From Dimorphilus gyrociliatus (Eukaryota > Animalia > Annelida), in the NCBI GenBank assembly GCA_904063045.1, contig CAJFCJ010000030.1, positions 310,001 to 374,000 of the forward strand: DNA of 64,000 nt. The letters are read 5' to 3'. Below are positions 1-64,000 of this stretch, piece after piece. Position 1 is the first letter of the stretch. Every line of letters starts with the position of its first letter. The notes below the pieces were generated by a model. The model had not been told where the DNA came from, ran no database searches, and saw nothing but the letters and a program-made list of their open reading frames with translations. The position numbers and the translations under genes are program-made.

Positions 1-69
1 CTGATTATTGCTATTACACTTAAACGCTACTTACTTAAATATTAATGTAAATATTTCAATATGTAAATT

Positions 70-94
70 TATATATATATATATATATATATAT
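70..94. repeat. (TA)n microsatellite
   Basis: About 12 TA units, read directly. Confidence 0.9.
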
Positions 95-1566
95 CAATAA
101 AACAATGCGCTTATCATCCAGAATCAGCGCCCTCTGCGCTCAATAAATTCTACACTCTTCTCGTATCAGGGTGGGTACTGATAAGGCAAAATTATGAGTC
201 AGAGCAAGTTGTAATGCTATAACAGTTATAATAATGGCATAATAGGCCACAATTTTTGTGTAAATTCAACTACAAACCACGCTAAATGTAGACGTAAAAA
301 TGTATAAGTTTACACGTAGGTATACACAAAGATTTATATGTATTAAAGATAGTTTATAAGAAAAGTCGCTTAAATGGAAATTAGACATTCAACTGTGCAA
401 TAAATATAAATGGTTAAATATCAGATGTATATTCATATACGTACTTAACATAAACTTAGGAATGCTCATATTAACTATGTTTACCACGGCTATTACACTT
501 TTTACATAATTCGTATTTGTAAAAGAGAAAATTCTCTCTCAGTATAACCTAAACCCTCGTTCCGGTTGATTTTGTTTATGCAAAATGAATTCGAATTAAT
601 TAAAACCGCCTAAAACGTTTGAATAAACAGGTGCATTGTTAGAACACTGCCATATGACCGGGTTGGAAAAAATAGGCGCAGCCTAAACCCAACCTAACCT
701 AAGTGTTTTTATGTAATTTTTTTAAGACGCATACACTTATATATACGAAAAAGGAAAGTTTAAAGGCTCTACTGTATATTCCCTTCTACGTTGATATTAT
801 TCAGCATAGAACTTTTCTCAGTTTGGGTACCCTTGCCTATTAGCATCCAAAAAACTATCGGTGGTCTTGTTGAAACAAGACTTTTTCGTTATGTAACAGA
901 ATACCGTACTATTTAAAATCTGCTTTGCTTTTAGGATGTTAGGTTTTATTTTTTTCTGTATAATTGTTATTATATTCTCCTAATTATAGTAAATTTTCAT
1001 TTATTGCATTGTACTTTTATGCATTTTCCGTCTTTTTTAAAATTCTGTACCCTTATTTTTTTTAACCACCCACACCCCTATCTTTAACCCTCATCCCACG
1101 AAATCCGGTTCTATTATTCTTCATCAGCTATTAAGGCTACCTTGTCGCCATCTACTTTCCTGCTCTTTCTCACCCTTTTTTTTTCCTGTTTTAAAAAGGG
1201 CTTAGCTTCAAGTCCCTGTGAGCGGTGCCTAATCAAAGAGAATCGTATTTTACAGAAATCGTTTTTAAAAAAAAAAACACGAAAGAACAACAACAACAAC
1301 AGTTTATTGTTTCGTATGTCAAATAAAGATGCACTATACTTTAGGCCTCGGTAATTTTATAGCTTTTATACAACATATAAGCTACAAAATTTGTTCATCT
1401 TCTCAATTTTTCCATCTATATATATTAAAATTAATATTTATTGAATAGAAACTATCTTGAAAGACGAAGAACAAAAAGTTTCCCTAGATTTAGCAATAAA
1501 AATGAATAAATAGTCATAAAGATAAGTAGAAAACCTTAGAAGATATAGAGATAGAGAGGCGGGGAC

Positions 1567-1600
1567 AGAGAGAGAGAAAGAGAGAGAGAGAGAAGAGAGA
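1567..1600. repeat. Imperfect (GA)n microsatellite
   Basis: AG dinucleotide run, read directly. Confidence 0.8.
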
Positions 1601-2368
1601 ATCAAATGAGATACAGGGAGGCGAATAAAACGATATAAAGAAAGAGGAAGGTTGAAAAAGAAAAGAAAGAAGATATCTTAAGAAAGATACAAGTTAAAAA
1701 GAGTGGGAAAGAGACAAAGACAAGGGAATCAATTCCCTCAATATCGTAAAAAAATAAATAAACTCGAGTTAGCTCAGGAATTTTAAATAGGCTAATAAGA
1801 GTAATATTTCCCATAAAATGGTATGCATATTGAACAGAAACTGATACGAGAAGAGAATAGAGAAATTTATGATGTTTTCTTTCAAATCAGAAAAAAGTAT
1901 TTTACTATAAGGTGGTAAATGATCTACATCATCTTTCGACAATAAAAAAAAATCAATTTGACCATAGATAACCTGGAGAGAAGTAAAAAGAAAAGTATAA
2001 ACAGAAAGTTTATTTTAACCGTCCAATCTTATTAAGATTAATGTATAATGTAAAACAATTATAAAATCACTTGCTATATCTCTCGATTTATCGTAAAAGA
2101 CTTTACCAGTCCCGTTTTTAAGTATAGGAACCTTATGGTCGGTTTTCACTTACCGCCCCGTACTCCTCTGGTTTCCTTTTTTTATTGTATCTTTTGACCT
2201 AATGCTAGCCTTGTAAATCAATTACATAGAAATTATTAACAATTGTTCTAGAAATTAGGTAGAACGACGTCAGTACCTTTTCTCAAACAAATAATATAAA
2301 GAAATAAAGTAGTAGAGTAAACCGATAGGGGAATACAAAAATATATTTCTGCTAAACAAGTAACAGTG

Positions 2369-2382
2369 GTGCCATCTAGTGA
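2369..2382. promoter_or_regulatory. CTCF-like motif GTGCCATCTAGTGA upstream of the DHRS11-like gene
   Basis: The reverse complement TCACTAGATGGCAC matches the CTCF core CCACYAGRKGGCRC. It lies about 170 nt upstream of the ATG. Confidence 0.45.
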
Positions 2383-2548
2383 ATTATGCCAGAGTTTTTC
2401 GGTGTTTGAAAGCATTTAATTCATGCTATTAATATATTTTAAAAATAGACAGGTACTCGACCGTAAAATTACATGTATTTCCTTGTCGGTTGCTCAATCC
2501 CTTTTGTCCATGAGCCTACCATTTTAGAACATATACAATAGACAAAAT

Positions 2549-4114
2549 ATGGAACGTTGGATGGGAAGAGTAGCTATAATTACAGGAGCTTCGTCTGGAA
2601 TCGGTCAGGCTATTGCCAAGAAATTAACAATTGAAGGAATGGTCGTTTTTGGAGTAGCCAGAAGTTTCAATAAATTAAATGTAAGATTCCTTTTCCATTT
2701 CCATTTATCTTACTAATCAGAATTCCTTGTGGAATCTTGGTAAATTCCCGAATCTAATATCTTTAAAGGAGTTTGCTGACAAACTTGGCCAAGTTAAAGG
2801 AACCTTCATACCTATGCAGTGTGACGTTAGAAAAGAGGATGACATTTTAAAAGTTTTTGCAGAGATCAATGATAAGTATGGTGGAGTTGATATTCTCATC
2901 AATAATGCAGGAATAGCAAAACAGGGTAGCATTTTGGAAGGTAAAAGAGAGAATTGGATGGATATGATCGAGGTAATTAGATATTTAAACTATTGTACTT
3001 GAATTTTTAAGTAGTTCTCTTTCGTTAACAAATTCAAATACTATTGCTGATATTATATTTTTTGCTATAACAGGTTAATGTCGTAGCCTATGCCGATTTT
3101 TGTAGAGAGGCCTATAAATCCATGAAAAAAAAGGGTATTGACGACGGCCATTTAATTAATATTAGCAGGTTAGAAGTGGCCGACTTAATTTAATATTCAC
3201 TAGATGTCACGTTAATCATTAAATTTATATATTATATATATATGTAGATGGTACTATATAGTTTGATTAAGTATAAACTTTCAATTGTTATTGAATGCTG
3301 TTTTAGTACTCAAATAACATGTAGATTGATTATTACAATATTAATTTATTCATAAAATGTAATAATTTTAAGATAATCAACATTGTTATATATTTTACAA
3401 GTGATTCATTCTGGTAGCTTAATTGGACATATTGTTTTTAACCTCCCTTCTTACCATTTTTACGCTGCAACAAAGCACTCTGTAAAAGCACTGACGGAAG
3501 CAATTAGGCAGGAATTGCGTAACGCCAATTCCCATATTAGAGCTAGCGTAAGTAAAGAGTAGAAGAATATAAAGGTAAAGCTAAATATTTAATAATGAAA
3601 CAAATTTCTCTTTCCCAATCCTTAGGCTGTCAGCTCTGGCATGGTAGAAACTGATTTTTTTAACTTAATTCATGGTAAAGAAGAAAGCAAACAGATCTGT
3701 TCATACTTCAAGGTTAATGAAATTCTTTATTTCTTTTACTTTTTCATGTTATAATCCCTATTTTAGAAAGAGCTCATTCATTTATCCTTTCCCTTCATTT
3801 TCTTTTCTGTTGCACTAAAGGTTTCAATCGGCTTTTCCTTTTCTTTTTATCACAGTGTCTGCAACCCGAGGATATTGCGAATACTGTTGTTCACATTATA
3901 CAAGCTCCTCCTCATGTCGAAGTTAGTAATCTTTACGTATGTTATTGCAAATAGGTCTAATCAACACTTTTCGGGTTAAATACACTATATACAATTTATA
4001 TAATTTATACGCGGTTAACTCTATCGTATGTATAAATTATTATTGTTTTTCTTTATTCAATATCCCGTATAGATCAACGATGTCATCATGAGGCCTACCG
4101 AACAGAGAGACTGA
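2549..4114 (+). CDS. DHRS11: Short-chain dehydrogenase/reductase, DHRS11-like, 251 aa, 7 exons (2549-2680, 2769-2972, 3074-3168, 3418-3547, 3626-3712, 3856-3921, 4073-4114)
   Basis: The spliced protein starts MERWMGRVAIITGASSGIG (Rossmann TGxxxGIG) and contains DILINNAG, GIDDGHLINISS, the catalytic YAATK (YxxxK) and C-terminal IMRPTEQRD*. All introns are GT-AG and in phase. AATAAA at 4162-4167. Confidence 0.93.
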
Positions 4115-4161
4115 CGAGAAGGAGAAACTTAATGTTTATTTGTTTTAAAGTAATTTGAAAG

Positions 4162-4167
4162 AATAAA
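4162..4167 (+). terminator. Polyadenylation signal of the DHRS11-like gene
   Basis: AATAAA 48 nt after the stop codon. The hexamer is common in AT-rich DNA, so position is the main support. Confidence 0.5.
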
Positions 4168-4429
4168 ATACAAAATTTTACTTGAAAATATTTAGTATAC
4201 GTTGGCCCTTTGGGCGACAACTTTATCGATCTTTAACTAGGATAATGTATTGTCTTCGAAAAGGATTAGTATCCATGCTAATCCAAAATCTTGTTTACAC
4301 CAGTTACGAAATAGTCTGACGATTCCATTCGCACAAAACACTAAAGATAGAAGAAAACCAATAAGATTCCATGATAAAATTTATCTTTTATCATTTGTAT
4401 TTAATTGTTTATAAAAGAGAGAAATAATA

Positions 4430-7400
4430 ATGAAGATAAAAGGAGTATGTCAGCATGAATCCTGCAAACAATCTTTACAATGTCAATTGGACTTTCTGGA
4501 TAGTAGATCTAATAGTTTGGATGAGAAAGTTGGAGAAACGCTTAATTGGATCTTGAAATGGAAATGTCGAAAGACAATAAGCAATTTGGTTGACTTTTTA
4601 ATTGACATGTTTACGTAAGTTTATTCTAAGAATATCATAGTCAGATAGATACAATTCACAATAATGTCAACATAAATCTTTTGAATAGATATATAGATGT
4701 AAAACATTATATGTGCAATACGTATAACTTTAATTCACTTTTGAAGATATTCGGAAATTGATTGCATCAAAGTTAATGGTTACGTAAAGACTTATGGAAC
4801 AGATGTTGGAATTAGGAATCACGAATGGCTGATGATAAACGATAATGAGGACGAAATAATTGATATTATACAATTCGTTCATTATGGTGAAACCAGTTCA
4901 CCTTTCGCTAAAAGAAGAGTGGATGAGAGCTATCTTTTTTATTTCTGGGACGAATCAGCTAACATTCCAAAACACATTTTCTCTAATTTAGAGGAATTTA
5001 AAAGTTCATTATATATAAATCCTCTAGCGTATAGTATATGCGGTTTATATTCGTCAACTGCTGAGTTTAAAGATATCAAATCAGAATATGGCGTTACCGA
5101 GATTATATTCAATCGAAAGAATCAATTAAATTCTCGTCCAGTTAGATTTAGCGGGTCCTTAGGGAACAACGAAGAAGTACTAGAAAACGGCGATAGGTTT
5201 ATATTCATCGAGCAAATAAGCGGGTGTATTCGAATTCGTATTAATTTACCAAAAAATGGATATTATTCCTTCAAGCTTAACTTTCAAATTGTAGATGGAT
5301 ATGGTAGATTGGGAGATTCAATTTTCGTTTGTTCCTACGAGATTTTTTGCGAGAATGTACGTTATCAACCTCAGCCTTATCCCTTTAATGAAAATTTCGA
5401 ATGGGGTTTAATATCAGTTAATCATGTCTGGAATTTGGGTTTAAAAGGCGTTCTGGGAGGCAGAGTTATCAGTAGATACGGTGTATTAAGATTAGAATTC
5501 CAGGCAGACAATTTGGAAAAGGAGGATGTTAATTTCGAATTACGATCAAATTTTGCAGATATCAATCATTTAAGGCATTCGTATGTTTGTTGGATACATG
5601 AAAATTCAATTATTGTTATTCATATTCGATTTCCGCTCGGAGGATACTATGCTTTAGATGTTCTAGTTAGAAAAAGAAATAGCGACGAGGAGAGGAAACT
5701 TATCGGCTCTTATTTATTATGCGCTGAACAAGCTTGTTTAGATAGGCGTTTATTCCCAGTACTACCTTCTAATTCAATAGGCATCAAATTTTCGGATAGG
5801 AAATATATTAGATTAACAAATACCGAACCATTAATCCATTTGAAAGAATCTGTAGACGACATGGAATTATTAATTGAAAAAGAAAAAACAACGGAAGAGG
5901 GAAACGTCAGAGTCAAATGGACATTATATCATGATGATGATGCAGTTATCGATTATGAAAAACCACACTTTGCCTTTTGGGAGAAGCGATCAGAGCATGA
6001 ATACGTTGTAAAGACTAAACCGGCAGTTGTTGGCATATATTTATTATCGATCGATATTGGTAATTTTGCAATTTATGTTATTGTTATATGCGATTATCCT
6101 GCAAAAAACTTATACCCCTTTCCTAGTATATTAAATCAAACAGAATGGCAAAGATCCTCTGTACGTCTAGTTGAACCATTAAGGGGCTTGATCTGTAAGA
6201 ACTCGATAAGTAAATTTTCTATAAAGCTTCAAGAAAATTGCCAACATAGGGCAAACGTTGCAATGTACGATAATGGAATAAAGAAATATTCTTATGGAAT
6301 GAAACGTAGAGGAGACATAAATAGTTCAGAACCTTTCATATTCTCCCACTTTTCGAGTGCTGTTATAAGTTTAAACAATATTGCATTACTAGAATTCGAG
6401 GTAATTTTATATTCTATTTAAAGTTATAAAATTGGATACTTTCATTGTTTCTTCACAATTTTTATTAGATTGTTGATGAAGACTTTTATGAGAGTATTAA
6501 TGATTGGCTTTCCCTCGAATACGACAGAGCCGAAAAATTCCAAAGCGACCTTAAATATCATGCATATGTATCTCTAATGGCAGAAAATAGTCCAACCCCT
6601 GATACGTTAAAAAAAACGTCATCGGCTAGCGTACGAAAATCACTGTCCCCTCTTGTTGAAACTCCTTTTTCCGAGTCATCTACACCGGATCGATTTGAAT
6701 CGCCAAAAGCAGTATCTAGAAAGAATAGTAACTCTTCTGTTTCCTCTTCAGGCGATGAGCGCCTTAGAAAGTCAAGTCCTCAGCCTATTTATAGAAGTTT
6801 TTCCATTCAAACTTATCATTCTCTACAAACGGAATTAAAGTCTTTGGTTACGGAGTTCTCAGAAAGAAGTCCGACACTCAAGAATGAAGATGATACATCA
6901 ACATTAGTTGGATCTGAAAATGAAGACGAAACGACGGAGGTAATTGATATAGGAGAAAGGATTGACTCTAAAGAAAGGGAACGAACTGATATTAAAGATA
7001 ACGTAGAATATGATAAAGTAAGTAATGCTGGGAGAGAACGTGTAGACAAAATGAATGAAGTTATTACAACTAAAGAAGGAGAAGAAGAATTAAAGGCAAA
7101 ATCTGAGCTCGAAGATGAAAATAAAGAGAACGAAGAGGAAGAAACAAAGGAAATAGACGACGAAGAAAAAAGTAACGAAGGAAAGGATGACGAAGAATTA
7201 GAAGATGAAGAAGGAAGCATCCTAGAAACAAGGTCAATACATACGAATAGTCGAATTTATCCCACATCGGATTCGCATTATTATGCAACAAGCCGATCTA
7301 ATAGTCGTACAACTGAGTTAATTGACATGGTTACGAAGGAAAATACACACAAATTTGAGGCTGATGTTGGAGGCAAGCAAAAAGAACAATTGAATGCAGT

Positions 7401-8514
7401 AGATTCAAGAGGCGATGAGGACGAAGAAGAAGAAGAATTTGAAGAAAGCTGGGAAGAAGAGGGAGAAGAGGAAGAAAACGATGAGGAAGAAGAAAATTGG
7501 CCGGGAAGTTCGCCTAGTAATTACGTCACTGATGATAGTCTCTCTTCCTCTTGCCAATTAATGTTGGACAGTTTGAGTAACCATAGCGCAACTGAGGACT
7601 CAAAAGTAACGACCTCCGACGTTTCTCTAGCAGTATGTCAAAATCGTAGTAGTGTATCATCAAACGAGTCTTCAAACTATAGTAAGAATGGCGAGAATTG
7701 CGTACCTAGAGAGGATATAATAGAAGCAAGAGCAGGTATGTATAATTGTTTTATTGTATGCATATCCGCTTATTTACGTTTGTCGAGCAATTTCGGTACA
7801 CATCTCATGATCGACGTTAGTTTATTTCAACGCGACCCCATAAATGAGTTATTACCGTTAATCACTGGGCAACTGGTTATTTTCACCGCTATTACAGACT
7901 TATTCTGTAAACGAGAAGCGCATGTTGTATATATTAAAATAGGATATACTGGGATCACATGTTTCTTGTAGGCTAACATTTTTCTCTGTTTATTGCATAT
8001 ATATAATTCGCTCTCCACAGCTGTAAAACTAATAATTATCCCATTTTTTTTAGATTTGGAGTATTTTACAAGTATATTGAATGCTAAGGGTTTGAAACAG
8101 GTTTTAAAAGTACTTGATTTAAGGCCAAAGTTGAAATATCATTTGAGAAAGGATTATAAGAAGGCTGAAGAATTGATAAAGGACTTGGACGAATATGAAA
8201 TTACTGTCCATAGGGTTCTTAAACTGAACAATAATTCTGTTGCTGAATTGATCAGCTATAGAAAGCCATCTCCAATTATTCACAGAATCCTACAAGCCGT
8301 ATTACTAGTTTTCGGTTTTCCCGAGAGGAAAACAAGGGATTTCGTCAAAGTAAAGAAACTTTTAAAGCAGCAGAACCTACTCAAGAGGATTCACGACACG
8401 AAACCGGAAATGATTGAAACTTCGTTGGCACAGGAGGCCCATCAACTTATCACAGATATAGACATGGACGAAGTAAAAGATAAAAGCGCCGCAGCAGCAG
8501 CTATTTTTAAATGG
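4430..8514 (+). CDS. KY/hillarin-like protein of at least 1189 aa: degenerate transglutaminase-like domain, KY-type Ig-like repeats, acidic Ser/Glu-rich linker and C-terminal dynein-MTBD-like domain. Exons 4430-4614, 4747-6400, 6469-7735, 8054-8514; last exon not resolved
   Basis: Four ORFs of the track join in phase through GT-AG introns (AC|gtaagt..ag|A; GAG|gtaatt..ag|ATT; G|gtatgt..ag|AT). The transglutaminase-like pattern reads EKVGETLNWI...CIKVNGYVK...NHEW...IID...YLFYF. Repeated Ig-like units read IRINLPKNGYYSFKL...VCSYEI...PYP...WG and IHIRFPLGGYYALDV...IGSYLL...LFP. Confidence 0.8.
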
Positions 8515-9733
8515 GTAAGTTATAATTTATTCATAGAATTCGCTTAAGTAATATCTAGCTTTTTTTATAAAAGTGATGGACAAGTCAAAAGATTTAACAA
8601 TTTTAGCTTTATGCGGTATATTTTAATAGGGTGTTGCTCTTGACTTTCATCTTTCATTACCTATTTAAAAGTGAACTATAATTAAGCGTACGTATCATTG
8701 GGTTTGTACTAATTAATTTATAGTTACAACTCATGATAAAACAAAACTTGAAAACTTTTTGAAATATTGATTGTTAATTTATTATTGAAAAATCTTGAAA
8801 ATGTCAGAAAAGGAGGAAAACTAGAGAAAATTTCTTTTACACTTTTTTTTTGCCTCTGAATTTCTTTATTTAGTACTTTTTATTATTTTTTTATTTTTCA
8901 TTATCCATTCTTAATGTTCGTTTACTTTCTTTGTTCCTTCTTACAACCGGAAGTCTACAAAATCCGGTGGGAAAAGAAAGCGATTGGTATACAATAGGCC
9001 TAGTATCAAAAATTTCTGGAGAAAGAAAAGCCTTTTTCACAGAGATTGTATTGGTTTATACATTTTTTGTTCCTCTTCTTCGGATATATCCCCGAAGGAT
9101 GGCAATTCTGTATTTTCTTAGCATAAACACTGTATCCCCAAGACGGGTTTGTTCCACTTGAAATTCTAGTTCCATCGTTCCTTTTTATAACGGTACTATT
9201 TACAGACGTAGAGACGCCTTACATTGAGTTCAATAATTATAATAATTACTTGATAATATTATTTATAAATAAACTATTGTAATACTGTAATGGCAGTTTT
9301 TAATTATTCATGAGTCTATTACCCTTAAATTGATCCATTTATGAAAATCTTGTTTAATATCATTATACTTTTTTGAGGCTTACATGCTATAGGTAAAACA
9401 AGTGAACCAGAGAATTATTTCCTTTTTCCTCTCACAACAAACATGAATGAATAATAATTACTCTCTCATGAATATTAATATAAAATGCAAAAAAAACTCT
9501 TTTGCAATAGAAAGATACATCTACAATAATTTTTTTATTGAGATAAGTATTCAATCATTTTAATGCATTCTTTACATACAGCTGCAGTCTTCCCTGAGAG
9601 TAGTCACTCAATGATTAACGGTGGCGCCATCTATTCAGCGCAACAATCGTACAGTGTCATTCAGGGGAATAAAAGCTTGTAATCCAGATCGTTCCTTTTC
9701 TTTGAAAACTTTCTGCATTTGAAAAAAGAAAAT

Positions 9734-12700
9734 ATGTTGAACAAACTCAAATTTATTGCATTGTGTTGCATTAGCTATGGATTAAGTTTGGATTTGCGTA
9801 AGTCTTAACCGATTTAAGTTTGCTTCAAGCAATTCTTTTTTAAAACGTTTTATATATAACTTTTTATAAGGGTCATATATACTTATGAATATAGATATAC
9901 ATGTATACGCTTATATAGTTATTACACTATAATGATGTACTTTACCCATAAATACATGAATAATTATACATAAGGCATGTTCTGTATATTTTCAGGATAT
10001 AAATGATTCATAAGAACTCTTTTGCCGGCTCTTATTTATTTTTCTTCCGCGCGGCAAAGTTCTTGTTTCCAGCAATTATGTAAACTTAGGAAATAGATAC
10101 AAATAACGAAAAATAATTTATAACCACTCACCTATAAATTCCTTTCATATAAATACGAATTTAATTATTATCTATTTAAACAAACTACTGTACGTTGAAG
10201 TATAAACGGAAGAGAACTTGAGAAGGATATGTTTTTTCTCTTTAAAGTACAAACTTCTTCAATTAGAGAAATTTGCATATAGTAGTGTCAATTTTTAACT
10301 TTTTTTTTACACATACAGCATCAGACAAAGTGATAATACTTGCCTTTTTTTTATTATTATTATTTCTTTTAAACAAGCTATTTCCATTATTTAATTATCA
10401 TCGTCGAAACTATTATTCTATATCCTCTTTTCGCTTATTCCAAAAAAAAATCGGTCTCATTTCTATCGATTTCCTTATGTCAGCTGTCAATTTTAATCAT
10501 GTTCAGTTCATTCTCTTTACTAATGCTTGTCTCTTGTTTTCACTTTTTGTTTGCTTCTTAAGAGATAGGTTAGAGAGGGAGAGAGAGAGGGGATTATAAT
10601 TTATTCCCTTTAATACTTTATTTTATAATAAAACCTAAAAAAAAAGTTCTTCATTTCAAAAAGAAGCTTGTATCAGTTGGGAAAAAAAGATACAAAGCAG
10701 CTTCCATACCAGTGTACTATAATAGTATGAAAGAGAAAAGCTATTTAATCTACGCATAAACAAGGTTTTGAACTTCGGAGTTTACAGAAAATCATCGATT
10801 TCAAAAAAAATTCTAAATATAAACATAGAAGAATTTTCTTTTCCAAATAAAATCAATCAACTTATTAATAAAGGAAATGGCAAAGCTTGCAAAGTATATT
10901 TCACATTCAGGAATAAAACCTGCTTATTTGTTCAATTAAAAAAGATGACTTTTATTTGTACTTTTTGTCTATTTAATTTAACAATTACTCCTAGCAATTT
11001 GATTCTAGATTGACAAACGTAATTGTTTTCCTTTAACCTAGTTTCTTTTTTTTTTTCGTGCAGAATTCAGTTTTAAGATGAGGCTAAGGAAAAATGAAGG
11101 CTTATTATTGTGTGTAATTAAACATATTTTTTAAAGTGAGCGAGTGAGTAAGAGTGATGGTGTGTGATAGAAAAACAAAGGGAAAGAGAATAAGAAAGAG
11201 AGGAAATACCGTTTTGTGAAAGATACATATAAAGCATTTCTTAAAGATTTATTATAAAGTTAGTTTATAGAAATTAAATTCTCAATTACATAAAAAAGAT
11301 ATGTATGAGAAATTTTTCTCTTGGATTTTCTGATATAGTCTTACATCAATTACTAGCAGTATACTGTTGATAATAGATATAAATTGGTCTATTTGATGTA
11401 TACAGTTCTCGCCTTAGGCTGGTGTGAAGAAAACCTTTTTTGGTAGTCAAATATAGTTATATTACAAATTTTTGCAGAAGGCAATTGTAAACATTGGAAA
11501 ACATATTATCTGAAATAATACGCATGCGCCCTAAGTGTTTTTTCCTTATGAAGCGAAAAAATGATAATTAACTTCAAAAACAATGCCACTTATAATATTA
11601 AAATAAGAAATATGCATCAAAACAATATATTTTCGTTTTTGTTCGTTTTAACTCTCTGAAAGACTTTTAGAAAGCACCTGCAGTAAAAGAGGAGATGTTG
11701 CGTAATTCTCAATAGATAGAAATAGGAAAGGGCGCGAGTTGATTGAAATCGCTATGGCAGCATTAAGAGCTACTAGCAGTCGGAAATTAAAGAATCTTTT
11801 TCCACATTTCTTTTCCCACATCAGACCTTCATCTTGTCCCTTTCCTAAACATGACAATTTGAGCTTATTACGAGCACCACTTATGCGTTTTTTATGCTGA
11901 ATTTTATAATACACACATACCGCTTAGAAGACAAAAGGAAAATTCTTCCTCTAACTCTATCTGTTATCAGGAGGAGAAACTAGCTATACAAAAATTGCCC
12001 CCAACATCGTACGGTTTTATCTCGATAGTTTCTAGCAAAGCCCCCACTGCTCTTCCTCAAACCGACTCTTGTTTATTGTACAGTTTTCTTTACAGAACCT
12101 CTATAAAGTTAGCGCCCTATAGATACAAACATTCGTATAACACGTAGTTTTATCCTAAGCATTTCCATTCTCTCTTTTCCTAAAAGAGACTATAGAAAAG
12201 CATGTCGAGGAAAAAATTGACAATAGATAAGTTTACAGGTGTAATAAATTATGAGCGAAACGGAATCAAACTGCGTAAGTGCGCATAGTCAACAGAATCT
12301 TAATGGACAAGTCGATTACCAGTGTCAGGTGCGCTATATTTTCGATAGCATCGAATTTCTTTCGAACGTATGCTATAATACAGGCAAAAAAACTCCTCGG
12401 GATGAGTATATGTATACAATGAATATATACAGTCAAAGGCGCGATACAGCGCCTCAGGTTAGACGGAAGGGCAAAGGTATAGTAAAATTGCGGGCGGAAA
12501 GAGATATACGTAAGACGTATTCCATTGCCTATCCCACTCTTCATTATGTCTGTCTATCTCTCATTCTATTTTACTATTTTCACTTAAGAAAAACGCCCCC
12601 GTTTTTTTTTTTACTTCTTATCCTTCTTTACCAGTTTTATAAGTTTTTATATTCCAGTCGATTATATAAATACAGTACATCGGATATTAAATGAAATATT

Positions 12701-15582
12701 TCTTTTTTTTGTTATGTAGCTATATATTTTCCCTTAACCGTCTCCTATAATAATTAACCCTTGGAGCAATACTCGTCCAGGTACTAAGTTATTTCAATCA
12801 ATTAATAATTCAAGTTCAAACTAATGGTAAAGAATATTTTAGATTTGTTACCAGTGTTTTTTTTTCATTCATTATTACCGAAACTGTTGTTAAAGTTGAG
12901 ACAAAAAGGAATATTTAATAATATATGCTACTTTTTCACTCGCTTGTCTGCTTTTTTTCTTTATTCTCTTTTAAGAGAGTAAATTAAAAAGTGATTAAGA
13001 ACAAAAGGTCTCATATTATATCATAGTCGTTGTTAATTACAATGTGGTCAATGGATTGAAGTATATCCTTATATATCGGTTCAAGTATCCTCTCTGACAT
13101 TGTCTGACTGAATAAAAAGGTATTTAATAAAATATAATAGCAATGCAGATACTCTTATTATTGACTGTATACTTTACTCTCGTTCAACATCGGAATACGA
13201 TACGGTCTATAACTATATCGAATCGGAAGAAGCGTCTCGAGGGCGTTTAATAAGTTTGAAAGCAATAAGGGCAAGAGAAGAGTGTAAGTCTGAAAACATG
13301 TACTATTATCTATACTAAAAATCGACAGAGGCGTCCCGAACCCTACTGAATAATGAATAAGAGAGACAAATCAAAAGACGCTGTAAAACGAACAATCAGA
13401 AGCGGCTTGTATTATTTACGCTAATCGTGAATAATTAACGATCGACGCCGTCAACAATGAAAGAGGTACTTGTGAAAAAAAAACGATTCTCGTCTCCGCA
13501 GGTTTGTTCGAACGATCGATTGAGTGTGCTGTAAGGCGTTAATAAATTTCGACGCTGCAACGAATAGGCATCCGCTTCCTGTCTGAAAAAGCTCTTTGGA
13601 GAAACAAACATATAGGTTTCTCTTTGAGAGGATTAGAGAGAGAAAGGTATGTTTTACAAAAAACATTATTAAGTACACTATACACGTCTTTTCTCCTACG
13701 CTTGCCATGTTCATCTTTACCAATATGCATCTAATAAATATAGTGTAAGCTTAGAATGAAAGATGGCGGTAAGAAAAATCTAATCTAGAAAGCCCGCTTC
13801 CAACTGATTACATGTAAACGTGAGATGCTTAATACGTCGCTGTTGTAGGCCTATAACGAAAAATTTTTGTCCTATATGGAATTAGTAATTCGACTACACC
13901 AAAGTTTCGTCTTGGGAGATTGTTAATTAGCAGATTGAAGAAGATAAAAGCAGTTCGTTTCACTCCAATTAGCAAGAAGAAGGAGTTAAAAAAAAAACAT
14001 CTGTACCAGAGAGGCGTTTCTTTTTTTTTGACGATCTTCGGTAAGCGAGTGCGGTTTGTCGATAACGGATTTTTCATTGAAGGATAAAATATCTCTTTCC
14101 TCCTCTCTGCTTCCTTTGCAATATAACATAGAAAAAGAAATGTCAAGACAGAGAACAAAATTTTCTTCTTTGTACCCATCTTTTCTTTCTCCAAGAGTGT
14201 ATGCTTGACACATATAAGCACACGCACACGTTCAAATACGTATAAACACACGTGCTTATAAACTCTCTCCTTCCTTCTCTTAATCGCTTTTTCCTCTAAT
14301 AGTCCTGCAAATTTGGAAGAGGATTAACGCCTCAAAAACCAGCTTATGCGGGTAAAAAGTCGACGTAAATCATGTTTCACTACAGTTTTTTGTAGACGAG
14401 GTGGAAAAAAAACCCTTGTTGCCACCTTTGACCCTGCCAGCCAAAATCTCCTCCCCTCATGCGAATGTTGATATGATGTTGTAGGGTCAAGGTTAGAGTA
14501 TTCTGACTAGAGAATTAGTCAACACTCCTAATTTTACTTGTGACTTTATGTATGAGATTTCCATAATCATTGTATATGATATATATATATATTATCTTTT
14601 ATGTAGATATCCTTTACCTAATTTAAATATTAATATTCAGGGAAATATCCTATATTTAATAGGTCAGAAAAAAAGTAAATAATAAATATGTGCTTAAAAA
14701 TACGGTAAACACCGCAATACGTAATATATTTAAACTTGTATATGAATATATATATTTTATGATATGGAACAAATGGAGAGTTTAAGAGATGATGATATAT
14801 GCCTATAGTCATTTTTCGGATAGTAGCCGAAGCCTTCAATTTTCGCCCAATTAATCTTAGCCAATAAAGAGAAGACCTTTGACTTCCGAAACGATTGATC
14901 CTTTAAAGTTAGATGTCGCCACCGTTTATTCTCCATTTCTCTAGTTCTGCATCGAGTAGAAGATTTCAAATGAATAAATATAATTTAATAAGAAATAGAG
15001 GTATAAGAAAAGGGTTATAAATACATTATCAATATGCGAGGGATAGTGCGTAATTTAATATACGCATGACCGGTCATGAATGGATTATTAATCGTAAAAT
15101 AAACCCCTTCCCTCGCTCTCTTGTAACCTCGTTTCCCTTTCCCTTATATTACTTGCCTAATTTATTAATCCAAGCAAATTTATATTGGAGCAAAGAAAGG
15201 GAAGAGTTTGTTTTAAGTAGGCCTAAGGAAATGCTCCTCAAAAAAATTCAACGCCTCTTCAATTAGGCGACATATAAATTTTTTACCCTAATAAGGGGAA
15301 GAATGGCGTAAATTTAAGGATGTTTCTTGGCAAGTAGTCAGTAGGGGAAGTAGATAGAAAAATTTAAAGGGCTGTAAGGGAACGGATAAAGAGAGCAACG
15401 ATTTATCCATCCTAAGCAACTGTATATTCCTCTAATTAACTTTTATCGAATCGTGTCATTGTTAAGGACTAGTAATTGGATTGTGATACTATATACATGA
15501 TCGAGCAGCCACATATCAGTTGCTGCCTGACGTCCTCTTGTTAGGGAGAAATCACAGATACTTCCACAACCTCTTTTTCCCT

Positions 15583-15622
<40 letters not shown>

Positions 15623-18600
15623 CACTACGTCGCCCCTTTACCCTTCAATACTCCAATACTTTTTATTGTGAGTCGTGAGAGTACTTATAACTTTTGCAGC
15701 TGTCTTGATCAAAGCATATTTACAATGAATACTTTATCTTCGTGCTTCTTATTTAACGAGTAGGTAGGAAAGAAATCCTTAAGCGATGAATTGCCAAGGA
15801 TAATCTCTAGTGTCTTATCCGAAGGGAAAATAAGCACGACAGACAGGCTTATAATTACCAAGTTTGCAACCGTATAGCCAAGGACAGATAATCTTTTCCT
15901 CTAGTGTTAAACAAGCCCGCTAACCATTTGTAACATTGTATAATCTATTCAAGGAATATAAATATACAGTACTATAAACCAAACCATGCCTCACCATATC
16001 TTTTGTGTATATAATAAACTCAAATATGTTATCTTTATTTTCAGAACCTCTGGTAGAAAATCTTACATGCGACACGGAACCCTTTAAGTTGAATTGTGGT
16101 CATGATGGTCTGGCAGTCTTGACTTCTGCCACATATGGTAGAAGTTTACATCCCAATAGATGTGAAACGAAAGCCGATCACTGTAAAGAAGATGTTCTAA
16201 AGCCGTTGGATAACAAATGTTCTGGAAGGAGAAAATGTGAAATACCTAATTTGGCTAGTCACTTTAAGAACTATTGCGGTGAGGGGGGATTTCGTAATGC
16301 TCTAACCGCAAAATATAATTGTATTCGAGGTAAAGTTAAGAAATTACATCTTATTTGCTTTTTGATGCATCAACACTTACATTGTGGGCGTGTTGAGTAG
16401 ACGCCCTCATTCAAATTCTACATTAATTAGACGTTTTTGTTCTACACAGATCCTCTCGATTTACAGTTTCAAATTAAAACATTATGCGACATTTATAGTG
16501 ACTCAATTGAAATTAAAAGTTTATACGGGGTTATTGCTAGCGAATGGCTGAAAGAAACGGGAAAATGCTCTGACGGTCAAAAATCTAGAGCTATAAGAAT
16601 AATGGGAGAAGAGGGACAAAAAATTAATCTAACATTGTGGGATTTTACAAAAAAGGATTCAATCCAACCATGTTCAAAACCTTACGGAAAATACAAAGTC
16701 TTAGACTCTAAAGAAATGAATGAACAACAAATTTGCAATCGCTATGATCAGCGAACTGTCAATATTGGCTTATTCGACGCTAACCAAGTTGAAATATATT
16801 TACTATATAGGAAAGATCACACATTTTTATTGGAATATCAAGGTTTGTTTTTAAGCATAGACTAAAATATTCCCCCTAGATTTTCTTTTCCCTTTTACAT
16901 CTTTGTCTTTCATCTTATCCATTTATGAAGAGGTCTTTAATCAATCAATACAAAAATGAAACTTAATTAATCATTTAAGATAAGTAGAGAATAAAAAAAG
17001 CACTCTATCTTGATGCCTCTTTCTTATACAAAAAATTGCATAAATAAGGTATAAATCTAGTCAATTCTTTGGTTATTCTTTTTTTTTATTTTCTCTTTTA
17101 GAAGAGATTTGATAACATAATTCGCAAGAGATACTCAATAAACGCTTAATTGAACTTAATTAGTTTGATTTATTATTCGAGGTACTTTGAATTCCTTTTA
17201 GAGTATTAGGAATTGGCCAAATAATTTATCATAAACGAAACGAATATGAGGATTTAATTGGTTTTGTTAATATCTAAATAAGAGCATGTTAAAAAAAGTA
17301 AGATAGTCTAAAATATTATATACAGTATATATATACAGTATATAAAAAGGACAACATGATAAGATATAGATACTACTTTTATAGTCTTCTCTATTTAAAA
17401 ATCCTTAAGAAGTTTCATTTTTAAGAATTAAAGGAATAAGGGAAATAATTATTATTTATTATAATTGCCCAGTGCTTTACTTTAATTTTCTATTTTCTAT
17501 TTATTTGCTTAAAGTACTTGAAAAAATAGTCTACTAGTTGTTACTTTATTAAATCTAGATGTGAATAATCAATCAGTAATTGGGACATCGTTCAGCGTCA
17601 ATACCGTCTCTAACCTATTAAATATTCAAAAGTTGAGAAACGCTTAGGGTTGTTAACATTACCTCTAAAAGTATCTATTTGCATATCTAGGCATTTCTAT
17701 ATTTAACTGGATACAATTGTCAATAGTATCTCTTTTGTTTTTTAACAATAATTTTTTATTACAATAGTTGTTGGTTGTCCTCTGCCAAAATTCGATCGAA
17801 GAAAGCAAAGGGTAGAAGTAACAGGTCGAATTGCCAAGATTATTTGCTTGCAATCTGAAGAGGAATGGTCTCTAACTTGTGATAATAACAAGTGGTTTGG
17901 AAGGTCCGGTAATTGTAGTGAAAGTAAGTCAAAACATATGCATCATTCAGCTTAAACGAATCCGACAATTCCCAATTGCGAAATCTCTAAACATCTCTTA
18001 AGGAAATCAACCGCAAAAAAAAAGAAATAAAAAATAGTGCCATCTGTCGATTATCAGTGCTGATAAAATATCAATTAAACAGTTTTATCAACATTAGTAC
18101 AGCAAAAAAAAAACTGTTAATAATAGCTATCAGTACTTTTTTAAAATATATACTTAAATCGATCTTTAATTGTAAGTTTATCAAGTATATTAATGAACTT
18201 TACTATTTTCTTCCTATATAAATTTATACGACTCTGTGCGCCATCTTTTATTTATTTCTGCTCTCATGTTTTACAGCTGCTGCCGCCACTGGACTATTCG
18301 AATCAATTCCATCTGGTATATGGATTGCGATAATACTCGGAGTAGCAGTCATTCTGAGTGTGGCAATAATGACTTTTGGGGTCTATATTCTCAGATGGTT
18401 GGTCACTTTATTTCCAATTAAAATATGTTGCAGACCCGAAATGTATCTGTTTATTATGACAGGCAAAGAAACCAATATTTAAAGCGACAACTGGTGCAAA
18501 CTCTACATACAGGAAACGCTCAAGACAAACACTCTTTTACAGATGTCACTCACGAGCCGCCTTATAACGCGAATACAAAAACATGTGAAATTTGTACACA

Positions 18601-18745
18601 ATACTCTCGCCGCCCATACGGTACATATAAACCAGAGCACATCTACGAGAGTCCGCATAATCCCCACAAAGACGAAGGTCGACCCACATATTTTGAACTG
18701 GATTCAACTTTACGCTCTAAGGCAGCAGATATAGCAAGAATATAA
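9734..18745 (+). CDS. Single-pass receptor: signal peptide, SUEL/Gal_lectin domain, CUB-like domain, short CCP/sushi-like module, TM and Tyr-motif tail. Exons 9734-9797 (tentative), 16045-16329, 16450-16842, 17768-17923, 18277-18397, 18463-18745
   Basis: SUEL pattern: C..FKLNC...SATYGR...C...C...LDNKCSGRRKCEI...C...LTAKYNC. CUB-like GEEGQKINLTLWDF. CCP-like GCPLP...C...WSLTCDNNKWFGRSGNC. TM IWIAIILGVAVILSVAIMTFGVYIL. Exons from 16045 on are in phase. The signal exon MLNKLKFIALCCISYGLSLDL+C|gtaagt has the matching phase 1 but lies 6.2 kb upstream, so it is less certain. Confidence 0.78.
15588..15613. repeat. (TG)n microsatellite
   Basis: About 13 TG units, read directly. Confidence 0.9.
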
Positions 18746-21288
18746 AGAGTAGTAAAATATAGTAAAATAAGATAGTAAGTTATACATTATGTATACTGTA
18801 TCTATAAAATCCATTTTACAATATACAGTATAACTAAAGTATAATACTGTTTTTTATAAATCAAAACAACAACTGTGAAGAATTTTTAAAGGGAGGAAAA
18901 ACTTGACTGTCTTCTCTAAAGTTTCCGTCTCATAGCAGTGCAAACATTTTTAAATATTATATATCCGTTTCATAATCATAAATGAATATAATTATGATTA
19001 TTTTTCTTAATTTTCTTTAAATGTATTTGTAATTGTTATATAATTTATTCATAAAAATGTATTTCCATAATATATTTACATTTTTCTTTAACTAATTATT
19101 AAGAGAAAGAAAAAATTGATTATCATAAGGAAAAAAACTCACTGTATAATTTTTTTTGAGCAAAAAAGAAGAAAAACATCTCAAATCCTATTAATTACTT
19201 GGTGAGATAAACTTGATTAAGTACTAGTAATCAAAAAAAAAAAGAGAAAAAAATAACCGTATAGAGAGAGAACAAAACTGATTATTCTCGTATACCGTGT
19301 GAAAATATAATAAGAAATAATTAATAAAATTTGTTATCGCAATATGTACATCCTTTCCTTTATATAAAAATAGATAATAAAAAAATCGCTGGTGCTAGAA
19401 AAAAATGGTCTTGTACTAGTTTAATAAATGTTCTATCTATTTTTTTTCCAACTGTCCCTGCTTCTAATCTCTATTACGTTGCTTGGATGTTTGTTCTACC
19501 TTATTTTTTCAGTCGAACGACAGTGGGGAACTACTTGGAAAAGTAAATGCATATTTTTTATGCTCTAAATATTTTCTTTAATAAATATTCAGTTTCAATT
19601 AGAAAGTATATTATATAATTTGTATTATATTTCCACTTTTAAATGAAAAAAAAGAACTCTTACGCAAAAGTTTAGAAGAAGAAAGAAGGAAGCAGAACAC
19701 TGGGAAAGATTGATTTAAAATTTAATCTAAGCATATCGCTAACCGGCTGTTAAGCTAATCCTCCGCTACCCTTACCTTCATCCCAAAAAAAAATTCAAAT
19801 TATTTCAGATATTTCTTTCTTGCTTAGTGTAGTCTTACTAAACAACGAAATTATAGATACTTAAGTTCATTACTAAGAAGTGGAAGGGATTTTTTTCTGT
19901 TTATAATACATTTATTCGATATAAAATTTAAAAGGAGTAAGATAAAAGGAAGAATGTTATAGCTGTTTACCTCTTTTCTGCTAGAATATTGTTTAACATT
20001 ACCTTCTTCTAAAATGTTTAACATATCTTGTTTACTTATATTTAAAAGAAGTCTCTCCTTTGAACAATTCTTTAATTAGATTGTTATTATTATCTAATAA
20101 ATAGTTACAATAGTTTTCAAGACACTATATACTTCTCTCTAAATAGAAAGTCTAAGCTATTATTGACGAATAATAGGCTTAGATTCATATTATACATGTA
20201 TATACGTGAAAAAGTTGAAAGAAGATATAGAAGAGAATGAAAAAAATGTCTTTCTCTTAAAGAGAAAGAAAATATCATATTTATAGGATAAATATTGTAA
20301 TAATAATCTATTTTTACATTTCAATATATATATCAAATTATTGTTTTGTATAGATAACAGCAATCAACTTTACATTTGTCTTATAACGAAAGATAGATTT
20401 TTTTTTTTACATTGTTGCATTTTTTCCCCTAATGCAAAAAGCTGGAGCGTTTTGATTTTATCATGTAATCATAGACCTGATTGGTGAAGCTGAAAAAGTA
20501 AAAAAGCGCATAATATTCCCTTAGGAGGATTACTAAAAAAAAAAGATATTTTTCCAATAAAATAATAACACGTACACGAGATAGTTAGCCATTTTCTGTA
20601 TAAAAAATATGTGCTAAAGATTTATCTTCGTTGTCCTTATATAATATATATACATTTATATACTAATATATATATATATAAACTGAATACAGTATGTCAA
20701 TGAAGTGTTACGATAAATAATAAATCATTCTCAACCTTTGGCAAAAAGGAATCGTCTGTAATTGTATGATATAAGCTGTGTTTATTATGAAATATTAATC
20801 TACACCTTACATTAAGAAGAAAATAAAATAAAAACAAAACAAATAAATATTTTAGACGCTTTTTTCAACTATGCGTTTAATATTTTTCCTTTTCTTAACT
20901 ATTTTGCATTTATTAAACAATGCTAATAAAAGTAAAGATATAATGATAAATTCTAGTGAAAGACTTATAAAGATAGATAGAAAGGGAAAAAGAGGAAAAC
21001 ACAATAAAAGAGAGAGAGAGGGAGGGAGAGAGGGAATCTTAATGTGCACGTGACACAATGAATCGTTCTTTTTTATCAAAAAAAAAATATGAAAAATAGT
21101 TGACTCAGTAAGAATTAATGAGTAAGTCTCTATATCATATGTGAAATAACATATTGCTTGAGAAATTAGACACCATAAAAGTCGAATAGAAGTAGCCTGT
21201 GTTATTTTATTTCGTTATATTTTTAGTGTCTTTCCATAAAGTTCTCTAAGAAGTATACATTTTTTTATTTGACAAAAATATCGGAACT

Positions 21289-22018
21289 ATGAAGTCTCTA
21301 CTACTTTTATTTACGCTTTCTCTTCTCTGCACTGAAATCAGTTAGTTCTCTCTTCTTTTTTTGTAACTATTTGGATCACTTGTATATAGTATATACTATA
21401 TATATATTTGTTAACAAATCTATTTAATACAGAATTGTATATATGTATATGGATATATTTACTTTTTCTTTTATTCGAATAGGTGGCAGCTGCCCAGAAA
21501 ACTTTGTACGATTTGCAAATTCCTGTTACTACTTTATTACATCCAGATTGACTTGGTTCGATGCTGATCAATATTGTACATCCTTAGTTCCAAAAAGTTA
21601 TAATTGCCATCTTGCAGCCATTGAATCTTCAGCTGAGCAGGACTTTCTGAAGAATCATATCTTAAACAATTCAGGTAAGAGAGATATTCAATCTATCAAT
21701 ATCATTTACAAACTTTATATATATTTAGAATTAAGAAGTCATAGTTTTTTGACATCTGGAAATAATTTGGATAGTAAAAAAGGATGGTCTTGGTCTGCAA
21801 CTAACAGAAGATTCACATACGCCAACTGGGGTCCAAGTGAACCTTCTTCAGGAAAATGTGTTCAGGTATGCTTAATAAAACTATAACATATTTATAGCTA
21901 AATTTTATATAAAATGTGTAAATTAATATTTCAGATGCACAAAGATGATAGTTTTAGATGGAGATCATTGGACTGCGAAGATGAACCTAAGATGTTTGTA
22001 TGCGAATATGAAATTTAA
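21289..22018 (+). CDS. Secreted single-domain C-type lectin (perlucin-like), 4 exons (21289-21340, 21483-21674, 21729-21865, 21935-22018)
   Basis: Signal peptide MKSLLLLFTLSLLCTEIS. CTLD motifs: CPENFVRFANSCYYF, TWFDADQYC, HLAAIESSAEQDFL, YANWGPSEP, CVQM, WRSLDC, FVCEY*. Splice phases are consistent. Confidence 0.92.
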
Positions 22019-25000
22019 GAAGAAACCCAACTTCTAATATTGTATTCCTGCTATTGTGCACAAATTATTTTCTTTTCATATGACATCAAAGAGAATAAGA
22101 GAAAAAATAGCGAATAAATAATATAATAAATGTCAATTTATTACATTCTATTATAAGTAGTAGTTGTTGAACCATGAGCATTATCCTATATTGAACCATG
22201 CTTAATGAAAACAATATTTTGCTGTAACAGAAAGCACATTAAATTATTAAATGATACTCTACCTAATTTAATGACATGTACGATATTTTGCATATATTTA
22301 TACATGTATATCTATATATACTGTATATACTGTATATTATGCAGTTTATATTATCATACAAGTGTACTTTAAAATAGACAAAAATATACTATTAGGCTAC
22401 AAACATACAGTAACAAAAAATGATTTTTCGAAGTGGTTCTTTTACACAAATGCACCCATAAAAGGATTCAAAGGTATTCTATGTTTGATTTGAAGCAACA
22501 GGACTTCCTTGCCATTCTATTGTGACTTAAACTTCAAGACTTGTATCCTTGGTACAGAGACAGAAAAAGTACTCGTTTTCTATAAAATCTTACCTTTATC
22601 TTTATCATTAGCTATCTAGCTAATTAATCAGTATATCGCATAAATTCATAAAATGTGTACAGTTTTACTTTCTTACGCTCACGTATTCTGTTAGAAATTT
22701 AACCAATTACCAAACGTATTCCAGGCTAGAACAGACATTCTCAGTTTATTCCATTCTTTTTCTCACAACCATTAAGGGCAGGAAATGAAGGGAATTAAAA
22801 TAGGAATAAAAGTCAAACCAGAAAAGAAAGAATAAAGTCGCAAGAACTTAAAAGTGTTACGCATGAAAAACAAGAAAAGACTACAAAGTTACATAAAAAA
22901 TCCTTTAGAACTGATATACTGATAATTTATTTCTGTCAATATTTTTACAGATAGGAGATTACATCTTGTCTAAAAATTTGACTAGTCACGATCAAGATTC
23001 TCTCTAATATAAGATTCTATAATAAAAAAGGATAATATTTATATTAATCGTCTTCAATATTCTTAAACAAAATATGATAACACTAAGCTTGTGTTCTATA
23101 CAATACATTGAGTAGACAATACGAGAGCGAGAGAGAGAGAGAAGAAGAAAGTGAGACAGGTAAACAAACGTAAGAGGAAGAGGAGGGGGTAGTGATATAT
23201 ATAATAGTAAAAGGACATTAATTCATACGATATGGCAACAAAACCACTTGATTTTGATTAGGTAAGATCTTGAAGATAGTTTAGAAAAATCTCTTCTCTC
23301 TACATGAGTTAAACTATCTAAAAATCTCTAATAGATTACTGTATTTTTTAATAATTTGATTGTTTTTTATGTTTAGGATAAATAAAGATAAAAATAAACC
23401 CTATATACTGTATATTCTTTATAGAATACATTAGATTAAATTGCTTTTTGTTATAATGCTATAAATAGAAATACTCAAGAAAACACTTTTTTTATAGTTT
23501 TATGAAGAATTAGGACAAACTATAATTGGTATGAAGTAGTTTTAATTTCAAATTAATTAGTGTTTTTCTATAACAAAACATACGTATGTATCTGTATGGT
23601 TGCTATAAAATTACTAATGAATAAAGAAACGCTATCATTCCTATATAGTTATGACTTTATATACAGTATATATAAAATATTAACGTAAATCTACGAAATA
23701 TAAGTTAAAGAATGAACTATTTTAATGTATGCAAAAATTAGGTTAGTTATCTTTAGATTATAATAGCTGACCGAGAGCACAAGTCAACTAATCATTTTCA
23801 TTATTTCATTACACTAGAGTAATTGAAACTCATTAAATTCGTCTTATCAGCTCATTCCAACCAGTAGTCTTTCAATTAATACTAGTCAAGTTATTCTTAG
23901 CATTTCTGAACAGGATTATTAAATTTATGCAATTAATGTATAAATGTATAAAATATTTAGATGAAATGAATATTCTGATATTCTTTGTATTCATCTTAAA
24001 GAAATGAAAACTTTTGTAAAGCTATACCATAAAGCATACAATAATTTAATGAATTATTAATTTTCAATTGTTTTCTACAATTATCAATTATTAAGGGAAT
24101 AGTGAAGTTAAATGAATAAATAAATCTTCTGACAGATTTCATGATTTTCCGGAAATTAGGCCAGAAAAAAAGAATTGTAAATATCATATAAAGTTTGTAT
24201 TTACTATTGTCGAAATAAAACTCTAATGTTCGTATAAAGAGATTTCTAGAGACTGACATTTTTAATATTTAACTCTACAGATGGCTTCAAATTGATGTTA
24301 CATTGCTATTTACCTTATGTTGGGTGTAGCTGGTTAATAAAAAATTGAACAAAACACAGTTGATACTACCATACTTATCCTATAAGAAAGTAGGAGCATT
24401 TTTGTTAATTATCTTATTCATTTCCAAAAATCTCGAAAATAAGAGATTTTTCCATCTTGAACTCTAGTAGTTGAAAGAATATAGCATACGACTGTCAGTA
24501 TATCCAAGATTGGTTAGAGAAATCAATATATTACTAATTAAATTACTGTATATGGGAGTGATTACATTTGCTAAAAATTGAATATATTAGTAGCGTAGCA
24601 TCAATTGTACAGTTCCTATAAAATACTCTCGTAAGATTTGTTAAACTATATATACATTTGTTATCATATTTGGTAAAATCATTATGCTTCTCTCTGATAG
24701 CGTGCGCAAAACAATTAAATGTTAGATTTTTCTTATTTAACTATTTAGAAAAAAATGAGACTGTTATTATTATCATTCAGATAAAAAGAGTGATCATTTA
24801 GTTTTTCTTCAAATTAATGCATTTAGGGAATTATAGAAAATACAATAAAATCTCAAATTTGCCGTTCTACGTTAACGAGGTTTTCTTTTGAATTTTTTTG
24901 TTTGTGGTTCTTCTTAAGTAATAATACATCCATATTTAGAACAAGGTCATTCAACTTTTATAATGAAAAGAATTTCATGGAATAATTATTGATAAAATAG

Positions 25001-25728
25001 TACAAAAGCTTTGTATAACATTAATAACAATAGTACCTTATAGTGAAGGAAGCAATTATCACAAAAATGAATAAATAGACATACTTTTGCTGGCATAAAT
25101 GTTTTTGGAGCATGATACATACTGTACATGTATAATAATGTATAGTTTGTTAGTAGATAACATATTTATGAAATATTTAAGAATGGGTACCTTCTATCTC
25201 TCTGTAGTTGGATGTATATTTTTCCTATCTTTTGTAGTTTACAAGGATGGTATTTTGCTGCTCTTTGATAATTTTACTCAAAAAGACGAACGAAAGTTTC
25301 CAAGAGCAATTTACTTCTTTATTATAGAATTATAACAAATTTCTAGAATAATTAACCTGCCCAATTAGCTGATGAGACTAGTAAAAATTAATTAATTATA
25401 AAATAATTGAATATCCTATAATGCTATCCAGATGGAGAGGTAATATCTTAAACCTCTCTACTATCTATCTAAAATGAAATTACCAAAGCAGGAAGAACAT
25501 ATTCTTGGTTAAAACACAAAGTTATTTCGTCTCTGAATATTGAAATTCAATATAATTTAAATTATTTTAAAATATTCAAGATAAAAAAAAAGAGAAAATA
25601 AGCATTTTTTAATGTTTTACTGTTATATGTAAAATATATTTGTATAAAAGTAATAAACCTGAAATAAATATATGGTCTTTCTGTTAATTTGAATATTGAA
25701 CCTTTACTGTTTTCTTTTATATTTATTC

Positions 25729-26834
25729 TTATAGAGCAGTATCCTTTGTTAATCTTGTGGGTGTACTATGACGACAAGCTAATGTATATTGGTTCTTGAT
25801 GAATAAACTCTTCACCAAGGACTTCATTCGCTTGCTCATACATACATAGATTATAGGGTTGATAGCTGAATGCACAAATGCGCACAAGTGAGTTAGCAGC
25901 ATGACGAAAATATATTGACTTTTCCTAAGAAAACTGTCGTTCATCCTTATAACCTCTTCCAAGGAAATTCCAAAGTGAGGAGCCCAGGCAATCGTAAAGG
26001 CGAAAGATATAACAACAATCATCCTAGCTGCTTTTCGACGACCTAAACCAACACTTCCAGCATTTATAGGCGTTCTTCTTAGTTTTATCACTATAGCTAT
26101 GCAGGTTATTAAGATAATAAATGTGGGTATTAGGTAGACGCTAACAAATAGGAGAATAAAATATATCAGTCTGAAACCGGTTTGATAACCCAACCAATTG
26201 TCTAATATATCAAAATTAGGAGAACAAATTCTTCTACTAATCTTTCCATAATTAGAACTGAGTTCAAAAGACTGTGTCGTGGCCATTAAATAAGGCGTCG
26301 TTAATAAAAGAGGAAATATCCATGTGACTGCAATCACTTTTTTGGCTCTTGATAACTTTGACTGAGTAATTGTTGAAAGTGGATGAACAATGGCGGCGTA
26401 TCTGAAAACAGCATCTTTAAACAGGAACTCTGTTAGTATTAATATCTGTTTGTATACCTCTCTAATGAAATAGCTGCAAGTGTAAAGATGGAAGAAAATA
26501 CTAACGAAGGCTGCAGATATGAAAGAACACCACAAAGAACGTCCGATAATAATTCAACGGTAAAAGTTGAGCAATCTGCAGTATATTCTACTAATTTAAA
26601 AGGCATTACGACTATTCCAATTAAAGCGTCTTGTACTGCCAGATTGAAGATATAAATGTCGCAGGCGCATCGTATCTGGCGCCATATCGATATAATTATT
26701 ATAGAATTTCCAATAGCCGTTAAAATACATATAAGTACATATAAACACACTAAGAAGATTCTTATGCTCTGCTCCTGAGTAAAATCCGTGTACGGAAAGC
26801 TCTGGTTCGTGCATATACTATAATTCTGAACCAT
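25729..26834 (-). CDS. Class A (rhodopsin-like) GPCR of neuropeptide-receptor type, 349 aa, 2 coding exons (26834-26458, 26401-25729)
   Basis: Motifs GN in TM1, NLAVQD in TM2, SIFTLAAISLERYAAIVHPL (E/DRY, split by a 56-nt phase-2 intron), W..P in TM4, YLIP in TM5, AWAPH in TM6 and SAINPIIY (NPxxY) in TM7. Confidence 0.92.
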
Positions 26835-29629
26835 TATATAATTGCTTCTGACGTTTCTTCACTATCTTCACTATAAAATTTCTTTTTTTCGTAACTGTTA
26901 CATTCGATTACTCTAGAATTTTTTAATATAATTTCCTGGTTTTCTTTTGAAAGATCTGTTTGCTATTTATCTTTTCTTCAACTTACTTCAAGAATAGTTT
27001 TCGGTTTACAAAATAAATTCCAGTAAATGTAGAAATATCAATAAATAGTAGTGATGAGAAAGAAAAACAGCACGAGACGAGAGACTTTAAAAGAGAGAGT
27101 AAAGAGAGAAAGAGAGAATCCACCAAATAAATTTTCTTTAAATCAATCTCGCTTAAAATGTATATCACTGGATAAAATTAAGCAAAGGTATTAGAGTAAC
27201 GCTTAGATGGAAGTTTCGAAGTTTACTGCAAGAATCCACCTCTTGCAGACTAGGTGGCTCTTTAAGCCATGCATACAAATTATAGCCTCAGTTCCACTCG
27301 TTATTCCGCGATTCTTTTAGCTAATTTTATATTCCATCCTTCTTTTAATTATCTAAAGATTCTAATAGTTAAATTTGATATATCGAAAGGAATGTTCAAT
27401 TTTTATCTACAGTTAAATAGATAAAGGTAATGAGTGAGCATGAATTTTATGCAGAGTAAGAACAAGGAAATGAAGGATATTTATTCCAATCCCGACTAAA
27501 CTTTCCAAGTCATGTGACTTAAATGTATGCAGTTGGTCACAAAATTAAACCTATATGTAAAGCTGCGCTGATTGACTGCCTTAGCGCGGCAACGCTGTCG
27601 GCGAAGAATTCCATCCATGCCGAAAATACCTTTATTATAACTATTATTTATCGCAATGATTACGTGTTTAGGAGTGAAAGACTGATTTTTAGTTAGCTTA
27701 TGGTCTGCAATCAGCGCTCATCTCTAGTGTAAAGTAAAAGTGTTATACTTGTATATATTGCTGTCTCCTTAAATTCTCAATAAAATTCAACAATGATAAA
27801 AAAAAAGAATTTAATTAAGTTTGATGCTAATTTTTTTTTCTCTTTTAAAAGTTTTTAGTTAAAAATTGAAAACTGATCTTATTATTTCCTTAATAAACAA
27901 TAAAAACAACAAGATATAGAAGACACGTAATACTAAAAAACTCATTTATTAAATTCTCTTGTTTTAATATTGTCATACTGATCTAAAATTGAAGGGGCTA
28001 AGCTTACTTATTTCACTGTGTAGGTTGTTTATCTTATAAAATCTTTGAGGCTTTGATAATTTCTTATAATTTTGCATCAACTCTTTTCTTTTCTGATGTG
28101 CTGTATATATGTATACAAAATTTTCAGTTGATAGATTCACTTGTGGTCATCCAATAGATTTAAACAAAGAATGAAAGCGAATTAACATAATCTAATTTAG
28201 TACTTCTTGCTTATCTTAAATATGTTAGATTCGAAAAAAGAAGAAAGAAATCGCTAATTGCGCCGTATATTTCACTTTTTACGCTTTGTTAATCATGTAT
28301 TATTTATATTACGAAAAGAAAAATTTCGTGATAATAGTAGGCCTACAATGTATGTTTTTAGTTTACCCCTTATAACTTATTCCGTGTAGTACAAAAACCT
28401 TTTTGAATCGTGTTTTGAGAATTGCGTTGAAGGATTATTAGTATGGCGTAAAGGAAAAATTAAAGAGCGTGCTCTTTCTTATTTAATTAAAGAGTAAAAA
28501 GATTTAAGAAGAGAGTTGTTCTTCTATTTATAAATAACTACAATCCATTAGAGTAAGAACAAAAGGTTTGTTATATTTTCTCTATTTTCAGGATAGATCC
28601 TATTAACCTATAATATGATATATGAACTTAACGTGAGATATACTATATATTAGATACAACATTATATTTTAATAATTTTCCCCTATTGCACCAAAAATAT
28701 AATAACAGTTCATACCCTTCGTATAGATTGTCATTTAGAACTGTTGTTTTTACCAATTTACCTATTATAAAGATATTTTTTTTAAATATTTCGTTTTACT
28801 TAACCATAGGGTAATACATTGTAGAAAACGACACGTAATCACGTAATAACTTTGTAATGATTTTAAGCGTTACATTAGCTAGGTAATAAGGTGTTCGCTA
28901 TAGTTCGTATCCCCTTTCTTGGCACTTGTCCCTCCAATTCAACTTTTCTATAACGATGAGCAGTGAAAGATTGCAATCCTTTGTACATATTCTATCTTTA
29001 ATCCTTGTAATTTCCGATACTGTCGTCTTTTTCTCCTTATTCATAAATACATATCCGGAATACTCGACTAAATATTAACTAATAACTGCAACATGCTTTA
29101 TCACACGATCTTAAACTTTTCACTCAACAGTTTTTTTTAAGAATAGAAAGCTTTTCAAAAATAAGCTAACGGTAAAAATGTACATGTATTTCCATGCCTA
29201 TATATCTTTCAATTGGCCAAATTCAATAGACGTCTATGCTAGTTTTCTCCTAGGATAGTACCTGGCCAACTTTAGTAATATACACAACGTAGATAATCAA
29301 TATGTTATATGAATAGGTCTTCGCAAATCTATCGATAAAAGGATAATATTAAAGCAGGAGGATAGGGCATAAAAGACATATGCAGGTATGCAGTAAGTGA
29401 AAAGAGAGAAGTTTTGTGAAAAAAGACAAAAATGCTGACTTTACTCACTTTTATGATTTTCCTTCACCTTTTTACGACTATAAGTAAGTATATACCCAAA
29501 ATAATATATATCCTAATATATATATACTGTATATAAATAATGTAATATATAAGAATTCAAGTACAGTATGTATTTATACTGTACTTATCTTTAAACAAAT
29601 TACACATTTAAACAAATGTTCTAACATAG

Positions 29630-32600
29630 ACGGTGACCCATGCGGTTCAAATCCTTGTCAGAACAATGGAAGATGTTTTACAGCACAATCCAATCAGGAT
29701 TACGTGTGTATTTGTAATCCTCCAAATTACTATGAAGGAAAAAACTGTGAAATAGGTAAAGATAATTCAATATTCAATATTAGTGTTAATACTAATTATT
29801 AACTAAACTATCTATTATTGAACTAAGTAAATGCCTAAATTTTAAATATAGAATTAGAATGTGCAAAAAATAATTGTACCGATCGAGGTCATTGTGAAGT
29901 TGTTGGAAATGTAAAAAAGTGCATCTGCGAGAGTGGATATAGTGGCGAATTTTGCGAAAAAAGTTACTATCAATTACAGGATTATTTATAATCTTAATGA
30001 TATATTTATTTACAGAGATTCCAATAAAAGATGCTTGCAAATCTAATCCTTGCAAAAATAACGCAAAATGTATAAATCATTTCAGTAATTTCGAATGTGA
30101 TTGCAAACAATACTCTTCCGGAGTTTCATGTGAAACGGGTAAGAATAGTTATATAGTAGTATATACTGTATATATATAGTATAAATCTTATATATTTATA
30201 TATGCTGTACAGTATGTACACTACTATAAGGTAGATTTATTTCTTATTAATCTCTTGTTACCTTTTTTAGCTTATAAGTCAAAGTCATTTATGTTAAGCC
30301 AAATAACTATTGATTGCATTTTACCATCTATTATAAGTACTCGTTGTTCCTCGCCTTTATTCAACAATCTTATGTACTCAGTTGTAATTATTTGCCATTT
30401 ATCTTTGATATTTTTGTCCATCGGACCTACTTCCTTAGTTTTAAAGATACTGTACTAATATTAAACTGTCTCAAGCTTTATACAAAACAATAATAAACAG
30501 GAAGTTTTTTGTTTTATTTATCATGCAATTCTTTTATTATTTAGCTTGACGTAATTCTATTCTATTCAAGATCGATAGATTTATATTAACTATTTAATAA
30601 GATTCAATATTTATAATATATTTTCTATTTTTCATTCTCTTCAAAAAACATTTTATCAATCAAGTGGACGATCCATGCAGCAGATGTGAAAATAGCATAA
30701 ATTGCTACTTAAATTTTACTTTAACTCCTCATTTTAAGTGCGATTGCAACAATACTTATGGTGGATCATTTTGTGATATAAGTAAAAAGTTTTCTTTTAC
30801 TAAAATTTTATCTTGTATAATTATATTTTTTCAGAATTAGACGCTTGCGTTCGCAATCCGTGTCTAAATGGTAATTGCTCTGTAGTTAAAGAGGGATTTC
30901 ATTGTAGTTGTTTTGAAGGATTTAAAGGCAAACACTGTGAAGTTAAAAGTAAGCGAATAGGCCTAATTCTATCAACATGATTTGATTAAATTTTATGTAT
31001 ATTGCAGAGGGCATTAAATTCAATTCGCTAAACGAATTTGTTATGATTATTGCTCCAGTATTAGCTGCTCTTTTAGTTTTAATAATTGCTGGAGCCTTTA
31101 TAGCATTTTTATGTTATAGAAGGTTTGTCAAACACTTTTTTATTGAAGATCAAATTCTTTGTTATATAGTTTATTGTTTTGTAAAAAAGGTTCTATAGCA
31201 CTGGAGATAAATCGCCGAAAAAAGTGAAATCGGATGTATTCAAAGATAGCGAAGATCAAACTCCCGACAATGTAGAAGTTGCTGTTGAACCCTCTAAAGA
31301 AGTAACTGCGAAAACTGGTTTGTTTTCAATCGAAATATAATTGCAATGTATCTTGTTTACATACTGAATCGTTTAATATAACTTATTATCTTAATGTTAT
31401 AAATATTTATACAAATTGATATCACTTTATATACTAATTTATGCACAATTATACACACTTTTATATATATATAAAACTGCAAATTTGTTTCAGATACTGA
31501 TAATAAAAGTTCAGAAAAATCCTTGTCAAAATCACTTTCTAAGCCAATCAAGACAATTAATTTGCTGACCCATATTCAGGATGGTATAAAGAATAATGCA
31601 GCATTATTTGCTGATGAATTTAAGGTAAATGTTTATTTCTTATAAATTGATTGTTTAAGAATTCAAATGACATTTTTTTTTCTTCAGCTGCTTCCGGATG
31701 GGAAAACAAATGAATGGCAGATTTCTCAACTGCCCGAAAACAAACCTAAAAATAGATTTATAAATGTTCTCCCTTGTAAGATTTAATGAAATTCTTCAAA
31801 TGAATTATTGAATATTGTACCGTTTATTCGCATAATAGATGACCACAGTCGAGTTACACTTAACAATTCATTTAATGATTACATAAATGCGTCCTTTATT
31901 AATGTAAGTATGGAAAGAATCAATCTATACAGATTAAAAGAAATTAAATTATAAATCAGGGTTATAAGAAAGAAAGAGAATATATATCAAGTCAGGGGCC
32001 CACGAAAGTTACTCTGAACGATTTCTGGTCTATGATATGGGATCATAAAATTTGTAAGATTGTAATGGTAGCCAATGAAATTGAAAATGGACGGGTAAAA
32101 CAATTATTATTCATTCATATATGAACAAAATCACACATTTTTTAATGCAAAATACTAGGAAAAATGTGCTTGTTACTGGCCAGATAGTAATTTTAAACTA
32201 TTTGGAGATATGTCGATTATGTTACACCAAGAAGAAAGGAATGCCGTTAGCATCTTCCGGATTTTTCACGTCACGAAGGTGTCTTTAAGCCTAGTCCGTC
32301 AATAGTAGTAGGAAGTTAAATTAACATTTACTAATGAACTGCAGGGCCATGAAAGTCGAGCTGTTCGGCAATTTCACTATGTTGCTTGGCCAGATCATGG
32401 AGTTCCAGTTTCTGGAGAAGGCCTTCTTCAAATTAGTATGGCTGTTAATTCTTGGCTACCAACAGATACTGCCCCAGTTTTGGTTCACTGCAGGTAAAAC
32501 GAGCACTTTGAATATAAGGACATTTATTATAAAACTGTTCCCTTAACATCGTATAAGTGATTTCCGTACTACTATCGCTTTCTAATCAAGAATGGTTAAC

Positions 32601-35072
32601 AATTTCCTCCTTTAACAATATCCTCTTTTAATAACGAATATTGATTGAAAAATTACATTAATTCATGTAAGTCTGTTAAGCATCACTGAATTCAATCATC
32701 AAAGACACAGTAAGAGATTCTTCCAACAGCAACTGAATATATTTCATTTATATTCTCCTTTATCTTAACGTTCTCTCTCTGTATGTTTATGTTGGATAAA
32801 TTTCTTATTATTAGCCAATTAAACAATATGTCTATCCGTTTTAAAATATCAAACGCTTTGTTAGTCAAATACGTAGGAAAATTTTATAAAAAATATGACG
32901 AAAAATGAAAAAGGGAATGAAAGAATTATAAAGCATAAATATAAGATTTAATAATATTATTAAGTAACCATTATTTGGTAGTGCCGGAATCGGAAGATCT
33001 GGAACATTTATAGCTATTGATAGCTTACTAAAACAAGCTAATATGGAGAATAAGGTGGACGTTTTAAAATTCGTTACGGAAATGAGAAAAAATCGTGTCA
33101 ATATGGTGCAAACATTGGTAAGTAATTTCATTTCTTTTAGCTAAGAAACAGATAAAAGCATTCGACAAGAAACAATGCATAAGACTTACTTTTTTACTTG
33201 TATCCATGGGCAGGATCAATATATTTTCATTTATAAAACACTTCTTGAAGCGCTTTGTTATAAGGAGAGTAAAGTTTCATTCGAAATTGACGAATTTCTC
33301 GAGATTGCTCCAAAAATCATTCCAAAGAATCTAAAGAAACTGAAATCGAGCCTTTTATATCAGTATAATGTAAGTTTTTAGTAAAAAATTGTGCTATTTT
33401 ATTCATTATAAATCGCTTGTAGTCACAGGAAATTTTACTTTTATCTCTATTTATATTCATAAACAGTATAACCTTTGAAGAAGTAGATATATACACTATA
33501 TGATACAGCTATATATATTTATATATATATATATATATACGTATTATGCTTTTATTTCACTATTTCTTTACCTGTGCAACGTTGTATATATATTCTATTT
33601 ATTTATTTTCTTTTAAGAAGGCTTGGGTAACAAAATATGCACAGTAATTGAAAGAAAAAAAACGGAAAAGAGATGTTGCAAACAATCTATTTTTCTTTGC
33701 GTCTTCCGCAGGTGTTGAATGCCTTAAAGCCAGTTTACACTGAAGAAGATTACGGAGTTGCTACCGCAGAAGAAAATACAATAAAAAACAACAATCCAAA
33801 CATTCTGCCTGGTAATTAATTAGCCCTTCGTTAATTATTTAAATTTATGAACTCTGATTTGCTATATTTATTTTTGGTTTTTATCTAATTTTTTAGTAAC
33901 GAGCTATAGAGCTACTCTTACAACAGCAGCAGCTAGTTTTGGAAGCTATATAAATGCTGTACTGATCCCGGTATGAAAATATTTGGAATATTTATAACAT
34001 TCGTATTAACGAAATTATATCAATCCCACACAGCAAACTTGTATTGATACTTTATACATTGCAACTCAAATGCCAAATAAATATACAGAAAAAGACCTTT
34101 GGCGTCTAGTATATGATTACAACGCTTCTCATATTATTATGCTTAATTCAATTGAGGAAAATGAAGAAGGATATTGGCCACCATTGAATTACGCTGTAAC
34201 TCATCCTCCATTTTCAATAAAATGTCTAGGAGTTCAGGATAAAAGTTCTTTTATCTCCAGACATGTTCTAATTGAAAGTTCAAATGTAATTATTATTAAA
34301 ATATTACTTGTTTATACAGTATATTACTTTCTATTTTTACCTTTTATCGTAAGCATATGACGTAAGAGTACCTCTATTTTCTATAATTAACACGTACGAT
34401 TATTAATTATTTTCTATGGATGGTATAAAACGAAAATGTTTGAACTACTTTAATTTATCAGGATTCATCAGACAGTATTACAACTCATCATTTGGAATTG
34501 CTCGATGTCCGGAATGATAAAGAACCTTTCCTATTAGTTCGAATTTTTGCTAAAGTCAAGGAATTTATTACGAAAGATGGTTTGAATGATGAATTAGGTC
34601 CTAGACCAATTATTGTTCATTGCACGTTTGTAGTATTATAATATATTCTAAATAAACATAAAACTTTATGTTTTAAACGAAACAATTTTATGGTTTTACA
34701 ACAGAAATGGAGCAGACATAACCGGCCTTTACATAGCCTTCTGTATGGTGTGCGATATCATTGAGAATGAAAAACGAGTGGACGTGTTCAGCATTATTAA
34801 GAAGATACGTCTAAGCCGTCCAGAATTTATAACAGCTGTAGGTTCACTAATAATAAAATTATATTTGATTTCTTTACTAATTCTACTAACTTTTAATCTA
34901 CAATCAAGTCAAACATTGACTAATCTAAGTGGAACCAATAAGGAGGAATAGTTAAATTATGAAAAATATTGAAATATACCTGTATTTCACTCATTTTCAG
35001 GAACAATACGCTCTGCTTCACAAACTTATATACGAATATATCCAAATGAACGATTCATTCGGACACTGGTAG
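29630..35072 (+). CDS. Receptor-type protein tyrosine phosphatase: 5 EGF-like repeats, TM and tandem PTP domains (D1 intact, D2 degenerate). About 21 small exons from 29630-29755 to 35001-35072; 5' end not resolved
   Basis: Five phase-1 EGF exons (29630-29755, 29852-29962, 30016-30138, 30665-30781, 30835-30948) and a TM exon (31008-31122). D1 motifs: KNRF, DYINAS, QGP, DFWSMIW, KCACYWP, WPDHGVP, VHCSAGIGRSG (split by intron 32494-32981) and MVQT..QY. D2 motifs: YINA, TQMP, DLWRLV and IIVHCTNGADITG, with no WPD. Ends EQYALLHKLIYEYIQMNDSFGHW*. Confidence 0.92.
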
Positions 35073-36320
35073 AAAGAAAGCAGTTTAAAAGAAGAAGTGA
35101 TCCTTTATTCCAAGCATAAATTGATAAAACAGCTATTTAGTATTTGACTTTTTCAACACTATACGTATATATTATAAATGAGTATAAAAGGTATAAAATA
35201 CAGATATGTATCACTTTTGAAATAATATACCAAAGTTTGTATCTATTCTTATTAAATTAATAATCTCAAATATTTGCACTACAGTCTTCCTTGTTCCTTT
35301 ATTCTTTGCTTAAAATTCTTTTAAGGTATCAAATAAAAACTTTATTAGATAAGGTAAAAAATTAATATGTAAAATCTAGTATTACTATTCAAAAATAATT
35401 CAATATATCCGTCTATTCCCTTTTGGTAATTGATCTCACAAAATTTTCTTTTTTGCCTAAAAAGTTCATATCTTAATCAAATTAGAAAAAAGCTGTCAAG
35501 ATGTAGATTCTATTACAAATTTAATATTGCTTACATGACAATATTTTAATTTATTAAAGTTTCAAATTGTTGAATGCTTTTATAAAGTGAAAATGATTGT
35601 CATAAAGTTCTTTATTTTCTTTTGTTTATAACATGTTTTCTTAGATTTTTATTACGAATATTTCATTGTAGTAGATGTTATACTTTTTTTATATAACTTT
35701 CTCACTTCTATTTGTCTATTTTCGCTTACCCTCTCTAACTCTCTCTTTCCCTCTAGCCTTCAAAGAAATGTTGATCGATTAGAGGACTTGTCTCACTTTT
35801 AGGTCAACTGTAGGCTGATTCCTAATTATTCTTTATAATATGACTAGGAATAGAGATAAGGAAAAAATATTCTCTAGCGAAGCGTCATGTCAAGGTTATT
35901 ACAAAACTCATAAAACATTTTTTTAGTGTTCATTGCTATATGACTCTTCTTTTTTCGAGTCTTTTTTATGTGACATTAAAATCGTATACAGGAAGATAAG
36001 CCTCTTAAATGGTAAATTTAACTCTCTGAAGATATTCGCTTTCCAAGGATATTTACAATACTAGTAATAAGTAACGAATTTCTGGACGGGTGTTACGTAT
36101 GCCTATTCAAACCCTAAATTGTAAGATATACAGCAAAACATTTAAAAAAATGTAACTTTATTAAATAAATTATTGCTTAATTAAGTATCTTTAATTGAAA
36201 CAATACATTATAGTTAACTTTTTAAGTTTTCATCTAAACAATTCTTTAAATGTCCAGCAAGAAGCCAAACTATTTAATGCATTTTTTATTGTTTGAGATT
36301 CAAATTATTTCTTTTATATA

Positions 36321-36321
<1 letters not shown>

Positions 36322-36361
<40 letters not shown>
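36322..36361. repeat. (TA)n microsatellite, followed directly by CAGTA
   Basis: About 20 TA units, read directly. Confidence 0.92.
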
Positions 36362-36364
<3 letters not shown>

Positions 36365-38371
36365 TATATGTTAATACATCTATTTCTCTTATCTTTTACT
36401 CTTTTCCTTAGCTCTATGCATTAGCTTTTCTTCTACCATTTATACCGTCGTGTAACTATTGATGCTCTTTTTTGGTAAGGTATTGAAAAGGAAAAGGCAT
36501 ATAAGAGAAAATGGAACTACGTTTTGTCTGAAGATTAACGAAAAAAGGACTGACTTTATTGATTCTTATTTATAAGAAAGTATCAAAGCCATAAGTATTT
36601 TACCTGATTTCATTTTTAAACCAGTTTTATTCCATTATATTATAACAGTTTAATACGATTAAAAAAATAAGATCGTTGTCCTTTTATACTCTCTTCTCTT
36701 TCTGTCAATTGGTTATGGCTTTCAATGCAATTTAAAATATAGAAATATGTACTCGATCAAATATATTAAGGCATAATATTAATCCATCAAAGAGCTTTCT
36801 ATGGGATTACATATATAATTTCTTATAGTCAACAATACTGAAAACTGTGATAGACACCCGCTCCTGTTGCTAAACAAACATCCTTAATAAAACTTCTCTA
36901 AAACTATATAATTCAAAAAAGAATATGGTTCATAATTTATCATTTCAATAGAGGAGATAGATTAACTTTTGTAAGAGAAAAATCAAAAACTTTCTAAGTT
37001 GTTGAGAATCTCTTTTCTTTACTGCCACAAATAGATATGATTAAATAGTGGGCTTTACCCTCTTTTCGTTTCTCTATTCTCACTCTTATTCATTTTATCT
37101 TCTTTAACTCATCTTCTATCCACTACTATTGGTACTTCTCTTTCGTTTTCGTTATTCTCCTTATATTCTGCTTTTCGGTTCATCGTTGTTCTTATTTTCT
37201 TAAATCATTAATGAGCTATAAGATAAAAATACAATTAAAGTGCTCTTGTTATATAAAAAAAAAGTACATTCGGTTTTACTATTTAACAACATAAATAATT
37301 CATACTTTATATATTTATATAAATATTGTAGTTATTTAAGCATTTCGGATAAAATTAAAGATGTAATCGTTACTAATTTCTTCCTTTTTTAAGATGAGAA
37401 ATTTAAAAGCTATAGAAACTGTTGTCAGTTGTTTCTTTTCATATTCCATTCAATTTATTAATTGAAAGGAGAATAAAAGATTTCCTTATTATTGATTATT
37501 CAATTGTATCAAAAAAAAATTGTCTTTAGTATTTCTTGTTTCGTTGAAAATCCGACAGGAAACCGTCATAAGCAATGGCACAAACTAAGCTCAAAAAGGT
37601 TTGGCCAACCTCACTTGCTCTTTTCTCTTTTTTCTTATTCTTTTGGTTTTTGTTAAATAGGATAAATTTCTTGTGATGGCATCACACTTATACAAACTGT
37701 TTATTGATAATATTAGATATAAATATATATAAATATATATAAAGATATATATATATATATCCTTTTAACAAATTTTAAGTAGTTTATTTTCTTATATTTT
37801 TATAATAAAAGAAGTTAAGTCTTAATCTACCTTCCAGACATTTTTCTATCTTTCATCACTACAGATGGAATTTTCTGCTTCTATTTCATGGTAACAATTC
37901 TTGAAATCATTCAAATCTTAATAAATAGTTTTTCTCAGAAACTTAATATTTTACATTTCATTTATACAAACACCTGGAAAGTTTATTGAAAATTTAAAAT
38001 TTTTCTACTTTCATTAACTAATTGTTATTTTTTAAATGCTATTATAATTGTTGTAAAATGTAATTACAAGTCTTTAAAGACAACTAAGCTAATGTGTATA
38101 TAGATAACAAGAATAGGACAAATTTTTTTTATTAACTAATTAATAGAAAAGATAGATTTTTTTTATAAGTAGAGAAGTATTTGAAACAAAAGATTAAAAG
38201 AAGCTGACTTTTATACTCTATATTACCTTCTTTAGCTCAAAACCTATCCAACTCCTTTTTAATGCCTTACACCCTTTGTTTCTCTCCATCTTTCTATCTA
38301 TCTGTCTGTCTATTTCACTCTCCTCTATCCCCTTTACCCTGTCTGTTTGTTTCTCTATTTCTCTATTTTGC

Positions 38372-38392
38372 TCTCTCTCTCTCTCTCTCTCT
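38372..38392. repeat. (CT)n microsatellite
   Basis: About 10 CT units, read directly. Confidence 0.85.
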
Positions 38393-41300
38393 ATCTATGA
38401 TCGTTTCTTACCTCTCTTTCTGCATTTTCTTTTACTTTCTCACATATATTCTCCAATTCCTGGGAAATGCGAATACAATTAAAGTTTATAAGCAATTTTA
38501 TTCATTAATCAATTCAGAAGATATAAATTTTGTGCTAGTGAAGAAGATAGAATTTTAAAAAAAAAACCTAAATCTCTTGTTCTATCCTTAAACTAGGCCT
38601 TTGAGTAACCATCTGGACAATATTTATCTTCTTTCAGGGCCTCTTATCAGTTTTCTCTTATAAGCTGCCATCTTATTTATACTTACAAGTTCTTAAATCA
38701 AATTTCTTCTCTTTTTTCCTATATCTATCGTAGAGAGTTTGATCAAAGCCTTGCCCTTACAAGAGAGTGTAATAGCTTATGCTTTTTAAGCTTCAGACAA
38801 ATTAATTAATCGATTTCCCTTTCAACTAAATATTTAAAGAATGTTTAAGCACTTATTTAACTCCAAAATAACTCAATATATTTTAATTGAATGAAAACAG
38901 CAACTTTCAAAGATATTGTTATAAAAATCATATCATGTGAAAGCATATGTTGTTTCTATATTTATATATTCTCTGGACACGTTATTTTATCCTTTCCATT
39001 AATAGTTGGTGAGTTATTAGTTAAATAAGCACAGGTCTGTTTTGGCATCAACTTATTTAACAACTATATTTTTATATATTTATAAAAAATATTCAAGAGG
39101 CTTTAAGTTAGAACTAAGACGGCTTAATGATACATACAAGTGTTTACCACCCTATTAGTATTATGATTATTGATGAAAAAAGACGGAAAAGAAGACAAAT
39201 AAGATTTGCAAGAGGTATCGATAGCTTTCGATGTATTTTTTGTTTGAGTATTGGTTTGTTTTGGACGAAAGGCAAAAACAACTAATCTTGAATATTTTGA
39301 CAGGTTTTTTCCCCGATTGGATTGCAAATTTGTTAGAATTTTGTTTAATTTACTTTAATTTCTTTAAACAAATAAACATAAGAAGCAACCGAGTTAAAAA
39401 AACTCTAGTAACTCTCCAGTTGTGAGAGTCATTGGGGCAGGAAATCATTATTAGCAAACACTGAGAAACTCTAAGAAAATATCTATGAAGGATACTGTTG
39501 CTCTTGCTTAAAATATGGATTTACCTAGCTTTCAGTATTCATGATAAAAAATTCTTAATACTTGATACTCGTATAAATCTGAAGTTGTAGACAATAAATG
39601 TTAACCAATTTCAAATATCCAACGCCAACAATGGCACTCGCTGTCATTCTAACTAGTGGTCTGGAATAGGAAAAGCTGGCAGAATGAATTCCTTCGCAGA
39701 TGGATAGTCAAGATAATTTCCGATTCGAAGATGGAGCGAGAGTTTCTTACTTATAGAATTGTTGACCTAATTTTTTTCAAGTTATTAAATACATATTGAT
39801 TTTAAGTATTTCTATTCGTAAGTATTAAAATTGGATACGTGTATCTCGTATAGAGTGAAAAAAATGAATTAAAATTCTTACTGTATATAGTAAATTGCGC
39901 AATATGCACAACATGAATTCTACTTGTCTTTTAGATTTAGTTATTGCAATCTCAATAGTCCCAGTTTTAAGTCTTATTATCTTTCGAACTCGGGTATTCC
40001 CACCTACTTTCTGCTATTATAACAAGTAAAAATCACCTTACTTCTATTACCTTCCAAATACAGTAATCAGTTTTCGTCTATAATATGACTACGTTTTCCA
40101 TTACAGGTTACAAAAGACTACTAGACTCATGATAAATCTCTACTAGTTTAACAAATCCCTACAAATGAAAAACCTTCCGGTCCATACTTTTTTTATTGCT
40201 ACTGTAAATATATATTTACCAATTCCTTGAAATTTCTTTAACAGTCAATTAAGCACGCCTTAAAATGATTTTATCATAAATTAATTTAATTTCTCTTCAA
40301 TAGAATCTTTACACTTAATTAAACTCTTTTAGAAATAAATAATCAAACAAAAAGAAGATTATTTTCTTCTTCCTCCCTTCCTGTTACCCCCTACTAACTC
40401 TTAACCTCCTTTTTTGTATTTTCAGTATTTTACTTGCAAAACCTCTCATTAGAGGTAACCTTTCTTTTTTAACATGACTTATTCTACAAATAATTTTCCC
40501 GGGAATCTTTTAATGCTTATCATAAACGATGGTGTTAATTAAATCGACCTTTAACACTCTACTTGGATCTCGGTCTTATAATTTTTTACTTTTCTTCTTT
40601 TGGCAAACTAATCTATAGAGGTCTGACGTCATGATTTTGACTTAGTTTATATTCAGCGAATTTCTCTCGTAAGACTAGAATTCTAACTTACAGCTCCTAG
40701 TAAGAGTGATGATAGGAACACCTGATAGAAATATGTATGACATAATACTCTTTGAAGCATAAAACAAGGTCTTATCTAAATAACTAGGTAGTGAAATATC
40801 TGAAGAGAAAAGAAAACACACACAAAATAGCTATTGGGTATTTCAAACTTTAAAAAGCAAAATATGTCAAATTTTATGAAATGATGGACGCAAAAATTGT
40901 TAAACTTTAATATTTTCCTATAAATTGTTTTTCTTCTAAAATTCTACTTTTATATTTTTACTTACCAGGAGATAAGATATTAAATAAAATGAATATGAAT
41001 TGATAATTGATGCTAGAGCCTTCTATGATACTTATATATATAGGAATGTTGTAATTTAAAAACTATAGTCCTTAAACTGAAATAATTTGTAAAAGAATAT
41101 TATTAGTCTCCTTTGTTTTTTTAAAAAAAAGAATAATAATAATATAAAATTGAATAATGAATCTGTATAAATTAGATTAATTACAAAATACATTCAAGAA
41201 TAATTACAAGGCAATTTTAGAGAGCTTCCCATTTTTTAGGGAAATCGTGCAAAGGGAATAAATTTTGTTTGCTACTGCAAATTGGTATTAGATCATTTTA

Positions 41301-42507
41301 TTGAAATCTAACATCCTAGGAAGAAGTATTTGTTTGTTCTTTCATATATCTATTTATTTATCTTGTTTTCTGTTACAAAATGAATACATCACTCTTTTAA
41401 AATTACAATCTTGTAATAATTTAAAGAAGTTGATGTTTGTCAGATCAAAGTTTGTTTGAAACGCCTATTTGGGTTTAATAAGTGATAGGCAACTGTAAAG
41501 GTGCAAACGTTTAACTATGTAAATAGATTAGTAACATTTGTAGCTAAAAGAAACGAGATGTATTTTTAGTAAAAGTAAAATATCATCTACTATTTAATTA
41601 AGTATTTGGAGACCTATTCTAATAATTATTTTCGTACTTTAAGTGTTCGAAATGCTCTTACTTGTTTGTCACTGACAAGCTAACCCTTTAGCTATTTAGG
41701 GAAAACTTTTCTAAAAGGAATTTATTGTTTATAGTGTGTCAGCCATCAATTTAACCCATAAATCCATTAATTTTCCATAAGTATATATGATATTTTCACT
41801 TCTATCAAAGAAGTTTCAAACATTCGTAAGACTTCATTTCTCATTTCTTTCATGTATCAAAGAGAAGTCTATAAAGTAAAAGTGATCATATATATTGCAA
41901 TGTTTTATTACTTAGGTCCGAAAAGTGTAAACAGAGGTTATAAATATAGACTTACGGAAGCTGTATAGATGGTGCCACGTAACTGTTTACATGTGTCGCC
42001 ATTAAGCGGCTAAAAATGTTGCTACTATTGTACAAAATTTGTACTGGTTTTCCGTTTTAGGCGTGACATTTGTCAAAGGCGTATAGGAAATGAGCTTTTA
42101 GTGAAGTAATATCTACTATTCAGTTGGTAATCGACAATATAGTCCGGTATTTTTTTCCTATCAATAGAAATTGGTAAGCTATCACGTTCTGTTTATGTTT
42201 TCCTCTTATGAAACTATCATGTACTAGTAAAACGATGATTAATTCCCAACCTCATTAGGCAAGTTAATTAAGGGCATATTTTCTAAAATTTACGCCCTCT
42301 CACTTAATTACGTTGAACGAATCACGTCTTAAGTAACGTAAAGCTATGGCGTTTCAAAAAAACTTTTTCCTCTTTATACATAAAGAAAGGCGAAACGGAT
42401 AGGAAAAAAAACTACAAAATGATTCCCAAAAGTCGACTTAGAGGTCTGTGAGAAATAACATGAAAATGAGTTAAGACAAAAAACAACTCATTCATACATC
42501 ATCTAAA

Positions 42508-42518
42508 GCGCATGCGCA
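42508..42518. promoter_or_regulatory. NRF1-type element GCGCATGCGCA in the Serrate/Jagged promoter
   Basis: Near-perfect match to TGCGCATGCGCA, 64 nt upstream of the ATG. Related copies at 11520-11529 and 63051-63060. Confidence 0.55.
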
Positions 42519-42581
42519 TTACGTTTGCAAACGTTCCTTTCATATTAATCTCACTTTGTCTTCGAGCACGAAACTTTCCCT

Positions 42582-45500
42582 ATGACGATCATACACTGGC
42601 ATAGTTTTCTATTATTATTTTCTTTTGCTTTTGAAACAACTTCTTATGGTAAATTCGAAATATTTCTTATGGATATTCCAAAACAAGATAGGAACTCGAC
42701 CTACTTACGAGTTTGTCTCAAGAAACTTCAACCATTAACTGCCTTAGATGAAGAGTGTTCTGTTGCATATGCCTCTTTGGCTTCGCCAAAATGGGGAACT
42801 ATTATTGAGTTGCCTTTAAAAAATGCATGGATGGTCAGTTAAAATTGTCTAATTCAGTATTTCATACTTCTCTTTCAGTAGTCATTTTTATTTGCTCTTT
42901 TGTTTATAAAATTGTCAAATAAGATTGCCTCGACAGGCATTGCATTATAAATTTACATTTAATTAACCTTTAGTTATTTAAATATAATATACTGCTTATA
43001 TTATTCATTTTATCAAAAACTGTATATTTCTATTATCTAGAATTCTTCGTGTTCCCTTCGAGACAATCTCCTTTTCTTTCTCTTTTTTTTTTGTAAACGA
43101 CAGTTAGAATGGGAAATATAGCTAGTGCGATTGGACGTCGATTACTAAGCATCGCACGCAATTCTAGAGATTTTTCTCCTAATCAGTAAATATACAGTTT
43201 ATTTCCAGCTAAAATATTTATTTTTCTTATAGAACAAAATATATAAAATCCATATTTAAATAATAATTCTTTTACTCTATCTTTTTCATTATTATTGTCG
43301 TAGTTAGTGTTTTATTTTTCGTGTTTCAACATAATTTGTCTTCTATCTTATATCATATCAAAACTCAATTATCCTTTAAAATAATAGATTGTATTCCCAA
43401 TATATATAAATCATAATTTATAACATAACAGACAACTTTCACACTAACACTTCAAGTCGTTGATATTTCCTCTCCATGGTCAACTTGGACTTTCTATAAT
43501 GGAGCGTTACTGAGTGGGAGACGATGGAATTCTATTTTGAGAAATGTTAATGGTCAACTATTCCATTATAAGATTAGAATGGTTTGCAATCAGAATTACT
43601 ACGCAAGAGATTGTAAGACATATTGTCGGCCAAGAAACGAAAAATATGGTCATTATCTGTGTGATTCGTCTGGAGATAAGATTTGCCTTAAAGGCTGGTT
43701 TGGCAGACACTGCGAAAAAGGTGTTTAAAATTCGTAACTGCATGTATTTAGTATGCTTAAATTCGTTTAGAAACGATACATAAGAAATACATTAATTGTT
43801 TCGATGATCGTAATAAGCTCTACTTCCCTTTTTTGTGACTATTGCATCCGTGTCTTTAATTTTCTTTCTTTCAATATGTATTTTTTTCCTCGACTAATTA
43901 ACCTTATCTCTGCGACAGCAACTTGTAAAGCTGGTTGCCTCCATGGTACTTGCACTAAGCAAGGAGAATGCAGGTAAGAATAATTAAGATATCATCTTAT
44001 TAAACTACAAGTACAATTACGTCTCATTGATACAAATTTCTTAAAGGAAATAGATTTCTCTAATTGCTTTGAAAAAAATTCCTTACAGTTGTGATCCTGG
44101 TTGGCAGGGCGTCCTGTGCAACGTTTGTAAAGCTTTTCCCGGGTGTAAAAACGGTTATTGCCTCGACAAACCTTGGCAGTGTATTTGCTATAAAAATTGG
44201 GGTGGTAGTTTGTGTGATAAAGGCTAGTATTTATGCCCTAAAATCTCTTCTATTTAACAGTTAATTTCTCTTTATCTGTCTTTCTCTCTTTCTCTATATA
44301 GATTTAGATTATTGTGCAACCAATTCACCATGTAAAAACGGTGGTTATTGTAAAAATACGGCTGACGGCCACTATATTTGTGAGTGTAAGAGAGGATATC
44401 ATGGCTTAAATTGCGAATATGGTAGGGTTATCAAATTTATTTATACTGTACAATCATCCTTAATCATCATGAATATTTCATCTATTAATCAACGGAAAAC
44501 AATACATATATATATGTATTTATATATTTATACATTTTGTTAATTGTCATTGAAGAATTATCCTGCAATGGAAGAAACTGCAATCAATTGCAAAACTACT
44601 GTTGGTGCCTGAACGGTGGTAGTTGTATACCTACAAACTTAACGGTTAAGTGCGTATGCTCAAATTACTATGGAGAGTATTGCCAGCATCGAATCGATAG
44701 TTGCAAACTTAATCCCTGTTTAAACGGTGGGAGGTGTTCTAGGGTGAAAGGTATAGAAAAATTCTAATTGAAATTTTATTCATCTTAGCTATTTGTTTAA
44801 GTGATTTCACTATTCGTATGCGATATTTTGCCACACTTCAGTTTTAAATAGAGAATAATTATGATTACAGAGAAGTAAGTTTAAATTGCATTTTTGCAGT
44901 TTACGATTACTTCTGTCAATGTCCTTTGGACTTTACTGGTAAAAACTGTTCTATTCCTCGCCCTACGAGAGCCATAGGGAATTTGCGATGCCTTTGCAGT
45001 AGGAATCAAAGGTGTTTAAATGGTAAATGCGTCTGTAAACCTGGTTTTACTGGTATAAATTGTACAGATGGTATTTAGTTTTTTAGCTCTAAAATTCCTA
45101 ATTAATTATTCAAAATAAAATGATATGCTTTTTTTCACAGAAATAGACAATTGCTTAACTGATAGTTGTTTAAATGGTGGAACTTGTGTCAACGGATTAA
45201 AAGGTATTGTTTGTATTTGTAAAGATCGTTGGCAAGGTCAAAGTTGTGAGTTAGGTAGGTTAATTTTTATAATCCGATTAATTTCAAACAACTCTTATAT
45301 AAATTATTTACATTAGATAATAGAAATTATCAAGTAAATCAAACATATTCAAATGTATTATACCCATTAACAAAGGCAAATGATTGTCAAGCAAAAATTT
45401 GTCAGAATGGAGGAACTTGCATAAATACTGGTGATGAAGGGTTTATTTGCCTATGTAAGTCATATTTTGAAGGAAAGTTATGCCAGAAACGTAAAAATCA

Positions 45501-46853
45501 TTGCCATTCTCTACCTTGTTGGAATGGTGGGAGTTGTTTTGAAAGAATTGACGATTTCCATTGCGTATGCTTAAATGGTTTTAGCGGGAAACAGTGTGAA
45601 TCCAGTAAGTAAATACATTTACCACTTAATTATAAACGAATTAACGTTAACTACTTTATAGAAATAAATCAATGTTCATCTTTACCTTGTCCTTGGGGAT
45701 CCTCTTGTATTGAAAAAAATGGCTCTTTTAAGTGCATTTGTCCCAAATATAGAAGTGGAAAACTATGTCAAAGTAAGAATTCTAAATAAAATATAGAAAT
45801 TCTATATAAAACGCACTTAATTATTAAAATAGAAACAGTGAAAATTGATTTTAAAGTACCGTATTGTCATTACAAACGTAAATTATACGTACATAAAGAA
45901 GAATGGGAAGACAACTGCAATCTATGCAAATGTTTCTCTGGAATTGTTAAATGTAGCAAGGTAGGAGGAAAACAGTATTACAAATGTTAATTGTTTCAAA
46001 TGTAATAGTCTTTTTTGTTTCAGCTATATTGCCCTAATTATATTTTTTACAAAAAGAGATGCACGGAAGATATTTCCAACTCGTTAACCGCTATTAAATG
46101 TTTTACACCAAACTGTAATAAACTGCAAAGATGCTCATTTTATAACGAAACCTTCTCCTCAAAGAAAGTATGCGGAAAGAAAAATTGTTCTATTGTAACA
46201 TTTTGCTTTCATAAAAACCGATTAAAAGAGGTAAATATCATATATAAGTCATATAATATTTTATATAAATGAATTTTAATAGGGTCTAGCAATTGCTGAA
46301 GTTTGTGATAGGATAAGAAGATTATACAGTATTCGTAGAATATTTACAATTTCAACGTTATATGTTGAATGTTCACTATCAAATTCTATAAGTGAAGAAA
46401 AGTGTTTAGATGTGAAATTAGTAAGGAGATTCTTTCATTATTTATTACATATTATATATAAATTTTTGACAATAGATACTAGAAGACATTATCGATTATC
46501 CTAAATTAATGAATCTAATCGTTTTATTACCGGAATATTCTTTGCTGGAAATGGATATTTTATCGGCAGTAAAATTAAAGGAGACTATACAAAGTAACGA
46601 TCAAAATGAACCGAAACCCCTTTATAAACTTGGCATAATTTTTGCAATTTGTCTCAGTATATTGACAATTGTCTCCTTTTCTTTATGTATAATTGTATTT
46701 AAAAGGAAGATTTCGAAGAAATCTGTTTATTATCAGACCTACTACAGCAATTCCTCTTATAAGTATTCTGCCGTAAATAATTTAGAATTACCTATGCTAG
46801 ACGATTCAATTAGCCAAAACTGTACAACTGTTCAGTACTATGATTTTAAGTAA
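42582..46853 (+). CDS. Ser/Jag: Serrate/Jagged-family Notch ligand: signal peptide, degenerate MNNL/C2, DSL, about 10 EGF repeats, vWC-like Cys-rich domain, TM and short tail. 14 exons (42582-42833, 43432-43720, 43919-43973, 44089-44222, 44302-44421, 44556-44750, 44900-45070, 45141-45254, 45317-45604, 45662-45772, 45833-45960, 46024-46230, 46283-46420, 46476-46853)
   Basis: MNNL-like GKFEIFL...YLRVCLK. DSL CNQNYYARDCKTYCRPRNEKYGHYLCDSSGDKICLKGWFGRHC. DOS-type EGF1-2. The Serrate-specific Cys-rich region WEDNCNLCKCFSGIVKCSK...NCSIVTFCFHK..GLAIAEVCDRIR separates it from Delta. TM LGIIFAICLSILTIVSFSLCIIVF. Confidence 0.88.
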
Positions 46854-46931
46854 TTCATTTCTTTTTCTAAATTTTAATCTATTAATAAAGCACCTAAAGT
46901 ATTTAATAGTTCATATTTTGTAGCACTGTTA

Positions 46932-46944
46932 GCGCCATCTAGCG
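46932..46944. promoter_or_regulatory. CTCF-like motif GCGCCATCTAGCG between the Jagged-like and CARD-like genes
   Basis: Strong match to the CTCF core, about 80 nt after the Jagged stop codon. Confidence 0.45.
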
Positions 46945-48074
46945 TTTATATTAAGGAATACATAAAATAAATTTTTATACTAATATCTTTAATTAATATT
47001 TAAATAAGTTTGCAGTTAATTAATATTGTAGAAAGAAAATTGGAGAGAATATGAAATATGAAGCTTAATCAATTTTTATTAGAAATAACGTATAGTATAA
47101 TGACAGTATTTTAGCCTTGATCTAGATTAATTTAGATCGAATTGTCAAAAGTAAAATCTGTTTATTTGTTGACGAATAACAGGCTTTTCTCTCTTTTTTC
47201 TTTCTTTCTTTTTTTTTTACGATTTCTTCATTGTTCCTTAATTTATTGTTGATGTTATTCTTTAAAGTTTCTATTGAAATACAAAATATAAAGACATTAT
47301 TTTTAAATGCATTGAATTTTCATTCAATTAAAAATAATTAAAATTTCCTTAAACGACAGCTGTAATTTACTATAATTAGGGAAAAACCGTCAAAGTATAT
47401 AGAGTATATACTGTGTATTTATCAAACACAAAAAATAAACTGGTACCTGAACGGTGAATTTTTAATTGAGGCGGGAAGAGAAAACTTAATTTAAAAAAAG
47501 CCGAGTGCCGTGGTTTTAAAATGTATTACCTTAGTTAATCCCATTTTAAAGTTAAGCATTTAATACTGATAGTGCTACCAACTGAATGAATTCCTATTTC
47601 ATATCATAAAATACTCGACTTATAGAGATAATAAAGATTAAATAATGCTAGTTAGCTAAGAGATTGATTTTATAACCGGATGTTCATCCAGTTTAAACAG
47701 ATGTTTTTAATTTTTATTTGAAAAGCTCTACATCTATACATGTAAACGTTTTTTTATTTATTTAGATAATTTCTCAATATCTTATAAATAAATAAAGATA
47801 TGTAAGTATGCTGTAAACTCTAGTAATATAGATAAAATTTGGAATTAATATTTCTTTGTATTTTGTTTATTTATAGAATTATTTTATTCTTTAAAAAATA
47901 AACCGTATGCTATTTTTCATACACTTTACACATCTGTATGATTAGCATACATAGGCCTAGAGTAGCTATAGGGCACCATCTAACGTATAAATAATATGCT
48001 GGATAAGGCTGTAGGGCACGTGTATATTAGGCACAACCCAAGAGCTTTTGTAAAAGGTTTGAGAGAAATAGAGG

Positions 48075-48096
48075 GAGAGAGAGAGAGAGAGAGAGA
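48075..48096. repeat. (GA)n microsatellite
   Basis: About 10 GA units, read directly. Confidence 0.85.
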
Positions 48097-48326
48097 CAAG
48101 CAGACAGGCCGACTAACTGACATACAGACAGACAGATAAAGGAGTAAAGAGACTTATAAAAGAGAACAAAAACTAAAGAGAAAAAAGTAATTTTATTTAT
48201 TTTACCAACTATTTTCGTTTTATATTACACAACAAATCAATATGAATCTTATCTATAGGATAGGTAATAATTATTTGCATAACTGTTTTTTTCTTTTCCA
48301 AGTGCTATGCAATCGAATAGACGGGA

Positions 48327-49827
48327 ATGACTAGAAAAAGTGTTTGTTTAGTATATGCCAGGTAAGTGATATATCGAGCTTGAATTTTATTCCATATTGA
48401 TAAATATTCATGTAGAATAAAAAGAAATCTTTAAGAGGAGAGTTGTTTAAGGTAGATAAGTGAATTTTCTCTATACTCAGCTGTTTAATATCGAAATTTC
48501 TTCTTTCCCCTAAATATATAATTGTATTGAATTACATAGTCTAGGAGGTAGTTTTAAAAGTAGAATAGATATCTATATATAGGTTGATATAATATATTTC
48601 GTTTAAGAATAAGTTAGGTGTATGCGTGGCCATGTTTTTAACGCCTACCTATATCCTTATAAGAGTATAACTATAATAAAAAACATATTTTATAGTTTCT
48701 ATATAATTTCATTTAAATAAGAAATAATAATGATAATAATAAACTACGAACAACTAAGAGGCAGTTTTTATCAACTTTTAGAATTTCTTACTTTTCAAAT
48801 AAATTCATTTATACAAAAAATATTAGCCCTATATTAAAAAGGAATTTATTCTTTGCTTTACAAATTCAGTCTCGTCAATACTATTCTTAAATTAATTAAT
48901 AATAGACTGGCCCGTAAAAGATTTCGTTCCCTATAATAATAGGCCTACCATCTATTAAATTTATATAAACTAGTATAAATATAAGCGTATATATATATAT
49001 ACAGTATATATGGATTTTTGTAATAAATTTATTTGTTTTTTCATATTTTCAGTATGACAAATCGAATATGTAAAAAAGAAATAAAAGATTCCCTAATCCT
49101 AACAGAAGATTTAATTGATTACTTACAAAGCCATTCGGCTATTTCTAAGGATATTAAATTTACTGATCTTGATTTAAAGGAAGAGACTAATAAAGAAATT
49201 ATCCTTCATCAAATTGAAACTAGAAAAAGTCAAAGTCTATTCATAAATGCATTAAGATTTACTGGACAATATCAACTTGCATCTCTAATTGATGATGAAG
49301 AGAAGATTAATGTTGTTAACGCAAATAATAATATAAAGGGAGAATTATTCATTAAATTGAAAATTATTAAAACATTTATTAAGAAAAATTCAATAGAATT
49401 GAATGAAATAACAATTGAAGAAAATGAGGAAAATACTAAAACGTCTTGTTTTTGTTGGTTAAAGAAGAAATCGAAAACCAGTAAAAAAATAGATAAGAAA
49501 CAATTGGATTCTAATCAAAGTCAGAAGATATTAAATTCTATTTATAATGAATTAATGAGTGACAATTATAAGTTAAAAATAGTAAAATATTTTGAAGAAG
49601 ATCTTTCATGTTTTATATTCGATATGAAAAGAACGGAGAGTGACATTACACTTCATCTGATTTGTTATAATGATAGACAATTAACGGATTTAATTAATAG
49701 GATAAATAATTCAAGCATTGTTAAAGAATTAAAGCCATTGTTAATAGACGAAAATCTTTTAAATATCAACAATTTAGCTGATATTACATTTAGTTTAAGC
49801 AGTGAACAAATTGTTCAAAATGTTTGA
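48327..49827 (+). CDS. CARD/death-fold-like N-terminus plus C-terminal TRADD-N-like domain. Exons 48327-48361 (tentative) and 49053-49827
   Basis: 264-codon ORF. The N-terminal helical region ends FINALRFTGQYQLASLI, resembling CARD helix 5-6 (F..AL..TGQ..LA.LL). The C-terminus has SDITLHLICYNDRQLTDL...LKPLLIDENLL. The upstream mini-exon MTRKSVCLVYA+AG|gtaagt joins in phase 2. Confidence 0.6.
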
Positions 49828-50368
49828 ATAGAAAAAAACTGCTCATTATTTGTTTTTTTTTTATACATTACATTTGAATATATTCAAATAGTCTACACAA
49901 AAATGTATTTATACACCTGAATATACGACATATAATAATATATATATACTGTATAAATATGTGGATAAGCTCTTTACTCATTTCATTCCGAGAGATGACG
50001 CCACAGAATGCTAATATGCATTTATCGTGTTATTTTCTTATATACATATATATTATATATAATGTTCTATATATTATTTTTATGTTTTTATGCTTAACAA
50101 AAAATTCATTGTACGCAAAATAACACAAAAAAGTCGAAAAAAGTTTTTATTTCCCTATTTGAAAGACAAAGACCTCAGCAGATTCATTGGCAATCCTCCA
50201 ATTGTTCCAACTAGTCTTTTTTTCTTTTTATTAATTGATACCGAAACCGAACATTTACGATAAAAGTACGATTATGTACGATTGTTTGTAAAATGCTTTA
50301 AATTGGGACGAAATCTACTTCTCAGTCGCATTTATCTTAACGACAGCCTTTGGAGAATTACTTTAGAA

Positions 50369-51242
50369 ATGATGCAACAAATTTCAACTCTTTCCTTTCT
50401 AATTCTGCTGAGTATCTTTTTAGAAAGTCAATCAAAAAGTATGCAACGATATTAAACAACAAAAAGTTGATTAATTAATTTTCTTATTTATTACTCTTTT
50501 TCTCTCAAAACAGAATTAAGCGATTTATATAAACTTGGAAAGATAACTGCTGATGAAGATTATTGTTCTATTGAATTGGATAAATGTACAAAGAAATTAA
50601 AGAATGATAAATCTAGTACCTCGTCTCCTATGACTTTTTCAAAAACATGCGAAAATCGAAATTCTTATTTGGAATGCGCAAGAAAACTTAAAGGAAAAGT
50701 TCTAACTGTTAAAAATAACGTAAAAGTTCTTTGTACAATTGAACATTTCGACATTTTTGAATCATGTATAAAAAACGCTTGCAAAGATGGTTTGTAGATA
50801 TTTCTATAAATTGATCATTATAAAACTCTTTTATTGTTTTTAGCTTGTAAATGCGAAATGAGCCATTGTGAAGAATTCTCTAAAGATAAATGTCAAAAGT
50901 GGTATTGTCAACGAAACGCAAATCGTCACTGCCAAGGAGAATTTATTAATTCAAACTTTAATTCTCCATCAATGATTGTACTTGATGTAATAAAATTAAT
51001 TTGTAAGTATATATTTTTAATATATAGTTTATAATCATTCTATATTATTGTATTCTCTTATCATTTTAACAGGCAGAGAAACAAAAAATATATTCACAAA
51101 AAATCAATGTATACACAAGAAGAAACGTGATAATTTGATATCGTATTGTTCATTATATAGTCAAAAAACTGAAAAGAGAAAGAAAAATGGAGTTTACAGC
51201 TCTACGACTTTATTGTACGCTAAAACTGAACTTTTAAACTAA
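50369..51242 (+). CDS. Secreted cysteine-rich protein of unknown family, 224 aa, 4 exons (50369-50438, 50514-50789, 50844-51002, 51073-51242)
   Basis: Signal-like N-terminus MMQQISTLSFLILLSIFLES. Three short phase-1 GT-AG introns join three Cys-rich ORFs of the track into one frame of 675 nt, with 16 Cys. Confidence 0.75.
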
Positions 51243-52849
51243 GCAAATTGTAATTTACACGATGCTCAATGAAAATAACGGAATAAAGAACGAAACTGTA
51301 TAATAATTATATATATAAATAGTATAGATATTAAATAATTGTATGAAACCTGTATGTATATATGTTATAAATGTCTTTGATAAAATTAATTGATGAATAA
51401 AGATATATATATATATATAACAATGATAATTTTACTCAAAAGCTAGTTGATGAAAAGCAGTGTAATGTCTAATCTTTTATAGAAGGAAGTGTATTTCTTT
51501 ACTAAAGATGTATTAAGAATTTTCACTTTATATTGGTTAAGTAAACATCATAGTTCTATCTTCTACTTCTAGTCTTACTATTTCATAAAGTTTATAGAAT
51601 ATTGAGAAATAGTCAAAAATTTAAAGACAAAGATACAAATATAATACGTATGTAGATATATAAATGCGTACATACATGCAACAACCTGTACACTCAAACA
51701 CACACACACATACATACACATATACACACAGACACATGCATATATTAAGACATAAAAAAAAGAGGAAACAAAACAGCTCTTCTCTTTTTTTATGTCACCT
51801 GTCCTACTGTCAGATTACTGTGTTTGAACTAGTTAGATCTGTTCATCATACATTCGCTCTACCTTTTTTGCTGAAAACTTAAAACAATGGGGATAACGTA
51901 CAATGATGTAGCTTTTAAAAATAAACACAGGCTCTGGCCTATATTAAAGACCTTAAATTTTATTCCTGCTAGTGCCAAAAAAAGAAGAGATAGGCTGCTT
52001 GAATAAGAAAGTAGAAATTTTCCATACGTGTTTTATTACGTAAGCTATAAATTGAGATGCGATTTATTTATTACAAAAATAGAATAACATAAAGAAGATT
52101 TTTAGATTGTAAAGAAAAAATGTAATAGAATATGATAAAAAATAACGACTTTGGTACTTTTTATGTAATGGATAAGCAATTTGAAGTAAACAATATTGTG
52201 TGTGGTAAATATATATCTATAAATAACAAACAATAATCATTCTAACCCAATCAACTCTCTATACACTTCATTCATAAAAACAATATGCAAATACATATAT
52301 ATATATATATATATATCAAATATATGTGAAAATCTACTTAAACAATAGAAAGAATGAAAAACTACGACAAAGAAATTAAAAGTGTCTAAGAGCGACATCT
52401 ATATCGTATAAAAGGGAATATTTTGGGCGCAGCTGCATCTTTTCTATACTTAATTTTGGATTCTAAAATCACTTTAAGAATTACAGATTACACGCACAAT
52501 TGTTTATAACACAATTTATAAACAAAAGAAAATTTATATACTGACATTTTTTATATATAAATACTAACACGTGCGCAGCTAGTGTAAATGTTATTTTATA
52601 CAAACATTTTTCTTTATACATATCTATATATACAGTACAATATGCAAGTATGAAGACTATACCTTCATGCTAAAAATAAGTTCCTTCGGTACAAAGGAAT
52701 GATAAGAAAGAGAAAATGATAAAAATTCAACTTTTCATCACGAAGTATAGATAGTTGTAAATCTTTTTCAATAAAATTATTATACCTATATTTCTTGTAT
52801 ATAACACTATACATTCTCTTATTATTTTTACTTTATTATTAAATAGACA

Positions 52850-53388
52850 ATGTCGGAGATTTCGTCTAAAATTAAACTTTGGCAAAATCTATCTAAACAG
52901 CACGTCCACAAGCAGCAGGTAATTTCCGGAGAGTGGGCACCGATTTCTCCAGTCATGTTCAACAAAGAAGAGTACGGTAGGCCTGAGAAAGGTTTACAGT
53001 TTTCGCTTTTTACACTTTTTAAATTGTTTACTTACAAAAGAAAATATATAAAAATAAAGGTTCACTCAGTGAAAAACGAGGAACGGAAGCCAGTAAGAGA
53101 ATTGATGAAGAATTATTTCAACTATACGAAATCATTGCTAATATCGGCTATTTATCGAATGGCTATTATACCGTAACTTTCGGAGAATTGTTTAGGGAAT
53201 ACGAAACAATTTCCAATAAGCTCAACGGCTTACTTGTAAGGGCTAGGAAAAGGGATATGGTCAAATTCGAAGGCGAGGTACTTTTCGAAAGAAAGGATGA
53301 TAATGTAGTAATAAAATTAGAAGAATTCAAGTTGAAAAGGCTAAAGGATATTTCCCAAGAAGCGTCTTTGAACTTTGACTCCGAATAG
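52850..53388 (+). CDS. ABRA: Actin-binding Rho-activating protein (ABRA/STARS, Costars domain), 156 aa, exons 52850-52991 and 53060-53388
   Basis: The spliced protein has EEYGRPEKGSLSEKRG...VTFGELFREYETISNKLNGLLVRARKRDMVKFEGEVLFERKDDNVVIKL, which matches the ABRA/Costars signature (YGRP..G; VTFG.LF..Y..IS.K..G.L.RARK...V.FEGE.L.Q..DD.V.I). Confidence 0.92.
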
Positions 53389-53807
53389 ATTTAAGCTTAG
53401 TTTGTATGACTGAATATTATTCTTGTAGTCTTTCTTTATTCTTTACGAAAACGATGATTTTTTTTTTCAAAAAACAAAAAGGAAGCTTTTTCTATTCGCT
53501 TTGTTTATATTTTCTTTTTGGCAATTCTTAATTAGCAATTTATATAGTAAAAAGATGAATTAATCATAGCAATAATCATAATATTGTTAATAATATAAAT
53601 ATCATAGATAACACAGAACTTACTTTAAGACGTGGCAGTTATCTACATGACTAGTAAAAGTATACGTGTATAAAAAAAATATATATGTATATATATATAT
53701 TATAAGCACATAGTTGATTGTATATGAAAGGTTTTATATTATACTTTATATTACGCATACAAAATCGTTATCATTTAAAACATCTTCATGATTGTTATAT
53801 TATATAT

Positions 53808-56800
53808 TTAAACAAAAGTCGTTAAAGCTCCGGGTTTTCCATTTCTTGTATGTTGAATAATTCCGTTTTCTGGTTTTTCCTCTTTTCCAATATATAAACC
53901 TATGAATGAACCATCTTCGAAATATTTTGATGAGTCAGCTTCTTCATACTCAGAATCTGAGTCAGAAATATGTGTTGGAGCTGGGCCTAATGAATCTCCT
54001 CTTTGATAAAATGATGGAGGCGATGTTCTATATAATAAAGAAAAGTTTTAGTTATAAAAACTCATCAGTCTATCGTTGATGAATGCCTAACCTAGTTAAG
54101 AATGATTCTGTATCGCTTGCATTTTTCGGTGGGCATATACCATTTTCTTTCTCTTTTTCTTCTACTATAAAAAAAATGAAAATTTCTTTATGTCGAACTA
54201 TTTCAAACATATTCAATTTAATTCTAAAAGTTTGTCAAGTTACCATGGTATTTGTGTTCCTTATTATAATATCTCAAGCCCACAACGGCAACAACAATAA
54301 CCAAAGCTAAAATGGCACATATAATACCGATAATTAAAGCTGTTCCTCTTGCTCCAGTTACAGCATCGTCTGTAAAAAAAAAAGGAAAAAAAATAGAAAA
54401 TAAAAATACTTAGGATAAAAGAATGAAGGTCATCGTTTAAAGGGGGGAAAAAAGTAATCGGATTTTGGTCTTTTCTCCCGTTAGATTTAGAAAAAAGCGG
54501 TGAAGCATTGTAAAATACGTGCTATTCTCAAGAATTTTATTGAAATGAAATGGAAAATTTATTAATAAATTACATAAAAGCAGATTGAAGCATACTAGAA
54601 TATATATTTAGTATATATCTATATATAGTATATACTATATAGTATAATTATATATATATATATATATAAATATATATATATGTATTGTATAGTATAATGA
54701 GTCAATTTTAACTCTCAACCACCCTTTCTATACTCCATTATCGCTTCTTCCCAAATCTTATTTTATTATTTATTTTTAGAGAAGGTTAAGAATTAAGAAG
54801 AAAAAAAAACTAAGCTTTTTCTTTACCTGCCAACTTAAATATCTCAAAAGTTCCATTCTCTATTTTTGAAAAAAAATACTTAAAATAAAAGAAAAAACGA
54901 AAAGTTTGAATTAAAAGTAAAGGAAAAATAATACTACAAAATTATAAAGAATCATAGTTTGTTGTTTAATAGATAAATCAAAAAAACAGGGAAAAATTAA
55001 TCAAATAATATAAGATAGGTAAAAAAAACAAGTGGAACAAGATTAAGATAGTAAACGTCTTTCTTTCTTTCTTACCCCTGCCACCCATACTCTCTCTCTT
55101 TCTCCTTCTTCTTTTATCTATTTCTTTCTTTCAATCTCTTTCTCTCTTTTTCTTTTCTTACTCTCTCATTCTCTTTTATATATACATATAAATATTTCTA
55201 TTTACTTATCCTACTCATTCTTCCATTTTCACAATCAAAAAGTAAAGAAGAGACTTTATGATAAATTAAACGTCAGCTCAGAAAGGTTACGCATACCGTT
55301 TGGATCAAGGGAAAATGAATCTAGTACAGGCGTTGTTTGAAAATCTTTCTGACCGGAAGTCATGCCAACTGTTGTTGGTTTTAAAACTTTTTATAAACAG
55401 TTAATATTATGCATTTAATATGAGAAATTGTTGGTGTTTAATGATCTTTCAATGGTATTTAGTCATCGACCGAAGACAAAAGCTACGTTTTTAATTGTTG
55501 ATCTATGTTAAGACGACGGAGTAACGTTAATTAATTAGCTACAAAAGTGTATTACTTACTTCTTACTCCTAAAAGAAAAATTACTGTTTCCGATTCGATG
55601 CTGTTGAGAGGAGTAAAGCTTTCTCCATTAAGTCGGCCGATGTAACCTTTTACTCGGACAATATAATCAATTCCTTCTTCCAAATTGTTTATATATATTG
55701 TATTTTTTCGAAAGACTATATTAGTTTCATTCCAACGTGTTACGTTCACTTTAGAATCGTAAATGTTGAATTCTGCCTTAAAATGTAGAGGCTGAACACC
55801 CTTATCTTCCTTTTGAAATATCCACACAACTTTAGCAGTAGAGCTATTGACCTCTTCCACTTCAACTATTGGTTTTCTTAAGGGGATGTTACTACTAGAA
55901 GTGCGTAAGTTGTAATCCGTTTTCGGACCTTCGATCGGATTCTGCGGCCTGGTAGTTGGTATTAAGGTTAATTCGTAATCGGTTTCCTCTTCAATGCGAT
56001 TGGAGCACACGAATTCATTCACGTCAGGTTCAATAGACAGCGAACATAAACAATTAGTATCCCTTTTTTTTCTTAAACAAACTTCGGTACTAGAAGCAAT
56101 ACCGTTTAATTTCAATGGTCTCCCAAAAGAGCATTGAACATAGAAAGGAGCTATGTTTAAAATAAAAAGTTCTAGTTAACTTAAAATGAAAGATGTATAC
56201 AAATATCTTACCTGTTTTGCATAAAATAGAATCGTAAGGTATTTGTGAAGGAGCACTCATAGGAGTGATTAATTTCAAAGGTTCACTTTCAGGATTGACT
56301 TGACCTCTACTATTCTTCGCAAAAACAATAATTGAACTGCGAGTGAACGGTTTTAGATCATTTAGTGGGATTTCGATAAAGGACGGATATTTTTGAGAGG
56401 ATACATCTCTTGTTCGTCGGAATGTGAAATCTGAGGGTCGACAAAAGATAGGCTCTTCCATCTTGTAAACAAAATCCTCTATTTGCCCCGAATCGTCATT
56501 ATAAATCACTCTTACAACGTATTCAATTAGGAAGCCCTTAAATTCACTGTGAATCTCTTCAGCACTTGTTCCGAGTGTCTTAATACGAACACCAAATTGA
56601 TCTATGTCGTCAGGGTTTATTACCTTCACATTAGTTATTCGAGAAGTAGGAGGAGGTTTACCCTCACTGCTAAACACCTCCATAACTTGAGAATTTTCAT
56701 CCGATAGACCGAATTCGTTTTTAGAGACTACTTCTACGAGATAGGTTTGAAATATTTCCGCTGGTTTGAATGTATAAGATTCTTTTCCATATTCGACAGC

Positions 56801-59800
56801 AGATGCTACAACGCTGTGAGATTTCTTTATCCTAAGGATATACTCGAAATTTTTCCCTCCAACTGCCCTGTAGTCAATTCCTTTCCATTTTAAAACTAAA
56901 GTTCCAGGTTCGCCATTTATACTACACAAATTTGTTGGGTTGGCAGACGGGGCAGTATATTTTACAGTACAACCAACAATTTCATAGGGCTTTGATTCCC
57001 CATATATGTTAACAGCAACAACTTTTATCTTTATATGAACACCCGGATATAATTTACTTATTGTCTTCAACTCTCCATAGTTCCCTTTATGAAAAGTTTC
57101 CCTTTCGTCTAAAATTTCCCATGGATCGTCCTCGAGCGATATTATTTCGGTTACCTTGTAGCCAATCAGATCTGCACCATTACTCCGACCAGCCTCCAGC
57201 ATTAGATTAATTCTTCGTCCACTCGAGCATCCACTCATTTTAAGGCCTCTTATGGGAGAGGGTCTTCCAATAACCCCCAACTCCCAAGATGCGGTAGCCT
57301 GATCCATTGCTGAAAATACTTCACACCTGTATTTTGCTGTGTGGTTTATGTTAACTTCAGAAAACACAAGCGTATCTCTATCAAACTTGGTTTTACTTAG
57401 AAAAATATTATTATCATATTCCATTGGTTCGAAACTGCTTCTACCATCTTCTAATCTACTCCATTTGATTCTTATCTTGTCTTCTAATGCCCTATCAATT
57501 GATATTTGACAAACAATCTGCTTCATGGTTTCGTTCTCCATAAATTTTAGGTCAACTTTATCATTAACAATATGAGTTCTTGAAAAAACAGTCAGCTTTC
57601 GTACATTAACATTAGACCCGTGTTTGTTAGAAAATTCGCACAAGTAAGCTGCATAGTGATCTTTTTTTGCATCTTTAATTAATAATGTTGAATTAAATGC
57701 GGGAACATTCCCTATTTCCGTTCCATAGACATTCGTTTCGTAATGTAAACTGTTGAAAATCTCCTTATCAACGTCCAAAGAATAAGGATCAATAGGCTCG
57801 TCTAACTTGTATTTATACCATCTAACAACGGGCTTAGGAAAACCATAAGCAGCGCACGAAAAGAGGCTATTTTGTCCGACAAGGATTTCTGAGTGGTTTT
57901 TTTCAGACTCAACAGCAGTTGGTGTTAGTCTTAATACCCTTAAATGTACGTTTTTAAATACGTGTCCATATTCGTTAGAAGCATTGCATTGTATCATGGT
58001 TCTATTAGGTTTAGTGACTTTCTTAAGAATCATTTGTGTATCATCATCCTTTAGTATCACTCTTCGTTTGTCGACTGGTTTACCGTTAATTAACCAGGTA
58101 ACTTTTGGTTTAGGTGTACCATTTGCTTTACATTCAAATTTTACGTGTTCATCCTCGTCGTAAACGGTCTGACTTTTAGGTCCACTGTCGATCCAGGTAG
58201 GTTTACTAACCATCGCTACGCGATATTTCACTTCGCTATAGTGTCGATTCATTCTCGCCGAACATGTATAAGTTCCAATAAAATCACTGCCAAACCGAGA
58301 AATTTTTAACGTTCTGTTAAATTTACCTCTTTTAACTAGGCGTGAATATTTGACGTCTCCTGGTGTCGACCATCGTAATTCTAGAGCTGATGTATCACCT
58401 CCAAATATGCATGTTAAAGTGAATGGTTCTCCTTCCACTGCTTTCAGTTTATTAACGGACTCTTTAGGGTATAACCTTTCTAATTTTGGGATTATTTTAT
58501 CATTCATTTCGTCTTGATCAACATAGGTATCCCAAGATGTTTCGAAAATACCGCCAAAACAGCAAGGTGGAGTTGGTAGTAGGCACCCCACTGAAAGATT
58601 TTCGAATGCTTCCAAAATATACAATTTATCTGCAAAATAGATTAAGAATGTAGGTCTACCGTAAATCTTTATTTGTTTATTCGACAACATTCCAACTAAG
58701 AAATTAATGATAAAAGACTTAAAGAGTTTTATTTGCAATTACTTTGTTCACGCTTATAGTACAAATACATCACCCTATAATCGTTTGTTTATACTAGCTG
58801 TGATTAATACTATGTAATAAAGCAAGAATGTTGCTTTCTGGTGCATAAAACTAGTTTGCCTTCTGCATAACCAATTAGAACTGTATAATATACTGTTTCG
58901 TTCCGATTGAAGGGTTGTTGACCTCGTTTTACGACTACTAATTTCTTAAACAAAAACCTTAAATGTATTTTTATGTTTTCTCCTTTTTCCTTTGTTCTAA
59001 ACTTAAAACAATCAAACCATAATAAACTCTTATAAACAAATAAGTAAATTTATATGATTATATATAATTTTCGACAGAACTCTTACTTTTCCCAAAGTAA
59101 ATACAAAAAGAAAAGCAATATGGTAAAAGCTTCATAGAAATCTTGGCCCTTTATACTGTTTTTTCTGTGTTTTTTTCCGTATATTTTTTGTTTGAAAGTG
59201 TTGAAAAGTAATAAGGGAAAGGTGAAAAAAACACTATGATTACTTTACCTTCAAATACGTGAATACTATCATTTTTTTCCATGGCAGTTCTACTACCGGT
59301 TTTCCTCCATTCAGGTATTAAAGTTGGGGGAAAATCTCCAAACTTTCCCCTAGTTGAACAATCTAATACCTTGGCCGTTCTAAATGGAATATCAACCTGT
59401 TTACTCTGGAACTGATTACGGGCAACTGTGGATAATAAAAGAAAGGGCAAAATGTACAATTTTACCGTAATTGCTAACGCGCCGTTTTTAATTAACTTAC
59501 CATAAGTATGAACATAATAACTATTAGATACGGCGGAACCTTGTTGAGCTTGGGATGCTTCGCATTGATAAACGGCAAATGGTTCCTTAGGTGTAATTTT
59601 AAATTTTCCACCACCTTTTAGAATTTTACTTGAAGGTTCGGGATTTCCATTCTTTAAAAGACGAACGCTGTTAAGGATAATATCAAAGTTAGATAAGTTT
59701 TATCTTAGCAAATTTTTACATGATCATATCAAACCTTGGCGTTGGATACCCGGAAGCTCGGCAAAAAATCGTAAACGATTGATTATTTTGGATTACAACA

Positions 59801-59870
59801 ATTGAACCTTGGATATTCATATTCGATTGATTCCGGGGGCGAAAATAATCGATTCTTGGGGGTCTGAAAT
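53808..59870 (-). CDS. Nrg/L1CAM: L1CAM/neuroglian-family adhesion molecule: 6 Ig, 5 FN3, TM and ankyrin-binding tail. Exons 59870-59735, 59667-59501, 59425-59249, 58629-56212, 56150-55560, 55386-55297, 54369-54244, 54164-54092, 54027-53808; signal-peptide exon not found
   Basis: Ig motifs include CRASGYPTP, YQCEAS, FECKANGTPKP..WLING..IQCNASNEYG and CAAYGFPKP..W. FN3 repeats follow. TM LIIGIICAILALVIVVAVVGL. The tail has EDGSFIGLY (FIGQY-like) and ends TTFV* (PDZ-binding-like). All exon junctions are phase-compatible. Confidence 0.9.
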
Positions 59871-62800
59871 CTGCAAAGAAACAAAAAAAAAGATAAAAGT
59901 GAGTGGGGTTAGCAGAGCAAAGATAGTTTTGGGAAACTGTTACTAGATCTCATTTATCAAACCCTTCGAGTTAATGTCTGGTATTAATTCAGGACTGTTG
60001 CGGTACGCTGAAGATAGATTTCTCTTTGGCGGGAAAAAGTATGTCAAAATTCAACTAAAAAACCATATTTTATAGTTCTAATGAGAGGAACAGATGTAAG
60101 AGGTGAAGGAAAGTACTTTTATAAATCTGTTTATGTATTATTCTAGCACGCAATATCCTTATTATATACCCTGTGTTAGAAAAGTATTAAAGGCGTTTTA
60201 TTAAACTTCTCGCTAGGGGGCGAAAACTAGGTAACAATCATACTAATATATTGTTAACGCCTTTATAAATATATTACACTAATAGTCTTGTAGTAAAGGA
60301 GGTCGTTAACTTAAGACCATTGCCGCCCATTAATTTCGCTAATCTACTAAACGTTTTCAAAATTAGGCGGAAGAATCTTCTAATTAGGTTTTATATCGTT
60401 AATTAATGCCTTCCTCTTGGGTTCGCCCCGCCTTCTATTATTTTCTTTTTACCGATGAAAAGCGTTGGAGCACAATGTTCCGAATCACGGTCCAGTACAT
60501 TTGTCCAATTCCAATATATATACTGTATATTGTGTACATATCCTCAAATATATATTTGCAGTATACAGCGAAGTTTTTTCCCAATAGGGGGCGTAAAATC
60601 TTTTCTTTTCCGATTTTCTCTAAAGCAAAGGCTTGCTCAGCGACTGTTTGTAATTTAAGTTTGTTTTCTCTCCGGGATGTCTACAAGTTCCTATTTGTAG
60701 CTATCCATCCAACCCATTAAGGTTAAAATAAATACAAACGATTGAGTATGGGGAGTTCGAGTAGCAAAACTTAGAGTTGGATAAAATTAAGAAAAAGAAC
60801 AAAGAATTTCCCGCCAATATTTGGATATCGCCTTATCCGAGGCAGATCAACTTTGTTTAACGGTTCTTACATTATTTACAACCGTCGATTAGATTTGTAT
60901 CGGGGAAAAACTGAGAAACTTAGGGAAAGAAAGATTTTAGTATACTATCCTCGAAAGACCTGAGGCACTAGAAAGGCCTATGAATACTAGGGTCATTAAC
61001 GTAAGGTTTATCCGTAAATCTGTAAATATCTGCGAACGACCATTAACACATAATGAAATACAAACAAAACAACATTTTTACGGATTATTAGTATTTTGCA
61101 GTTGTTGCACGAGAAACAGCTGCAAGGCTCCTATCTCTTTCTATTTTCCTTTCAATCTCCGTTCCCTGCCGAACATTCTTTTCAAGGGGGCGTTAAATGG
61201 GCGGTCCTCGTTTAAAAAGTGCAATAAAGTCCCGTTCCTTTTCGTTACAATGATTCAGAGATGAAGATTGTAAGAAAAGATAACATTTTCTTTTGTTATT
61301 AAACTTTAGCGTGATCTAAAGAATCTAACAGCATAAAGACAAGTCTTATAGCTCCCAGGATATTTCTGTCGAAAATTAGACCAATATAAAAGGAATAGTA
61401 AAAATTGGGAAAATTGATCATTGCCCTGTATGTGGGAATATATCGCTAATGACTCGTTGACCAGGGGAGGAATAAATAAAGGACTATTGTGCCGACATTT
61501 TGGACGAAAATCATATATATTTGTCTAATTTACAGTTAGCCCCCGTTTCAGCTAAATAATACCCCGGATGTTGGGCGAGAGAATGACCATTCCCACCCAT
61601 AAATTCAATTCTTCAGCCGGAAAGTTTCGTTATTGTTTTCGCTAGAGCGGCAAAGAATCCCCTAAATGACGGCAATGGGAATCCTTTTTACTTTTCTCTT
61701 ATGCTTTCGCATTTTCTCTTTCTCTCTCTTTTTTTCTCTTTGACCCGTTGCCTCACCTTCTATCTCCCTCCAGCACCCTACCTCTTTTGCCAACTTCCCT
61801 GATTACAAGCATCAAAGAAAATAACTAGAATCGTTATTTTCAACTACACTGCACCTTTCTAATACGATGTTACTAGAGATTGATCACGTGATTACATTTT
61901 TTCTAGCAGTTCATGGATCTTCCGATATTGATAATGTAGTAAAATTTACTTTGTGCACAATATATATTATTTATAAAAGTAATACATTTCGCCCTATAAG
62001 GTAGTTTTGGGCCATTTTGAGAAGAATATAGAAAATTATTTGCGTACTTTCGGGTGGCTGGAGCGACAACAACGCTATGATTGACCAGGCGTAGTCAATG
62101 GCAACGTTTTTTTTTCTATCCCTTAAAATATAGTTAGAACCCGATGATGGATACGAATAGATAGGTGAGAAATATGAAGAAAGAAGAAGAGAGAGGAGAG
62201 AAAAGTACTCAATTCTTTCTAGAATCGAGTGTTGTGTCCGACATCAAACCTACAGCTGTGCGGTATTCGCGAGAAAGAGTGAAAGAACTTCCGGACCGCG
62301 CCTAAATAAAGAACCCTTATAAGTCACTCATTTAGAAGAAAAATATTGTTGAGAGAGGGAGGGAAGCAGAGAAGTATAATGAAAGATAAAGAAAATAAAA
62401 AAGAGCAAAAATTAAAAAGAGAGAAATAAAGTTAAAAGGGAAAAATTGGTCGAAAAAAGAAAATCATAATTCAGCATCTGTCGGTGTCAAACTGGTCAAA
62501 TGGACGCTTCTGTACAACTCGCATCATTTTATAGTCAAAACGTCATTTGTCATTGTGCAAAGTAGATTTTCAAAGGGCTAGCGTGCGGGAGACGATTTTC
62601 CGAGTCACTAGGTAATAGTCACTCTCTATATATGACGGTATTAAATTAGATTTACGGGGACGAGGACATCTACAACTGGACGTTGATTAATGGCAGCCAA
62701 TTAGGAAAACTTTTTGTGAACCCTAAAAGGGTAGTCACACTGTTGTCAACCGACTGTATTTAATCTATGCGTGAAATCCTAATTAGATCGGGACATATGG

Positions 62801-64000
62801 TTGTGTTTTTTTTTGGAAATATTATAATTGTTTTTAGGGGTATAGGGAAGCGTTTATGCGTTTTTAATGCTTAGCCCAGGGGCCGACTTGAAAATGAAAT
62901 AGGCTGGAAAAAAACTATAATGATTTTAGCCTAGGGACTTTCACACTTGTTTTTCTATAGAATCATTCCGTTTGCCACTACCTGTTGGGCTGAAGATGAA
63001 TTGGTTAAAGATTCGTTACACCTTTAAATAAAAAATTACAGTTCTAAAGACGCGCATGCGTAAAAATTAAAATAGAAGGGGTATTTAAGAAAGGTAAAAA
63101 AATTGAGGAAGAAAAGAAAACTAGAAAGGGAATATTTATCTCCAAATAAGACCCTCGACCTAACCCTCCCAACCCCACCTATTCCCTTATCTTAACTAGG
63201 CCTTAGCCCGCTCCTGCGTTAAAGAACATAAAAAAAAAAGTAGGCCCTATTGGAATAAAAGAGTTATAACAGTTTAATTATCGGGGTAAAATGTTCCAAG
63301 TACTATAATTTAATTTTTTTTTACCGCCCCGAGACGGAATCCTTACGACTAGTCGACCTTTTGATACGCCCTTTTCCCTTGTTCCCCTTTGAGAAAATCG
63401 TGTCAACAAAAGAACGCCTAATAAACTACAGTCACTGCTTAATTAGAATCGTAGTGGCAAAACGAGATAAATGAAATGCCCTGCCCAACAAATAGGATTG
63501 TTCTAATGAAATTTCTGGCTGTGTCAAACCGACCAGTTAATCGGAAAAAGTCGACACTGCAAAAATGTATACGGACAGAAGGAAATAAAGAAAGGAAAAT
63601 GAGAAATATGATATTCAACCTCGACGTTACCTCTCCCACAAACCCAGAACTTTTCATCTGTTCTTCCCTATGCACCCTGCTCCCCACCCCCTGTCAAGCG
63701 TTATCGATAGATGCCACTTTTAAACGCTTCGAGTATGTTTTTGTTTGAAAATAAAAGAAAAATAAATTAGTTGATCCCACGAGCACTTTTATCGCAAACA
63801 ATTCGTTTCAAAACAAGGTGAAGAAAGAAATAAATCACCAATATGTAAAAGAAAAAGTTTGTCCGTAAAGGTCATTTATCAGCAACTAGTCATGCTGTAA
63901 ATTAAGTAGGCCTGCGAACAAAATAGGGATACGCGATTTTACTCTGAGAAATTAATTAGCATATACCAATACATTGAAACCCATAGAGACTTCCCCGTAA

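Follow-up and report, generated by a model that had tools for sequence, protein, structure and literature searches.

A homologue of the dynein stalk tip as the C-terminal domain of a KY-like protein in the annelid Dimorphilus gyrociliatus, and its putative role as a motor-free microtubule tether

What is a relative of the dynein stalk tip doing at the end of a protein that has no motor? The microtubule-binding domain (MTBD) is usually regarded as a dynein-specific part, the affinity of which is set by the stalk. The question is raised by a 64,000-nucleotide stretch of the Dimorphilus gyrociliatus genome (contig CAJFCJ010000030.1, positions 310,001 to 374,000; hereafter the window), the DNA of which is AT-rich and eukaryotic in composition (GC about 0.30). 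A first-pass annotation, made from the letters alone, had described a CC1-MTBD-CC2 unit joined to a non-motor scaffold of the KY/hillarin type, and the peptide that it quoted is encoded exactly at 8054-8514 on the forward strand.

The gene, on the forward strand throughout, has five exons with a predicted product of about 1199 residues. Exon 1 (4430-4614) is a predicted one, with an ATG start, 61 codons plus 2 nt and a GTAAGT donor at 4615; its splice to 4747 is inferred from frame, and the length of the contig from RNA run X5 is compatible with it. Exon 2 (4747-6400) ends at a GT donor at 6401, and exon 3 (6469-7735) follows an AG acceptor at 6467-6468, its 3' end being set by an RNA joint. 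Exon 4 (8054-8514) comprises 153 whole codons in phase 1, such that the G at 7735 and the AT at 8054-8055 together encode Asp; it closes with TGG (Trp) at 8512-8514, directly before a GTAAGT donor. Exon 4 had been described as the last resolved exon; the RNA joins it to a fifth, the coding part of which (9582-9614) encodes LQSSLRVVTQ and a TGA stop. The 3' UTR reaches to about 9714, with an AATAAA near 9668. Since exon 5 adds only these ten residues and the stop, the exon 4 module is the C-terminal domain of the protein.

Public RNA contigs mapped to 7000-12990 contain both the 7735/8054 and the 8514/9582 joint, each with GT..AG borders, in all four runs. Contigs of X5 match the window without a mismatch, and one of 3826 letters spans exons 3, 4 and 5; X2 and X4 come from related species and X1 from a marine metatranscriptome. 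Such intron-less forms cannot derive from genomic DNA, and therefore the gene is expressed and the 7735/8054 splice predicted in the first-pass annotation is correct, with exon 4 in the same transcript. An orthologous contig of a sister species (L001) has a similar exon layout and 84% protein identity. In exon 4, 63 of the 89 differences from this contig fall at third codon positions, which indicates purifying selection on the frame, and the coding part of exon 5 is 100% identical. A word-index protein search matched only two open reading frames of the sister species (P0001 and P0164) and no annotated protein of this gene.

Several features of the surrounding DNA were observed along the way. 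Two intronic blocks, 7793-8053 and 8891-9366, are 92% and 91% identical to the sister-species contig, as against 81% for coding exon 4; both are single-copy in the window and lack codon periodicity. An Rfam search of positions 1-20000 returned nothing, and the predicted fold of block 7793-8053 is unremarkable (z -1.1). The next gene begins with an ATG at 9734, 120 nt past the stop of the KY-like gene, in a signal-peptide-like exon (MLNKLKFIALCCISYGLSLDL) whose end at 9797 is joined to an exon at 16045 with a SUEL-lectin domain. It thus starts nearly upon the 3' end of the KY-like gene, with the downstream contig starting at 9685 and the KY-like contig ending at 9714. Pfam matches elsewhere in the window include a short-chain dehydrogenase as upstream neighbour (2549-3562, forward strand), a C-type lectin domain exon (21443-21886, forward) and a rhodopsin-family GPCR (25729-26834, reverse).

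Pfam and similarity searches of the gene were made exon by exon, with single exons as queries. Exon 2 opens with what resembles the C-terminal half of a transglutaminase-like core (DCIKVNGYVK..NHEW) and continues with KY-type Ig-like domains, matched by Ig-like_KY (PF23265) at E 1.1e-18 in two to three stretches. Exon 3 encodes a Ser-rich and then strongly acidic (Glu/Asp) linker that matches no Pfam family. The Ig-like repeats and the acidic linker of the earlier description thus stand, but its transglutaminase-like domain shrinks to a remnant: Transglut_core (PF01841) has no match in the exons of the gene even at E<=1, and tblastn with KY-like relatives (Owenia P0027) aligns the end of the core only. 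Within the predicted intron 4615-4746 there is a Cys-bearing remnant, in another frame and with in-frame stops (..NIICAIRITLIHF*RYSEIDC..), that resembles the catalytic-Cys segment of a transglutaminase core; it looks as if part of the ancestral exon has decayed into this intron. Given a core half without a Pfam match and a stop-ridden remnant in the predicted intron, the transglutaminase-like domain is probably a vestige and is predicted to be inactive. As had been stated, there is no AAA+ ring: by Pfam and by translation, none of the five exons encodes an AAA+ module, and together they give only KY-type parts, the linker and the module. We also considered whether the W180 domains of hillarin are the same as this module and set the idea aside; judging from the WQLL and GWGP motifs that the consensus of long relatives shows in the Ig-like region, the W180 domains are more likely counterparts of the Ig-like_KY repeats.

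Homology of exon 4 to dynein emerges from the family rather than from the single sequence. Pfam gave only noise matches to exon 4, with no MT domain (PF12777) even at E<=10, and phmmer of exon 4 alone against the PDB placed three dynein MTBD regions at E 0.2-0.8, mixed with uL29 and Brr2 noise. The first real lead was a feature search of the ESM Atlas, in which PF12777 was found on 28 of the 30 nearest clusters; some short fragments already bear this label through automatic annotation. Exhaustive phmmer against 1.8 billion representative proteins returned 137 at E<=1e-3, the longest of 1861 residues, and therefore no dynein heavy chain at that threshold. We aligned 60 module segments (alignment A1), with the window sequence as the first row and no dynein sequence included. 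Its consensus reads TIAEIRSY..PPP.VH.VM.AT.LLLG...W...Q.L...G...LKRR...SAGAATFY.W., with E64, P71 and W153 invariant and Y68, G87, W96 and S144 nearly so.

When the A1 profile was searched against PDB sequences, the best 60 of the 64 matches at E<=1 were all dynein heavy chains and always at the stalk tip, led by DNAH6 (E 1.2e-12) and the yeast cytoplasmic MTBD (2e-11). The aligned region takes in about 45 residues of CC1, and the conserved columns, including the invariant E, P and W, align to dynein, so the dynein-like order of motifs listed in the first-pass annotation is real and goes beyond chance. Comparison with the Pfam dynein profile, which had been proposed as a check, thus gave no match for exon 4 by itself; the profile of its family does match dynein. 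PF12777 itself was detected in one of 34 long relatives (E 8.5e-4). The divergence is considerable, with identity to dynein under 20%. At the position of W96, which 97% of the family retain, the window protein has Phe, and a Lys found near the start of H1 in the family and in DNAH6 is absent from the window sequence (LNNNSVAEL). Exon 4 is a genuine, diverged homologue of the dynein stalk tip, comprising the distal part of CC1 and the six-helix MTBD.

The predicted structure agrees. An AlphaFold2 model built on A1 reached a pLDDT of 85.2 and a pTM of 0.69. After two short helices of low confidence at the start of exon 4 (pLDDT about 61), the model has a long CC1-like helix (8125-8217; module residues 24-54) that superposes on dynein CC1 in 5ayh, 3wuq and 3err, followed by a globular MTBD-like bundle (8221-8514; residues 56-153) with a net charge of +5 and a pI of 9.65. 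The bundle helices occupy residues 59-66, 73-85, (90-93), 96-106, 108-114, 122-132 and 137-152, with pLDDT 90-97 over residues 60-153; in the dynein MTBD, six short helices (H1-H6) make up the globular domain (PMC6629372). Read from the sequence, the CC1-like helix retains a 3-4 hydrophobic seam (L30, Y34, A37, I41, L44, V51, L55). Of the CC1-MTBD-CC2 unit first described, the end of CC1 and the MTBD are borne out, but CC2 is absent.

All 50 best Foldseek matches in the PDB are dynein MTBD or stalk structures. With VIA-align, 121 residues of the model superpose at 2.4 Å on a mouse MTBD bound to microtubules (6rzb_C; Z 13.1); Z is 12.5 for DNAH7 and 11.9 for RSP2 in 7jtk_C. Independently of Foldseek, we compared the model with 48,161 representative chains, 11 of which reached Z>=5: seven dynein MTBDs and four non-dynein chains, 9fqr_Xl (Z 8.4), 9e5c_2e (7.5), 7jrj_I (6.5) and 9ya2_L (6.4). 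Middling Z scores are common for helical models; because only these 11 chains reach that level and the next stands at 4.1, the fold assignment made on the predicted model is specific and not a generic helical match. A shape search of the ESM Atlas returned nothing above TM 0.38. Of the four non-dynein chains, 9e5c_2e is a Trypanosoma brucei doublet protein and 9ya2_L a Toxoplasma intraconoidal-microtubule protein, both weaker fold matches.

How widely is the module distributed, and on what hosts? Among the 58 well-covered relatives, 40 carry it at the C-terminus (tail of at most 40 residues), with tails mostly of 7-40 residues. We looked up 30 matches by name and found molluscs (Pinctada, Patella, Haliotis, Plakobranchus, Sinanodonta and Potamilus), annelids (Owenia and three Dimorphilus gyrociliatus proteins at about 30% identity), amphioxus and the tunicate Styela. 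Their labels are 'uncharacterized', 'KY', 'kyphoscoliosis peptidase', 'CLCA1-like', 'mucin-3A-like' and 'trichohyalin-like', and none of the 30 has a dynein-based name; the uncharacterised mollusc KY-like models with similar C-termini, mentioned in the first-pass annotation, are among them. Since no vertebrate or insect KY/hillarin occurs among the 30 match clusters so named, the proteins of those groups probably lack the module. Pfam found Ig-like_KY in 23 of 34 long relatives, Transglut_core in 14, VWA in four, CARD in three, CLCA in two, and TNFR repeats and MT in one each. A co-option specific to KY scaffolds, as originally envisaged, does not fit this range: because the module sits on KY, CLCA/VWA, CARD, TNFR-repeat and other hosts, it is a mobile domain of C-termini, as opposed to the product of one fusion with a KY protein. 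The KY-like protein P0002 of Pinctada imbricata (1437 aa) contains the module more than once, in three matched stretches, with an apparent second transglutaminase-like fragment between copies.

Three matches to exon 4 are of another kind: two chytrid EFCAB5 proteins (P0076 and P0108) and a GAF/EF-hand protein (P0060). With E values of 4e-5 to 6e-6 in the search of 1.8 billion proteins, they are nearer to exon 4 in sequence than any dynein, and their H1-H2 segments resemble that of the window. Alignment of A1 with the P0076 module by hhalign gave a probability of 98.4 and E 4e-15. In turn, the P0076 module matched residues 1310-1471 of 9fqr_Xl, a chain of 1509 residues from bovine sperm axonemes, as well as dynein MTBDs at about 3e-5 and residues 446-556 of Chlamydomonas RSP2 at 4.7e-4. 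We take 9fqr_Xl to be EFCAB5, given that its 1509 residues fit the length of EFCAB5 (about 1500) and that chytrid EFCAB5 matches the chain; its table name, 'A-kinase anchoring protein 14', appears to be a labelling error. By profile comparison and superposition of our model, an internal domain related to the dynein MTBD in sequence and fold is thus present in EFCAB5, from chytrids to cattle, and in the RSP2 of Chlamydomonas. EFCAB5 is described as specific to sperm, where it is part of the stalk of radial spoke 3 (RS3) and bridges it to RGS22, LRRD1 and STKLD1 (PMC11779644). An MTBD-like domain goes unmentioned both in that study and in the EFCAB5 knockout paper (PMC12423330).

What, then, might the module do? 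Our preferred reading, which we put at somewhat better than even (roughly 55%), is that of a putative attachment site, static and without a motor, for microtubules or a structure built from them. The basic globular bundle would dock the scaffold onto such a structure independently of nucleotide, and the acidic linker could act as a flexible tether between this foot and the Ig-like/pseudo-transglutaminase part. In dynein, CC1 and CC2 form an antiparallel coiled coil with the MTBD at its end, and the affinity of the MTBD depends on a shift of one helix against the other by half a heptad (PMC6629372). Here the protein stops ten residues past H6, leaving no CC2; a CC1/CC2 registry shift cannot operate, and a dynein-type affinity switch is therefore impossible in this module. 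The CC1-like helix keeps its hydrophobic seam and so must pack against another helix; this amphipathic helix may pair either with the two short helices at the start of exon 4 or with a second copy of the protein. Dynein MTBDs bind microtubules at the tubulin intradimer interface, and the basic charge of the bundle, shared by its family (median pI 9.2), is in keeping with attachment to the acidic surface of tubulin. EFCAB5-type modules are no less basic, however, and net charge was therefore dropped as a means of telling lattice binding from docking.

The most serious alternative, which by analogy with the radial-spoke proteins we regard as plausible at clearly less than even odds, is that the MTBD fold was inherited by descent and may now serve for docking between proteins or as a structural part, without contact with the tubulin lattice. 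EFCAB5 and RSP2, the nearest non-dynein relatives with solved structures, appear to work in this way, since they reside in radial spokes and their described contacts, including the RS3 bridges of EFCAB5, are with proteins and not with the tubulin lattice. The closeness of exon 4 to the chytrid EFCAB5 and GAF/EF-hand proteins, the hhalign result, the matches of the P0076 module to 9fqr_Xl and RSP2, and the superposition of our model on both point the same way. Also to be counted against the preferred reading are the missing CC2, without which the bundle is held differently, the Phe that stands before H3 where the family and dynein have Trp, the absence of the H1 Lys, and the failure of the Pfam MT model and of single-sequence phmmer to give a significant dynein match. 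Set against docking, the RS3 stalk sits on the doublet and all solved relatives, the four non-dynein chains included, come from microtubule-based assemblies, a point weakened by the over-representation of large cryo-EM maps of such assemblies in the PDB; furthermore, dynein in its microtubule-bound conformation (6rzb_C) gives the best structural match.

The remaining explanations fare far worse. A chance or generic likeness of helical bundles, with the module an unrelated helical domain, could draw on the non-significant single-sequence searches, the commonness of middling Z scores among helical models and the empty ESM Atlas shape search; it is very improbable in the face of the profile E value, the placement of the best 60 of 64 matches in dynein and at the right place, the gap in Z between MTBD-type chains (6.4 or more) and all others (at most 4.1), and the invariant E, P and W columns common to the module and dynein. 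That exon 4 is a recently captured or mis-assembled dynein fragment, or part of a different transcript, has only its similarity to dynein to recommend it and is likewise very improbable, given a same-species contig spliced through exons 3, 4 and 5, the same structure in the sister species, relatives with the same C-terminal position in several phyla and the low identity to dynein.

The tether reading can be extended, tentatively and with rather less than even confidence, to the family as a whole. The dynein foot may not be unique, and could instead be part of an ancient superfamily of motor-free MTBDs that has mostly escaped notice, with an EFCAB5/RSP2 branch and a mobile C-terminal branch that would act as a constitutive, switch-less microtubule tether. 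As part of the same proposal, the mobile branch would extend over spiralians, amphioxus and tunicates, on KY-like, CLCA/VWA, CARD and other scaffolds.

In open-access full text, we found no paper in which a dynein-type MTBD is linked to KY, hillarin or transglutaminase-like proteins or to RSP2/EFCAB5, and no description of a motor-free dynein-type MTBD. The present analysis adds the RNA-proven exon structure, the C-terminal stop, the vestigial core, the host range and the EFCAB5/RSP2 link. An MTBD that stands alone, with neither CC2 nor a motor, would amount to a naturally occurring version of the domain that is 'always on or always off'. If it is a tether, it would represent a new class of microtubule-associated module on invertebrate scaffolds that are now named 'uncharacterized', 'KY' or 'CLCA1-like', and it offers a testable function for the C-termini of these proteins. 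The finding also points to an unnamed MTBD-like domain in RSP2 and in EFCAB5, a protein of sperm motility.

The window protein can be set beside three known systems. With the KY/hillarin/LTD-1 family it shares KY-type Ig-like domains (PF23265) and a core remnant in matching order, and in amphioxus, molluscs and annelids the names 'KY' and 'kyphoscoliosis peptidase' are given to relatives that end in this module. It differs from that family in having no LIM domain and no Pfam-detectable core, the segment expected to hold the catalytic Cys being missing from the spliced model.

The dynein stalk tip (PF12777; PDB 6rzb, 3err and 6rza) resembles the module in its six-helix bundle after a CC1-like helix, in the H1 Glu, the (K)PP turn, the H6 Trp and the Ser-x-Ala run of H6, and in a basic surface. 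Unlike dynein, the module has no CC2 return helix, AAA+ ring or registry switch and is undetected by the Pfam model; its family has motifs of its own, GKTG..LKRR after the first Trp and SAGAATFY-W in H6, and in the window protein Phe replaces that first Trp, before H3.

EFCAB5 (RS3; 9fqr Xl, about 1310-1478) and RSP2 (7jrj/7jtk, about 434-575) are, like the window protein, non-motor proteins with the same fold, and the H1-H2 segment of chytrid EFCAB5 is near that of the window (KLNNN..(S/A)EL.SYRKP.P.IH....AVL..FG). GAF, DPY30 and EF-hand domains are absent from the exons of the window gene by Pfam and present in P0060. In the axonemal proteins EFCAB5 and RSP2 the domain is internal and flanked by GAF, DPY30 and EF-hand parts, whereas in the window protein it forms the C-terminus of a KY-like scaffold.
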